This document shows, piece after piece, positions 1-64,000 of a stretch of 64,000 bases of DNA; position 1 is the first letter of the stretch; every line of letters starts with the position of its first letter. Position numbers and translations under genes: made by a program. Below the pieces are notes generated by a model. That model was not told the DNA's origin, did not search any database, and was given only the letters and a program-made list of their open reading frames with translations. Source of the stretch: Candidatus Heimdallarchaeota archaeon (GTDB taxonomy: Archaea > Asgardarchaeota > Heimdallarchaeia > Heimdallarchaeales > Heimdallarchaeaceae); assembly GCA_030603365.1 (NCBI GenBank), contig JAUVXV010000011.1, positions 64,001 to 128,000 on the forward strand, read 5' to 3'.

Positions 1-1296
1 ATTTTCTTAGGTCTTGCTTTTACTAGTGGTCTAACTGAAAACGAGGCAACCAGAGCTATTGCTCTAATGACCACCTTCACATTAGCTCCAATGTTAGTTT
101 TAGGACCAATTGCTGGTGTCTTAGCAGATAAATTTGATAGAAAGAAAGTAATGATAGTAGCTGATGTACTAGGAGCAACTGCTGCTTTTGGTTTGATATT
201 TACTACACAGATGTGGCATTTGTATCTTTTTGCTATCTTCAACTCATCTGTGAGACAGTTCTTTTATCCAGCCAAAACAGCCAGCATTCCAAGAATCGTT
301 AAGCAGGATCAGTTACTCTCAGCAAATGGCTTTATTCAAACGACCAGTCAACTTTCTAGATTGATTGGTCCATTACTAGCTGGATTTCTTATCGCAGCTT
401 TTGGATTCGACATTGCATTCATTATTGATGGATGTTCATATATCGCATCAGCAATTCTATTATTTACAATAAGAAGAGATCTCAAACCAGAAAGAACTGA
501 AGAAAAAATTACAATCAGAAGTGTTGGAACTGGATTAAAGGATGGCTTCAGATTAGCTTTTGGAGATAAAATCATTACCTTCGTCATCATACTATTCTCA
601 TTTACAATACTAATGATAGGAATGGTAGATCCCCTTATTGTTCCTTACATGAGCTTTGAATTTGGTATAGGAGAAGAGGAATTTGGTATGATGATGAGTT
701 TTGCTGCAATCAGTGGATTGATACTAGCAATTTTTCTGTCAATTAAGGGGCAAATAAAAAGAAAACTGACCTTCATGTCGGCTACAATTTTAGTAGCAAG
801 TATCTGCCTAGCTTTTCTTGGTCTAGCCCCTTATTTACCTGGAGGATCAGCATGGATATGGGCAGGAATGATCTTAGTAGGTTGCATCAATGTTGGGTTC
901 AACTTACCATTCGCTACTCTCCTCCAGCGTATTATCCCTGACAAAGATTTAGGGAAAATATCTGGTGTAATTGATACTGTAATTACTGCAGCATCTGTAA
1001 CAGCTTCTGGAATTGCAGCAGGTTTAGCAGGAGTTATTTCTACAAGCTGGATATTTCTCACACTCACCATAGCCATAGCAGTTGGTGGAATTGTAGGATT
1101 ATTAGTAATAAAATACAAGAAACTTGATAAGATTGCTCAACTCCGCGAAGAAGAAATGAAAGCAATCAAAGAATTAGAAGAAAAGGAGAAGAAATCTAAA
1201 GAGAAAATCGTTGATTTCGATGAACAGGTACAGCTCACCTTAGACAAACTAAAATCCGAGGATCCTCTCCAGGTTCCTTATCCCACTTTAGACTAA
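1..1296 (+). CDS. MFS transporter (probably 5'-truncated by the window edge)
   Basis: MFS motif A GVLADKFDRKKVM and multiple TM helices. The frame is open from position 1 up to the ATG at 67. Confidence 0.85.
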   Translation: MFLGLAFTSGLTENEATRAIALMTTFTLAPMLVLGPIAGVLADKFDRKKVMIVADVLGATAAFGLIFTTQMWHLYLFAIFNSSVRQFFYPAKTASIPRIVKQDQLLSANGFIQTTSQLSRLIGPLLAGFLIAAFGFDIAFIIDGCSYIASAILLFTIRRDLKPERTEEKITIRSVGTGLKDGFRLAFGDKIITFVIILFSFTILMIGMVDPLIVPYMSFEFGIGEEEFGMMMSFAAISGLILAIFLSIKGQIKRKLTFMSATILVASICLAFLGLAPYLPGGSAWIWAGMILVGCINVGFNLPFATLLQRIIPDKDLGKISGVIDTVITAASVTASGIAAGLAGVISTSWIFLTLTIAIAVGGIVGLLVIKYKKLDKIAQLREEEMKAIKELEEKEKKSKEKIVDFDEQVQLTLDKLKSEDPLQVPYPTLD

Positions 1297-1302
1297 TCAC
1301 CT

Positions 1303-1322
1303 CTCTTCTTTTTTCTTTTTTA
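1303..1322 (+). terminator. Oligo-T archaeal terminator after the MFS gene
   Basis: A T-rich tract directly follows the stop codon, between convergent genes. Confidence 0.5.
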
Positions 1323-1365
1323 AATTAATATACAACAAAAAAATAGTAGGGAGGAGAATTTAATT

Positions 1366-2682
1366 TTAAGATCGTTCGGGTTGTTTTTTTAGTCCCAGTA
1401 TATCTGCATATCCATCCATATCTAGAAATCCATGCCCACTTATGTTGAATAGGATAGTTTTCTTTTCGTTATTTTCTTTACATTTAATTGCTTCATCTAT
1501 TGCACAGGCAACACTATATGCTGATTCAGGTGCAGGTAAGAATCCTTCAGCTTGAACAAACTCTCTAGCCTTTTGGAAGACGTATTTTTCATCAGCAGGA
1601 TAAGCAATTGTGTCAATATATCCAAGATGTCTTAAAAGACTCAGAATTGGGGCACTTCCATGATACCTAAGTCCATCTCCCCTTATTGGGACCATAGTTA
1701 CTTGGTGACCAAGAGTATACATTTTCAACATGGGTGTCATTTCTGCATGATCAGCAAAGTCATACTTGTACTCTCCTTGCATGTTAGCAGCTGCTTCACT
1801 TTGTGCAGCAATAAACTGAATATCTTCTTTCTTTGTTAAAACATCCTGCATCCAAGGTAAGGCAATACCTCCAAAGTTGCTTCCTCCACCAAGGCATGAA
1901 ATAACCACATCTGGGTATTCTCCAGCGATTTCCATTTGTTTCTTAGTCTCTAAACCTATTATAGATTGGTGTAACATTACATGATTCAAAACAGAACCAA
2001 GACAATAAACAGCTTTTGGATCTTTTTTAGAATCTTCTAATCCTTCAGAAATAGCTATACCTAATGATCCATTATGGTCAGGATTTTCAGCATATAATTT
2101 CTTACCAAATTCGGTTTGTTTACTTGGAGATGCATATACATCCGCACCAAACATTTGCATGAAGTTCAATCTTTGAGGTTTCCATCTATAAACTGCCCTA
2201 ACCCAATACACAGTACATTCTAGTCCAACTAAACTAGAAGCATAAGCAAGTGCATTACCCCATTGTCCTGCGCCTGTTTCAGTTGTAAGGCGCTCAAACC
2301 CTTGTTCTTTTGCATAATAAGCTTGTGCAAGAGCAGTATTTACTTTGTGACTACCTGTAGGACTGTAAAATTCTGATTTGTAAAATAGTTTTGCAGGAGT
2401 ACCTAATTTCTTTTCTAGATTCTTGGCTCTGAAAAGTGCTCTAGGTCTACCCGCGGCTAAGTACAACTCCTGAATTCCTTCAGGAATAGGGATCCATCTC
2501 TCTCCAGACATTTCTTGTTTTAGACATTCACCAATCAGGAGATTGGGAAGATCATCAACTCTAGAATAGCCTTCAGGAGGATCCATCGGGGGTGGAAGAG
2601 GTTCTGGTAAATCAGGAATGATATTATACCATTTTGTAGGTAGTTCATCAGCTTTTAAAATTATACTTCTATCATCTGTCAT
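1366..2682 (-). CDS. trpB2: Tryptophan synthase beta chain, TrpB2 type
   Basis: PLP lysine motif SPTGSHKVNTA, TTETGAGQWG, GGGSNF, GLRYHG, PAPES and NISGHG. The N-terminus PTKWYNIIPDLP is typical of TrpB2. Confidence 0.93.
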   Translation of the reverse strand: MTDDRSIILKADELPTKWYNIIPDLPEPLPPPMDPPEGYSRVDDLPNLLIGECLKQEMSGERWIPIPEGIQELYLAAGRPRALFRAKNLEKKLGTPAKLFYKSEFYSPTGSHKVNTALAQAYYAKEQGFERLTTETGAGQWGNALAYASSLVGLECTVYWVRAVYRWKPQRLNFMQMFGADVYASPSKQTEFGKKLYAENPDHNGSLGIAISEGLEDSKKDPKAVYCLGSVLNHVMLHQSIIGLETKKQMEIAGEYPDVVISCLGGGSNFGGIALPWMQDVLTKKEDIQFIAAQSEAAANMQGEYKYDFADHAEMTPMLKMYTLGHQVTMVPIRGDGLRYHGSAPILSLLRHLGYIDTIAYPADEKYVFQKAREFVQAEGFLPAPESAYSVACAIDEAIKCKENNEKKTILFNISGHGFLDMDGYADILGLKKQPERS

Positions 2683-2792
2683 TTTCTAAACCTTGTTTTT
2701 CAACTAAATAATTCAAATAACTGAAATTATAAATCTTCCGTAGATATTTTAACAAAGAAAAGTTTAAATTTTTCGAGTGGTTATCCAACAAC

Positions 2793-4535
2793 ATGGGTGG
2801 ATTCTTCCTTACAGACAACGAATCTAGCAATTTAGAAGAAAAAATCAAACATATTTTTCTTGCTAAGGATATGGAAAAATATGACTTGTTCAATTTTGGT
2901 AAATTCAAAGTCTTTTATTTTCATAAGATAGGTCACTCAGAATTCAACCATGTATTCAAAAAAGGTCAAGATTACATCATTGGAGTAGGAGTATTCTTCT
3001 ATAATAATCAATTTGGAATTAAAGCTCTAGAAGAGATTTATGTTAATTTAAAGAGCAAACAAGATTTTTCTATCTTTAATCAAGTTCTAGGTCACTTTAA
3101 TTTTATTTTTTACATAAATGGAGAACTGAGAGTAATTACTGATAAAACTGGAACATATCATTCCTATTACAGTTTTAGTGATGGATACCATTATGCTTCA
3201 ACTTCATTCTATTCAATTATTGAATTTCTAGAAAAAATAACCATAAGTAAACAAGAACTTATAGAATTCATGATGATTGAAGCTTTTATCGGACCAAAAA
3301 CAGCTGTCAAAGAGATAAACTTCTTAGAATTTGGTCAGATTCATCAGCTAGTGTCTAAAAGTGAGAAGAAATCCCTTCAATACTTCATCGAAAAAAGAAT
3401 AGACAAACCCACTGATTTGAAACTTATAACTGAAAAAATAAACAATTATTTCGAAATATTCAAAGACCTTGATTACTCTGTTTCATGTGATTTATCTGCT
3501 GGTTATGATACAAGACTTATCTGTGCAATTTTCAAGAAGTTGAATCTAAAACACATCCTGAATACTAATCAGAACGTAGAAGATCCCATAGATTCAGCAA
3601 TACCATTAGAAATAGCTAAAAATGAAGGTTTAGAAATAGTATCATTTACTAGAGAAGAGGAAAAATATGATCAAGATAAGCTCTTGAATGAATCTTTCGA
3701 TAAGAACGAACTCATGAGAGATAACTTCACTGCTAGATATTCTGCAAAATACTTCGAAGATAAGTCACAAAGGTTTGATATGATAGTAGGTGGATATGGA
3801 GGAGAACTCTATAGGGATATCAAGTATAGAAATACTAAGAATTACAATTACCTATTTACTAAACAATATACTGAATATAATGCGAAGTTAATTCTAAAAG
3901 GAAAAGATTGGTCAAAATATACTCGTAATTTAAGAAAGAAATTCAATACATTTCTAAGTACTAGTGGAAATAAACCATCTAAAGAAGATTTAGAAAAAAT
4001 CTACTATTATCTAAAAATGATGTACTGGGGGTGTACTAGAGTTACATACTTTAACCAATACGGTTATCGATTTCACCCTCTTCTAGATTATGAAATAGCA
4101 GGATATACATTTGATATCCCAAAAGAAGTAAAAGATGAAGAGAAATTCAACATGGAATTAATTGAAGAATATGACAGTAAATATGCTAGTTACAATTCTA
4201 ATTATAATTACAATTTTATATGGGATGAAAGTAAAAGAAAGATAATAAATCCACCTGTAGCCACTAAAACAAAAATCAAAAGAATAATTGGTAAAATAGT
4301 TAGATTCGTTATCAGAGATGAATACTACCTATTCAAATTAAAACAACTTATAGGTAAGAGACCAACTCAGAAAAAAGAAACAAAGGGATGGAGAAAACAT
4401 CTGGATGAAGAATTACTTTTCACGAGGTTTTTTGGTAATCGTATTCATAAACTTGAATTAGATGAAAAGATGCTAGGAAGAGTTTATACTGTCGAGAAAT
4501 TTCTTGAAAGATACAAAGAGAAATTAAAAAGATAA
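2793..4535 (+). CDS. Asparagine-synthetase-like ATP pyrophosphatase/amidotransferase (N-terminal Cys absent)
   Basis: PP-loop DLSAGYDTR, GGYGGELYR and FHPLLD. The Ntn-like N-terminal domain starts MGGF instead of MCG. Confidence 0.7.
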   Translation: MGGFFLTDNESSNLEEKIKHIFLAKDMEKYDLFNFGKFKVFYFHKIGHSEFNHVFKKGQDYIIGVGVFFYNNQFGIKALEEIYVNLKSKQDFSIFNQVLGHFNFIFYINGELRVITDKTGTYHSYYSFSDGYHYASTSFYSIIEFLEKITISKQELIEFMMIEAFIGPKTAVKEINFLEFGQIHQLVSKSEKKSLQYFIEKRIDKPTDLKLITEKINNYFEIFKDLDYSVSCDLSAGYDTRLICAIFKKLNLKHILNTNQNVEDPIDSAIPLEIAKNEGLEIVSFTREEEKYDQDKLLNESFDKNELMRDNFTARYSAKYFEDKSQRFDMIVGGYGGELYRDIKYRNTKNYNYLFTKQYTEYNAKLILKGKDWSKYTRNLRKKFNTFLSTSGNKPSKEDLEKIYYYLKMMYWGCTRVTYFNQYGYRFHPLLDYEIAGYTFDIPKEVKDEEKFNMELIEEYDSKYASYNSNYNYNFIWDESKRKIINPPVATKTKIKRIIGKIVRFVIRDEYYLFKLKQLIGKRPTQKKETKGWRKHLDEELLFTRFFGNRIHKLELDEKMLGRVYTVEKFLERYKEKLKR

Positions 4536-4544
4536 AAAGAGAAT

Positions 4545-4733
4545 TTACTTCTTGTAAGAACTAAAAGAGTAAGAAATTACACTCTTTGGACAGATATCTG
4601 CACATGTGCCACATAATATACACTCTCTGTGCTCAAATTTTCCTCTGTTAACCATTTCCTCAACTGGCAAGCTCATTGGACATGCTCTATCATATCTGTG
4701 ACAGTTGATACAAGCTTCTTTGTCAGCTTTCAT
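4545..4733 (-). pseudogene. Small 4Fe-4S dicluster domain, probably a C-terminal relic of a larger 4Fe-4S membrane protein
   Basis: The first motif CINCHRYDRACP has its third Cys replaced by Tyr; CILCGTCADICP is intact. An in-frame TGA lies two codons upstream of the ATG. Confidence 0.5.
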
Positions 4734-4749
4734 TCTTCAAATAGAATCC

Positions 4750-5178
4750 TTATTTCAGTTTCTTTATTATACCACAATAACTACAATTTGGACAAAATTG
4801 ATAAGTTTTAGTGAAACTACTTCCGCACCTTGGGCAAAATGAAGCAGCTAATTCATCTACCTTCAGAGAACCCTTAGGTCCTTGTCTAGTAGATTTGTCA
4901 CTTGTTGTTACTGGGACATTTTCAAAAATATCAGCGTCAAAATCTATAGACATAAGTTGTTTTATTTTTCTAGCTTTAAAATAGAATGAAAAGGTTTGGT
5001 AAATAATAACAAGAAAACCAATGGTAGAATAAAATGTAAAATCCATCCAACTAAGGTATTCTCGCAGGGGAACAAAAATCCCAAATATTATTCCTCCAGA
5101 TACAATAAGAAATGATAGTAGAGATAGTTTGATTACTTCAGTCTTAATTGCTTTTTTAGCTAATATATCTGGTAACAT
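4750..5178 (-). CDS. Two-TM membrane protein with C-terminal zinc ribbon
   Basis: Two hydrophobic helices and FCPRCG...FCPNC. Confidence 0.75.
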   Translation of the reverse strand: MLPDILAKKAIKTEVIKLSLLSFLIVSGGIIFGIFVPLREYLSWMDFTFYSTIGFLVIIYQTFSFYFKARKIKQLMSIDFDADIFENVPVTTSDKSTRQGPKGSLKVDELAASFCPRCGSSFTKTYQFCPNCSYCGIIKKLK

Positions 5179-5264
5179 TAAGGAATATTTTTGTTAGACA
5201 TTTATTTATTTTTACATTCATTGTTCTTCAAAAATTATTTAAGTGTGAGAGAGTATACCTTATT

Positions 5265-7106
5265 TTGAATAAGATGAAGAGAAGAGAAATATATTGTTTG
5301 ATAGCTCTATGTATTATTGTATTTCCTGCGAGTATGATTGAAGTTCAAAGTGTAGAAATACCTGAAATATTTTCGATTAGTTTACTCAGAGCAAATGTAG
5401 CTGATCCTAGACAAAATTGGGCTTTGCTAATGGAGCTTCAGCTCCCAAAGATAGGTATAGTTGTAGATTTTCATGAATCAACAAGTTGGTCGAATGTAGC
5501 TTTACGCACATGGGATTATCCACTAATAGATTTCGATTACATACCCACATACGCTGAGGGTGGATTTGATCTCCTCTTCATGAATTACCTTTGGGACCTT
5601 GATTGGAATCCATCACGTTTATTTGACACAGGTTATCCAGTTACTATTGGAGGTAATTTTTACCAATATGCTAATCCGGTTTATGATAGTCTCTTAATCA
5701 ACTATCTCAGCGAATTAGATCAGAACACTCATATTAACTATGGGAAACAATTGCAAGCTATCCTTTATGAAGACCTACCTAGTATCGCTACTTTGTACGA
5801 AAGATCACTTTATGGTTTCAAAGAAGGATTAACTGGGATAGATGCACTTTTACTAAGTACTGGAGCAGACAGATATGAATATTGGGATGCCCCCTCAGAC
5901 CATATAATAAAATACGCAATTCCTACCGATTTAGATGAGTACAATTCGTATATACAAGATAATTTCTATGATAAGTTATGGATGCAAGGTATTTATGGAA
6001 GTTTATTCAAAAGGGAACAGACAACTAGATTATGGGAACCACAAATTGCTTCTGATATCTTCATCAGTGAAGATAATCTAAATGTAACAATAAATCTAGA
6101 TCCCAATGCAAAGTTCAGTGATGGGAGTCCTGTACTAGCTGAAGATGTAGAGTATTCTTATGAACTGCACATGACACCAGCTGTAGGTTCTTCTTATTAT
6201 TGGAACCTCAATAAATGGTTAGCAAGTAACGATTCAATATCAACAGTTGGTGCAGATACCGTAACTTTTAATCTAAGTCAAACAAACGCTTTTATGTATA
6301 ACTTATTTTCCTATGGGATTGTTGATAAAAGCGAGGTTCAACCCGCAATCTCTACTTACGGATATAGTATATTTAATGAAATCCCTTTAACAGGAAATGT
6401 TTCTGATACATTAGTAAAATCATGTGGCCCTTTCAAATTAGATACTTATAATCAAACAACTAGTACAGTAAAATTAGTACCTAATACCTATTATAGTGAG
6501 TTATTGAACTACGATTCCCCATTGCTTGATGAATGGCAAATGATGTTTATTTCTGGTAAAGATACAGCTGTAGCTGAATTGATTACAGGAAACGTAGACA
6601 TTGTAGATGCTCAATACTACCCAACAATAGCTGATTTTACTCCTACTGGTGTAAAAGGAGTTTTGGTTAAAGGCCCACTCTATCAAGAAATAGCTGTTAA
6701 CATGAGACATCCTGTTTTTGGAACAGGAGAACTTACTCCATTAGGTACTCCTGAATCTGCTAAATATGTTAGAAAGGCCATCAGTCATGTAATTCCACGT
6801 ACCATAATTGCTGATGAAGTTTATGACGGTCTAGCTGTACCAGCTACAACTGCTTGCCCAGATATGGCAGTAGTTTATGATGATACTCTCCAACCTTATG
6901 CATATGATTTAGATTTAGCTCTTGAATACATGGACTATAATTGGGATATACTTGATCCACCAACAACGACTACAGGAACACCTTCAGAGACAAGTAATGG
7001 TTTTACAAAAACAATAGGTGATAATTGGATAATAAGCATAGTTCTACTCAGTCTTATTGGTTTAACTATAACACAGATTATTAGAAAGAGAAAAATGAGT
7101 TCATAA
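5265..7106 (+). CDS. ABC transporter substrate-binding protein, family 5 (OppA/DppA-like), circularly permuted, C-terminal TM anchor
   Basis: FSDGSPVLAEDVEYS, CGPFKL, VRKAISH and QLPKIGI motifs. Signal peptide, Thr-rich linker, TM helix and basic tail. The true start may be a downstream ATG. Confidence 0.88.
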   Translation: MNKMKRREIYCLIALCIIVFPASMIEVQSVEIPEIFSISLLRANVADPRQNWALLMELQLPKIGIVVDFHESTSWSNVALRTWDYPLIDFDYIPTYAEGGFDLLFMNYLWDLDWNPSRLFDTGYPVTIGGNFYQYANPVYDSLLINYLSELDQNTHINYGKQLQAILYEDLPSIATLYERSLYGFKEGLTGIDALLLSTGADRYEYWDAPSDHIIKYAIPTDLDEYNSYIQDNFYDKLWMQGIYGSLFKREQTTRLWEPQIASDIFISEDNLNVTINLDPNAKFSDGSPVLAEDVEYSYELHMTPAVGSSYYWNLNKWLASNDSISTVGADTVTFNLSQTNAFMYNLFSYGIVDKSEVQPAISTYGYSIFNEIPLTGNVSDTLVKSCGPFKLDTYNQTTSTVKLVPNTYYSELLNYDSPLLDEWQMMFISGKDTAVAELITGNVDIVDAQYYPTIADFTPTGVKGVLVKGPLYQEIAVNMRHPVFGTGELTPLGTPESAKYVRKAISHVIPRTIIADEVYDGLAVPATTACPDMAVVYDDTLQPYAYDLDLALEYMDYNWDILDPPTTTTGTPSETSNGFTKTIGDNWIISIVLLSLIGLTITQIIRKRKMSS

Positions 7107-7189
7107 ACGTCTATTTATCACTTGTTTTTCAGTATATTCTTTCTTTTTTTATGCAAAAAACATATTAAGTATTGTTACTAAGGTAATAT

Positions 7190-9103
7190 TTGATAACTAT
7201 GAATAGAACAAAAATAGTTAGTTTATTTATATTCTGTACACTTATCTTTACACCAAGTATGATGAATGTTCAGAGTGAAGAAATAGTAGAAGTTTTTTCT
7301 TTATGCTTCTTGAGTTCAAATACAAGTGCTGCCAGAAATCAATGGGCTTTACTTATGGAAAATCAATTACCAAAAATAGGTATAGGAGTAGATTTTCATG
7401 AATCTACCGGATGGGCAAATATTGCTCCTCGTACCTGGGCTTATCCGTTGATTGAATTTGATTACATCCCAACTTACCCAGAAGGAGGATTTGATATTCT
7501 CTTCGTCGGCTGGGGTTGGGGACTTGATTGGGATCCAACTGGTCTATTTGACTCAGCAAGTTTAGTACCTTTTGGTGATAACTTCTATCAATACATCAAT
7601 CCAACATTTGATAACGTACTGAATAATTATCTCACTGAATTAAATCAAGCACAGCAGATACTATATGGTCACCAATTGCAAGCTATTCTCTATGAAGATT
7701 TACCAAGTATAGCCCTTATCTATCCAAAATCACTCTTTGGTTTCAAAGAAGGTTTAGTAGGAATAGACGGACTCTTGTTAGCTGAAGGTGCTGCTCGTTA
7801 TGAATTCTGGGATGATCCAGCAGATCACATCATCAAATACGCTATACCAGCAGATTTAATTGAATGGAACATCTATGATCAAGAATCCTTCTTTGATGGG
7901 TTATGGATGCAAGGAGTTTATGGGAGATTATACCAAAGAGCTCAAATCACTAACGTATTTGAACCACAGATTGCTGCAGATTTACCTGTTTTCAGTCCAA
8001 ATGGGCTGGACATTACAGTTAATCTTGATCCAAATGCAAAGTTTAGTGATGGAAGCCCTGTACTTGCTGAAGATGTAGAATATTCTTGCGAGTTACATAT
8101 GACACCAGAGGTTGGTTCAAATGATTACAGTTACTATTTTAACTATCTAGCATCAACTGATTCAGTTACAGCTGTGGGTTCTGATACAGTAACCTTTAAT
8201 CTTACTCAAAACCATGCTTTTGTACACAATTTACTAGACTTTGGTATTGTAGATAAAAGCACTGTTGAACCATTGATTTCAGCTTATGGTTATGATATAT
8301 TCACTGAAGTACCATTAACTGGAAACGTTGGAGATGGTCTAGTAAAGTCATGTGGCCCATTCATATTGGACACATTTAATACTATGAGTAATGTGGTTAA
8401 ACTAGTACCAAATTCATACTATAGTGACCTTATAGGATATAGTAGTCCTTTACTAGCTGAATGGTATCTAACCTATATCTCTGGTAAAGATACAGCTGTT
8501 ACTGAATTAATTGTTGGTAATGTAGACATTGTTGATGGACAATACTTCCCACAAATAGCTGATTTTACATCAGCTGGCGTAGAGGGTATTCTAGTTTGTG
8601 TCTCATCTTATCAGGAAATAGCCATGAATATGAGACATCCTGTCTTTGGTACTGGTGAATTAACACCTGTTGGTACTCCTGAAGCTGCTAAGAATGTAAG
8701 AAAAGCTATCAGTCATGCAGTTCCACGTGGAATTATCGTTGACCAAATCCTTGAAGGACTTGGTCAACCTGGTGTTACTGCTTGTCCAAATTCAGCAGTT
8801 GTTTTTGATGAATCACTTGATCCATATGCTTACGACATAGAATTAGCTTTAGACTATATGGAATTAGCAGGGTTCGATGTACGATATACAACACCAACGC
8901 CAACGCCAACACCAACGCCAACACCAACACCAACGCCAACGCCAACGCCAACGCCAACAGATACAGAAACTCCAACTCCATCTGAAACCGATACAAATGG
9001 AACTACGACAATAGCGGGAGATAATTGGATAATAAGCATAGTTCTAATCAGTCTAATAGGATTAACAATAACTCAATTATTTAGAAGAAGAAAAAGAAAT
9101 TGA
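7190..9103 (+). CDS. ABC transporter substrate-binding protein, family 5, circularly permuted, with (TP)n linker
   Basis: Paralog of 5265..7106 with the same motifs. A TP repeat precedes the TM helix and RRRKRN tail. Confidence 0.9.
   Translation: MITMNRTKIVSLFIFCTLIFTPSMMNVQSEEIVEVFSLCFLSSNTSAARNQWALLMENQLPKIGIGVDFHESTGWANIAPRTWAYPLIEFDYIPTYPEGGFDILFVGWGWGLDWDPTGLFDSASLVPFGDNFYQYINPTFDNVLNNYLTELNQAQQILYGHQLQAILYEDLPSIALIYPKSLFGFKEGLVGIDGLLLAEGAARYEFWDDPADHIIKYAIPADLIEWNIYDQESFFDGLWMQGVYGRLYQRAQITNVFEPQIAADLPVFSPNGLDITVNLDPNAKFSDGSPVLAEDVEYSCELHMTPEVGSNDYSYYFNYLASTDSVTAVGSDTVTFNLTQNHAFVHNLLDFGIVDKSTVEPLISAYGYDIFTEVPLTGNVGDGLVKSCGPFILDTFNTMSNVVKLVPNSYYSDLIGYSSPLLAEWYLTYISGKDTAVTELIVGNVDIVDGQYFPQIADFTSAGVEGILVCVSSYQEIAMNMRHPVFGTGELTPVGTPEAAKNVRKAISHAVPRGIIVDQILEGLGQPGVTACPNSAVVFDESLDPYAYDIELALDYMELAGFDVRYTTPTPTPTPTPTPTPTPTPTPTPTDTETPTPSETDTNGTTTIAGDNWIISIVLISLIGLTITQLFRRRKRN
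8891..8959 (+). repeat. Coding hexamer tandem repeat (ACRCCA)x11 encoding (Thr-Pro)11
   Basis: Read directly: acacca/acgcca units from 8891 to 8956, followed by aca. Confidence 0.95.
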
Positions 9104-9198
9104 TAATCTTTTATCTTCTCATTTTTTATTACAAATAATGTCATTGTTTTTTCTCTTTTATACAAAAAGTATATTAATTCTTACGAGAAAACGATATT

Positions 9199-11052
9199 TT
9201 GATAACTATGAAGAGAACAAAAATAGTTAGCATTTTTATATTCTGTACACTTATCTTACCACCAAGTATGGTAAATGTTCAGAGTTCTGAAATAGTAGAA
9301 GTTTTTTCTTTAAGCCTTTTAAGTCCAAATACAAGTGCAGCCAGAAATCAATGGGCCTCACTGATGGAAAATCAATTACCAAAAATTGGTATTGGTGTAA
9401 ACTTCCATGAATCTACAGGATGGGGAAACATTGGTCCTCGTACCTGGTATTATCCATTGATTGACTTCGATTACATCCCAACTTACCCAGAAGGAGGATA
9501 CGATATTCTCTTTGTCGGTTGGTCTTGGGGACTTGATTGGGATCCAACTGGTCTATTTGACTCAGCAAGTTTAATACCTTTTGGTGATAACTTCTACCAA
9601 TACATCAACCCAGTGTATGACGCATTATTAACAAACTATCTAACTGAATTAGACCAAGTAACACAGATAATGTATGCTCAACAGATGCAAGCAATACTTT
9701 ACGAGGATTTACCAGACATTGTCCTTATCTATCCAAAATCACTCTTTGGTATGAAAGAAGGATTAACTGGTATTGACGGACTCTTGTTAGGTGCAGGTAG
9801 TGCTCGATATGAATTCTGGGATGACCCAGCAGATCACATCATCAAATACGCTATTCCAGCAAATCTTGCAGAATGGAATGTATTTATCCAAGCATCCTTC
9901 TATGATGGTTTATGGATGGATGGAGTCTATGGTGCATTATTCCAAAGAGCACAATACTCTAATGTATGGGAACCACAGATTGCAGCAGCTCTACCTGTTT
10001 TCAGTCCAGATCTAAAGAGTATGACTGTTGATATTGACCCTAATGCCAAATTTAGCGATGGTAGTGCTGTTCTTGCAGAAGATATAGTATATTCAATGCA
10101 ACTATATATGACTCCAGCTGTAGGTTCAGGCGATTACAGTTACTATAACGCCTGGTTCGCAACAAACGCTTCAGTTTGGGCTGTTGATACAGACACAGTT
10201 GCTTTCAACATGACTGACGTCAATGCTTTTGCATTAGGAACAATCTCATTCTCAATTATCGACAAAAGCACTGTTGAACCATTGATTGGCTCATTTGGAT
10301 ACGACATTTTCAATGAAGTACCATTAACCGGTAATGTAGGTGATGGGTTAGTTATGTCCTGTGGACCTTTTGTTCTAGATTTATTTAATTCTGTAAGCAG
10401 TACTGTCGGACTAATACCTAATACATACTATTCTGATTTAAGTGGTTATTCTGCACCTCTTCTAGATGAATGGTATCTAACCTACATCTCTGGTAAGGAT
10501 ACTGCTGTATCTGAATTGATTTCTGGAACTATAGACATTGTAGATGGACAATACTTCCCACAAATAGCTGATTTCACTCCAGCTGGTGTAGAAGGTATTC
10601 TAGTCAGTGACCCATCTCATCAAGAAATGGCCATGAACTTGAGACATCCCGTCTTTGGTACAGGTGAATTAACACCCGTTGGAACACTTGAAGCTGCTAA
10701 GAATGTTAGAAAAGCCATTAGTCATGCAGTTCCTCGTGATATCATCGTTGACCAAATCCTTGAAGGACTTGGCGCTCCTGGTGTTACTGCTTGTCCAAAC
10801 GTAGCAGTCTCCTTTGATGAATCTCTTGACCCCTATGCATATGATATAGACTTAGCTTTAGACTATATGGAATTAGCAGGTTTCAATCCTAGAGACATAA
10901 CACCTACACCTAGTGAAACAGAAACACCTACTGGAACAGATACAGATGGTACTACGACAAAAACTGGTGATAGTTGGATAATTAGTATAGCTCTACTCAG
11001 TCTAGTTGGATTAACAATAACTCAAATAATTAGAAGAAGAAAAAGAAATTGA
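9199..11052 (+). CDS. ABC transporter substrate-binding protein, family 5, circularly permuted
   Basis: Close paralog of 7190..9103, sharing its upstream and 3' flanking sequence. Confidence 0.9.
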   Translation: MITMKRTKIVSIFIFCTLILPPSMVNVQSSEIVEVFSLSLLSPNTSAARNQWASLMENQLPKIGIGVNFHESTGWGNIGPRTWYYPLIDFDYIPTYPEGGYDILFVGWSWGLDWDPTGLFDSASLIPFGDNFYQYINPVYDALLTNYLTELDQVTQIMYAQQMQAILYEDLPDIVLIYPKSLFGMKEGLTGIDGLLLGAGSARYEFWDDPADHIIKYAIPANLAEWNVFIQASFYDGLWMDGVYGALFQRAQYSNVWEPQIAAALPVFSPDLKSMTVDIDPNAKFSDGSAVLAEDIVYSMQLYMTPAVGSGDYSYYNAWFATNASVWAVDTDTVAFNMTDVNAFALGTISFSIIDKSTVEPLIGSFGYDIFNEVPLTGNVGDGLVMSCGPFVLDLFNSVSSTVGLIPNTYYSDLSGYSAPLLDEWYLTYISGKDTAVSELISGTIDIVDGQYFPQIADFTPAGVEGILVSDPSHQEMAMNLRHPVFGTGELTPVGTLEAAKNVRKAISHAVPRDIIVDQILEGLGAPGVTACPNVAVSFDESLDPYAYDIDLALDYMELAGFNPRDITPTPSETETPTGTDTDGTTTKTGDSWIISIALLSLVGLTITQIIRRRKRN

Positions 11053-11146
11053 TAATCTTTTATCTTCTCACTTTTTTTCCATGATAGAATACTATTTTAA
11101 AGATTAAATTAAAAAAATATAAGAAAGAATAAAGGAATTTTAGTTC

Positions 11147-11311
11147 CTATTCATAAGGTTCAAAATCAGCTTTTTCAGCACCACACTCGGGACAAACCCA
11201 GTCATCAGGCACATCTTCCCAAGCTGTACCTGGAGTAATTCCAGCGTCTGGGTCACCGATTTCAGGGTCATACACATATCCACAAAGGGTACATATCCAT
11301 TTTCCACTCAT
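11147..11311 (-). CDS. Rubredoxin (54 aa; not in the ORF track)
   Basis: Manual translation: [54 protein letters not shown]. It has the canonical CxxCGYxYD and WxCPxCG motifs. Confidence 0.97.
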
Positions 11312-11396
11312 TTTTTATCCTCTTTATTGATTTTAGCTAGTGTTTTTTTGATAAGTATATATGTTTTACCCATTTAGCTATCTTATTAGCTATTGT

Positions 11397-11735
11397 TCAA
11401 ACCAATCCAGCTGCAAGGATTTTTTGAAGCTGTTTTACTGTTATTTTATCAGGATCCCAAACCATTTCATTGTTATCCATAAACAGATCGAATAAGTTTC
11501 TAACACATAATATCTTGCCTTTCGAATCCTCTAATACAATTTGATAACTTGTCCAAAACCCACAAACTTGACAGAAAAATTCTGGGTTACTGTTTAGATT
11601 TTTTTTAACATTAAGAAGAAAGTCTGCTAAATCCTCTGTTGATTCAATTTGATAATTCTCAACAACTTCTTGCTTCTGCCCTCCTGCTTGGTTGTCAATG
11701 TAATTATCAAGTTCAACTATCGTTAGTTTCCACAT
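11397..11735 (-). CDS. Hypothetical protein with CxxC
   Basis: 112-aa ORF with FCQVCG and coding-like composition. Confidence 0.6.
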   Translation of the reverse strand: MWKLTIVELDNYIDNQAGGQKQEVVENYQIESTEDLADFLLNVKKNLNSNPEFFCQVCGFWTSYQIVLEDSKGKILCVRNLFDLFMDNNEMVWDPDKITVKQLQKILAAGLV

Positions 11736-11812
11736 ACATTCTCCCTTCTAAGGATAAAATTTCTTTAACTTATTATGAAAAAAATGACTTAAAAACTCGT
11801 GAAATAAGTTGT

Positions 11813-14797
11813 TTATTCAAAATCGAAATCTTCTAAATCTTCTTCTTTTGGTTTGAACTCTTCAATTTGTGGATTAAGTGTTTCTTCTTCACTGTCCAAG
11901 GAGATAGAATCGTCTTCAAGAAGAATATCATTATCATTAGATAGGATTATTTCATTATCATTAACAACTACTTCTTCCTCTTTTTCTTCAACAGTTTCTT
12001 CTTCAACAGTTTCTTCTTCAACAGTATCTTCTTCTTCATCAACTTCGACTTGATCAGGTTCTGGAATAGATTCTAAATCTTCTTCTGTATCATCTGCAAC
12101 TTCTTCTTCCTCCAGTTCTTCCTCTTCTTCATCTTCAGAGGGTTTTGTTGCTGGGATAGGTATAGAGAGTTCCTCAATTGTAGATTCAGATACTAGTTCT
12201 CCTTCCTCTCCAAGAGCCATCTCTTCAGTTTCAATAATGACTTCTTCTGACTGCAAAATCACTTCATCAGAGGATGTATCAATTGGAGTTAATTCTTCTG
12301 TCATGCTTTCAGTTTCATCCATATCCTCTAAATCTTGCTCTATTTCCTTCAATTCCCCGTCCAGTTCTAAAACATCATCAGGGTCTTCTTCAATTGCAAC
12401 ACTCATATCTGCTAAGTCTTCAACTCTAAGTGGTAATTCATGCTCGAAACCAGCCATTTCAACTTCCTCGCCATGCAGTTGAACTTCATCTGCATTAAGG
12501 TCGACTGTTTCTGTTTGAGTTAGTTCAAAAGTCTCATATGAAGTTTTAGCAATTGGAATACCATAAGTTTCGATATAAGCTAATAGATGAGGATCTTTGC
12601 TTTTCAATAGAGTGTCAATTTTCTTCAATTCTGCATCTACTTTTTCAATGATTTGAAGTTCATCCTCTAACTCCTCCAATGCTAGCATTTCTTCTAATTC
12701 TTTCTCTACTCTCTCCAACATTTCACCAAGTTCTTTCAGACTTCTCTCTAAATCTAGTTTTTCTGTCTTTGCTCTTTCTTCAAGTATTCCTTCCTGTAGG
12801 AAATATATATTTGTAACTTTGTCTAAAACTTCTTGGTGTGTTGCCCTTACTCCTAGAGGTTCAATTTTAGGCATTAGTTTACGAAGAGATTCAACATATT
12901 TTCCAAATTGTTTTTTCAGATTGAAAGTGATTTTTTCAGTTATTGCAATAATGAGATATTCTCCTACGTTATCAATAAGAAGATCTCTTCCATGTTGGCT
13001 AACTTCAGTTAAAACTAAGTCCTCTTCCAAAACACTTTGGGAGAAAATATTGATAGCCGCAACTAACATAGGAACTAATGATGCTTCGTCTTTGTATTCG
13101 TGTTTTGTTGTGAAACGATATTTCATGACAGCAGAATCTGCTTCAACTATAGCTACTCCGTACAATTTTGATGCTACAAGTTTGGGTGTTTTTACAAACT
13201 TAAATCCTTGATATTGCTTCACAACTTCAGACATCTTACTAGTCTGCTGGAAACCTTTTTCTTCAAGTATAGAAGCGAATTTTTCGATTTTTTCATCCTT
13301 GCTTATTTCTTTAATTATTGCTTGAGCATCTCTTTGAACTTTAGGATAATTGAATTTTTTTGCTAAATCGTCAGCTTCTGAAAATGCTTCTATTGCCTTT
13401 TTTGTTTTTCCACCATGGATAAGTAACAGTCCTTTTAGTAATTGAATATCACACATTAATTTTGGAATGAATTGTTCCTCAGAAAGATAAGTTAGATTGT
13501 TTAGATAGCTTAAAACAGCTGAATAATCAATTAGTTCATTAGTATTATTGAACTTATCCAGATGTAAACTAGCAAGCTCAAATTGTGCTTTGATAAGAAA
13601 TTCAATATTGTTCATATCGGAAGCAGCTTTATTTGAAATTTCAAATGCTTGAATTGCTTCATCAATTTGATCTCGTTTCTTGAAAAGCATTCCTTCATAG
13701 TAGTAAATACTTGGTTTAACTCTCAATTCTCCTACTTCATCTAATCTTTGTTTACAAAGTAGTATGGATGCTTCTGCGAGTTTGAAATTTGACCTCTCTA
13801 TTGCAATCCAAGTTGATAGAAGGTAAGGTTGGATTAAATTTAATTCATACTTCTCTTCTAACTCTAAAGCTACATCTAGCATTTCTTTGGCTTCTTCATA
13901 ATTTTCAAGTAAAAGACTCAATTCTGCTATATTAGTCGCACTTACAGCTTTTGCTCGTGGATTCTTTGATACAAGTTGATGAATTTGTCTTAAGAGTCTA
14001 ATAGACCTTTCGTAGTCTCCCCTTGCTATTTCAAGCTTTGCAGAATTGTTGAGCAAGCTTGCACGATCAGCTGCTAAACCTGTCTCTTCTGTTGGAATGA
14101 TGGCAGCATTTAGCATTTTCTTTGCTTTTTTAAATTCACCTTTGTTTATGAAAACATTTGTAATTAGATTAAGAGCAACGGATTGAAAATAGGGGTCATT
14201 TTGTTTTACAGCACTCTTAAGAACATTTCTAGCTAATTCCTCAACTTTGCTAAAATTGTTTATTAATAAAAATGCTTGAGCAGCAAGTGTGTAAATTAGA
14301 AAAATATAAAGTTGTCCTTCAAATTGTTCAAGATGTAAGTTAACGTGACTCTCTAATTCTTCTACAGTTGTTAGAGCCATAGGATAATTTTGTTCACCAT
14401 ACAGTAATAGGAATTCTAATCCAGCGGTAATAAAGAGATGTAACGGCATATCTAATGATTCACTATACTTCTGTTGAAATTGTAATTTTAAACTAACAAT
14501 TTTGTTTGTTTGATTTAATCTCGAAAATGCATAAGCTCTATAGAGGAAATATTCAGGACGAGAAAATGCTGAAGTTAAATCTAGAACTGATTTGAAATCA
14601 CGTGTACAAATTGCTATATCTAATGCTAAATCTCGTATCTCTGTTGAAGCTTCGTAATTCACTGCATAATTGATACATTGTTTTGTAAAAATATCTAAAG
14701 CCTTCTTGTCGTTCTCAGGAATAGAATTAATTATGGTAATTATGGGGTCTTGTTCGAATGTTTTCTGGTGACGAACACTGAAAGGAGCAAACATCAT
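11813..14797 (-). CDS. TPR repeats + longin-like domain + coiled coil + acidic disordered tail
   Basis: TPR-like helices over about aa 150-500. Longin-like segment LYGVAIV...SLVPMLVAAINIFSQSVL...EYLIIAI. E/D-rich tail. Confidence 0.75.
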   Translation of the reverse strand: MMFAPFSVRHQKTFEQDPIITIINSIPENDKKALDIFTKQCINYAVNYEASTEIRDLALDIAICTRDFKSVLDLTSAFSRPEYFLYRAYAFSRLNQTNKIVSLKLQFQQKYSESLDMPLHLFITAGLEFLLLYGEQNYPMALTTVEELESHVNLHLEQFEGQLYIFLIYTLAAQAFLLINNFSKVEELARNVLKSAVKQNDPYFQSVALNLITNVFINKGEFKKAKKMLNAAIIPTEETGLAADRASLLNNSAKLEIARGDYERSIRLLRQIHQLVSKNPRAKAVSATNIAELSLLLENYEEAKEMLDVALELEEKYELNLIQPYLLSTWIAIERSNFKLAEASILLCKQRLDEVGELRVKPSIYYYEGMLFKKRDQIDEAIQAFEISNKAASDMNNIEFLIKAQFELASLHLDKFNNTNELIDYSAVLSYLNNLTYLSEEQFIPKLMCDIQLLKGLLLIHGGKTKKAIEAFSEADDLAKKFNYPKVQRDAQAIIKEISKDEKIEKFASILEEKGFQQTSKMSEVVKQYQGFKFVKTPKLVASKLYGVAIVEADSAVMKYRFTTKHEYKDEASLVPMLVAAINIFSQSVLEEDLVLTEVSQHGRDLLIDNVGEYLIIAITEKITFNLKKQFGKYVESLRKLMPKIEPLGVRATHQEVLDKVTNIYFLQEGILEERAKTEKLDLERSLKELGEMLERVEKELEEMLALEELEDELQIIEKVDAELKKIDTLLKSKDPHLLAYIETYGIPIAKTSYETFELTQTETVDLNADEVQLHGEEVEMAGFEHELPLRVEDLADMSVAIEEDPDDVLELDGELKEIEQDLEDMDETESMTEELTPIDTSSDEVILQSEEVIIETEEMALGEEGELVSESTIEELSIPIPATKPSEDEEEEELEEEEVADDTEEDLESIPEPDQVEVDEEEDTVEEETVEEETVEEKEEEVVVNDNEIILSNDNDILLEDDSISLDSEEETLNPQIEEFKPKEEDLEDFDFE
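11984..12028 (-). repeat. Coding 15-nt tandem repeat x3 ([DE]TVEE)
   Basis: On the + strand, ttcttcaacagtttc occurs twice, followed by ttcttcaacagtatc. Confidence 0.85.
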
Positions 14798-14932
14798 TTT
14801 TCCTCTTAGAACTCTAGTAAGTTATGTGTTATATACTTATATAGATAGATGCACTAGTAAATCTAATAGTTTTATACGAAAAAAGAATATTTAAACCTTC
14901 ATTTAGAAACGAGATTAAACAAATAGATATTT

Positions 14933-16273
14933 CTAATAATTTTCACTTTCTGGAAGTGGAGGTTCAGCTTTTTCTATTTCTCTATTTTTCTTCAAAAATC
15001 GTTGCATAATGATAGGAATCATAATTGCTATTGGATAAGCCAGAGTAACAACTGGAAAAGTCCAGGGAAGAATTCTACCAGCTGAATCATAAATAATTCC
15101 TCCTATAGTCGTGCCTAGAGCTCTAGTAAGTCTTCTTCCCGCTGAAACAAAACCCGTTGAAGACCCTCTATATTTAGGAGGTAACCAACTGTAGAAGAAA
15201 GAATTCCAAGCAGGTCTAGACATATTCGCCGATGAGCTGCGAAAAACGAAGAAGACAGAACCCAAGATCAATCCTGGACTCAAAGCCAGTCCAAGTGCTA
15301 ATGCTGGTACAGCAAAATGCAATATTGCAAGAATCTTTTCATTACCTATCTTTTTACTAAGGGGAACAATAGCTAAACTACCAAGAGCTATACCCGCATT
15401 TGAAGCAGCTAATATTATAGCCCATTGCATGTCAGAAGCAGACAGGTCGTCAATAATGTATTTCCGAATGAAAGGAACTGCAATCCCAGACGTAAAACCA
15501 ATTATAGATTCACAGAAAAAGAAAGCTAATAGCTGGAAACCAATTGGTTTTTTACTTTTCTCCTCATATTTCTTCCAATCTTCTCCTTTAGAAATCTTTT
15601 TTGCTTCTTCCTTTGAAGCTTCAGGAACAGGAAATCTAAAAGAAAGAAACATAGTTACAATCAGAAAAATAGCAATAAATAGGATCATGTTCATGTAGGG
15701 ACCTTTATCTGCGATAAGATGAAAATAACTAAATTCCCCTCCTTGAAATGGAGTAAAGACCCCTTGATGAGTCCTATAATTAGCATAAATAGAAAGATAT
15801 ACCCCTCCCAATAATGGTGCAATAACTCCTGCCATATTCCAGAAAAAATGCATAAAGCTAAAGAACCGGGTTTTCTCTTCCTTTGATGGAGTTATATCTG
15901 CCAGTAGAGTAGTTAGAGAAATCTGAGTTAGTGATCTAGACACACCAAATAATGAATAAGCAGCGATCATCCACCCTTTCAAATCAGTAAAACTAGTTGC
16001 GTAAAATAAGAACATGGAAATTCCAGCTGCTCCCAAACCTACAATCATAGTATACTTTCTTTTTCTAACATCTGTTATGTATCCAAGACCAATGATAAGA
16101 CCTGAAGCTAAATATCCAGCTACTGCAAAAATCAATCCATAATAGAAGTCATTCCAATTGAGAAAAATGATGAATAAAGGGATAACATACTGAGTCAACC
16201 TATTGCTCAAACCAATCAAGGTTCTGTAGAATATGATCGAATAGGCTTGCTTATTTTCATCAAGATTGAACAT
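14933..16273 (-). CDS. MFS transporter
   Basis: About 12 TM helices, with GYITDVRKRK (motif A-like) and PPKYRG. Confidence 0.85.
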   Translation of the reverse strand: MFNLDENKQAYSIIFYRTLIGLSNRLTQYVIPLFIIFLNWNDFYYGLIFAVAGYLASGLIIGLGYITDVRKRKYTMIVGLGAAGISMFLFYATSFTDLKGWMIAAYSLFGVSRSLTQISLTTLLADITPSKEEKTRFFSFMHFFWNMAGVIAPLLGGVYLSIYANYRTHQGVFTPFQGGEFSYFHLIADKGPYMNMILFIAIFLIVTMFLSFRFPVPEASKEEAKKISKGEDWKKYEEKSKKPIGFQLLAFFFCESIIGFTSGIAVPFIRKYIIDDLSASDMQWAIILAASNAGIALGSLAIVPLSKKIGNEKILAILHFAVPALALGLALSPGLILGSVFFVFRSSSANMSRPAWNSFFYSWLPPKYRGSSTGFVSAGRRLTRALGTTIGGIIYDSAGRILPWTFPVVTLAYPIAIMIPIIMQRFLKKNREIEKAEPPLPESENY

Positions 16274-16323
16274 AGAATAACCACTGCAGATATTTCCGTT
16301 TAAAAAATATTTTGAAAGTGGCT

Positions 16324-17148
16324 TTATTCATTCTCTAATTTCTCGATTAACTCAACTAGAGGAAGGCTATGTGCTGCGATATTTGTCCCGAGATCGTAGT
16401 ATTTTGAACCTTCAACAGCCTCATGAATTCCACTGGTTATTTCAGCAGCATGAGCTTTGTCTTTTTCAGCTGCTACAAAGATGCAATTTCCTTTCACTTT
16501 ACTTAGTTGTTCATCAGTTATTTTGAATTTTCTTTGGATAAGCATGGTTTTCCTGACACGACGGATATTATAACTATCAAAATATCCCCAGTATTTTTTT
16601 GCTTGTTCCTTTTGGCTTCTATCTAGGTAGATATAACGAATAATGAATTTAGCTATTGGTTTGACGAGTAAGTGCCAAACAGGACGGGTATTAATATAAA
16701 CAAATGGCCAGGTATAACCTGGAACTTCAAGTCTAAGAACAGGTCCAATCATATAAATTGATTTGGGTGACATGAGACCCATACTCATGGCTAGCAAAGT
16801 AAAACCTGCTCCATAACTTGAAGCAATCATCAGATAATCTTTCAACTGTAGGAAGTCGATAACTTCAGCTATATCACGAGCAAATCTTTCAGGTGAAAAA
16901 TCAGGCTTTTTACCTAACTGAGCAGTATGCTTTTCTCTAGTTTCAATAACATAAATTCTATAATTCTTCATCATCTCTAGAAGTACTTTATCCCATGCAC
17001 TTGGTAAACTACCAAAACCAGGTAAGAGAACAAGAGTATCTTTTATTTTACCTTCTGGTTCATAGAAATGAACCTTAAGTAAATCTGTCTCAGTATCACC
17101 TACCTGAACATATTGAGAAGTCGCGTATTGCTCAAATTCGGAACTCAT
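16324..17148 (-). CDS. Alpha/beta hydrolase
   Basis: LVLLPGF oxyanion region, nucleophile elbow ASSYG, and AEKD acid residue. Confidence 0.8.
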   Translation of the reverse strand: MSSEFEQYATSQYVQVGDTETDLLKVHFYEPEGKIKDTLVLLPGFGSLPSAWDKVLLEMMKNYRIYVIETREKHTAQLGKKPDFSPERFARDIAEVIDFLQLKDYLMIASSYGAGFTLLAMSMGLMSPKSIYMIGPVLRLEVPGYTWPFVYINTRPVWHLLVKPIAKFIIRYIYLDRSQKEQAKKYWGYFDSYNIRRVRKTMLIQRKFKITDEQLSKVKGNCIFVAAEKDKAHAAEITSGIHEAVEGSKYYDLGTNIAAHSLPLVELIEKLENE

Positions 17149-17255
17149 ACATTTGTTTTTTATTAGTCTTTTTTAAATTTATACTTATTTTCGAGAAGGG
17201 AAAGGTTATTTATTGTCTTTTGATATGTTCATGAATAGAACAGATCAAGTGAGGA

Positions 17256-18416
17256 TTGCTTGTGTCTTTGAAGAATATTGAACAAACAATACAGTTTTTT
17301 GAAAATAGTAAGAATACAATTCAAGATATATTTGATTCAGGATTTTGCAATTTTTGTGGAGCATGCATACACAGCTGTCCTGTGGATGCGATTGAATATT
17401 TAGATCCTCAAATATTAGTTAAAGAAAACTGCATCCAATGTGGAAGTTGCTTGGAACTATGCTCTCAAAATCAAGAAGTAAGGTATTCCAAACAAATGAT
17501 TAGTATTGAGAAAAATGACCAAATTAAGGATATTCATTCAAAAATTGCCGAAGTTCCTTTAGGTCGTTTCAAAGAAATCTGGAATGGTTTCTCTAGTTCT
17601 AGAAAAACGAGAAATGTAACTATGGTGGGGGGAGTTACAACTAGCCTATTGCATACTGCTTTATCAGAAAATGTAGTTGATGCAGTTCTTATTCCAGAAT
17701 TTACTGAGAAAAAACAAAATCCTAGAGGAAAGTTAATTTCAAATCCAGAAGAATTACTTCAATCAGGAGGAAGCAAATATTTACCTACTCTTTCTCTAGA
17801 TAGACTTGATGAAATTGCGAATAACCAAGATATAGATAGAATAGCAATCACAACATTACCATGTCAAGCATATGTGATTAAGAAAATGTTTCTCGATACT
17901 CAATATGAGAAACTTGTTAAAAAGATTCATCTAGTATTAACATTGTTTTGTGGGAGTGGGATTCCCTATAGAGATGATGTAGAATTCTTTCTGAAAGCCA
18001 AAGGAGTTACAGAAAGTTTATCAGAATTGAAAGTGATTCGAAGAAGAGAAAAAAGGATATGGCGAATTAATCCTCAAGACATTGAAAGATATATCTTTAT
18101 TACAAAGGATGGTAAGGAAGTAAGTATCTCATCTAGTAGAATTCTAAGATGCAAAACTAAATCTAATTGTAGTACAATTTGTCCTGATTATACAGGTTAT
18201 TTTAGTGATGTTTCAATAGGGGCATCTCACATATCTTCAAACATAATTATTGCAAGAACAGAAAAAGGAAGAAAATTAGTTAACTTGGCTATTGAAAAAG
18301 AAATTATCAAAACAAGAAATTTCTCGAAAATTAACAACTTTTTAATTAATTTCATGGGCAAAAATAAAAGGGATCTAAAAAGAAAGTCATATCAAAAATT
18401 TTTCAAAAACAAGTAA
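17256..18416 (+). CDS. Coenzyme F420 hydrogenase/dehydrogenase beta-subunit family (FrhB/FdhB-like) with N-terminal ferredoxin
   Basis: CNFCGACIHSCP and CIQCGSCLELC clusters, plus GGVTT, GSKY, TLPCQ, LFC and CPDY...DVSIG. Confidence 0.85.
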   Translation: MLVSLKNIEQTIQFFENSKNTIQDIFDSGFCNFCGACIHSCPVDAIEYLDPQILVKENCIQCGSCLELCSQNQEVRYSKQMISIEKNDQIKDIHSKIAEVPLGRFKEIWNGFSSSRKTRNVTMVGGVTTSLLHTALSENVVDAVLIPEFTEKKQNPRGKLISNPEELLQSGGSKYLPTLSLDRLDEIANNQDIDRIAITTLPCQAYVIKKMFLDTQYEKLVKKIHLVLTLFCGSGIPYRDDVEFFLKAKGVTESLSELKVIRRREKRIWRINPQDIERYIFITKDGKEVSISSSRILRCKTKSNCSTICPDYTGYFSDVSIGASHISSNIIIARTEKGRKLVNLAIEKEIIKTRNFSKINNFLINFMGKNKRDLKRKSYQKFFKNK

Positions 18417-18493
18417 GTTTAATATAACTCAATACATGTGGAATTACTAGTTTGCTAAATAGAAAAGGACTAAAAAGCTACTATTGATTTTTT

Positions 18494-19798
18494 TTAGTCC
18501 TTCTTCAAGTCTTCAGGTTTTACACTTGTTTCAGCTAGAATTTTTTCTTCTACTAGCAAAGCTAATTCAGGCTCTACACTCTTCTTATCGTGAAAAACTA
18601 GCTTAAGAAGTAGCGGTGCCATAATGACTGTCACAAAAACAAGCATGATTGCCATAGTGTAAATGTTTGAATCAAATATACCACGTTGAACACCAATTCC
18701 TGCTATTACAAGTACAATTTCAGCTCTTGGAGACGTTCCTACAGCAATTTTTAATGCAGATTTATTGCCGAAACCCATGATTCTTGAACCTGCAAAAGTC
18801 CCAATACCTTTAGAAAGTATTGCTAGAAGAATAATTAGTACCATAATAAAAGAGATTCCTCCAGAACTAAAATCAAAATTGCTTCCTACTGAAAAGAAGA
18901 ACAACGGAATGAATATCCCTTCTCCGAATTTGATTATGGGTTCTTTGATTTCTCCTATAATTAACTTATTTTGCTGCAGAGATAAGCCCAAAAGAAACGC
19001 CATAACAACTCCAGAGAAATGAAGGGCTTCTGCAAAATAATCAATCAAAACTAATAAACCAAAAACTATTCCTAAGGCAAAATAAGGCGTTTTTGCAGAA
19101 GAGAAAATATTGTAATTGTTTTCAAGAAATTTTAGAATTCTCGGTAAGATGAACATAATAACAATTATAAACAATGCTAAATATCCCAGATCTTTTAATA
19201 GAGTAATAATCCAGTTCCCTTCTTCCGGTGCAAAAAGAGCACCAGAAAGAACTAATACAAGGATTAAGGCAATAAAATCATCAAATACAGCAACAGAAAG
19301 CGTAGTCTGCCCCTCTTTTGACCCTAATTTACCTAAGGAATTTAAAGTTCTAACTGTTACACCTATACTAGTAGCTGTGAAAAGAGTACCGAAGAAAATT
19401 GCAAAAAGAATATCTTTCTTAATTAGGAAATAACCGGTTAATATTCCTCCAATCAATGCAATGGAAACCTCAATAAGTGAAATGAATAAACTATTTTTTC
19501 CAATTTTCCTTAAATCTCCGATGTTTATCTCCAAACCAACAATAAACAATAAAAGAAGAATGCCAATTTGTGAAAATTGCTCTAAAATCTCACCGTCCAT
19601 AAATGTGCTTAATACTTCACTTCCCTTATCGCCAAATAATAGGAATATAGGCCCACCAATGAGAACTCCAGCAAGTAGTTCACCTAGAATGGATGAAAGT
19701 TTTAACCTTTCGAATATTTCTCCTAAAATTCGTGCACTAAGAAGTCCGATTCCAATAAACAACAGTATGCGCAGAACTTGATCACTCATCTTCTCCAC
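18494..19798 (-). CDS. Cation:proton antiporter, CPA2 (Kef/NapA-like)
   Basis: LGELLAGVLIG, LLFIVGLE, ATSIGVT, AVFDD and PRAE motifs. Confidence 0.9.
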   Translation of the reverse strand: MEKMSDQVLRILLFIGIGLLSARILGEIFERLKLSSILGELLAGVLIGGPIFLLFGDKGSEVLSTFMDGEILEQFSQIGILLLLFIVGLEINIGDLRKIGKNSLFISLIEVSIALIGGILTGYFLIKKDILFAIFFGTLFTATSIGVTVRTLNSLGKLGSKEGQTTLSVAVFDDFIALILVLVLSGALFAPEEGNWIITLLKDLGYLALFIIVIMFILPRILKFLENNYNIFSSAKTPYFALGIVFGLLVLIDYFAEALHFSGVVMAFLLGLSLQQNKLIIGEIKEPIIKFGEGIFIPLFFFSVGSNFDFSSGGISFIMVLIILLAILSKGIGTFAGSRIMGFGNKSALKIAVGTSPRAEIVLVIAGIGVQRGIFDSNIYTMAIMLVFVTVIMAPLLLKLVFHDKKSVEPELALLVEEKILAETSVKPEDLKKD

Positions 19799-20300
19799 GC
19801 TCGAGTTCTAAGATGAGCATTTTAGAATCAATACTAGTTTCCTTCCATATGTTTCGTACAGAAAGAATTATATCATTTATTGAGATTAGACCTTCAACAG
19901 GGTCATCTTTTGTCTTAGCTCTTGGCAAGACAGTAGATTCATATTTTGTCATACATTCAGTAACACGGGAGATTTTGTCGTCATCTACGATAATAGGCAA
20001 GTTTTGATTAGCTAAATCTCTAGCTGTAGTACTGGAAAAAGCCTTTGCTTTTGAAAGAACATTAGATATATCTGTATGAAATGTCGAAAATAGTACTACA
20101 AGGTCTTTTGGAGATATTAGTCCATAATATTTGCCTTCCTCATCTACAACTATCAGAGTTTTTGAATCCTGATGGAAAGATTCATCCAGAATAAAAAAAC
20201 AAGCAGTTGTTTCAACAATTGAAGGAACTTTGAGTATTGAAAAGTCTCCAGCTTTCATTTCTTTAATTTTGGAGATGAAAATATCAAATAAGGTTTCCAT
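19782..20300 (-). CDS. CBS-domain-pair protein (probable antiporter regulator)
   Basis: IVVDEEGKYYGLISPKDL and VEGLISINDI. It overlaps the antiporter start codon. Confidence 0.75.
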   Translation of the reverse strand: METLFDIFISKIKEMKAGDFSILKVPSIVETTACFFILDESFHQDSKTLIVVDEEGKYYGLISPKDLVVLFSTFHTDISNVLSKAKAFSSTTARDLANQNLPIIVDDDKISRVTECMTKYESTVLPRAKTKDDPVEGLISINDIILSVRNIWKETSIDSKMLILELERGEDE

Positions 20301-20387
20301 ATAAAAGATTAGTTGGTAAAGAATAAATAAAGCTTACGTAACTTTAATCTAGCGTATAAAAAGATAAATAACTCTAAGTTATAGAAC

Positions 20388-20552
20388 TATGTTTTAGTAG
20401 CAGCAACAGATTTCTCTGCTTTTAATGAGAGTACAGTTGCTTTTGGAGATGATTTGTATTCAGTAGTTATACTATTAGTTTTAGTAATTGTGTTACGAAC
20501 ACTGATACTTTAGAGATTTGTTTCCAGAACTCCAAAAAGTAAACAAAAATAA
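20388..20552 (+). pseudogene. Relic of the C-terminal TM helices of a CPA2 antiporter
   Basis: The frame reads YVLVAATDFSAFNESTVAFGDDLYSVVILLVLVIVLRTLIL*RFVSRTPKSKQK*. This aligns by eye with the C-terminus of 18494..19798 (IVLVIAG...FDSNIYTMAIMLVFVTVIMAPLLLKLVF). It has no start codon and an internal TAG at 20511. Confidence 0.55.
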
Positions 20553-20581
20553 ATAGAATTAGTAGAAAAAAAAGAGAAAAA

Positions 20582-21001
20582 TTAATCCTCTTCTTTCTTT
20601 ATTAGATAACGATCAGAAAAATGTTGGATGAGTTTTCTTGCTGCTTGATAATCTAGGTTCAGTTTATCCCCCCACATTGATTTAGCTCTTTCTAGTTTTC
20701 CCATCAACAACCCTAATTTCAATCCAGTAACTGTATTTCTAGTGAATAATTCATTTCCTCTGAAGTTGACTACACCATATTCTTGCATGACTTTTCCAAA
20801 TTGTTGGCATATCTGATTATATTCTTCAGTTGTTTCGTCTACAGATTGATCAAAATTCTTTATCTTCTTTATACCTACAAAATCTATCAATGATAGATAA
20901 GGATAGAAACTAATTAACTGGGTTACAAAATCATCTAAATCTAGAAAACTTTCAGCAATTTGATCAGGAATCCACACATTATACTTTGTTTTTTCGCTCA
21001 T
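20582..21001 (-). CDS. Hypothetical protein
   Basis: 139-aa ORF, last gene of a tightly spaced three-gene run. Confidence 0.7.
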   Translation of the reverse strand: MSEKTKYNVWIPDQIAESFLDLDDFVTQLISFYPYLSLIDFVGIKKIKNFDQSVDETTEEYNQICQQFGKVMQEYGVVNFRGNELFTRNTVTGLKLGLLMGKLERAKSMWGDKLNLDYQAARKLIQHFSDRYLIKKEED

Positions 21002-21009
21002 ATAAGCAC

Positions 21010-21360
21010 CTACAGTTTATTTAAAGACTCAAGAGCTTTTCCTAGTTCTACAATAGCCAGGTAATCATCTTCATACTCTAGAAGCATTTCAGTTTGGATC
21101 TTTATTTTCTTTTTTGTTTCAATCAGATCATCAGATTTCTGTCGAATTCTATCTTCCAGTAATTTAAAATTAAGCATTGCCAATATTGAATGCCATGATT
21201 CTAGTGTAATCATTTCTGTAGATTCATCTAAGAATTGCTCAATTTTATTGACAATTGTATCTGGATGACTGTCTAGCTTTTTTGCTAATTGAATGACCTT
21301 TCGCTTCTGATTATAATTAAGCTCATATTTCACATATTTTTTCTTCTTTGAAAATACCAT
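21010..21360 (-). CDS. Hypothetical helical/coiled-coil protein
   Basis: 116-aa ORF with 2-nt and 8-nt gaps to its neighbours. Confidence 0.7.
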   Translation of the reverse strand: MVFSKKKKYVKYELNYNQKRKVIQLAKKLDSHPDTIVNKIEQFLDESTEMITLESWHSILAMLNFKLLEDRIRQKSDDLIETKKKIKIQTEMLLEYEDDYLAIVELGKALESLNKL

Positions 21361-21362
21361 AG

Positions 21363-21878
21363 TTATCCCTTTTTACCTAACCAATTTTTTTCTATAACAT
21401 AAGTATCAACTGCTGATAGTGTCATAACTTCTATAGTCTTAGCAATCGTCACATCATCATTGAAGTCAGGATCCAAACCTGCTACACCACTTACATGGAC
21501 TATCTTGTAGATTGCGAGAGAAGATCCTTCGTTAAAGTCTATTGTACGCTCTAATATCGCTTCAAATGAGATGACCGAATTAACATAAATAGGAGCATTA
21601 ATCTTCACTCCTTTTTGTAAATTGTTCTTATCTAATTGCTCTTTGGAGTAAGCAGCTATAAGTATAGAATCCTCTCCTCTCCTTAAGAGGTTGAAGCTTA
21701 TTTCATTTGGAGCTGAAACTGAACAAATATCCACTATAAGCTTAGCTTCTTTCAGTGCAAAATAATTTGTTATAACATGGAGATTATGTGCTTCTAAATT
21801 CCCACTAATTCCAAGCATTGGACTTATAGAAACTAAATATCTTGATAGCTCAGGAGATAGTTCAAGTCTATCAAACAT
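21363..21878 (-). CDS. Flavin-reductase-like (split barrel) protein, divergent
   Basis: GVKINAPIY...SFEAILE...EGSSLAIYKIVHV resembles the end of the flavin reductase fold. Confidence 0.5.
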   Translation of the reverse strand: MFDRLELSPELSRYLVSISPMLGISGNLEAHNLHVITNYFALKEAKLIVDICSVSAPNEISFNLLRRGEDSILIAAYSKEQLDKNNLQKGVKINAPIYVNSVISFEAILERTIDFNEGSSLAIYKIVHVSGVAGLDPDFNDDVTIAKTIEVMTLSAVDTYVIEKNWLGKKG

Positions 21879-21945
21879 AAGTCATAGAGAAAACATCCAT
21901 TTAAGAAAGTTACTCATCGGTTGTTTTCTTTGGTCTTACTTACGA

Positions 21946-22422
21946 ATGAGTTATATGTCTTGTTACGCAATGATATTTATGGAAGAACTTTCTTTTAAGC
22001 AGTTTATTGAAAAATCTTCTAACGTTCTAGAGAAGTATCGTGCAAATATTGCAAGATTAGGTAAACTAAGAGAACAAATGGAAAAGCAGTTTTTCTCTCC
22101 AGCTGAAATGGTTGAACACTTCTATGCAAATAAGAGTGAGTATTTTGCTTGGCAAGAATTTCAAGACTCGATAATAAATTTAGAGGAAGCATATAATGAA
22201 CTTGTGGGGAATATGATGGATGCAAATGGTGATCCTGAAGCTTATCAATATTTCCTTAGAGATAAAAGAATCCCTGTTCTAGTCTATCCTGAAAGTGATT
22301 CAGAAGATTCCGATGAGGACGAATTATTTGATGAAGAAACAGTTGATCGAATAGCTCAAGAAATCGTGGATGAACTTGCGGGTGAAACAGAGAAACAAGA
22401 AGATCAAAAAGCAAAGAAGTAG
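21946..22422 (+). CDS. Hypothetical helical protein with acidic C-terminus
   Basis: 158-aa ORF. The true start is probably the internal Met (MEELSF). Confidence 0.65.
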   Translation: MSYMSCYAMIFMEELSFKQFIEKSSNVLEKYRANIARLGKLREQMEKQFFSPAEMVEHFYANKSEYFAWQEFQDSIINLEEAYNELVGNMMDANGDPEAYQYFLRDKRIPVLVYPESDSEDSDEDELFDEETVDRIAQEIVDELAGETEKQEDQKAKK

Positions 22423-22423
22423 A

Positions 22424-22975
22424 TTATTCTTCTTTCAACAAATTTAGGAAGTTGGATAAAATCTGTTGAGTTAACCCCCATATTTTGTATTTTCCCACTC
22501 GATAATATTTACGAACTCCGCCCTTGTAAAAGCCAGTTTCTAATGTACTGGGCTCTAGTAAATGTGATAAATCAGCTTGAAAATATTCTTGAACTTCAAG
22601 AGGATTGATCTTAATAGTAGGGTTTCCCTTGATAAATCCAACAAAAGGGTACACATAATGATGGCTTGTTGAAATTATAGGTTTAAGTCGTCCTTTTAAT
22701 TCAATAAATTCACTACTTATACCTATTTCTTCTTCTGTTTCCCTTAGAACTGTTTCAGAGAGACTAATATCTGATTCATCATGTCTTCCTCCAGGGAAAG
22801 CGATTTGTCCTTGGTGATGCTTCAGATTTTCTGTTCTTTTTGTAAATAAGATTTTATTATTGCTTTGAAAAATCGGAATTAGAACTGCTGCAAGTTTAAG
22901 ATGAGGTTTATGTGAAACTGGATTTTCTAGAGGCTCTAAAACATTCTCCAATTTACTCAGCAGTTCCATAATCAT
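22424..22975 (-). CDS. Nudix CoA pyrophosphatase (NudL/NUDT7-like)
   Basis: NuCoA motif LFTKRTENLKHHQGQIAFPGG, Nudix box RETEEEIG, and IWGLT. Confidence 0.92.
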   Translation of the reverse strand: MIMELLSKLENVLEPLENPVSHKPHLKLAAVLIPIFQSNNKILFTKRTENLKHHQGQIAFPGGRHDESDISLSETVLRETEEEIGISSEFIELKGRLKPIISTSHHYVYPFVGFIKGNPTIKINPLEVQEYFQADLSHLLEPSTLETGFYKGGVRKYYRVGKYKIWGLTQQILSNFLNLLKEE

Positions 22976-23040
22976 ACAAAAAACGATTGCTATTTCAATT
23001 CTTCGAAAGTGACTTTTCAGCAGAAAGAAAATTTGAACTC

Positions 23041-23610
23041 CTAATCATTGTTTTCTTCATCTGGATCATATTCTAAAGAAAATGTACTTTCTATCCATCC
23101 ATGCATATCCTTTTCTTCCATTGATTTAGGTCTTGCACCTTCATCTGGATTCTTCTCTCTTTTCTTCTTCATTTTAGGAGAAAGATCTTTCTCAGAGATA
23201 AATTTTCCATTCTCAAATTTTAATTCAAAAACAGTTTCATAAGCAGATGTTCTCTGAAAACCCATATGGATATACATACTATCAATAAAGTCCTTAGCGA
23301 TAATAATTTTACCTGAAAAGTCGAGTTTGAGATTAAGATCCTGATAATGAAGTCTTAGACTCTCCTTTCTTACAACAGGTTTTACAGCGTTTATTTCTAT
23401 TTCTTGCTCATCATTAACTTCCATATCTACAAGAGTTAGATAGTCATTTGTAATTGTAAAGTAAAGAACATAACCCCTCCAACATGCAGTATGTGGTGAG
23501 CGTGGAACTAATCCATAATCTAATGGCGAAAAAAGCTCTCCCTTAGAAATTCCAGAAACAGAATATACTTCACCTTTATAGAGAAATGAATCAGATATTT
23601 GACCAGTCAT
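23041..23610 (-). CDS. Conserved hypothetical protein (TACWRGY motif)
   Basis: MTGQISD...HTACWRGY resembles an uncharacterised, mostly bacterial family. Confidence 0.65.
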   Translation of the reverse strand: MTGQISDSFLYKGEVYSVSGISKGELFSPLDYGLVPRSPHTACWRGYVLYFTITNDYLTLVDMEVNDEQEIEINAVKPVVRKESLRLHYQDLNLKLDFSGKIIIAKDFIDSMYIHMGFQRTSAYETVFELKFENGKFISEKDLSPKMKKKREKNPDEGARPKSMEEKDMHGWIESTFSLEYDPDEENND

Positions 23611-23667
23611 TAAAAATAATAAACAATAAAATAATAAAAAAGTGTTGTTAAATTAAAAGAAGAAAAA

Positions 23668-24315
23668 CTAGAATGTGGCTTTGATTTCCTCATCAAGTTT
23701 TTTGACTTTCTCTTCTACACCCTCAATTAAGCCTTCAAGTTCCGCATGCATCTTCTCGGCATATTCTGCATCTTTATTCTTGATCCAACCGAGATTGATT
23801 TCTACATTATGCATAGCACTTTTTAGACCAGTTAAAGCACAAAGAGCACCAACACCGATATCAGAAAGAGCTTGTTTGTTACCTTTGGTTCCCATCTCAA
23901 GATGTAGTTCAATCACTTTTCTACAGTCTTTAACTGTTTCAAGGGGAACTTCAGCAGCAACTTTGTATTCAGCTAAGATTTTTGCTGAACGAGCAGCTTT
24001 TTCTTCTTCAGTGTCTTTTGGCATTCCAAACGCCTTGATTACACCACTAAAGGCATTAGCATCTTTATCAGTAAGTTCGGTTAATTTGATTCGAAGTGCT
24101 TCTGTTTTTTCTAGTTTTGCTTTAAAGAATTCTTCTACATCTTCATAGCCTTGTTTACCAATAGTTAATCGAGCAACCATACTACCAAGGGCAGCTCCCA
24201 TAGCTCCAGCTATACAAGCTGCAGATCCACCACCTGGTGCAGGAGCATCACTAGCTAGTTCATCTAAAAATTCTGTTATTACTTTCTCAATAAGCATTTT
24301 ACTCATCTTGTTCAT
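23668..24315 (-). CDS. Formiminotetrahydrofolate cyclodeaminase (FTCD C-terminal domain)
   Basis: LASDAPAPGGGSA, AAEVPL, GN..ALSD and NVEINL. Confidence 0.92.
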   Translation of the reverse strand: MNKMSKMLIEKVITEFLDELASDAPAPGGGSAACIAGAMGAALGSMVARLTIGKQGYEDVEEFFKAKLEKTEALRIKLTELTDKDANAFSGVIKAFGMPKDTEEEKAARSAKILAEYKVAAEVPLETVKDCRKVIELHLEMGTKGNKQALSDIGVGALCALTGLKSAMHNVEINLGWIKNKDAEYAEKMHAELEGLIEGVEEKVKKLDEEIKATF

Positions 24316-25243
24316 CTTCTGTAAAAATTCTTTTTTCTATAATCTGATTTCTGTCAAAATTGTTCAATTGTAAAGAGCTTTCAGCAGCATCAAGGAGTGC
24401 ATCTAAAGGTAGCATACCATAGATTTCTGACTCAGTTACTGCAACTCCGTATCGCTCAGCTTCTCTTTTAACCATATCAAAAACTCTGTGTAAAGGAGTA
24501 CCTGTATAATTAGTCACATTCATCGATACCTGAACTACTCCTCGTTCCTCAATATTCATAGCACCTGCTTGAATATATCTCAAACCACCACCTGAGTGTC
24601 TTATGTTTCGAGCAATTGCTTTGGCAATATCCATGTCGTTAGTATCAAGATAAATGTTGTACGCAATTAAGAAGTTTCTCGCTCCGATATTTATTGCACC
24701 AGCTGTTTCATGGGTTTGTCTTTTACCAAAATCTGGTATATAATCATCGTTTGTAGCTATCTCTTCCTTCAATTGTTCATACTGGAAAGATTTTGTTCTG
24801 TAATTCTGAAGAACTGCTCTATTGGGATTTTCTGTAGCATCACCATACAAATAAACTGGGATTTTCAAATCTTTTGCTATTTTTGCACCAAGTTTCTGTG
24901 CAAGTTTTGCACACTCTTCTAGAGTATAGTCAGAAACAGGTATGAATGGAATAACATCTGTAGAACCAAAACGATTGTGCTCTCCTTCATGTTCATTCAT
25001 ATCTATTAATTCAGTAGCTTTTATACATCCTGCAAAAGCAGCTTTATAGCATTCGTTGGGTTCGCCAATAAATGTAATTACGGCTCGGTTATGATCAGGG
25101 TCCATTCTACTATCTAAGAGAGTAATCTTACCTGCTTTCTTAATAGATTCAAGAATTTGATCAATAACCTCTTGCCTTCTACCTTCTGAAAAGTTAGGAA
25201 CACATTCAACTAAAGGCATATTTTCACCTTGTGTTAGCAACAA
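24299..25243 (-). CDS. ftcD: Glutamate formimidoyltransferase
   Basis: VECVPNFSEGR, DPDHNR, GARNFLIAYN and QVSMN. The likely start is at MPLVEC. Confidence 0.95.
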   Translation of the reverse strand: MLLTQGENMPLVECVPNFSEGRRQEVIDQILESIKKAGKITLLDSRMDPDHNRAVITFIGEPNECYKAAFAGCIKATELIDMNEHEGEHNRFGSTDVIPFIPVSDYTLEECAKLAQKLGAKIAKDLKIPVYLYGDATENPNRAVLQNYRTKSFQYEQLKEEIATNDDYIPDFGKRQTHETAGAINIGARNFLIAYNIYLDTNDMDIAKAIARNIRHSGGGLRYIQAGAMNIEERGVVQVSMNVTNYTGTPLHRVFDMVKREAERYGVAVTESEIYGMLPLDALLDAAESSLQLNNFDRNQIIEKRIFTEDEQDE

Positions 25244-25311
25244 TAAAATGAATATATATATCTTAGCATGAAGCTTTGAATCATTTAAAAAGAATGAAAA
25301 GAAGGGGTAAG

Positions 25312-26616
25312 TTAGAGATTTTTGATAATTTCTCTGAGAAGATTCATTCCTTCATCGATTTCTTCTTTATTTACATTCAGATAAGGTCGAAATCGAATAG
25401 TCTTTTCACCACAACCAAGAAGCAGGAATTCTTTGTCATAAGCTTGAGTTAGTATTTTATCTCGCATTTCTGAAGAAGGTAAATCAAAAGCAATCATCAA
25501 ACCTAAACCACGAGCATTTGACACCTTATCAGGAAATTCTTCTTGTAGCTCGTAGGTTTGTTTAAGCATATACTCACCCCTTTTTGCTGCATTATCAACG
25601 AGCTTTTCTTTCTCTATAATTTCAAGATACTTATTTGCTCGAAACATATCTACAAGATTTCCACCAAAAGTACTATTAATTCTACTACTCTCCTCGAAGA
25701 CATTATTTTCTATTTCTTTTACTCTGTTTGAAGCTAGTATTCCACTGACTTGCAACTTTTTACCAAAACTGATTATGTCAGGATTAGCTTTTTCAAAGTG
25801 CTCAAATGCCCAAAATTTACCAGTCAATCCTACTCCTGTTTGAATTTCATCGTAAATTAAAAGAAAGTCATGCTTATCAGCCATTTCACGTAATTTTTGG
25901 AAGAATTGGGGACGAAGATGATTATCTCCACCTTCGGATTGTATGGGTTCGACTATCAAGCAAGCAATATCATCACCATACATGTCTATCGCATCATGTA
26001 TTTCTTGACAACTTTTTTCCTCAGCCATTACAATTTGTTCAAAATTATCTTCAATAGGGAAAGTAACTTTAGGGCTGGAGACTCGAGGCCATTTGAATTT
26101 TGGAAAATATTTTATCTTTCTAGAATCGAAGGTATTAGTTAAACTAAGAGTATAACCTGAACGTCCATGAAAAGCTTGCTCAAAATGAATTACCTTACTC
26201 CCAACTTCATCTTCAAAACCTTTCTTGAAATTATTCCTAACCTTCCAATCAAAAGATGCTTTAAGTGCATTTTCAACAGCAAGAGCTCCTCCACTAATTA
26301 AGAACAAGTTAGGGAGAAAATCAGGTATTCCAACTCGACCAAAAGTTTCAACAAAATCACCCATCTCGTCTGTATAAAAATCTGAACTGCTTGGTTTATT
26401 TACAGCTACAGATGCAAGTTGATTCAGAAATTCTTTCTCAAGCATATCTGGATGATTAAACCCAACTGGAGATGAAGCAAAGAACGAAAAGAAATCTAAG
26501 AATGATTTACCAGATTTCTTATCAACAAGTCTACATCCTTGACTTTTTTCTAAATCAACAATCATGTTAAAACCGTCAGCAAGCATATATTTTCCTATTT
26601 TCTCGATAGCATCCAT
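25312..26616 (-). CDS. lat: L-lysine 6-transaminase (class III aminotransferase)
   Basis: FLDFFSFFAS, NKPSSSD, GGALAVENALKASFDWK, AFHGRSGYTLSLTNT, DEIQTG and SFGKK. Confidence 0.92.
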   Translation of the reverse strand: MDAIEKIGKYMLADGFNMIVDLEKSQGCRLVDKKSGKSFLDFFSFFASSPVGFNHPDMLEKEFLNQLASVAVNKPSSSDFYTDEMGDFVETFGRVGIPDFLPNLFLISGGALAVENALKASFDWKVRNNFKKGFEDEVGSKVIHFEQAFHGRSGYTLSLTNTFDSRKIKYFPKFKWPRVSSPKVTFPIEDNFEQIVMAEEKSCQEIHDAIDMYGDDIACLIVEPIQSEGGDNHLRPQFFQKLREMADKHDFLLIYDEIQTGVGLTGKFWAFEHFEKANPDIISFGKKLQVSGILASNRVKEIENNVFEESSRINSTFGGNLVDMFRANKYLEIIEKEKLVDNAAKRGEYMLKQTYELQEEFPDKVSNARGLGLMIAFDLPSSEMRDKILTQAYDKEFLLLGCGEKTIRFRPYLNVNKEEIDEGMNLLREIIKNL

Positions 26617-26654
26617 TTACAGAACTCTCCTATGAGAGCATAAAAATTTGAATG

Positions 26655-26662
26655 TTTATAAA
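26655..26662. promoter_or_regulatory. Palindromic TATA box TTTATAAA, usable for lat (-) and for the structured RNA (+)
   Basis: It matches the archaeal TATA consensus, about 40 nt from the lat start and about 22 nt before the GC-rich element. Confidence 0.5.
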
Positions 26663-26683
26663 TTGAACTGAATGACATCAAAA

Positions 26684-26797
26684 GGTGGTGGAAAATGCCG
26701 ATATGAAAGAGGAAATTTGAGTGGCTTATCAAACGGAGCGTTCGACCACTCATCCATCCTCTAGGGCAAGGGGTGCCTATCGGCAGTTACACAATGA
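26684..26797. ncRNA. Unassigned structured RNA (three-way junction)
   Basis: GC-rich island with five nested helices: 26696-703/26778-785, 26708-713/26757-762, 26718-724/26746-752, 26729-735/26739-745 and 26765-768/26774-777. Confidence 0.65.
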
Positions 26798-26808
26798 TTT
26801 TTCTTTTT
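26798..26808 (+). terminator. Oligo-T tract after the structured RNA
   Basis: TTTTTCTTTTT lies 12 nt after the closing helix. Confidence 0.4.
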
Positions 26809-26897
26809 AAATAGATTCTAATAGTTCTATCCGCAATTGTTAGAAACATTTTAGAAGTTCTTTTGGCAATTTTTTATACTTAAAAAGTTCTAAACGG

Positions 26898-27761
26898 ATG
26901 AGTACTATGCGAGAAATCAAAATGTATGTTGGTTGTACGGGTTTTAACTATGAAGATTGGAAAGCACAGCATGGTTCTTTTTACCCACCTAAAATTGACA
27001 GATTTGATTTACTTGAATTCTATTCTACACAATTCACTACTTGTGAGATTAATTCTACGTTCTATGCATTTCCAAAATTAGAAACTACTATTAGGTGGGC
27101 TAAATCACTTCCTGATGATTTTGTTCTAACCGCAAAAATACCCAAATCAATATGTCAAGCTGATCTTCTTTCAGGTGTTGAGAAACCTCTAAATGATTTC
27201 TTAAAAATTTTGCATCCTTTGAAGAAGAATTTAGGACCTCTAGTTATGCAACTTAAACCTAGTTTTGAAAAGAATGAAACAAATCTAGAACAAATTGTTG
27301 ATTTCATCGATTTTTTCCCTCATAATAACTATGAATTAATAATGGAGTTTAGACATTCAACTTGGTTCAATGAAGAAACATATGACTTACTCAATGAGAA
27401 GAAACTTGGAATCGTTAGTTCTTATCTTCCTTACATTAAATTTAATCTCTTTGAAGAAGTAAAAAAAGAGCATTTCTATCTAAGGCTGATAGGTTCTCAC
27501 CAACAACAAATTGGGTTAGGTAAGGAACTTAAAGACAGAACAAATTACATGGAAGAAACAGCTGATAATCTTCTACAAGCTTACCAAAACAATTCTAACA
27601 AATCAACAGGATATGTGTTTATCAACAATCATTTTTCAGGGTATGCACCACCAGCTGCTAGAAAATTCAAAGAAATGTTACAAGAAAGGGATATTTCGAT
27701 AGTTGAACCAGCAAACACTGTGTTTAAGGGACAGCAAAAACTAGCAGATTTCTTTGGTTAA
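26898..27761 (+). CDS. DUF72 (YecE-like) protein
   Basis: VGCTGFNYEDW, EINSTFY, EFRHSTW, YLRLIG and FINNHFSGYAP. Confidence 0.9.
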   Translation: MSTMREIKMYVGCTGFNYEDWKAQHGSFYPPKIDRFDLLEFYSTQFTTCEINSTFYAFPKLETTIRWAKSLPDDFVLTAKIPKSICQADLLSGVEKPLNDFLKILHPLKKNLGPLVMQLKPSFEKNETNLEQIVDFIDFFPHNNYELIMEFRHSTWFNEETYDLLNEKKLGIVSSYLPYIKFNLFEEVKKEHFYLRLIGSHQQQIGLGKELKDRTNYMEETADNLLQAYQNNSNKSTGYVFINNHFSGYAPPAARKFKEMLQERDISIVEPANTVFKGQQKLADFFG

Positions 27762-27929
27762 GCTTGATAGCACTTTTTTTTAATATGTTTCTTAAAAAGT
27801 TAGATAGACACTCTTCATTATCCCTTTGTATATCTCTAAATTCAATGTCATTTTCTAAATAATATTTCTATATGCTAAAGTGTAAATTTGTTTTTGAAGT
27901 AATTTTATGACAAAAAAAAATGCTTGTTA

Positions 27930-28538
27930 TTATTCATTATGTGAATCCACAAGGATTTGAAATCCACAAAATGTGCAGAATTTATTTTGAACCAATTGTT
28001 TTGTTCCACATTTACTACAGAAGAAAAACCTTTGTTGTTTTAAGAAAGAATGGGTTGTAGTAGATGAACCATACTCTATTTCTCTCTTAAAAGGTTTAAC
28101 TTTGAATCCTCCTGTTATCGCTCCTCCTGCAATTATACTTGCCGGAAGAAGAAAGGTATACAAGAACCAAAGGATAATCACAATCCAACTCCAAACAATA
28201 TACCAAGTAGAATACCAACCCCAAATGATAGAATAGTAGATCATTAAAGCTAATCCTCCTCCAAATGTGACTATTGCGTTTGGTGCGATTATCATAACAA
28301 CATCTCCTTTCTGTCTAACAAATAATCCTGAAACTAAACCAGAAATGAGAAAGATAATTAGTCCAAGAATTGTGAAAAACCAAACCCAAACCCCTGCTTC
28401 ATAGCTAGTTGCATAGCTGAAAAACCAAACCATAGCAACAAAGTACGTACTAGAAATCGCTAGACCAATTATTATCCCCAAGAAAGGATAGAGAAAACTT
28501 TTGAAGGATTTTTCATTTTGTTCTGTTCTTCTATTCAT
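27930..28538 (-). CDS. Four-TM membrane protein with C-terminal zinc ribbon
   Basis: Hydrophobic helices and FCSKCG...FCTFCG. Confidence 0.75.
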   Translation of the reverse strand: MNRRTEQNEKSFKSFLYPFLGIIIGLAISSTYFVAMVWFFSYATSYEAGVWVWFFTILGLIIFLISGLVSGLFVRQKGDVVMIIAPNAIVTFGGGLALMIYYSIIWGWYSTWYIVWSWIVIILWFLYTFLLPASIIAGGAITGGFKVKPFKREIEYGSSTTTHSFLKQQRFFFCSKCGTKQLVQNKFCTFCGFQILVDSHNE

Positions 28539-28760
28539 ATCACTTCACCTAAAATTTCCTTTTTCTAAACTGTTAAGTGTCTTCTTGAAACTATATAAGG
28601 TTTTTTTATTAATCAAATGATAGTGTTAATTTAACGTATTAAAACCTCTAGAACCATTCTGTAACAACTATAATTTCGCTTTTAGGCAAAAGTTTCTTCG
28701 ACAATGAACTTTAAATAAAAAAAATGGAAAAGCTAATGATTTGAAGAAAGAGGTTTTTTA

Positions 28761-30167
28761 ATGAAAAAAACTAGAAAAAAAGTCTCATTAGTATTAGTTT
28801 TAGTTCTTTTAGTTCAATTCCTTACAATATCTATTCAAGCATCTCAAATACTGTATGAGCGTGGTGAATCGTCTGAAGATAACAAAATCTATTCGTATAC
28901 AATATCAAGTATATTAGAAATTGATGAAGATAATGATTTTATTTCATATGGTTTTAATGGTTCAGGAACAGAAGTAGACCCTTATCGAATTGAAAATCTA
29001 AACATTACAACATCAGAAGACCATTGTATATTTATCAATAACGTCTCAAAATATTTTGTAATCCAAAATTGTTATCTGGATAGTGGTAGAAGTGCAATTC
29101 ATCTGTATTATATAGCTCATGGAATAGGGTTAATTTTCAATAATACTTGTTGCAATAATTATGAAGCAACAGGAAGTTATGGGGAAATATACGGATACGG
29201 TATGGAAATCCAGGGTGCTCCTGGAACAACAATAATTGAAAATACTTGTTACAGTAATGATATATTCGGAATTCTAATTAGTGAATCACCGAATTCAGAA
29301 ATCCAAAATAATCATTGTTATAATAACACTGAATCAGGTATTCTTGTTTTAACTTCTGATGAAACATTGGTAGAGGATAATATTTGTCATAATAATACTC
29401 TATATGGTATAGAACTATACGGACGTTACGGTTATTCATACTGGGATACATCCAATGATTGCACAGTTAAATCCAATATATGTTATGATAATTCAGCTGG
29501 AATTTCAATGTTTGGGGTGAATAATACAATTGAAGGAAATTTATGTTATGATAATGAATATGGTATAACTATACTTAGTGATAAAAGCTTAATCCTGAGT
29601 AATACTTTGAGAAACAATGAATATGGAGCTTATCTAGATGGACGAGCTTTAGTGGTATATAATAATACGTTTGATTCCAATAATATTAATGGTGTTTATT
29701 GTTATTTGTATAGGTCAATAATTCTCTATAACACAATTAAAAATAACATAGATTATGGATTTTTATTTGAGGCAGCATTAAAAAATACAATCTACTATAA
29801 CTGTTTCACTCAAAATAATTTAGAGAGTAGTTCTCAAGCATACGACTCAAGAGATGACAATGATTGGTTTCACGAAGATTCGAAAATTGGCAACTACTGG
29901 GATGATCTTGGTGATTCAAATGAGTACCTAATAGCTGGTTCCGGAGAAGCTAAAGATGAATATCCTTTAAACTCTTGTTTCTCTGAATTAGGACCGATTC
30001 CACCAATTCCAGAAATACCAGATATATTTGAAGACATCGATAGGATCATGAAATTCATCCTAAATGTTCTTTATAGTGTTATTGGAATATCAGTTATTGT
30101 TGCAATAATTGTTGGCTTAATCGTGCTAAGAAAATATTGGAAAAGAAAAAACAAAGACAGCATTTAA
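28761..30167 (+). CDS. Secreted right-handed parallel beta-helix (NosD/CASH-like) protein with C-terminal TM anchor
   Basis: Signal peptide, repeated I.NN.C..N..GI units, GNYWDD...DEYPL cap, TM helix and basic tail. Confidence 0.85.
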   Translation: MKKTRKKVSLVLVLVLLVQFLTISIQASQILYERGESSEDNKIYSYTISSILEIDEDNDFISYGFNGSGTEVDPYRIENLNITTSEDHCIFINNVSKYFVIQNCYLDSGRSAIHLYYIAHGIGLIFNNTCCNNYEATGSYGEIYGYGMEIQGAPGTTIIENTCYSNDIFGILISESPNSEIQNNHCYNNTESGILVLTSDETLVEDNICHNNTLYGIELYGRYGYSYWDTSNDCTVKSNICYDNSAGISMFGVNNTIEGNLCYDNEYGITILSDKSLILSNTLRNNEYGAYLDGRALVVYNNTFDSNNINGVYCYLYRSIILYNTIKNNIDYGFLFEAALKNTIYYNCFTQNNLESSSQAYDSRDDNDWFHEDSKIGNYWDDLGDSNEYLIAGSGEAKDEYPLNSCFSELGPIPPIPEIPDIFEDIDRIMKFILNVLYSVIGISVIVAIIVGLIVLRKYWKRKNKDSI

Positions 30168-30321
30168 TAAAAATCTAGTCTTAGCAATTTGTTTATCATT
30201 TTCCGGAATATTAATTTTTTTAAATCCATTAAGAAAAATATAAAAGGTGGTCAAAAAAGATTAATCTAATCTAGAAGATGTTCATATAATCTAGAAAGTA
30301 AAATATACAGGATGATAAATT

Positions 30322-31431
30322 TTGACAGAAAAAAGTGTTTATTTGCATTCAATTGCAACAACTGTTCCTGAGAAATACTATACTCAAAAATTCGCTCTTA
30401 AGTATATGAAAAAAATAGTCGCAGATACAGCTTATAAAAAAGTATTTCTGAATAAAGTATACAAAGGGACTGAAATCAGAAAGCGACATTCTGTTATTGA
30501 TGATTATGGAAAAGACCCCAGCGAATTCACTTTTTATCCCAAGAACAAGACACTTAGACCTGAACCTACAACTAAACAAAGAAACGATCTTTATGCAAAG
30601 GAAGCACTTAGGCTAGGAAAACAAGCTGTCGAGAAACTATTCAAAGCAAACCCTAAGTTTGACAAGAGTAAAATCTCTCATGTTATAACAGTTACATGTA
30701 CAGGTTTTGATGCTCCAGGACTTGATTATTTTATCGTTAAAGACTTCGATTTAAACCCCAGAATGGACAGATATATCCTTGGATTTATGGGATGTCAAGC
30801 TGCTATCAATGCCTTGAAGCTAGCAAAGGATTTATGCCATTCAAATCCTGAAGCACGAGTTTTGATAGTCAATGTTGAATTATGTTCAGTACATCTACAA
30901 CAACCATGGAATACAGACCAAGTTATTGCTAATGCCATCTTTGCTGATGGTATTTCTGCTGCTCTTGTTTCCAGTGTTGAAAATGACTGTGAGGGAAGTA
31001 AATTTGTCTTACATGATTTTGCTACTGAAATTGTTCCAGGTACTGAAGAAGATATGGCGTGGAATATAGGTGATACTGGATTTGGAATGAAACTTACCTT
31101 AAATGTACCAAGAGTTGTTAAAGCAAACATTGCCAGTATTCTTGAAGAGATTCTAGATAAAGCTAATAAAACTAAAGATGATATAAAAATTTGGGCAATT
31201 CATCCTGGTGGAAAAACTATTCTTACTAAATCCCAAGAAGCTTTAGACTTAACTCCTGAAGATCTTGATGCTTCATATCATGTCATGCATGAGTATGGTA
31301 ATATGAGTTCAGCGACTATCATGTTTGTATTAGAACATATTTTGAAAGACAATGAGAAAAAAGGTCTAACTTTTACAACATCTTTTGGTCCAGGAATGAC
31401 TATTGAATCTGCATTGATGGAGAAAATATAA
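30322..31431 (+). CDS. Type III polyketide synthase (chalcone/alkylresorcinol synthase-like)
   Basis: Catalytic triad Cys (FMGCQAA), His (AIHPGG) and Asn (YGNMSS), plus TVTCTG, VELCS, FADG and SFGPG. Confidence 0.92.
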   Translation: MTEKSVYLHSIATTVPEKYYTQKFALKYMKKIVADTAYKKVFLNKVYKGTEIRKRHSVIDDYGKDPSEFTFYPKNKTLRPEPTTKQRNDLYAKEALRLGKQAVEKLFKANPKFDKSKISHVITVTCTGFDAPGLDYFIVKDFDLNPRMDRYILGFMGCQAAINALKLAKDLCHSNPEARVLIVNVELCSVHLQQPWNTDQVIANAIFADGISAALVSSVENDCEGSKFVLHDFATEIVPGTEEDMAWNIGDTGFGMKLTLNVPRVVKANIASILEEILDKANKTKDDIKIWAIHPGGKTILTKSQEALDLTPEDLDASYHVMHEYGNMSSATIMFVLEHILKDNEKKGLTFTTSFGPGMTIESALMEKI

Positions 31432-31458
31432 GAAAAACAAAGAAAAAGGAGAAAAAGA

Positions 31459-32910
31459 TTAAACCTTTATTTTCTTCCAGAATTTTTTAGCTGACTTGTT
31501 ACCACCAAATCCTAACATCCTCCCAACATATGGCCAGAGTGGATTGAAGATTGGAAGGTACATAACTATCCAATTAGCCATCTTATGCCACCAAGATGGT
31601 TTGTGATTATATTCACAATCTGAAATGCAAACAGAACAATCACCAGCATTTTCTAACCAGAACAGATAGCATGTTTCAACATTGACATACCATTTTTTAG
31701 CACCTGGATTATTACTAATACCTGTTGTTTTATAAGAAGGATATTTATCAAAGGGAATAGAGGCACTTGGACACTTCTCTGCACAGGTCATGCATGTTCT
31801 GCAGAATTTTTCTACTGATTTAGCAAATTTATAATCAGGTTTATCAAGAGCAAGAGGAATATCAGTCAGAATTTTTGCTACCCTTACCCTAGGACCATAA
31901 TCTCTAGTGATCAACAATCCATGTCTTCCCCATCCTCCCAATCCAGCTTCAACTGCTAGGGGGACCGAGATTCCTAGAGAATTTCCTGCAGGTATTGCTT
32001 CATATCCTAGATTTTTGATGAAACTGGATACTAATGTTCTAACAAAAGCTATTTTAGAATAACCTAAACCTGTAGCAATTCCTCCTGGCATTTTTGGTGT
32101 TGTATTAATAGCATCTAAATCCATCTCAACTGCAATTACTATTGCATATTGAATTGAATCTGGAATGATATATTCTCTATCCATCCGATCATGCGAATAA
32201 ATCCATTTAGGATCAAATTTAGTAACACCAATAAGATTAGCCCCATACAATTTAGCAACTTTCTTCAACCAGATGGTCATTTCTTTGGGATCTTTGACAT
32301 CATATACGTAAGGTTCTTGAACATCATAATTCACTTGTTTTACATTGCGTTTTGCCTTCTCAGCTTCCATTTTCTTAAGTTCTTCTTCAGAAAGAGTCTT
32401 ACGTCTTTCCATTTGGAATTCGCGCATACTTACCATGTTCTCAATTGACCAAGATGCATCTACAGCTGCACGTTCGATTTCAGAATAACCATCCAATCCC
32501 ATAGCAGCTCTTTCATGAGCTTTCGCATAAATTGGTTTCTTATAACCTTCATACTCTTCGTCCCACATTCTTCTACTGAAAATAGTATACTTCTCATTGA
32601 ACTGCTCATAAACCTCTTCGTTAAGTTCGAAAGGTTTCTTCTCTTGCTTACTTGCTTTACTTGGTTTTTTAGACTTTAGAACTTCTGTGGGAATCACCTT
32701 GTTTTTCTTTGATGTTGCAGTGATAGCTTCAAAAGGACAGACATAAACACATTGTAAACAACTTATACAATTAGTGTGGTTCACCTCAGCAATAGTTTTA
32801 CCAATCTTAATTGCTTCCTTACCCTTTTTGTTCTGAGGACAAACTTCTACACATTCATGTTGACATTTTGATGGAACACAAAGTTTCTTCTGAATCTTGA
32901 TACTCATCAA
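31459..32910 (-). CDS. rdhA: Reductive dehalogenase (cobalamin/2x4Fe-4S) with N-terminal RLI-like Fe-S domain, no Tat signal
   Basis: AKLYGANLIGV, LGYEA, PLAVEAGLG..GRHGLLIT..YGPRVR..ILTD, FCRTCMTCAEKCPS and KKWYVN..TC...DCSVCISDC. Confidence 0.85.
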   Translation of the reverse strand: MMSIKIQKKLCVPSKCQHECVEVCPQNKKGKEAIKIGKTIAEVNHTNCISCLQCVYVCPFEAITATSKKNKVIPTEVLKSKKPSKASKQEKKPFELNEEVYEQFNEKYTIFSRRMWDEEYEGYKKPIYAKAHERAAMGLDGYSEIERAAVDASWSIENMVSMREFQMERRKTLSEEELKKMEAEKAKRNVKQVNYDVQEPYVYDVKDPKEMTIWLKKVAKLYGANLIGVTKFDPKWIYSHDRMDREYIIPDSIQYAIVIAVEMDLDAINTTPKMPGGIATGLGYSKIAFVRTLVSSFIKNLGYEAIPAGNSLGISVPLAVEAGLGGWGRHGLLITRDYGPRVRVAKILTDIPLALDKPDYKFAKSVEKFCRTCMTCAEKCPSASIPFDKYPSYKTTGISNNPGAKKWYVNVETCYLFWLENAGDCSVCISDCEYNHKPSWWHKMANWIVMYLPIFNPLWPYVGRMLGFGGNKSAKKFWKKIKV

Positions 32911-32951
32911 GCAAGAGCAAAATTATGTATAAATAAAGTTTTGGTGAATTC

Positions 32952-34502
32952 TCAAGCTTCATCATTTGCATTCTTTAACCAGAAGTAATCTTCCCCTCTC
33001 TTGCTTACTTTGTCTTCTTCACAAAGTTTAGCTAAAATAACGTCTGCAACATTTCTTGCCAGACATTCCCATTCAAATTGGGCTAATGAGTGAATTTCTT
33101 GCATGATAGAGTCTCGAGATGTAATTCCTGATTTCAGCTGTTCAATAGCAGTTTTTTCGTATTTAGAAAAGTGTAGTAAGTTAAATGAAATGATAGATTT
33201 TAAATCTGTAATAAAGTCTCTATGACCAGTTAATGCATATTTGACTTTGAATTTTGAAATTCGATTATAACTTTGTATTAAATCAGAATAAGCTCCGGGA
33301 TATTGAGCAATTGAGCTAATCATATCTTTATGAAATAGACTACTAGCAAAGAGTACTCCTCTGGGATCCCAAAAACCTATTTGACCTTCAGTATAGCCTG
33401 GAAGATTTACAGTTTCTAGTTCCCATTTACTTAGTCCTAAAGGTGTATAAGATCCTAAGTCCATCTTGGTTCCATCTTCTAGATAAGAATTGAAAATAAA
33501 ATCATCATCTACAAGATCTTCTGCAGTCTTTTTTGATGCGAAAATTGGTAAGTTATATTCATCTTTAAAATGAAGAGCTTGGTTAACGTGATCAGCATAT
33601 GAATTAGTAAGCAGTATCCCTTCCATTTTGTCAATGTTCTTTTCAATATATTCTATAATAGGAGAGATATTTTTCTTAACAGTTGATCCCGGATCAATAA
33701 TATACCGTTTTTGATTTCCTACGATATAGATATTAGATTCACTAAAAGGTTTTGGAGTATGTGCTGGGGTCTTAAATGTCCAAATATAGGGAAGAAAACC
33801 TGTTTCTTTGAAAGTTATAAGAGATTTTTTAGCTTCAAGCTCTCTTGCAGTATCGACGAGTTTCTTTTTTTCTTCATGTAGTTTGTACATTATTGTAGTA
33901 GTTGCATTATCGAATACATCTTTCATCTTTTCATAATCGTTGATAATCTTGGATGGTTCAAACCACTTACCTTGGATTTCCGGAGTTTGGTTTTTACCTA
34001 TAAGAAACTCTGAATACTGTGAGAGTCTAGTAGAGTCTCTTAAACCAGTTGCAGGAGAGATAAACAGATAGTAATTAGGATACAAAGTTCTTTCATCCAT
34101 TAATAATCGTTGAAATCCACACGGAACCATTGAATGAAAGAGAACATTAAGATAAGTGGGGTCCATTTCTAAAATTTGTTGACGGAAATCGAGTGATGCT
34201 GAAATAGAACTGTTAAGCTCAGGATCAATAATTAAATTGCGTTCTAGTAGTAGTCTTAAGGCTACAATTTTGTCTCGCATGTGTTCGGAGATATCACCAT
34301 GTTTCTCATGTAACTCATTGTATAAGACCTCATCTTTTGCAGTTAAGATAGAAGCAATAGGAGTCCATGATGAAGGAAATTTAGGAATATTTTTTCCTCT
34401 CCTAATTAAGTAAAAATTATATTTTCCTTTATCTATGCGGAAAACAAAAACTACAACAGCTCTAAGTTCCTTCATTCTTTCAAGCAAGCAGTTGTTAATC
34501 AT
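32952..34502 (-). CDS. Nudix-like + metallo-beta-lactamase (LACTB2-like) + winged-helix fusion with degenerate active sites
   Basis: NIYIVG...IIDPG, LLTNSYADH, LPGYTEG and LTGH. The N-terminus has Nudix-like strands (YLIRR...FPSSWTP). Confidence 0.7.
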   Translation of the reverse strand: MINNCLLERMKELRAVVVFVFRIDKGKYNFYLIRRGKNIPKFPSSWTPIASILTAKDEVLYNELHEKHGDISEHMRDKIVALRLLLERNLIIDPELNSSISASLDFRQQILEMDPTYLNVLFHSMVPCGFQRLLMDERTLYPNYYLFISPATGLRDSTRLSQYSEFLIGKNQTPEIQGKWFEPSKIINDYEKMKDVFDNATTTIMYKLHEEKKKLVDTARELEAKKSLITFKETGFLPYIWTFKTPAHTPKPFSESNIYIVGNQKRYIIDPGSTVKKNISPIIEYIEKNIDKMEGILLTNSYADHVNQALHFKDEYNLPIFASKKTAEDLVDDDFIFNSYLEDGTKMDLGSYTPLGLSKWELETVNLPGYTEGQIGFWDPRGVLFASSLFHKDMISSIAQYPGAYSDLIQSYNRISKFKVKYALTGHRDFITDLKSIISFNLLHFSKYEKTAIEQLKSGITSRDSIMQEIHSLAQFEWECLARNVADVILAKLCEEDKVSKRGEDYFWLKNANDEA

Positions 34503-34542
34503 TATTTAACTACTGCTCTCCAAAATCGAGTAACAAGGAAAA

Positions 34543-35991
34543 TCAAATACGTTCAACATCGTGAGAAGCTGATTCAGTCCTACCTGCAGCAGTGATTTGG
34601 ATAAACTCAGCGTTAGTTTGCATCTCTTTAAGTGTAGTTGCACCGCAGTAAGAGATACCACTACGTAAACCACCAATGAGTTGTTGGAGAACATCTACAG
34701 CAGACCCTCTATAAGGAACAACAGCTTCTACACCTTCTGGTACCACACTTCCCATATCAAGCTCATCAAAAGAACCCTTCTTTTCTCTTGCTTCTCGACC
34801 GAGTGTAGCTCCAAGACTAGCCATACCACGAACAACTTTGTAGCTTCGACCACCTCTCAAGACAGAAGTACCAGGACTCTCCTCTGTTCCAGCTAATATA
34901 CCACCCAACATAACTGTTGAAGCTCCAGCTGCTAATGCTTTAGTAAGATCTCCGCTGTTTCTAACTCCCCCATCAGCAATAATAGGAACACCATATTCAT
35001 TGGCAACAGCTGCACAATCCATGATAGCAGTAAATTGAGGAACTCCACTTCCAGTGACAATTCTTGTTATGCATATCGATCCAGGACCCACACCTGTCTT
35101 AATAGCATCACATCCTGCTTCGATTAGATCTTTTGTACCAGGTCCAGTAGCAACATTTCCAGCAATTAGTTCTACATCACCAAAGTTTTTTCTTATTTCC
35201 TTCACGGTGTTTATTGCCAAATCGGAGTGTCCGTGAGCGATATCTATTACTAAAACATCTGCATCAACATTGATCAATTGTTCAGCTCTTTGAAGGTAAT
35301 CTCCCCTTACACCTATGGCTGCTCCAACTAGAAGTCTACCTTTGGAATCTTTAGAAGAATCAGGAAGAACTTTGCTCTTGATGATATCTTTAGAAGTGAT
35401 GAGACCACTTAATTTCCCTGTTTCATCTATTAAAGGAAGTTTTTCTATTCTGTTCTTTTGGAGAATGTCCTTAGCTTCTTCAATTGAAATATCTGGGTGT
35501 GCGGTTACTAATTCTTTAGACATAAGTTCTGAAATTTTTACCTTACCATTTTCCTCAAACATAATATCTCTAGTAGTAAGTATACCAACTAATTTCTCTT
35601 TATTGTCAGTAACCAATATTCCAGATATGCCTTTGTCATCCATCATAGATTTGGCATCATCTAGAGTATTGGAAGGGATGAGACAATAAGGGTGATCAAT
35701 ACGAATCATTTCTGAGCGTTTTACCTTAATAACTTCAGAAACTTGATCTTCAACAGACATAAATCTGTGAATTATTCCTATTGCTCCTAATTGAGCCATA
35801 ACAATGCTCATCTTACTCTCACAAACAGTGTCCATATTGGAAGCAACAATAGGAACGTTAAGTTTGATATTTCTGGACAAGTTTGTAGAAGTATTTACAT
35901 CTTTTCTCGAAAAAACAGAAGATCTCTTCGGTACAAGAAGCACATCATCGAATGTTAAACCTTTACGCATAATCTCAATCCAATGGAACAA
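34543..35991 (-). CDS. guaB: IMP dehydrogenase (with CBS pair)
   Basis: [40 protein letters not shown] and VPEGVE. Confidence 0.95.
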
Positions 35992-36136
35992 AGTTTTAGT
36001 GTATAAAAATATTGTTTACCAAGTTTGAAATATTGCAAATTGATGTAAAATGACAATACGCTAATAATAGTCTCTCAATGATGCTTATTAAAATAATTAA
36101 AGGTTAAATTTTTATAGAAGAATTAGGAAAAGTGAA

Positions 36137-37021
36137 TTGATTAAGATGAGTCAAGTTTACAATTTACCTCCATTTGAGGATGCAAAAAAAAGAATTTCTG
36201 AAAGTTCGCATAAACTTTACCAGTACATAATTTGGTCAGTAATCATTGCTGTTATTTTAGTCGTTGGACTTGCGATAACCCTAATAGTGGTTTTAGGTTT
36301 AGGTATAGAAGACCTTGATATATCAAATTACTATGATTTTGGAGAACAACTTATTGCTAACGGGTTATTTACTACAGGACTTATTGCAGCAATATTTCTG
36401 ATAATTGCTCTTATTGCTTTGATAGTTATTTTGATTATGTCATACATCCAATATTACAGATTAGGATCATCTTTTAGCAAGTTACATGATGCTGAAAGAA
36501 CATTAGAGACAACTAAATATATTAGTTATGGATTTTATGGATACATTATTGCAATCATAGCAGGAATATTCGTACCAGGTGTAGGAGGAACTGTAGTTTC
36601 AATTTTAGGTAATGCTTCTCTAGCAGTTGCAGCCTATTTAATTTACAAACTATTCGTAGAATACAAAAGACTTGGTAGATTTAGTGGAAAAACTTCTATG
36701 TTGCTCTTCATCGGTTTAGCAGTAAATGTAGCAGCAGAAATAGCAGCAACCTTTACTACATATGGTCCTTTCGGAAGTCTGATAGGTTTTGTTCTAATAT
36801 TAATAGGGTTTAGAGATCTTAGTAGAGACATAAAACTAGTAGTAGCGCCCGGTGGTCAGCAAATGAAGACTGAAGCACCTCCTGCTGATGGTTATAGACC
36901 TGCACAACCTGCAACAGCAACCGTTCAACCAGTCAAAGATCAAATTCGTTTCTGCTCAAGTTGCGGTGCAAAGATTACAGCTGTTGGAAAGTTCTGTCAA
37001 AACTGTGGTGCGAACTTCTAA
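36137..37021 (+). CDS. Multi-TM membrane protein with P/Q linker and C-terminal zinc ribbon
   Basis: About 6 TM helices and FCSSCG...FCQNCG. Confidence 0.78.
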   Translation: MIKMSQVYNLPPFEDAKKRISESSHKLYQYIIWSVIIAVILVVGLAITLIVVLGLGIEDLDISNYYDFGEQLIANGLFTTGLIAAIFLIIALIALIVILIMSYIQYYRLGSSFSKLHDAERTLETTKYISYGFYGYIIAIIAGIFVPGVGGTVVSILGNASLAVAAYLIYKLFVEYKRLGRFSGKTSMLLFIGLAVNVAAEIAATFTTYGPFGSLIGFVLILIGFRDLSRDIKLVVAPGGQQMKTEAPPADGYRPAQPATATVQPVKDQIRFCSSCGAKITAVGKFCQNCGANF

Positions 37022-37121
37022 TTTCTTCTTTTCTCTTTTTTTTTATTATTCAGAGTATTTTTATGTAAAAATTACCGTGTTTCACAAGTACATTTTTATT
37101 TTAGCAAAATTTCTCTAATTT

Positions 37122-38033
37122 ATGACAATTCGAATTGTAACTGACAGTACCTCAGATATTCCTTGGGATTTTGCCAAGAAAAATAACATTGAGGTTGTCT
37201 CTCTATACATGATTGTTCATGAAGAAACTTTGGTAGAAGACGAGAATTTTGACAAAGATAGTTATTACAAACTTTTTGAAGAAGAAAAAGCATTTCTCCA
37301 TATTCCAAAATTAAATCTGTACTCTTTTGTACCAAAAACATCCCAACCCAATCCAAATGATTATTTTCAAGCATACCAGAAGCAAATAGACGCTGGAGCT
37401 ACTGAACTAATTGTAATCTGTGTTACTGCAGGATTAAGTGGTTCAATAAATAGTGCAAGATTGGGAGCAAAACAGTTAGCAAGGAAGAATAAAGATGTAA
37501 AAGTTCACATCATTGATGCTAAATCAGCTTCTTATCCAGAAGTCATCTTGATTAGGATGGCTTTGAATCTTATCAAGAAAGGTTACGAAGGTGAAAAAAT
37601 CACTGAAATTTTACATGAACAAGCATTGAAGATAAAGACTATAATTCTACTCCCAACCTTAAGATATCTTTGGAAGGGTGGAAGATTAAAAACAACCAAA
37701 TTTATACTAGGAACAATGCTTCGTAAGAAACCAATAGTCACTATGAATGCAGAAGGTTTTGTGGAAACAGCTGGTTCAGCTACGGAAGTTGAGGAAGGAT
37801 TAGTAGAATCACTTCGATTAAACACTGAAGATTTTTCTAAAGATCCTAAAGCATTTTCTATCGTCTATGGAAGTAGAAAAGATTATGCTGAGAGGATGGC
37901 TGAAATAGTTTTAGAGAAATACCCTAAAATGAAAATTGAAATAGCTCAAAGTGGAGGATCAGTACTTTCTCATTTAGGACCCGAATCTATTGGTCTCATC
38001 GGTGATTACACAGACGATGAGTATTGGGATTAA
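37122..38033 (+). CDS. DegV/FakB fatty-acid-binding protein
   Basis: IVTDSTSD, PKTSQP, LSGS, YLWKGGR and SHLGP. Confidence 0.92.
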   Translation: MTIRIVTDSTSDIPWDFAKKNNIEVVSLYMIVHEETLVEDENFDKDSYYKLFEEEKAFLHIPKLNLYSFVPKTSQPNPNDYFQAYQKQIDAGATELIVICVTAGLSGSINSARLGAKQLARKNKDVKVHIIDAKSASYPEVILIRMALNLIKKGYEGEKITEILHEQALKIKTIILLPTLRYLWKGGRLKTTKFILGTMLRKKPIVTMNAEGFVETAGSATEVEEGLVESLRLNTEDFSKDPKAFSIVYGSRKDYAERMAEIVLEKYPKMKIEIAQSGGSVLSHLGPESIGLIGDYTDDEYWD

Positions 38034-38056
38034 AGAAGAAGTAGAGTATTTTAATT

Positions 38057-39100
38057 CTATCTTTTTCTCCTTCTTATTTTCAAGATTAGTGGTAAAGCGA
38101 ATGCTGTAAGAGTTATAAGTATAAATTCAATAGAAAGATTATTTGTCGTAGGTGAGGTAGGATAGGTGGGAGGGTCTGTACATTCAAAGCTTCTGTTTAG
38201 AGGATACATATCGAAAGAATCTGCAGTCCCATCAAGCTCATAAATACAATTTTGTTCAATATCAGACCAGTAATTTCCATATTGAGATACAATTTCAAAC
38301 CAGGTGTTATTTTCACCACTATCATATGCTTGTGCTTCAAAAAGTCCCGCATTATCAACAAAATTATTGAAAAATACCAGTACATCGTAAGTATTAGAAG
38401 AAAGAAACACTCCGTAAACTATATTTTCTTCTAGAAGATTAAATTTAATCACACTAGTATGTGTATAATGAAACTTTATTCCATCCATCAAGTTCCTAAA
38501 AATAGTATTGTTTTCAAGAGTAATCCATTGACAATTATAGCAATCTATTCCCCAAAAAAAACTGTTCGCAATGTAGTTGTTGGAAATATCTAATCCATAA
38601 GAATTGAAGGCATAAATCCCTCTTGTATTGAAAATAAAGGTATTATTGACAATATCCATGAATCCACAGCGATTAAGATAAAGACCAAAATAATTTGCTT
38701 CACAAGTGTTATTTATTACAGAAGCTAGATCATCAGCATCTTCAAGGTATATTGCATAGGTGGATGTATTGTAATATAAACTAATGTAACAGTTTCTGAT
38801 TATATAAAAAACGCTAATACAACAAATCTTGATTCCATATTCTGATTCACCAGTTATGCTATAATTTTCAATGGTGTAAGGATTAGTTGAAGAACCGTTT
38901 CCAGAAAAACCATAAGTGACAAAATCATCATTGGAATTGATAATAATAGGATCATGTTCAACATAATTTATATTCAAGATTTCTTTTGTAACTTCGCTAC
39001 TATCAGATGCTAAAGAGTTGTATGAATTTAGATTAAAATATGATAACACAATTAGACCGATACACAAAACAAGGAAAACATTTCGTTTTATTTTACCCAT
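38057..39100 (-). CDS. Secreted parallel beta-helix (NosD-like) protein with C-terminal anchor
   Basis: Same N-cap (DFVTYGFSGNGS..NPY.IEN) and C-cap (QAYD..GNYW..DMYPL) as 28761..30167. Confidence 0.85.
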   Translation of the reverse strand: MGKIKRNVFLVLCIGLIVLSYFNLNSYNSLASDSSEVTKEILNINYVEHDPIIINSNDDFVTYGFSGNGSSTNPYTIENYSITGESEYGIKICCISVFYIIRNCYISLYYNTSTYAIYLEDADDLASVINNTCEANYFGLYLNRCGFMDIVNNTFIFNTRGIYAFNSYGLDISNNYIANSFFWGIDCYNCQWITLENNTIFRNLMDGIKFHYTHTSVIKFNLLEENIVYGVFLSSNTYDVLVFFNNFVDNAGLFEAQAYDSGENNTWFEIVSQYGNYWSDIEQNCIYELDGTADSFDMYPLNRSFECTDPPTYPTSPTTNNLSIEFILITLTAFALPLILKIRRRKR

Positions 39101-39243
39101 TACTACACCTTAGAATAACAATCTACAACAGCTATAAAAATATAGAGAAAAAAAAGTGAGCAAGCTAACTTCTTCATCAGTTGGTTAGTTAACTCACTTT
39201 CTGTAAAAGAAATGGAGAAGACTTAAGATGGAAAAGAGTTTTA

Positions 39244-39318
39244 AACAAAAAGAGAAAAGTTGACTGCTATGGGGAAAGAAGAGGAAGAACCTGCTTTGGA
39301 AGAATTGCTGAAAAAACT
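39244..39318 (+). repeat. Dispersed intergenic repeat, copy 1 (others at 56142-56213 and 58813-58880)
   Basis: The core ct(atg/aca)ggg..gaagaggaagaacct..ttt.gaagaattg..aaaaact is shared by three loci. Confidence 0.8.
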
Positions 39319-39553
39319 CTGAAGAAGCTAGAAGAACAAGGGAGATATCCAAGGGTATGGAAATAGCACAGAGCAAGAACTAGAACATTCGTGGGAAGTA
39401 TTACTAAAATGCAAGTTACGCTACCGGAAAATAACCAAAACCATATTTAAACTCGAGAATCATATATAAATGTAAGAAAAAAACAAAAGATTAAATTCTG
39501 TCTTATTCGTTATATCAACATTCTATTGGATGGGTCTGAAGAATCAGCTTTAA

Positions 39554-40915
39554 TTATGAATATTGAATTCTACAGCCATTTCTTCTAAGGTATTCGAAAT
39601 GATCTACTAAAGTATTAGAGTAATCAGTAACCCCACAGTTTTTCAAATAAAGGATTTTTAATGAAGTGAGTTTCTCAAAAGTTATAGGGAGTTTTGATAT
39701 ATTATTATTACCAATATATAACTCTATCAAGGAAGATAAGTTTCCGATAGTTGCAGGTAGACGAACTAATTTGTTATTATCTACATATAAGACTTGTAAA
39801 GAAGTTAAATTACCCAAAGATTGAGGAAGTTGAGAGATTTCGTTATCAGAAACCATAAGATTCTCTAATGAGCTTAATTTACCTATTGAATCTGGAATTG
39901 TCGACAATCTATTGTCATAAATTAACAACTCTCTAAGTGAACTTAGTTTTACTATAGAATCAGGAATTGAAGTTAATTTATTCTTTCTAAGATTAAGTTC
40001 CTCAAGAGAAGTTAAATTTGCGATAGAATCAGGTATTCGTGTTAAATAATTATTGTCAAAATGTAGTTCTTTTAGTGTTTTAATTTCCATAATAATTTTT
40101 GGAAAAACTGAAAATTGATTATAACTCAAATAAAGTTTTTCGAGATTTGGAAGATTGGATGGAAGACTATCAAGTTTGTTAAAAGCCAGACTTAGTTCTT
40201 TTAATTTAGTTAAGTTTTCAATTGATTGTGGCAATTTTGTTAGATTGTTATTATAATAGTATAGTTGTTCAAGATTGATTAAATTCTCTATTGATTTTGG
40301 CAAATTTCCAAAACTAGTCCCTCCTATAACTAGCGCTTTTAACCAAGTCATCTCTGTAATAAAATCAGGAAATTTCTTTGTAGGATAGAGAGTCAACTGA
40401 AGCTTTCCTAAAGACGTTAATTTTTTTATTGAATCTGAGAAGTTTATGTATTCTTCACTCCCGATCTCTAAAGATTTTAACCAAGACATCTCAGCTATTA
40501 TTTCAGGGAATTTTTCTATAGGATTATTGTAGAGAGTTAGGTCTTCTAAAGAAGTCAAATTTTTTATTGAATCGGGGAGAATTGAAATGTTATTGGAATT
40601 TAAAATTAAAGTCTTAAGAGTTGTTATTTCAGTGATTAATCCAGGAAGCAATGTAAATTGATTATTTGATAAATCAAGAGTCCTTAAGAATTTAAAATTC
40701 TTAAATTCTGGAGGTAATTGTTTTAGGTTTTCATGGCACAGACTTAATTCTACTACATGATTATCTTCTGCAATAAAACCTGAATTAATCGTACTTAATT
40801 TATCTACAGAATCTAATGTGTGACCAAGCTGGTTTTCCAATAATTGCATTACCTCATGGTCTGAACTAATTAATGGAGTTTCATGATAAATAATTGTAGA
40901 TTCATCATCAGTCAT
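39554..40915 (-). CDS. Leucine-rich repeat protein
   Basis: Many 23-aa LxxLxLxxNxLxxLPxSIxxL repeats. Confidence 0.93.
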   Translation of the reverse strand: MTDDESTIIYHETPLISSDHEVMQLLENQLGHTLDSVDKLSTINSGFIAEDNHVVELSLCHENLKQLPPEFKNFKFLRTLDLSNNQFTLLPGLITEITTLKTLILNSNNISILPDSIKNLTSLEDLTLYNNPIEKFPEIIAEMSWLKSLEIGSEEYINFSDSIKKLTSLGKLQLTLYPTKKFPDFITEMTWLKALVIGGTSFGNLPKSIENLINLEQLYYYNNNLTKLPQSIENLTKLKELSLAFNKLDSLPSNLPNLEKLYLSYNQFSVFPKIIMEIKTLKELHFDNNYLTRIPDSIANLTSLEELNLRKNKLTSIPDSIVKLSSLRELLIYDNRLSTIPDSIGKLSSLENLMVSDNEISQLPQSLGNLTSLQVLYVDNNKLVRLPATIGNLSSLIELYIGNNNISKLPITFEKLTSLKILYLKNCGVTDYSNTLVDHFEYLRRNGCRIQYS

Positions 40916-41067
40916 ATAGTTGAAATTTCATTTTATCTATTAAAGTTTTATTGATTATTTTGAAACAGAATTTAGAATTTAAAGTAATTCAATCAGAAGT
41001 ATATTTGGTGATGGAATTAACTGAATTATTGTCATGGAAATGTAAAAAGAAATAAAAGAAGAAGAAA

Positions 41068-42021
41068 TTAGTAAGAAATACCTAGTTTCTTACTTACACC
41101 GTCTAACATTTCTATAACCATTTTGTCAAATGGAAACTCAGGATCCCAACCCCATTCTTCACGAGCAACACTATCATCAAGACTTTGTGGCCATGAACGA
41201 GCAATTGCGTCACGGAAGTCAGGTTTGTAGGTGATTTCAAAGTCTGATATATATTCCTTGATTGCATTTGCCAGTTCTTCTGGAGTGAAACTCATTCCAG
41301 TTACATTGTATGCTCGGTGTTGAAGTTTATCCTCGGGAGCTTCAATTAAATCGAAAGTAGATTTGAGACAATCAGACATCATCATCATAGGTAGTCTCAC
41401 GTCGCTTCCTAAGAAACATTCATACTTCTTGTTCTTTAGTGCTTCATAAAAAATCCAAATTGCATAATCTGTAGTTCCACCACCCGGTTCTTCGGGGCTT
41501 AGAACACCAGGATATCGTAAGCTTCTGAAATTTAAGTCATACTTCTGGTTATAGTAATTACCCATGAGTTCAACATAAACTTTGGAAATACCATAGATAC
41601 TAGTTGGTTCCATTATTGTAGTATTTGGAGTATTCACTAATGGTGTAGTTGGTCCAAATGCAGCAATAGATGAAGGTGCAAACAGCTGTTCTAAATTTAA
41701 TTCTCTAGTTGCTTCTAATGCATTGTAAAATCCTTCAAAATTGATTGAATGAGCTAATTGAGGATTTCTTTCTCCAGTAGCTGATAAAACGGAAGCATTG
41801 TGTATAAGAACATCAACATCATATTCGACTAATAAACTTCTAAGACCATACTGATCTCTTATATCAAGCCGTCTATAAATTACATCTAATTCCTTGAAAA
41901 CAGGATTAATTTTCTTTCTTCCAGTTGCAATAACATTTTCTTTTCCATATCGTTTTAACATGGCTGGAATAAGATCCATGCCTATTTGTCCATACGAACC
42001 AGTGACAAGATATCTTTTCAT
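41068..42021 (-). CDS. L-threonine 3-dehydrogenase, SDR type
   Basis: TGSYGQIG, LSATGE, PSSIAAFG, YGISK, LRYPG and PGGGTTDYA. Confidence 0.88.
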   Translation of the reverse strand: MKRYLVTGSYGQIGMDLIPAMLKRYGKENVIATGRKKINPVFKELDVIYRRLDIRDQYGLRSLLVEYDVDVLIHNASVLSATGERNPQLAHSINFEGFYNALEATRELNLEQLFAPSSIAAFGPTTPLVNTPNTTIMEPTSIYGISKVYVELMGNYYNQKYDLNFRSLRYPGVLSPEEPGGGTTDYAIWIFYEALKNKKYECFLGSDVRLPMMMMSDCLKSTFDLIEAPEDKLQHRAYNVTGMSFTPEELANAIKEYISDFEITYKPDFRDAIARSWPQSLDDSVAREEWGWDPEFPFDKMVIEMLDGVSKKLGISY

Positions 42022-42114
42022 AGAAAACAGAGAAAAAGGTAATTTTAAAAATTTATTGCAATGGTATTAGAAATTAAGGTTCAGAAAAAACAAAAAAGAA
42101 AAAAAGTGAAGAGA

Positions 42115-44874
42115 TTAGTGAGTTAGTTTCCTTTTCCTTCTAAGTGCTAAATACAATGCTGCAGAAAGAGCTCCTAGAATTGGTAACAAAGATATAGCAC
42201 TAAATTCGGGTATAATAGGTTCCTCAATCTTCCACCAACAATCCACTGTTTCAACAATTCCAGTGACGAGATCAGTAACTATGAAGTAAACATCATACCA
42301 ACCTTCGTTCGCGAATACCCAGTAGACATAGAAATCATACGTTGTCATGGCTAGTACCAATTTCGTTTCATCATAAGCTATCCATGAGTCACTTCCTTGA
42401 ACTATTTTTACTACAAGATTTAGATTTTTGTCTATTGAATAGAGATTACCTACTCCAAATTGCATAGTGTAGTTTACTCCTACTTCTCCATAGTAACCTT
42501 GTTCAATCCATATGTCTAACCAACCATCATCGTGGATATACCAACGACATTCGGTTGTCCAGACATTTCCTGTTTGTAGTTCAACTACTACAAAGTAGAT
42601 ATGGAATATTCCTGGATTCATGAAGATATAACTAAGGTTCCACAGAAGTAATTGATAAGATAGTAAAACCAAGGAATTTGAATATAGTATTACAACTCCG
42701 TAACCCGTGTCTATTCTTACTTCTACAAAGATTGGAACATCATAACCATAGTAACTCTGTGCGTAAAATTCCATCCACACCTCTTGTCCTACAATTGCTT
42801 CATAGTCTTGAATTATCCAAACATCAATGAATCCATCGTAGATATACCATCGACAGTATTCATACCAATGAAAACCTGTTGTATTGTCTATCACAATCAA
42901 GGTTATTGTGAACCATCCTGCGTATAAGAAGGTATATGGTATTATGATTGTGTAGATACCATTAGCTGGGATTATCACAACATCAGTATTAACCAATATT
43001 GTATCCGTTCCATCACTTATCCATACTTCAACTGTCAAATCCATTTCAATAGAGTAATAGTTTACTATCCAAAATTCCATTAGGACTTCTTCACCAATTG
43101 AAGCTTCTAAATCTTGGACAATCCAGATGTCAAGATATTCTGCATAGATGTACCACCAACAATATTCAATCCAGACTAGTCCCGTATCTAGTTCCGTCAC
43201 GATAAGAATTACATCATAGTAGCCTACCACTTCAAATAGGTGCCATAGTTCAAAGACAAAGAATCCTAGTGCATCTACAAGTATAATTTCATAGAAGAGT
43301 TGAATATAATCTACTCCATCGAAAATGAGTACTTCAATACCTACAGTCTTCTCTACAGCGAAGAAATTGTATATCTCAAACATCATCCAAAGTTCTTCAT
43401 ATAGTAATCCATAGTATTCTTGGTAAATATAGAGATCAAAATATCCCCAATAAACATACCAATAGCAATAATCAACATATATCATTTCAGAGAATATATC
43501 GATTACAACTAGTTTTACATCCCAATAATCTGCATAAAGGAACGTCCAAAATACTGTGAAATCATACACTTCCCCAGGAACGAGTACCTTAGTCTCTCCA
43601 TATATCAATATGCTATGCGTTGCATTACTTATCCACACTTCAATAGCGATATCTCGATCAACTGCATAATTACTTACAACCCAACAATACATGATCGCTT
43701 CTTCAAGAACGAAAACTTCGAATTGTTGGTAGATCCAAACATCTATGAAACCTCCATAGATAATCCATCCTTCTGGACAATATTCAATCCATGTAAGATC
43801 CAATTCATAAACAAATACTTCAACATAGAGTTCCCAGAATCCTTCATAGATGAATGTATAGAAGATTTCCTCCATAAAGTAACTCCCAGCATTTATCGTC
43901 ACAAGAACGTTGAAATATAGCTCGAAAGTATGTGTTCCGTTCGTAATCCATACAGAAATATCGAGAGTCAGATCCACAGAATAGTAATTATAAACCCAAA
44001 TCTGTATTCTTTCTTCAACAAAGACCCAAGCTTCAAAGTTTTGCTCAATTACAATATCAATGAAACCATCATAGACTTCCCAGTAGCAATAAGCAAACCA
44101 TTCGTTTTGGTCAATTATATCGGTAACTCTGAGAATTACATCATAGTGTCCTGATGCCGCAAAGGTCCAATAGACTATTATTATCAGAACATCATATGCA
44201 TTAATAACCGTTGTTTCATCATGTATTAGTGTTGGACCTGTACCATCATCTAGAAATACTTCAATGTAAAACTCTTTATCTATTGCATATCCATTATAGA
44301 TATAAATTTCTATTTTGACTTCTATTCCAATTTGAGCTTCGTAGTCTTGAATAATAGCTAATTCTAAATAGCCATCAATAACTTCCCATTGGCACTCAGT
44401 TGTAACCTCTGTTTGATTTATTAAATCCATTACTTTGAGATTAACTAAATGGAATCCCACTAATGTGAAAGCATGAGTTACAATAAATGTATATTCTAAG
44501 TAAGGATAGAGCACTCTTGATTCTTGATAGATGAGAAAAACACTACCGTTATCATATTGAATCCATACTTCTATATCTACATCAAGTTCAATTGCATAAA
44601 GACTTAGCACATGACATTCTATCAATGCTAAATCATATACCGTTATCACAAAATCTTGCACAATCCAGATGTCAATTGTATCTTCCCTGTCTTTCAACTC
44701 TGCTTGATCTTGTGCCGGTTCAGTTGCTACTTGTTGCACTTCTTGATTAGAGGGATTAGGATTAGAATTTAATGCTTGTGCAGCTTGATTAGAACCCCCA
44801 ATCATAGAAAATGTCAAAAGTAGAATAATGAATGTTGTTTTCATTAACTTTTCTCTGTTCATTTTAAAGCACAC
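42115..44874 (-). CDS. Cell-surface protein: signal peptide, 8 tandem ~102-aa Ig/CARDB-like repeats, PEF-CTERM anchor
   Basis: Eight alignable repeats over aa 66-885. C-terminus is IPEF + TM helix + RRKRK. Confidence 0.85.
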   Translation of the reverse strand: MCFKMNREKLMKTTFIILLLTFSMIGGSNQAAQALNSNPNPSNQEVQQVATEPAQDQAELKDREDTIDIWIVQDFVITVYDLALIECHVLSLYAIELDVDIEVWIQYDNGSVFLIYQESRVLYPYLEYTFIVTHAFTLVGFHLVNLKVMDLINQTEVTTECQWEVIDGYLELAIIQDYEAQIGIEVKIEIYIYNGYAIDKEFYIEVFLDDGTGPTLIHDETTVINAYDVLIIIVYWTFAASGHYDVILRVTDIIDQNEWFAYCYWEVYDGFIDIVIEQNFEAWVFVEERIQIWVYNYYSVDLTLDISVWITNGTHTFELYFNVLVTINAGSYFMEEIFYTFIYEGFWELYVEVFVYELDLTWIEYCPEGWIIYGGFIDVWIYQQFEVFVLEEAIMYCWVVSNYAVDRDIAIEVWISNATHSILIYGETKVLVPGEVYDFTVFWTFLYADYWDVKLVVIDIFSEMIYVDYCYWYVYWGYFDLYIYQEYYGLLYEELWMMFEIYNFFAVEKTVGIEVLIFDGVDYIQLFYEIILVDALGFFVFELWHLFEVVGYYDVILIVTELDTGLVWIEYCWWYIYAEYLDIWIVQDLEASIGEEVLMEFWIVNYYSIEMDLTVEVWISDGTDTILVNTDVVIIPANGIYTIIIPYTFLYAGWFTITLIVIDNTTGFHWYEYCRWYIYDGFIDVWIIQDYEAIVGQEVWMEFYAQSYYGYDVPIFVEVRIDTGYGVVILYSNSLVLLSYQLLLWNLSYIFMNPGIFHIYFVVVELQTGNVWTTECRWYIHDDGWLDIWIEQGYYGEVGVNYTMQFGVGNLYSIDKNLNLVVKIVQGSDSWIAYDETKLVLAMTTYDFYVYWVFANEGWYDVYFIVTDLVTGIVETVDCWWKIEEPIIPEFSAISLLPILGALSAALYLALRRKRKLTH

Positions 44875-45191
44875 CCGTTTAGCGAGTATAGCATACTATA
44901 TTAAAATAGCATATATATCTCTTTCCTCAAACTAAACGCTTTGTAAAGACCGACAAAAATGAATATAGTTTAAGAGTACCACAGTCTAAAAACTCGAAGA
45001 ACTAGCTAGAAACAGGTTAATTTCCTCTAAATATAGTTCACGTTATTTCTTAACTAAACACTGTTCATTTAAATAAAATTACAATCATTATCTTCTTTCT
45101 TCACTTTATTTGTATAAAAAACAATAAAAAAATTAAAAAAGACTTCGAATATAATATCAAATGTTAGGTAAATGTTTATAGACTTAGGAAG

Positions 45192-46157
45192 ATGGGAGTG
45201 TTCAGGTTGAGAAATGCAAAACAATCACAGATTTTGAAATTCAATAAGAAGGGCATTCCACTTGTGATAATAGGCTTACCTCAAGGAGGAAAATCTACTT
45301 TTGTAAAACGTGTTAAAACAGGAGAATTCTTTGAAACTCGTGCTACCATGGGTATGCAATTTGAAACAGCTGAAATTGGAGATATACGTTTTGACATTTT
45401 TGATTTGGGTGGACATAAATCATATCGAAAAACAATTTGGCAAACATACACAAAACTTGCTTATGGGTTAATTTTCATTATCGACTCAGCAAATCCTGAA
45501 ACTTTTGATCTTGCAAAAAAAGAGTTCTGGAGAAGTATTGATTTAAAAGGAGACCAAGATGAATTCATCATTCTATTCCTCTGCAATAAATCTGATTTAG
45601 ATGAAAGTGTTGATTTAGAAACCATCATCAATCATATGGAACTCTATAAGTTAGTCGAAAAAGAAAATGCTTCTTTTCAATTTTTCAAAACCAGTATGAA
45701 GACTGGGGAAAATGTTGATGCAACACTTAAATGGTTAGTTAGCAATACTTCAAGAATTGTACAAAAACGCACTATACATCCTCAAATGTTCATGCTTGCA
45801 GATTTAGAAGGTTTTCCAATCTTAGAGATAGATAAAATGGACTTAGAAGAAGATCCTTCACTTATGGCTGGATTCCTGTCTGCAATTGAGAGTTTTAGTC
45901 AGAAACTGTTTGGCAAAACAGGAATCCTACAATTCATGCAATCGGGGGATTACAAATATATAGTAAAAACTGATGACAAATTCATTTATTCCTTAATTAT
46001 AAAGATGGACGAATGTCAGGAAGAGGCGAGAAGATTAATTGAAATTGTTAGCGAGAATGTCTATAACATGGAGAATTTTGGTATACTGGAAGGGATAATT
46101 ACTCAATTATTAAACATAGATCCGTCTGAGTATGTTTTAAGAAAAGGTTTTATTTGA
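45192..46157 (+). CDS. Arf/Sar-related small GTPase fused to a C-terminal longin-like domain
   Basis: G1 GLPQGGKST, G2 TMG, G3 DLGGH, G4 NKSD and G5 TSMK. The C-terminal region contains DPSLMAGFLSAIESFSQKLFG. Confidence 0.88.
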   Translation: MGVFRLRNAKQSQILKFNKKGIPLVIIGLPQGGKSTFVKRVKTGEFFETRATMGMQFETAEIGDIRFDIFDLGGHKSYRKTIWQTYTKLAYGLIFIIDSANPETFDLAKKEFWRSIDLKGDQDEFIILFLCNKSDLDESVDLETIINHMELYKLVEKENASFQFFKTSMKTGENVDATLKWLVSNTSRIVQKRTIHPQMFMLADLEGFPILEIDKMDLEEDPSLMAGFLSAIESFSQKLFGKTGILQFMQSGDYKYIVKTDDKFIYSLIIKMDECQEEARRLIEIVSENVYNMENFGILEGIITQLLNIDPSEYVLRKGFI

Positions 46158-46182
46158 AGCAGAAAGAAAAGCATAAAAGCTC

Positions 46183-47577
46183 TTGAGATACATCACCTTT
46201 AGAGCTATGGTAAAGGAATTCTTTTATCCCAAGACAATTGCAGTAATAGGAGCAACAGCTGATCCTAAGAAATTTGGTAATGCAGTTACTGTAAATCTAC
46301 TAGAAAATGACCAATTAGAGAGTGAGATTTTTCCAATTAATCCTAAATCTACAGAAATACTAGGCTTGAAAAGTTATTCATCTATTCTAGAAGTAGATAA
46401 GGAGGTTGATTTAGCGATTCTTCTAGTTCCTTCAAAAGCTGTATCACTAGTAGTAGATCAGTGTATAGAAAAACTAGTTAAAAGAATAATCATTGTATCA
46501 GCTGGTTTTGGAGAGATTAACGAGGAAGGAAAGAAAATAGAGCAAGAAATGACCAACAAAGCTCATGAAAAAGGGATAAGAATCATTGGTCCAAATTGTG
46601 TTGGTATAATGAACGTAGATTTAGGAATGAATGCTTCGTTTGTTCTAACCCCACCAAAAGGTAATGTAAGCATTGTAACACAATCGGGCAGTTTTGGAGC
46701 AGCATGCTTGTATGACATGAAATGGCAAGGATTAGGGTTCTCTAAATTTGCTAATCTTGGGAATATGGCAGATATAAATTTAACTGATGTACTTGAATTC
46801 TTTAAAGAGGATGAGAACTCCAAAGTTGTTTGTATATATCTAGAAAATGTTGTGGATGGAAGAAAATTCTATGAAACAATGAAAGAAGTATCAAAGACAA
46901 AACCTACAATCATATTGAAGGGAGGAAGAACAGCTTATGGAGCATCAGCAGCTGCTAGTCATACAGGTTCTATTGCAACAGATTATAGTTCTCTCAAAGC
47001 TGCTATCAAACAATCTGGTGCGACATTATGTGAAAGTATGAGTGACTATGTTGCTGCTATCAAAGCGTTTTCATTCTTACCTTTACCTGATGGGAACAGA
47101 GTAGGAATTCTTACTAATAGTGGAGGAAGCGCAGTTTTATTCAGTGATTATGCTGAAGAATACGGGTTAGAACTAGCAGATTTTTCAAAAGGATTCAAAG
47201 AAAAAATCGCCCCTTACATCATACCTTTGGTAAAGAAAGTCAATCCCTTAGATTTGATAGCTGGTGCAAATGGTGAAACATATTATCAAGTTACAAAAGC
47301 AATGCTTGAGGATCCTAATATCGACATTGTTGTCCCTTGTGCTGTTATTCCTACATTCTTAGGAATGACTTTAGATGAACATTACTCAGGAGTCATAAGA
47401 GCGTGGAATGAAACAGTTAGAAAGAAACCTATCATACCAATTTTCCTGAGTGGAGAACTACTTGAAAAAACAAAAGAATTAGCTGAAAAAGAACAGGCAC
47501 CAGTATTTATGTCACCTAGAGAAGCTGCATTTGCAGTAAAAGTTTTGATAGATAGAATGAAAAAACTTCAGAAGTAG
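46183..47577 (+). CDS. acdA: ADP-forming acyl-CoA synthetase alpha subunit
   Basis: IAVIGAT, IIGPNCVG, TQSG, phospho-His ASHTG, TNSGG and NPLD. Confidence 0.88.
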   Translation: MRYITFRAMVKEFFYPKTIAVIGATADPKKFGNAVTVNLLENDQLESEIFPINPKSTEILGLKSYSSILEVDKEVDLAILLVPSKAVSLVVDQCIEKLVKRIIIVSAGFGEINEEGKKIEQEMTNKAHEKGIRIIGPNCVGIMNVDLGMNASFVLTPPKGNVSIVTQSGSFGAACLYDMKWQGLGFSKFANLGNMADINLTDVLEFFKEDENSKVVCIYLENVVDGRKFYETMKEVSKTKPTIILKGGRTAYGASAAASHTGSIATDYSSLKAAIKQSGATLCESMSDYVAAIKAFSFLPLPDGNRVGILTNSGGSAVLFSDYAEEYGLELADFSKGFKEKIAPYIIPLVKKVNPLDLIAGANGETYYQVTKAMLEDPNIDIVVPCAVIPTFLGMTLDEHYSGVIRAWNETVRKKPIIPIFLSGELLEKTKELAEKEQAPVFMSPREAAFAVKVLIDRMKKLQK

Positions 47578-47813
47578 GATCGAAGTATCATCTCTTTCAC
47601 TTTTTCAGCATCGTCAGTATATCTAGGATTAAGTTCCTTTCTGCGTTTCATGAAAGAGTCTAAGTCCTCAACTTCTTTGATATAACCCCTCTCCAATAGC
47701 TTCAGTGTGGATAAAAGCAAGGTTATGCTTATTTTGTCTTCTAAGCATTTGTGAATTAATGGAATGGAACGCTCGAAAACTTTGTTGTTACGCATTTTGT
47801 CGGAAGCTACCAT
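47568..47813 (-). CDS. Small hypothetical protein
   Basis: 81-aa ORF with coding-like composition and a short convergent overlap with acdA. Confidence 0.55.
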   Translation of the reverse strand: MVASDKMRNNKVFERSIPLIHKCLEDKISITLLLSTLKLLERGYIKEVEDLDSFMKRRKELNPRYTDDAEKVKEMILRSYF

Positions 47814-47906
47814 TATAAGACCAATAGGATTATGATATTTAAAGATGTGTCAGACTAAATTATTACCCCCCGAACATCAAAATGATGGAAAAATTAACCT
47901 AAATGA

Positions 47907-48149
47907 CTAATTAATATTACTCAAATCTTGTATAGATCTATTTTCTAGAAATTTGTATCCTAACATATAGAACAAAGCAAATGAGAAGCAGAGAATAACA
48001 AAAACTACCCCCCATATTTCTACAGGCCAAGCACCAGTTTGAAGCTCTATATATCTAAACAAAAAAATAACTCCTACTGATAATGCACCAGTAAGAAGGC
48101 TTGCTAATGGTGCAAGGATAAAAACGGTCTTTTTTGGATTTCTACTCAC
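47907..48149 (-). CDS. Small two-TM protein
   Basis: Two hydrophobic helices. Its start overlaps the upstream stop. Confidence 0.7.
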   Translation of the reverse strand: MSRNPKKTVFILAPLASLLTGALSVGVIFLFRYIELQTGAWPVEIWGVVFVILCFSFALFYMLGYKFLENRSIQDLSNIN

Positions 48150-48471
48150 TCTTATCTTCCTCTTTATCTTCTTCCAAATCTAGTTGTTCTATCCCTTCTT
48201 CTTGTCTTTCTATCTCTCCTCTACCTTCATATTCTAATACTTTTCCTAAGGGAGTAGACATTATTCTAGGTTTTTTGTAGCTTCGTATATTTGCATAACC
48301 TAGATAGATGATGATAAGATCAAGTATGACTATTACGACCCAAAAAGCTGTATCTTGAGCAAAAGCAGCTAGAATCAATAACCCAACTACTAAAGCGAAA
48401 ATGATGAAAGTTAGAGCTGGGATAAATAAACGATGATATTTTGGTTTTACTTTAATCATCATTTTAATCAC
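48142..48471 (-). CDS. Small two-TM protein with acidic tail
   Basis: Two TM helices and an ATGA overlap with the upstream gene. Confidence 0.7.
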   Translation of the reverse strand: MIKMMIKVKPKYHRLFIPALTFIIFALVVGLLILAAFAQDTAFWVVIVILDLIIIYLGYANIRSYKKPRIMSTPLGKVLEYEGRGEIERQEEGIEQLDLEEDKEEDKSE

Positions 48472-48800
48472 TTATTGTTGAAATTAGTTTCTTCATCAAA
48501 GACGATTTCATTAGTGTTTGACTTTTGTGTATCAATCTTTTCTTTGTGCATTAATAAAGATATCAGTTTAAAGCTGACATAATTTAATATAACAAAGAAA
48601 AACCATCCAAAAAGAATCCAAACTGAATAGATACCTAATTCATCCCATCTATTCATTGAAATTGTAACTAAAACATAAATAAGAAACGTTCCAAATATTA
48701 AAACACCGCTTATCAAAATTATTTTTCCAACGAGAGACTGCTTTCTAAATCTAAATGTATCAAACCAAGATCTTACCTTAGATTTTTTCTTAGAACTCAT
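48468..48800 (-). CDS. Small two-TM protein
   Basis: Basic N-terminus and two TM helices. Confidence 0.7.
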   Translation of the reverse strand: MSSKKKSKVRSWFDTFRFRKQSLVGKIILISGVLIFGTFLIYVLVTISMNRWDELGIYSVWILFGWFFFVILNYVSFKLISLLMHKEKIDTQKSNTNEIVFDEETNFNNK

Positions 48801-48887
48801 AGAGACAATTATTCAGTCAACTATGATGAATATAAGTTTTGTTCGTTCAGTTAATTAAGGAAAAAAAAGACGAACTCTTGTTCAACC

Positions 48888-49868
48888 TCAAAGTTTCTCT
48901 AGAAGCTCAAGCAATATCATCTGCTTTTCTAACGGTAAAGATTCTTTAGAATGAGCTCTAATTGAGAGGGATTCTAAAGATTGGAAAATCCAGTCTAATT
49001 CTGTTCTTACTAAGCTGTATGCATCCATAGCACTAAGTCCTGGAAGCTGTTTAGAAATGCCTTCAAAATAAGAAGACGATCTTCCTCCATAAACAATACC
49101 ATCATCAAGATTGGCAATAATCAAGCTTACAGATGGAATTAGTCCACGATAATCATTAGTTCCAATAATATCGTATCCTCGTTCATAACTAAACGACCAG
49201 AATTTGACTTTGAGCAGTTTTGTTGGAGAAAGGAAACGAAGTGACTGAATCATTGATTCAACTATATTACGATTACCGGCTACAATTACAGGTATACCAA
49301 TTACAAGACCATAAAGGATTTTGTCTATTCCTTCAGGTATCAGTCTTGTAATAACCTCGAAAGAAAGAAAGTCACGGGAGTTATCCAACATACTATCTTT
49401 TGCTACATTCTTTAATTTGATCAAGGAGTCATAATCAGTAAGATCTGTCTTTTCAAAAATATTTATCATATTTTGTTGAATATTGGAAAGATATCCAGCG
49501 AGACAAGATTTTATTTGCACACCTATTTCTTCTTCGTAGCTAATAGCTTCATAGGAATTGAACTTGTGTTTGAGTTGCACTTGCTTAAATTCAGCGAGTA
49601 AAAGAGGGAGAATATTACCATTGAACGGGGATTCAATATCTACTAAAAGTGAGGCGACAAGTTCATTTTCATTATAAAAAAACAATATTTTACCTTCATA
49701 TTCTATTTCTCTTGGAAAAGAATAGACAACTTCTGATGAAAGAGTTATAATTGCACTAATGAGACCTGTCACTAATGCATTATCAATTACGACATTTTCT
49801 GAATAAGAGTCGTACTGATAAAGTAATTCCCCATTTTTAGATGTAATAAGTATTTTCACTTCTTTCAC
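48888..49868 (-). CDS. Longin + DENN-like protein
   Basis: N-terminal longin (ILITSKNGELLY...DNALVTGLISAIITLS). The C-terminal region is cDENN-like (ILYGLVIGIPVIVAGNRNIVESMIQSLRFLSP...IIG...IIANLDDG). Confidence 0.72.
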   Translation of the reverse strand: MKEVKILITSKNGELLYQYDSYSENVVIDNALVTGLISAIITLSSEVVYSFPREIEYEGKILFFYNENELVASLLVDIESPFNGNILPLLLAEFKQVQLKHKFNSYEAISYEEEIGVQIKSCLAGYLSNIQQNMINIFEKTDLTDYDSLIKLKNVAKDSMLDNSRDFLSFEVITRLIPEGIDKILYGLVIGIPVIVAGNRNIVESMIQSLRFLSPTKLLKVKFWSFSYERGYDIIGTNDYRGLIPSVSLIIANLDDGIVYGGRSSSYFEGISKQLPGLSAMDAYSLVRTELDWIFQSLESLSIRAHSKESLPLEKQMILLELLEKL

Positions 49869-50078
49869 TCTTACACTAAGTTAGTAAGTAACCTCTAACA
49901 CACCATATAGTATACAAAGGATACTGTCCACCTTTTTATCTAGCTAGCACGTAGATATTAACCCCGTTAAATATACATTGTCCATAAAATAATATAAATA
50001 CTATGGAATACGATGAACTCCAACTAGAGCCAAATTAACGACAAAAAAGCGGAAAGTAGTGTGAGAACTATTTTTGCA

Positions 50079-50453
50079 CTAAATAGGCCAAAGTATTCCG
50101 AAGAAGATTATGAAGAATATTAAAGGAGGTCCAATGAATCCTACTATTATCAGTACCTTCACCCAGGTCGGCATTCTATTGCGTTTTTTAGGTGGATAAG
50201 GGTACTGTTGACCTGGTACTGCATCATAAGATCCTGAAATACTTGTCACTTGTTGAACTTGTTGAGATTGATACTTTTGATAACCACTATATTGAACATT
50301 AGCGGGTTGAGCTTGAATTTGAGTATTTTTATGGTCATCTTTCATAGTTTGACCACAATTCTCACAAAATTTATTATCGCTCTTATTTCTTGCACCACAG
50401 AATTGACAAAACATAAAGCTCATATTTCTTTCAAGATTCATTATCCCTTCCAC
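50079..50453 (-). CDS. Zinc-ribbon, Q-rich, tail-anchored membrane protein
   Basis: FCQFCG...FCENCG, a Q/Y-rich linker and a single C-terminal TM helix. Confidence 0.78.
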   Translation of the reverse strand: MEGIMNLERNMSFMFCQFCGARNKSDNKFCENCGQTMKDDHKNTQIQAQPANVQYSGYQKYQSQQVQQVTSISGSYDAVPGQQYPYPPKKRNRMPTWVKVLIIVGFIGPPLIFFIIFFGILWPI

Positions 50454-50599
50454 ATATTTAAAATCATTCTTTTATTCTTATTAATACTCAAATATGTAAA
50501 AATCTTCACAATATAATTCAAATAAATTTGCTTGCAAAACTATTTTAAAGGATTAGCAGAAGATTAGATACCATTCATGAAATAAAATGAGGAAATGAT

Positions 50600-51385
50600 T
50601 TGGTAACTACAACTCAATCAACTGAATCACTTGCAAATCTATTCAAAATTTCTGCTGGAATTTTCATAGTATCAGCGATATTGGACATTCTGTCTGTCTA
50701 TATTGCTATAGTCGGGATTTTCTATATCTGGCTAGTAGGAATGGTAATAGGATTTGCTTTTTTTGCATATGTGTTAAATAAAACAAACGAAATTTACCAT
50801 GGTTCTGATAATACACTCAAAGGTGCTATGGGTGTTATTGTTCTCATGGTAATATTGGAATTAGTATTGTGGGTTGGTTTATCAAGCGGATGGGAGTTTG
50901 TGTGGAATTTCGCAATGTTCTTGTTCTTAGGTGTTGATATCCTTAGGGGTATTGGTTTCACATTAGCTTTTATTGGATTGAAGAAGATAGATAGAAGTTT
51001 GAATAGTCCATTTTACCCAATATATGGTTGGGCACCTTTAGTATTTGAAGCACTTTTTTGGACAACTGAATCTCCAGTCGACGATATAATACTTGATGTA
51101 GAAATATGGGTAGTTTTAGTACTACTAATAACATTGGCTGTTATGCAATTTATTAATGCAAATAAGGTAGCAGAACTTTCACCACAACCTAAACCAGTTG
51201 CACCGGGCTATTCACCATATCAACCTTATCAACAACAAACTCAAGGACCGGTTTACCAAACACAAAAACCAGTACAAGAATCACAAACAGAATTACCTAT
51301 GCAAGATACGAAATTTTGTGAACATTGTGGAGCAAAAATCGCAGCTGATGCAAAATTCTGTACAAACTGTGGTTCATCTACTTAG
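50600..51385 (+). CDS. Multi-TM protein with P/Q/Y linker and C-terminal zinc ribbon
   Basis: About 6 TM helices and FCEHCG...FCTNCG. Confidence 0.78.
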   Translation: MVTTTQSTESLANLFKISAGIFIVSAILDILSVYIAIVGIFYIWLVGMVIGFAFFAYVLNKTNEIYHGSDNTLKGAMGVIVLMVILELVLWVGLSSGWEFVWNFAMFLFLGVDILRGIGFTLAFIGLKKIDRSLNSPFYPIYGWAPLVFEALFWTTESPVDDIILDVEIWVVLVLLITLAVMQFINANKVAELSPQPKPVAPGYSPYQPYQQQTQGPVYQTQKPVQESQTELPMQDTKFCEHCGAKIAADAKFCTNCGSST

Positions 51386-51479
51386 GTTAAAGGGAATATT
51401 TTTTCTTTTCTCTTTTTCTATTTACTCATTTCGAAAAACAATTAAGCAGAAGGCTGATATTCAAGAACAATCAGTATAG

Positions 51480-52574
51480 GTGACATACTTGAATTGGTTT
51501 ATTATTACTACAAACAGATGTAATCTTTTCTGTCAGTATTGCCAGAACGAACCTCATCCTGATCTACCAATTGAACCCAATTGGGAGGTAGAACAACTAG
51601 CTCAATTCTTAGAAAAGGATGAGAATCCAACTATCTGTTTCTATGGGGGAGAACCATTAATTTTCATAGAGCTAATTCAAGAAGTCATGGATGCAATTCC
51701 AGCTGATCATTACACTTTACAAACCAATGGATTACTCCTTCACAAACTTCCTACTGAATATTTGAACCGGTTTTCATCAATACTTATTTCACTTGATGGG
51801 AATGAAAAAATAACCGATTATAGTAGAGGAGAAGGTACTTACAAGAAAATACTCAGGAACATAAAAGACATCAGATCAAGAGGATATAATGGAGATTTGA
51901 TTGCACGAATGGCTGTTCATGAAAAATCTGATGTTTACAAGGATGTTTTACATTTACTAAACAACAATAATTTGACATTTGATAATGTTCATTGGCAGCT
52001 GGATGTTCAGTGGGATGAAGGTATAGAAACCAGATGGAACGATTTTCCCAATTGGGTAAAATTATATAATAAAGGAATTTCAAAACTTGTCCGATATTGG
52101 CTTGAAGAAATGAGAGAAGGGAAAATTAGAGGAATAGTACCGTTTTTAGGAATTTTTAGAAATATAGTGAATGAAACTTCTACTGATTTACCTTGTGAAG
52201 CAGGATTACGAAGTTTTGCAATAAGAACAGATGGAGTGATTACAATCTGTCCTCTTCCCCCAGAATATGAATTTACTATAATGGGAGACTTAGATTCTTC
52301 AACACCTTCACAGCTTGAGAACTCCCTGAGGATCGGAGAAAAATGTCAAGAATGTGAGGTATATGGTTTATGTGGTGGAAGATGTCTCTTCGCAGAGAAA
52401 AGTAAACTGTGGGGAGAGGAAGGGTTCGAGATGGTCTGTGAAACAGTCAAGCATCTTATCAAAGAATTAGAAGGAATAAAAGAAGAAGTATTAGGTCTCG
52501 TAAACAATGGAATTATCAAATTAGAGAATTTTGAATATCCAGAATATAACAATACAACAGAAATAATACCTTGA
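51480..52574 (+). CDS. Radical SAM/SPASM protein (TIGR04084-like)
   Basis: CNLFCQYC, FYGGEPL and QTNG. SPASM cysteines in PCEAG...CQECEVYGLCGGRC. C-terminus ends TEIIP. Confidence 0.88.
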   Translation: MTYLNWFIITTNRCNLFCQYCQNEPHPDLPIEPNWEVEQLAQFLEKDENPTICFYGGEPLIFIELIQEVMDAIPADHYTLQTNGLLLHKLPTEYLNRFSSILISLDGNEKITDYSRGEGTYKKILRNIKDIRSRGYNGDLIARMAVHEKSDVYKDVLHLLNNNNLTFDNVHWQLDVQWDEGIETRWNDFPNWVKLYNKGISKLVRYWLEEMREGKIRGIVPFLGIFRNIVNETSTDLPCEAGLRSFAIRTDGVITICPLPPEYEFTIMGDLDSSTPSQLENSLRIGEKCQECEVYGLCGGRCLFAEKSKLWGEEGFEMVCETVKHLIKELEGIKEEVLGLVNNGIIKLENFEYPEYNNTTEIIP

Positions 52575-52580
52575 AGGAGA

Positions 52581-53522
52581 TCAAAGAATCCATAGACTAT
52601 CTATAATAGTAGTTTTCTCATCTTCGAATTTTCTTAATATCCCACATTTAACAAGTTCATCTAGTTCGTTTTCGACATTCTGTTTTGATGCTCTAACTTG
52701 TGAAGTAAGGGAATCAATAGGTATTCCTCCATTGCGATGCTCTTTCAAAACTACTAGAACAATCTCTCGTTGAAGAGGAGGGAGAGAAAGAATACTCATC
52801 ATGTCTAGATATTCCGGTTCTTTTTGTTTCTCAAGTATAAGTTGAAGCTGTGAGGATAATCTGGATAGAGTTGAAATATTGAAATCATGTATGTCAAAGA
52901 TCCAATTAGTTAATCTTTGAATGAGTGTATCAATCTTTACTGTGTTATCATTGAATTTCTGATAATAATCTTGTGAGAAGACCATGAACAAAACTACGGG
53001 AACCTTAGCTCCCATTTCATCAAAAAGAGGGAGAAAGACGGGTTTTACCCACATTTTCACATCATCAAGATAAAAGGGTTCCAAAAACTTGTTTACGGCC
53101 TTGTTTTCATCCTCAAAATAGATATTTACGAAATTCTCTGTAAAGGTATCTAGATGGAATTGAGTAGAAGCTTCAGGTTTGATAGTTGAGAAATTCATTG
53201 TATAACCACCATTAGCTTCTTTGTAACCAACTAAGTTGAAATCTAATCCCTCAGAAACTGGTTTATGAACCTTTTCAATTGTTATACGCAATCGAGAAGG
53301 AAGTACTTTAGAAGAGATAAAGGGTTTGATATGACCAACAGTAATGTGCCTAGAAGAGGAGAGCTTTTTACTAAAGGGATAAGAATCATCTTTATCAATT
53401 AACTGCACGTAACCTTCAAGTAAATCCCCAGAATCAATAAATGTTAACCAAGTAGGGATAGTAACGCGGTTTGAAGAGGTTACAGTTGACTCGAAGGTTA
53501 CAGGAAGTTTCATTGCAAACAC
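52581..53522 (-). CDS. Putative AbrB-like tandem + longin/uDENN-like + winged-helix regulator
   Basis: STVTSSNRVTIP and KKLSSSRHITV are AbrB-like. The C-terminus has wHTH features (LPPLQREIV...SKQNVENELDELVKCGIL). Confidence 0.55.
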   Translation of the reverse strand: MFAMKLPVTFESTVTSSNRVTIPTWLTFIDSGDLLEGYVQLIDKDDSYPFSKKLSSSRHITVGHIKPFISSKVLPSRLRITIEKVHKPVSEGLDFNLVGYKEANGGYTMNFSTIKPEASTQFHLDTFTENFVNIYFEDENKAVNKFLEPFYLDDVKMWVKPVFLPLFDEMGAKVPVVLFMVFSQDYYQKFNDNTVKIDTLIQRLTNWIFDIHDFNISTLSRLSSQLQLILEKQKEPEYLDMMSILSLPPLQREIVLVVLKEHRNGGIPIDSLTSQVRASKQNVENELDELVKCGILRKFEDEKTTIIDSLWIL

Positions 53523-53593
53523 TTAGTACTTGTAATAGAATATGAAGAGAAAAACATTTGAAGATAAAAATTTTTGGCTATCATTGCTAAAAG

Positions 53594-54349
53594 CTACTCT
53601 GAGGATTTCGTGTCTTTGGTAGGAGGTTCAAATCCTTTCTTAAAGGGTTTATAGGAGCGATCAAAAACTCTCTTCTGGGCTAAATAGATTAATGCAATGA
53701 CATAAAGAATGAAGTTAATTAGAGGGATGAAGTAACCCCAAACTCCAATTGCAATTACGAAGCTAAAAATGCCAAATAGGAGTAAGAAAATCAGCTCAGC
53801 ATGTTTAGCAGTAGCAGTTGTAAAAGGTAAAAGTAAATCAGCAAAATCTGGTAAGCCAAAATATACAAAGCAGATGATAAGATAGACAATAATATAATAT
53901 CCAGCTGAAAAATCTACCCAATCAAAGAAATTCTTGAAATCTTGGTTGAAGATAAGAAGAAGAATAACGACTACGAAATTCATTAAGGGAGCTATACCAA
54001 TTAAGAAAGCATGATAAACATTTTTCAAATCTCCAGACAAGCTCTGACTAGTTACATCTCTTAATGTCATCGACATATGGAAACTAACTTTCACATCATA
54101 ACCCAGCAGTCTTATCATTAAAGAATGCCAAAGCATATGGCACCAGCTTCCAGGGAAAAAGATAATATTCAAATATTTCTTGATATCTTTGAAGAGCCAG
54201 TCGGTGAGAATATCCCAGAGTAATTTTGTCATGAAAAGTGCGAAGATTGCAAGGAAAGTAATCCTTGCAGCTCCAGTGAAAACGCCGACTAAAGCTTCAT
54301 ACGTGTCGACTATTATTGGAGGTACAGCCATAGTTCCTACTCCTCTCAT
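53594..54349 (-). CDS. Membrane zincin/M50-like protein with degenerate HExxH (HMLWH)
   Basis: FPGSWCHMLWH...LLG, IGIAPL and LPDFAD, with multiple TM helices. Confidence 0.62.
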   Translation of the reverse strand: MRGVGTMAVPPIIVDTYEALVGVFTGAARITFLAIFALFMTKLLWDILTDWLFKDIKKYLNIIFFPGSWCHMLWHSLMIRLLGYDVKVSFHMSMTLRDVTSQSLSGDLKNVYHAFLIGIAPLMNFVVVILLLIFNQDFKNFFDWVDFSAGYYIIVYLIICFVYFGLPDFADLLLPFTTATAKHAELIFLLLFGIFSFVIAIGVWGYFIPLINFILYVIALIYLAQKRVFDRSYKPFKKGFEPPTKDTKSSE

Positions 54350-55190
54350 CCACGTTAAAACCCAAACCCAAACTACCGTTCTTATTCATCTTTTTAAGAG
54401 TTGAACGATATCGATAGATCTTCCTCTTAAGAAGTTCTATATTCAGTTTATAGTGGTTCTCTATAAACACCCAGTATGCACGGATTAGCCCATTATCAGA
54501 AAGATAGTATGGTAAGAGAGAAGAAACAATAACTAATGCTGCATCTTCAACATCTATTCGAGGAATGATCCGATCATCTATCAAATCAAAGGCTTTCTCT
54601 TGTAATTTACTGAGAGTTATTTCCTTATCAGGGAAGTATAAAATAACCTCGCTAACTACTTGAGCAACCTTACTCTTTAGTAAAGGACTAAAAACATTAT
54701 TCCTCTTACGTTGAATATAACCAGCAGCAAGAAGCTCTGATTGTGTTTGTTTCATTGCAAAATAACTGAATATTTTACCTCTCTGCATTCCCAGAAGATC
54801 TCTAACAGTATCAATATGATTTGGAGAGAGTTTAGAACCTACCAAAGAAAGCCGAAAATCAAGCAAAGCTAAATAGTAATTAGCTATGTGATTTTTAGTG
54901 AAGTACCTATTAGAACCATAGTCTTCCAAAAAGTCAGGAAGAAGACGTTGGAACTGAATGGTAACATCAGTGATAAGCTTACTTGGAAAGAATTCTAGGA
55001 AAATGTTCGAAAGCTGAGTAGCAAAATCCATAATCCTATTGATACGATCTTCTTCAGGGTCAACAAAGTAGCTTTTGATTATGCTAGCCTTGCGTAATCC
55101 TGGTGCAAGAATTTGTGATAAATCGTGAGTGCTCAGGAAACTCCCGAGCTCCTCAGTTTGTTGTATTGATGCCACGCTCATAATGGACAC
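54297..55190 (-). CDS. Hypothetical protein, possible TFB/cyclin-fold double repeat
   Basis: All-helical with two similar halves. The C-terminal KLNIELLKRKIYRY is HTH-like. Confidence 0.5.
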   Translation of the reverse strand: MSIMSVASIQQTEELGSFLSTHDLSQILAPGLRKASIIKSYFVDPEEDRINRIMDFATQLSNIFLEFFPSKLITDVTIQFQRLLPDFLEDYGSNRYFTKNHIANYYLALLDFRLSLVGSKLSPNHIDTVRDLLGMQRGKIFSYFAMKQTQSELLAAGYIQRKRNNVFSPLLKSKVAQVVSEVILYFPDKEITLSKLQEKAFDLIDDRIIPRIDVEDAALVIVSSLLPYYLSDNGLIRAYWVFIENHYKLNIELLKRKIYRYRSTLKKMNKNGSLGLGFNVDERSRNYGCTSNNSRHV

Positions 55191-55349
55191 CTAAGCCATG
55201 TCTAATTGTCCACAAGGTGCCTTCTTATAAATCACTTAGCACAAAAGTTGCAGTTAGGTTGCAGTTTTAGTCAAAAAATTTTTGTGGGGTTTATATACTC
55301 ACTCCCTTACTCCAAAAAGTTTTTCAGCATCTCCAACAGAGTAATTTTG

Positions 55350-55790
55350 ATGAAACTATCAATATCTATCAAACGATTAGTTTTTGCGTTTTTAGGGTTT
55401 AGTTTAGGTTTACAACCTGTTTGGATTTTCTTTTGGTTATATCAAAATCAAATGCTAGAGTCCATCCATATACTGGTTTTGTGTTTAATGTTTATGCTTC
55501 CGGGAGGGTTGATTACAGGACTAATTCCTATGAAATTCTTGGATGGAGTCGTATCATCTATAATTCTTGGTATTTTATCCTACTTTCTTTCTTTCATTAT
55601 CTGGGATATAAGTTCATGGTCTATCAATGAGTTCTTGAAAATACTTATCTTTCCAATATCTGTAGTGATTGGAGGTAATATTGGAGCTGCAATTAGACTC
55701 TACATCAATAAAATATTCTTGAAGTATAAAGAGAAGAAAGAAATGACTGAAGACATCAACAGTTCTAACAAAAACGACTTAGATAGGTAG
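55350..55790 (+). CDS. Four-TM membrane protein
   Basis: Hydrophobic helices. I prefer the ATG at 55350 over the TTG at 55206. Confidence 0.7.
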   Translation: MKLSISIKRLVFAFLGFSLGLQPVWIFFWLYQNQMLESIHILVLCLMFMLPGGLITGLIPMKFLDGVVSSIILGILSYFLSFIIWDISSWSINEFLKILIFPISVVIGGNIGAAIRLYINKIFLKYKEKKEMTEDINSSNKNDLDR

Positions 55791-55814
55791 TAGATAGAAT
55801 TTTTCACATTATAA

Positions 55815-56132
55815 AAACTCCAACAGCATAAAAATGAGGAGACAGGTAAAATAGCTACAGACATGTGGAATAAAATCGAATTTGCTAAAGAGAAAAGATC
55901 CATACTAGGACAGTCAAGAAGGTGATTCTCTTGTTATTGAAAAATTACTGGGATTCTAGCTAAACACGCACTGGTTTGGGAGGAACTGGAGGAGCTTTCA
56001 AAAATCGCTTTAAGCACTAAATTTGATTTGGAAACTGTTGTAGCTTCAAGTGATAGAGACCAACCATTAGATTACTCAAGTCATTTTATCTTAAATCAGT
56101 TTGTAGATAGTGTTTTTTTGCGTAAAAAGTAG
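55815..56132 (+). pseudogene. Decayed ORF relic
   Basis: One frame reads KLQQHKNEETGKIATDMWNKIEFAKEKRSILGQSRR*FSCY*KITGILAKHALVWEELEELSKIALSTKFDLETVV...FLRKK*, with TGA at 55923 and 55938. Confidence 0.4.
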
Positions 56133-56350
56133 AAAAATGATAACAAAAAAGGAAGTTGATTTCTACAGGGAAAGAAGAGGAAGAACCTACTTTTGAAGAA
56201 TTGTTTAAAAACTACGTGATAGACTTTGGAGTGTAAGAAAACAAACTGTCAACACTTTTTCTTTTATTCTTCTCTGAATTTCTTTTTCCCTTTTTCTCAA
56301 AAGAGTTATAATCTAGCTTTAGTATCATTTAATGATTCATAAAGGTGGGT
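56069..56350 (+). repeat. Duplicated ~280-bp upstream block, copy A
   Basis: Near-identical to 58740-59017. Confidence 0.95.
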
Positions 56351-58315
56351 TATCTGACTCCGTCATTGGAAAAGGAACTAGAGAACCTTGAAACAGCAAT
56401 CTTTCAAGGCAAATATACTGAAGCTATGGAAAGGATAGAAGAAATTCTTAAAACCGAAGATATCACTTTAGAAAACAAAGTTAGAGCTCTAAATCTTAGA
56501 AGTTTAATTGAATTCTTCTTGGGAATTTTCATATTTGAACCAGAACGATTTAAAACCGCTCATGCTTTAGATTTAGAAGCTTATGAAGAGGCCTTAAAAA
56601 TTGACAATCCTACGCTTCTTTTTACTGCAACAATGTTTCTCTCATGGAGTAATTATAGACTTTCAATTTATAAGCATAGTAGAAAATTACGCCAAAAACT
56701 AGAGAGTACTTATGAAAGAATATGTTTAGAAGATCCAAGTGAAGCAAAGAGATTAGAACCGCTCTGGCTTATTCTTGAAGCATTACAATATACAATTCGA
56801 GCATTTCGTGGAGAACCAGTCCCTGAGGATCACTTTGAAGAGGGTATAAAACTGACAGAAGAAGCCATGAAACTTTCAGAAGAAGTAAATAATCTTTTTG
56901 CTAGACAAGGGAGTATAAGTAATCTCATAGTTTACTATTTTAGAACTGGAAGAAGGGAAGAACAATATAGTTACATCATTAAGCTTTTAGATTTTTGGGA
57001 AGAATTAGGAAACAAATATGCTGTAGCTCACGTACTAAGTATACTTGGGGGCTTCCATTATGATAATGGTGAGTATGAGTTATATTTAGATTACATGACT
57101 AAGAGATTGCGTATCTGGGAAGAACTAAAGAATGAAACAGGGATAGCTTCTCACAATATTGAAATGGGAGCTTATTATGAGTCTCAAAGAAAATATGATA
57201 AGACACTAGAATACTATAAGAAAGCTCTTGACTATTTCTCAACAAAAGAAGATTTACTGAGAGTTTCTTATATTTCTCAAAACATAGGTTATGTCTGTAG
57301 ATTGAAAGGAGATTTACTTCAAGCTTTGGAATTCACAAAGAAAGTATTTGATTATTGCAATGAAACGAAATATGAAGGTTGGTGGAATATTCTTCCTAAT
57401 TTATCAGCGATCTATTTGCTTATGGGTGATCTCGATAAAGCACTCCATTATGAGGAAGAAAATCTGAATCTCCATAAGACTACAAGTTATGCTCATGATA
57501 CTGCTTTTTCACTATCTAGAATCTGTATGATCTATTGGCAAAAAGGATTTGAAGATAAAGCAATATCTGATGCTCAAAAAAGTTTGAAGTTATTCGAAGA
57601 AATAGAAAACCCTCTATGGACAGGTAATATTCTTGCTGATCTAATTTTCTTTACTTCAGAGAAGTCTGACATAGATCTAGCTAGAAGTTATTTGGAAAGA
57701 TTGGAACAAATCGCAGAAGATTCAAAAGATACCAATCTAAGACTAGAACTCAATTTTTCTGAAGCTTTGATTCTTAAAAACAGTTCTAATTCAAGAGATA
57801 GACTTCGAGCTGAATTATTGTTTGAGAATCTACTAAGAGAAGAATTGACTTTTGCTTTCCGAATAAAGGTTCTAGTATCATTATGTGAGCTAATACTTCA
57901 GGAAATAAGTGTAACAAATGAAGTAGAGAGTTTTGCAAATCTAAAGAAGTATACTGAGGAACTATTCTCTCTCGCATCTGACAACAATTCATATTTGATT
58001 AAGTGTCAGACTCTTATCCTACAATCAAAATTAGCGCTTGTGGAGCTAAAGAAAACTCAAGCAGAAAACTTACTTGAAGAAGCAATGAAAATAGCAACTG
58101 AAGCGAAATTAGACAGATTGAAAAAAGTAATTTGGAAGGAACAAAGTAATTTTGATTCAATAAGAGAGATAATAATGAAACTAGATAGTAGCGCAAGAAT
58201 TACAGAGAAGCTTGAGTTACTAAAAGTTGAGAAAGGTATCAATAAAATCAAAAGAACAACTACAACTGAATCCATCATCGCTGACACGCCAATACCTCTA
58301 AAATCACATATCTAG
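56345..58315 (+). CDS. TPR-repeat protein (paralog 1)
   Basis: Repeated TPR helices such as A..L..LG..Y...G.Y..AL.YY.KAL. Confidence 0.9.
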   Translation: MGYLTPSLEKELENLETAIFQGKYTEAMERIEEILKTEDITLENKVRALNLRSLIEFFLGIFIFEPERFKTAHALDLEAYEEALKIDNPTLLFTATMFLSWSNYRLSIYKHSRKLRQKLESTYERICLEDPSEAKRLEPLWLILEALQYTIRAFRGEPVPEDHFEEGIKLTEEAMKLSEEVNNLFARQGSISNLIVYYFRTGRREEQYSYIIKLLDFWEELGNKYAVAHVLSILGGFHYDNGEYELYLDYMTKRLRIWEELKNETGIASHNIEMGAYYESQRKYDKTLEYYKKALDYFSTKEDLLRVSYISQNIGYVCRLKGDLLQALEFTKKVFDYCNETKYEGWWNILPNLSAIYLLMGDLDKALHYEEENLNLHKTTSYAHDTAFSLSRICMIYWQKGFEDKAISDAQKSLKLFEEIENPLWTGNILADLIFFTSEKSDIDLARSYLERLEQIAEDSKDTNLRLELNFSEALILKNSSNSRDRLRAELLFENLLREELTFAFRIKVLVSLCELILQEISVTNEVESFANLKKYTEELFSLASDNNSYLIKCQTLILQSKLALVELKKTQAENLLEEAMKIATEAKLDRLKKVIWKEQSNFDSIREIIMKLDSSARITEKLELLKVEKGINKIKRTTTTESIIADTPIPLKSHI

Positions 58316-58369
58316 AGAAAAACTACTACCAACATGACTAAATCAAAAAAAGAAGGATATAGAAGAAAA

Positions 58370-58750
58370 TTATTTTCTCTTCTTTCTAATTAAAATTATG
58401 CTTATAGAAACCACTGAAGCTATGAGTATTCCTGCTGTTGAGTAACTCAACTTGCGTGTTGATGAAGTAGGATTGACTGAGTCATCTACTGTGAAAGTAA
58501 AGACCATCTCTTCCATTTGACCCTTATCATGCATTAGACGAATGGAAATATTACGAACTCCTTCAGGTCCAGGTAATGTTACTTCATAAGGTGAGCTAAG
58601 TGGGTTGTATGGATCAGCATCGATTCTATATTCAACTGAAGCTATGTCAACTGTATCTATATCAAAGCCGATTACTGTATCAGAATGGACTGCTTCAAAG
58701 TTTGTATGAGAAGTTAGAGTTACAACCTCGCTGACTTTAAGATTACTCAA
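58370..58750 (-). pseudogene. 5'-truncated surface protein (Ig-like domain + C-terminal TM/basic anchor)
   Basis: It has an anchor but no signal peptide. The apparent TTG start lies inside the duplicated block that begins at 58740. Confidence 0.6.
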
Positions 58751-59017
58751 GTCATTTTATCTTAAATCAGTATGTAGATAGTGTTTTTTTGCGTAAAAAG
58801 TAGAAAAATGATAACAAAAAAGAAAGATGATTTCTATGGGGAAGAGGAAGAACCTAGTTTTGAAGAATTGTTTAAAAACTACGTGATAGACTTTGGAGTG
58901 TAAGAAAACAAACTGTTAACACTTTTTCTTTTATTCTTCTCTGAATTTCTTTTTCCCTTTTTCTCAAAAGAGTTATAATCTAGCTTTAGTATCGTTTAAT
59001 GATTCATAAAGGTGGGT
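58740..59017 (+). repeat. Duplicated ~280-bp upstream block, copy B
   Basis: Near-identical to 56069-56350. Confidence 0.95.
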
Positions 59018-60982
59018 AATCTGGCTTCATCATTGGAAAAGGAATTGGATAGACTTAGGAAAATAATCTTTCAAGGTAAGTATACTGAAGCAATGAATGG
59101 AATAGAAGAAGTTCTAGAAACTGAAAATATCTCTATTGAAAATAAAATTATAGCTTTAAATCTTAAAAGTCTTATTGAGTTTTATTTGGGAAAGTTTGTA
59201 CATCAACCAGATCGATTTAGAACCGCTCGTGCTTTAGATTTAGAAGCTTATGAAGAATCCTTGAAAATTGACAATCCTTCGCTTCTTTTTACTTCAACAA
59301 TATTTCTCTCATGGAGTAATTATAGACTTTCAATGTATAAGGAAAATCTTGAATTAGCCCTAAAACTAGAGAGTATTTATGAAAGAATATGTTCAGAAGA
59401 ACCGAGGGAAGCAAAGAGATTAGAACCTCTGTTTTTGATATTTAAAGCAGTAAGACCTGCAATTCGTTCATTTCTTGGAGAACCAGTCCCTGAAAATTAT
59501 ATTGAAGAGAGTATAAAACAAACAGAAAAAGCTTTGAAACTATCAGAAGAAGTTAATGATCTTTTTGCAAGATCTGGGGCTATTAATAATCTAATGGTTT
59601 TCTATTTGAGAACAGGAAGAATGGAGGAACATTATAGTTACATCATTAAGCTTTTAGATTTTTGGGAAGAATTAGGAAACAAATATGCTATAGCTTCCAC
59701 CCTCGGAGCTCTTGGACACTTTCATTTGGAAAATGGGGAGTATGATTTATATTTAGATTATATGAGTAAGAGTTTACGAATTTGGGAAGAATTAGAAAAC
59801 GACACAGGAATTGCTATTCACAATTCTGAAATGGGAGCATATTATGAGTCTCAGAGAAGATATAATAAAGCTCTGGAATGTTTTAAAAAAGCACTTGATT
59901 ATTTTACAGAAAAGGAAGATTTACTTCGCATCTCTTATATTTCTCAAAGCATAGGGTATGTTTATAGATTGAAAGGGGATCTGCTTCAAGCATTAGAATA
60001 TACAGAAAAAGTATATGATTATTGTTATGAAACCAAATATGAGGGATGGTGGAGTATTCTCCCTAATTTATCTGCAATTTACTTACTTATCGGTGATCTT
60101 GATAAAGCTCTGCAATTTGAAGAAGAAAATCTGAATCTCCATAAGAAAACTGAATATACTCTTGAAACTGCTTTTTCTTTGTCTAGAATCTGTATGATTT
60201 ATTGGCAAAAAGGATTTGAAGATAAGGCAATTTCTGATGCTCAAAAAAGTTTGAGATTATTCGAAGAAATAGAAAACTCTCTATGGATAGGTAATATTCT
60301 TTTTGATCTAATATTTTTTACTTCAGAGAAGTCTGAAATAGAGTTAGCTAGAGGTTATAGGAAAAGATTGGAACAAATCACAGCAGAAACAAAAGATAGT
60401 GTTCTGAAGCTTAAACTCAATTTTTCTGAAGCCCTGATTCTTAAAAACAGCTCCAATTCAAGAGAAAGACTTAGAGCTGAATTATCATTTGAAAACCTAC
60501 TAAGAGAAGACTTAGCTTTTTCTTTTCGAACAAGGGTTCTGATATCATTATGTGAACTAATACTTCATGAAATCAATTTAACAAATGAAGTAGAGAGTTT
60601 TGAAAATCTAAAGAAGTATGTAGGGGAGCTTTCCTCGATTGCATCAGATAACAATTCATACTTACTTACTTGCCAGACTCTAATATTACAATCAAAGTTA
60701 GCTCTTGTGGAACTAAACAAAAATCAAGCAGAAAACTTACTTGAAGAAGCAATTAAAATTGCTACTGAGGTAAATCTAGACAGATTGAAAAAAGTAATTT
60801 GGAAAGAACAGAGTAATATTGAAGCATATAAAGATGTAATAACGAAACTAGATAGTAGCGCAAGAATTACAGAGAAGCTTGGGTTGCTGAAAGTTGAGAA
60901 TGGAATCAAGAGAATCAAAAGAACAACTACAACTGAATCTATTGTTGATGACACCCCCATACCTTTAAAAATACATATCTGA
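59012..60982 (+). CDS. TPR-repeat protein (paralog 2)
   Basis: Same length (656 aa) as 56345..58315 and colinear with it. Confidence 0.9.
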   Translation: MGNLASSLEKELDRLRKIIFQGKYTEAMNGIEEVLETENISIENKIIALNLKSLIEFYLGKFVHQPDRFRTARALDLEAYEESLKIDNPSLLFTSTIFLSWSNYRLSMYKENLELALKLESIYERICSEEPREAKRLEPLFLIFKAVRPAIRSFLGEPVPENYIEESIKQTEKALKLSEEVNDLFARSGAINNLMVFYLRTGRMEEHYSYIIKLLDFWEELGNKYAIASTLGALGHFHLENGEYDLYLDYMSKSLRIWEELENDTGIAIHNSEMGAYYESQRRYNKALECFKKALDYFTEKEDLLRISYISQSIGYVYRLKGDLLQALEYTEKVYDYCYETKYEGWWSILPNLSAIYLLIGDLDKALQFEEENLNLHKKTEYTLETAFSLSRICMIYWQKGFEDKAISDAQKSLRLFEEIENSLWIGNILFDLIFFTSEKSEIELARGYRKRLEQITAETKDSVLKLKLNFSEALILKNSSNSRERLRAELSFENLLREDLAFSFRTRVLISLCELILHEINLTNEVESFENLKKYVGELSSIASDNNSYLLTCQTLILQSKLALVELNKNQAENLLEEAIKIATEVNLDRLKKVIWKEQSNIEAYKDVITKLDSSARITEKLGLLKVENGIKRIKRTTTTESIVDDTPIPLKIHI

Positions 60983-61067
60983 GACAAACTAATCCTTTTT
61001 CTACTTTTTTCAACAACAGTTATAATTCAGTTTGTAGAAAGTATATTGATTCAGGAAGGTTAACAAT

Positions 61068-63044
61068 ATGTCCATCTCCAAACAATTGGATGATATAGAG
61101 CAAAGAGTTTACGAAGGAAAATACCCAGAATCAATTCAAGAGCTTGGAATAATTCTACAAAAGAATCCAACACAAGAAGAAACAATAAGAGCCAAACTAC
61201 TAATTTCTTTGTCAGAAATATGGGTAGCTCAATTTGAAACCCGGAATAGAGTAACTTATCTAAGAGCCTATAATATTACACAAGAAGCATATGAGGAAAG
61301 TGTCAAAATCAACAATCTCTCTTATCAATTTGATTCTCTAATTTTACAATATGAATGTGCTCATTATCTACCAGAATTTGAAAAGGCTGAAAGAACATTC
61401 GAACAGATAGTTTCTCTTGCTCAGAAATTAAAGAATGAAGACTCTGAACTCTTCAAACTAAAAGAATCTTACTACATATTTGCTAAAGCAACCTTTACTG
61501 TTTTTAGTACTTACAAAGAAGTAGGAGAGTCTGAGAAGTTTATTGATTCTAGTATAAATCGGCTGAAAGAAGCATTGACGATAGCTCAAGAACAAGACAA
61601 TCACATGATTATTCCTTTGATATTGCTCTATATCTTCTACTTCTATTTCTACAAAGGAGATTTTGAGAAATATTTTGATAATACAACCAAACTACTGGAA
61701 TATGGAGAGAAGATGAATAACATCTATCTGATTGCAGAGAGTCATGGCCATTATTGTAATTACTACGGAGGAACCAGAAAATCTGAAGAATATATGGCTC
61801 AAATGATGAGAACCTTTGAAATTGTAAGAAAGATTGGAAACAAGGCAAAACTAGCTTCTCTTAATTCATTGATGGGATGGTATTACCTTTCAGTTGGAGA
61901 TTATGATAAGTCTCTGGAATACTATGAAAAGAGCTTTGATTATCATGAAAGAAACTATGATCAAGAAATCGATTATTCAAAAACAATTGGACATGCTTGG
62001 AGTCAGATCACTAGATCTGGTGTTTATAGTCTAAAAGGAGATCTTAAGGAAGCAATAAGAAGAGCAGAGGAAGGATATGAAATTCTAAAAAAAGAAAAAC
62101 CTCACTTGTGGTGGAATGCTCTTCCTAGTATAACACAGCTCTATCTATTAAAAGACGATCTAGATAAAGCTCTAGAAATTGTAGAAGTTAGGCTGAAACT
62201 CCACGAGAAAACGGGGTACACATTGCATATTGGAGGAGCGCTCAGAGTTAAAGGAATAATTCAATGGCAGAAAGGAATGGGAAAAAAAGCCATTGATACA
62301 ATTCAAAAGAGTCTTACTTATTTCAAACAACTAGATGATCCTATTCGTATAACCTATACACTCTATCTGATAGCTTATTATTACTCTGAAATGGGAGAAA
62401 TGGATTTAGCTAAGAAATTTGCAAAAGAATTTGAAAAAGCCAATCAAGAAATAAAGGGAGATCAGCTGAAATTTGAATCAAGTCATCTTAAAGCAACACT
62501 ATTGTTGAAAAGCGAAGATAGTGGTGATAAACATAGAGCTGAAGGAATCCTCGAAAATCTTTCACAAGGAAAACTATCGTATTCAGAATACATTACAATT
62601 AATCTATCGTTATGTGAAGCACTTCTGAAGAATGTTCAACAGACTGGAGATAAAACTAGTTACAGTAAACTGAAAGACCAAATACTAGAACTGTTCATCA
62701 GAGCGCAAGAAAATAACTCATACTCATTAATTGTAGAAACTCTTTTACTATGGTCAAAAATCGCATTAATTGAATTTAATGTGGACGAAAGCTCAGAAAA
62801 GTTGAATGAAGCAGAAAAATTAGCTGAAGAAAAAGGTCTAGAACGGTTATTGAAAGTGGTAAGAGAAGAAAAAGATAATCTCAAACCAGAAAGAAATAGA
62901 CTGATGAGATTAGATGGAGGAACTCCAATTAACAAGAGGATGGAAATAGTCAACTTTGATAGAAGAATGAATGGAATAAAGAAAACGAGTATGATTGAAA
63001 CAATAATCAAAGATACTGATCTCCAGCTTAAAGCTAACATATAG
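61068..63044 (+). CDS. TPR-repeat protein (paralog 3, diverged)
   Basis: Same architecture, with shared NNSY...TL.L.SK.AL.E and C-terminal LKxxI motifs. Confidence 0.88.
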   Translation: MSISKQLDDIEQRVYEGKYPESIQELGIILQKNPTQEETIRAKLLISLSEIWVAQFETRNRVTYLRAYNITQEAYEESVKINNLSYQFDSLILQYECAHYLPEFEKAERTFEQIVSLAQKLKNEDSELFKLKESYYIFAKATFTVFSTYKEVGESEKFIDSSINRLKEALTIAQEQDNHMIIPLILLYIFYFYFYKGDFEKYFDNTTKLLEYGEKMNNIYLIAESHGHYCNYYGGTRKSEEYMAQMMRTFEIVRKIGNKAKLASLNSLMGWYYLSVGDYDKSLEYYEKSFDYHERNYDQEIDYSKTIGHAWSQITRSGVYSLKGDLKEAIRRAEEGYEILKKEKPHLWWNALPSITQLYLLKDDLDKALEIVEVRLKLHEKTGYTLHIGGALRVKGIIQWQKGMGKKAIDTIQKSLTYFKQLDDPIRITYTLYLIAYYYSEMGEMDLAKKFAKEFEKANQEIKGDQLKFESSHLKATLLLKSEDSGDKHRAEGILENLSQGKLSYSEYITINLSLCEALLKNVQQTGDKTSYSKLKDQILELFIRAQENNSYSLIVETLLLWSKIALIEFNVDESSEKLNEAEKLAEEKGLERLLKVVREEKDNLKPERNRLMRLDGGTPINKRMEIVNFDRRMNGIKKTSMIETIIKDTDLQLKANI

Positions 63045-63152
63045 ACAAAAAATGGCAGTAAATTTCCTTGGTGTTTATATATTCAAATTTTACTTTTATT
63101 GAATTATGCTTGAAAAATTTCTCTTTCAATTCCAAAAAAAAAGAAGAGAAGG

Positions 63153-64000
63153 CTAGGTTCGTTCCTTCTTCTTTTTCAAGACTGAAACGATTGATAAAAT
63201 GCCTATTAATCCAATTAGTATAAGAAGTACAGAGATTTCTTGAAATTCTGGGACAGGTAATGCGTTAAGAGGATAAAGGTCTCTTGATGCTGCTAATCCA
63301 TCAACTAAGTAACTTTGTCTGGTGCCAAGATCATCCCATACATTCCCTTCTAGTGTTGAAGTATCGTACCAATAATTCTCTGTTCCGTCATCATATGCTT
63401 GAGAACCAGTTGTTAGTCTATTTGAAATGAAGTTGTTATGATGTATGTTGTTATTATAACTCTCATCATCCAAATAAACTGCGTAATTATCATTACCTTG
63501 TATCAGATTATTGGTGATATTAGAGTTCTCAGTATGCCTAAATTCTATTCCATAAATATCATTATTTTTGATAACATTATTATTCACTTTTACAAATTCT
63601 GTATAAACAAAATTCAGACCATACATATTATTCTGGACAGTGTTTTCTTGAACTAGAGTGAAGTTACCAGAGACATATGCTCCCCAACCACAATAACTAC
63701 ATGTATTATCGATAATTGTTGTATTATAACACCCATTTGAAATATGAATTCCAATCTCAAATGCGCTAATACTGTTATCTTCTATAATTGTGTTTGTCGA
63801 TTTATACACAAAGATACTTGCACCAGCGTATCCTAAGTGATTCAGAGTATTGTGTTTGACTGTACTATTAGTGCAGAAGAATAAGCTGATTCCTCTTAAG
63901 GAGTTCTGCATCATTTGATTTTCAACTGTGCATTTTGTTGCGTTTATTAAAAATAGCTGATTATAAATTGACACATTCAAAACAACATCTTGAATGCTAG
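63153..64000 (-). CDS. Parallel beta-helix (NosD-like) surface protein with PEF-CTERM, 5'-truncated by the window edge
   Basis: Beta-helix repeats, QAYDDG...GNVWDD...DLYPL, and VPEF + TM helix + KKKK. Confidence 0.82.
   Translation of the reverse strand, partial: SIQDVVLNVSIYNQLFLINATKCTVENQMMQNSLRGISLFFCTNSTVKHNTLNHLGYAGASIFVYKSTNTIIEDNSISAFEIGIHISNGCYNTTIIDNTCSYCGWGAYVSGNFTLVQENTVQNNMYGLNFVYTEFVKVNNNVIKNNDIYGIEFRHTENSNITNNLIQGNDNYAVYLDDESYNNNIHHNNFISNRLTTGSQAYDDGTENYWYDTSTLEGNVWDDLGTRQSYLVDGLAASRDLYPLNALPVPEFQEISVLLILIGLIGILSIVSVLKKKKERT

Follow-up and report, generated by a model that had tools for sequence, protein, structure and literature searches.

Small RNAs (sRNAs) that pair with translation-initiation regions provide the closest described parallels to the locus treated here. 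According to the abstract of one report, sRNA162 of Methanosarcina mazei uses a single-stranded linker to mask the ribosome-binding site of a trans-encoded transcription factor mRNA, and it has a cis target as well (PMC3510493). Two other sRNAs of the same species, sRNA41 and sRNA154, have multiple targets, mask ribosome-binding sites and act in nitrogen and carbon metabolism; sRNA154 carries an anti-RBS sequence in a loop, takes part in a feed-forward system and stabilises the mRNA of its regulator (PMC5867862). In Escherichia coli, OmrA/OmrB use a conserved 5' region to pair with several translation-initiation regions; one of these belongs to the sRNAs' own activator, OmpR, and an autoregulatory loop results (PMC2588501). 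No characterised regulatory sRNA with a target was found for the Asgard archaea in the literature searched, the coverage of which was incomplete.

Here we describe an element from the genome of a Candidatus Heimdallarchaeota archaeon, located in a 64,000-nucleotide stretch of DNA that was analysed as a whole (hereafter, the window). The element is a real, previously undescribed structured-RNA family, found within one Heimdallarchaeial family as far as we have searched. It is probably a stand-alone, trans-acting sRNA, encoded on the minus strand, that represses by base pairing its own regulator and a set of co-regulated genes.

The predicted RNA gene, its fold and its strand

The predicted sRNA gene lies at positions 26692–26785 of the minus strand and would give an RNA of about 92–105 nt, as judged from fold, conservation and TATA distance. 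TATA spacing places the 5' end at 26786–26784 (about 26785), and the 3' end would fall at the U4 tract 26695–26692 or at a second U4 tract, 26683–26680. The original prediction had described, from the letters alone, a GC-rich island in AT-rich DNA with nested helices. Both the island (51% GC, against 27% in the flanks) and the helices are present: P1 (TGCCGATA at 26696 with TATCGGCA at 26778), P2 (AGAGGA at 26708 with TCCTCT at 26757), P3 (TGAGTGG at 26718 with CCACTCA at 26746), P4 (TCAAACG at 26729 with CGTTCGA at 26739) and a side hairpin at 26765–26777. A suggested pseudoknot between GGTGGA at 26687 and TCCATC at 26753 can form here, but its TCCA occurs in this genome only and is not conserved. 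The 95-nt minus-strand unit folds at -38.9 kcal/mol (z -6.2), with none of 200 shuffles folding as well; the wider region 26670–26810, compared with shuffles, gives z -2.9 on the plus strand and -4.0 on the minus strand.

The 5' segment UGCCGAUA (26778–26785, minus) forms the 5' strand of P1 in this clade, pairing with 26696–26703 (minus), where UAUCGGCA is the 3' strand of the closing helix; the U-tract that comes next presumably serves as an archaeal terminator. Between them, the long arm P2-P3-P4 (26708–26762, minus) has a variable apex and invariant P2 and P3 cores (GAGG/CCUC and GUG/CAC, in 23/23 RNAs), of which a base-pairing model gives no account. Covariation, which had been proposed as a check, is seen as true compensatory changes at three flanking P3 positions by an anchored count. 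This count is preferred to the model-fitted alignment, in which double changes in 10 of 16 pairs (0/500 shuffles) are inflated by register shifts.

Two folds are possible, through two GCC and two GGC segments. In the clade of this genome, the preferred fold is a three-way junction, one loop of which holds CCCCU. In other clades, the preferred fold combines a long stem with a 5' hairpin and a single-stranded linker; two genomes carry a whole extra hairpin directly before the linker. In a metagenomic copy (L357:1790-1830), the 5' hairpin is tandemly duplicated ahead of an intact seed. This seed, ACCCCUUGCC (26765–26774, minus), places its CCCCU in the hairpin loop here and in the single-stranded linker in other clades; the predicted targets have ribosome-binding regions complementary to it, GCAAGGGG and GGCUAGGGG. 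In this genome the unpaired probability of CCCCU is 1.0 and the cost of opening the seed about 4 kcal/mol; the seed is unpaired in most clades and predicted to be partly paired in the G005-type clade. All 23 genus-level RNAs contain CCCCUUGCC. The segment CCCCUUGC, invariant and largely unpaired, complements the Shine-Dalgarno (SD) region of a 71-aa winged-helix regulator, and the UGCC(G/A) within the 5' segment also complements AUGGCA at the start codon of that regulator.

The strand can be read from the promoters. On the minus strand, a TATA box (TATTTAAA, 26806–26813) begins 21 nt after the start of a GCGGA-N9-TAGA box (26816–26837), and it lies 29-30 nt before the GCC start of the RNA; the box is a putative site of the winged-helix regulator, and its 3' part overlaps the BRE position. 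The spacing of GCGGA box, TATA and GCC is fixed in the 19/19 genus loci measured, and the promoter geometry is kept in four other genera. A different TATA box, TTTATAAA at 26655–26662, had been thought to frame a plus-strand transcript. It proved to be the minus-strand promoter element of the neighbouring gene lat, since it keeps its distance to the lat start and not to the element, and it stays with lat where transporters or other genes of 1.6-4 kb separate lat from the RNA. The G-U argument for the minus strand held up when extended to relatives: one-sided changes at conserved helix positions are mostly G-U on that strand (20 G-U against 4 A-C cells). The fixed TATA spacing, together with the TATA box that belongs to lat, indicates that the element is a separate minus-strand gene, and not an H/ACA RNA read from the plus strand or a leader of lat. 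Judged by its sequence, it is an independent gene with its own promoter and terminator, and it is predicted to be transcribed. Of the functions first considered for it, a stand-alone sRNA is the most likely, given its own promoter and its separability from both neighbours.

An AT-rich imperfect hairpin over the RNA promoter (window 26808–26864) gave a sub-threshold match to mir-1829 (30.6 bits, cut-off 60), which was judged to be due to chance. A leader peptide was rejected, as the AUGs of the arm are absent in several clades and indels break the frame.

Occurrence and neighbouring genes

The element is single copy in this genome, which speaks against a repeat or mobile element. Its conservation was checked with a sequence-model search, which found a single locus in 20 of the 24 other genomes of the genus AB_125. 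Three of the four genomes without it also lack lat by the same query, so that assembly has probably missed the locus in these three. The fourth, G001 (89% complete), keeps the box, the TATA box and both target motifs but has no RNA after the promoter, and the RNA was not found elsewhere in that genome; it appears to have been lost. Mean column identity within the genus is only 57-66%. In four sister genera (g2–g5), a shorter and differently folded RNA stands behind the same promoter, adjoining or near the DUF72 gene. The sequence model found no convincing homolog outside the family among 30 genomes searched. Public records containing the core motif go under Candidatus Heimdallarchaeota (AB_125 among them), with one under Thorarchaeota; the pattern used for the metagenome scan was too loose, and that scan yielded only four true loci, two of them new.

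The RNA was originally left unassigned, and so it stays: no Rfam family matches it at E<=10, and eight homologous loci run against Rfam 15 gave no match at gathering score. Likenesses to SAM-I, lysine, hammerhead, SECIS and T-box RNAs have no Rfam support, and their motifs are not conserved. SRP RNA and RNase P RNA both lie elsewhere in the genome, and ARAGORN finds no tRNA within the 64-kb window. The element is too variable to be a divergent 5S rRNA and matches no 5S model, even though no 5S was found in the genome (89% complete). On contig C8 of this assembly (G000), the 16S gene is separated from a partial 23S gene, which runs off the contig end, by about 8 kb that includes protein genes; the missing 5S is probably unassembled.

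The neighbours are as first stated. Downstream lies lat (25312–26616, minus), an L-lysine 6-transaminase gene (TIGR03251, above cut-off) that is not a predicted target (rank 324 of 3363 after accessibility correction). On the other side, the divergent DUF72 gene (26898–27761, plus), with its own TATA near 26872, is a neighbour at most loci across the five genera. The distance between the RNA and lat in g2 is about 5 kb. The 3' side of the RNA is an insertion hot spot (L013-L020, L108, L113, L114, L120, L131), where the ORFs between RNA and lat vary by genome and include MFS-like, binding-protein-like, TnpB-like and small basic ones; one clade has other sequence in place of the 3' strand of P1. 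Between RNA and lat in g5 (G028) there is a masked stretch bordered by a 21-nt direct repeat (L127:1050-1190), possibly a short repeat array or an integrated element. Within the window, at 23668–25243, the formiminotransferase and cyclodeaminase parts of FTCD are encoded by two separate genes.

The GCGGA box and the genes that share it

The GCGGA box recurs upstream of three protein genes or operons in this genome. It occurs twice before the gene for the 71-aa winged-helix regulator (HTH_24/MarR-like; G000 C1:499048-499260, minus), and it is also found upstream of a TPR/SNAP-like gene (C3:68546) and of an operon that encodes a longin-like protein, an Arf GTPase, a membrane protein and a longin-domain protein (C11:96368). 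As a lead only, the longin-like protein resembles a cluster in which 19% of members are NPR2. In a position-weight scan trained on the four main promoters, the best intergenic match outside the training set was a degenerate but conserved box before a further Arf GTPase gene (C9:91738).

The box stands upstream of the winged-helix gene in all five genera, and it also precedes the regulator orthologs of a distant family (f6), where it is nearly unique to that promoter. The regulator, since its own gene carries the box, is the most likely factor to bind it, and we infer that the winged-helix protein does so. The position directly upstream of BRE/TATA is the usual place for archaeal activators, and the location of the box there suggests activation. 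In another family (f3; L206, L207, L213), related winged-helix genes have a different palindromic motif, TGTGCAAATTTGCAC, and no GCGGA box.

All box genes carry GGGG-type ribosome sites. AGGGG occurs at the SD position of only 70 of 3363 ORFs, yet all three strong-box protein genes and the Arf gene have it.

Predicted pairing with target mRNAs

When the 5' 24 nt of the RNA are compared with the 3363 start regions of this genome, the regulator ranks first, at -25.4 kcal/mol (mean -9.4, sd 3.6), and the TPR gene fourth. After accessibility correction, the regulator ranks 6th, the longin-like gene 25th and the TPR gene 79th. The target sites are well conserved: AGCAAGGGGA is kept in 22/24 regulator orthologs and GGCTAGGG in 23/25 TPR orthologs. 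In five control genes, what is conserved is limited to 3-7-mers, of which the 7-mer is the canonical SD, and in a smaller set of nine genomes one gene kept a 9-mer. A Ras/Rab-family GTPase gene (G000 C1:23149, plus; L396-L418) has an AGGGG SD in 23/23 genomes and ranks 5th as a predicted target, and it has no GCGGA box. This gene may be a further target, or it may indicate that AGGGG is conserved simply as an SD. As AGGGG is a workable SD that is conserved even before this boxless gene, conservation of the target sites may partly reflect SD function. The genome encodes three Lsm proteins, which are possible chaperones.

The comparison across genera follows RNA and target together. In the genus of this genome (g1), CCCCUUGC faces GCAAGGGG; in g2, a seed CCCCUAGC faces GUUAGGGG in the regulator leader, a match that was predicted ahead of reading the g2 RNA. 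In g3, UGCCCA stands with UGGGCG and GCCUC with GAGGU; in g4, CCCCA stands with UGGGG and UGCCC with GGGCA. Both the SD-facing and the start-codon-facing parts change in g3 and g4, and the RNAs of these two genera pair best with their own targets (-18.9 and -21.2), within the top 0.3% of the start-region background of the present genome. The differences between RNA and target are G-U-compatible or compensatory (G/U in g2, G/U in g3 and A/U in g4). The pattern is incomplete. The full 5' domain of the g2 RNA pairs with its own target no better than with others, the g2 TPR ortholog has no match, and in g5 the seed CCCCUAGC pairs poorly with the regulator of its own genome (-9.8, 16th percentile). 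A perfect GCTAGGGG start-site target was searched for in g2 and g5 and not found. Conserved, co-varying complementarity to a distant mRNA thus appears in g1, g3 and g4 and at seed level in g2, and it does not appear in g5; the genera are related, so these matches are not independent.

Alternative explanations

Apart from an mRNA-pairing sRNA, the RNA could belong to the same regulon and act through a protein, as a decoy or scaffold with its P2/P3 cores, while GCAAGGGG/GCTAGGGG would be a DNA operator or a protein site. This would explain the invariance of the core sequences (23/23), the occurrence of the motif in every regulon promoter a short way past the predicted start site, and the failure of pairing in g5 and at the g2 TPR gene. 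However, the motif is inverted in the RNA gene and lies at the SD position in the mRNAs, the differences between RNA and target are those expected of pairing (G-U-compatible or compensatory), and the 5' end of the RNA tracks the start codon and second codon of the target, so we regard a protein-mediated role as rather unlikely. A cis-acting leader, attenuator or riboswitch of lat-ftcD, responding to lysine, histidine or folate and switching between two folds by exchange of GCC/GGC partners, was the other function first entertained. In the probable ancestral arrangement (g1, g3, g4) the RNA is indeed upstream of lat on the same strand, its clades favour different ones of the two folds, and a U-tract follows the closing helix. 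Yet the conserved TATA box gives lat its own promoter, 1.6-4 kb of unrelated genes intervene in several genomes and about 5 kb in g2, Rfam offers no riboswitch match, the junctions are not conserved across genera, and the seed follows a distant mRNA; control of lat in cis is improbable, and the initial suggestion is not supported.

A role as rRNA guide or processing RNA, either as a plus-strand H/ACA-like RNA or through pairing of GGCACCCCUU with AAGGGGUGCC in 23S domain I, draws on the ACA or ANA that often follows the helix on the plus strand and on a 10-nt complement in the 23S rRNA of this genome (C8:1675). We find it very improbable, because the evidence points to the minus strand, the site in 23S already forms one strand of a stem, 16S has no complement, and the seed changes across genera in step with the regulator mRNA. 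The H/ACA-like guide that had been thought possible finds no ACA at 14-16 nt from any pocket, and inspection revealed no ACA conserved on the minus strand and no box C/D, K-turn or tandem GA pairs. Least credible of all is a non-functional or merely terminating hairpin, such as a terminator or a mobile-element scar, kept by descent: sequence and length do differ strongly between genera, and G001 has apparently lost the RNA, but a single copy with its own promoter at fixed spacing, compensatory changes and an invariant unpaired seed is hard to reconcile with it. A trans-encoded replacement of the 16S anti-SD was rejected, as GGAUCACCUCCU is present after an insertion of about 30 nt (the Rfam 16S match only seemed tail-less) and the SD of the genome is canonical. 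The insertion itself (G000 C8:10098-10065, minus; L041), a self-complementary sequence and possibly a small intron, lies in the 3' strand of helix 45, directly before GGAUCACCUCCU. At C8:5981 (minus), 4 kb downstream of 16S and between similar TPR-like genes, GGATCACCTTCTACGTTTGGGATC nearly duplicates the 3' tail of 16S and has the look of a target site left behind by an insertion at that end of the gene.

Proposed circuit and its significance

The comparative case for a feedback loop between regulator and sRNA, built from genome sequences, is strong, though limited by the g5 exception. In the proposed circuit, the factor would bind the box and activate its own gene along with those for the RNA and for the GTPase, longin and TPR proteins. 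Transcription of the RNA would start from the TATA promoter with its upstream GCGGA box and stop at the U-tract. Its exposed CCCCU(UGC) seed would nucleate on the atypical AGGGG SD of target mRNAs, and pairing would then extend across the start codon by way of the RNA 5' end, so that 30S loading is blocked. The main target would be the mRNA of the 71-aa winged-helix regulator; other likely targets are the TPR/SNAP-like gene, the longin-like/Arf operon and the Arf GTPase gene. Negative feedback on the regulator, combined with an incoherent feed-forward loop on the regulon, would cap the factor and damp the regulon. As to the sign of regulation, we lean towards an activator with negative feedback over a repressor with a double-negative loop.

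If this is right, it would define a first regulon for Asgard small-GTPase and longin genes, and it would show in archaea a kind of circuit known from bacteria, in which an sRNA represses the factor that regulates it. More tentatively, and with some doubt on our part, such an sRNA–transcription factor circuit in Heimdallarchaeia could jointly set the levels of eukaryote-signature proteins (Arf, possibly Ras/Rab-type GTPases, longin and SNAP-like TPR proteins) through a dedicated, non-canonical AGGGG signature. One seed could then address a class of mRNAs, and would do so in prokaryotes closely related to eukaryotes. With a named target, a cross-genus co-variation test and a candidate transcription factor with its box, each link is testable in vitro or in a heterologous archaeal reporter.

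Comparison with known systems

Archaeal H/ACA guides resemble the element in their long irregular hairpin, and on the plus strand an ACA-like triplet often comes next; they differ from it in that this is the wrong strand, with no correctly spaced pocket, no evident K-turn and no Rfam match. The M. mazei RNAs are closer. Like sRNA162, the Heimdallarchaeial RNA is an archaeal intergenic sRNA with predicted masking of the ribosome-binding site of a transcription factor mRNA. Unlike in that case, RNA and target share a promoter box here, whereas the abstract on sRNA162 reports no control of that sRNA by the factor (PMC3510493); we found no sequence relation between the two. From sRNA41 and sRNA154 it differs in its predicted targets, namely genes for a winged-helix factor and for small-GTPase, longin and TPR proteins, which have AGGGG as a non-canonical SD. 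By sequence, it is a member of none of these sRNA families. OmrA/OmrB, in contrast to the Heimdallarchaeial RNA, are bacterial, depend on Hfq and RNase E and are driven by a two-component system, and there is no homology; what the proposed circuit shares with OmrA/OmrB is its logic.
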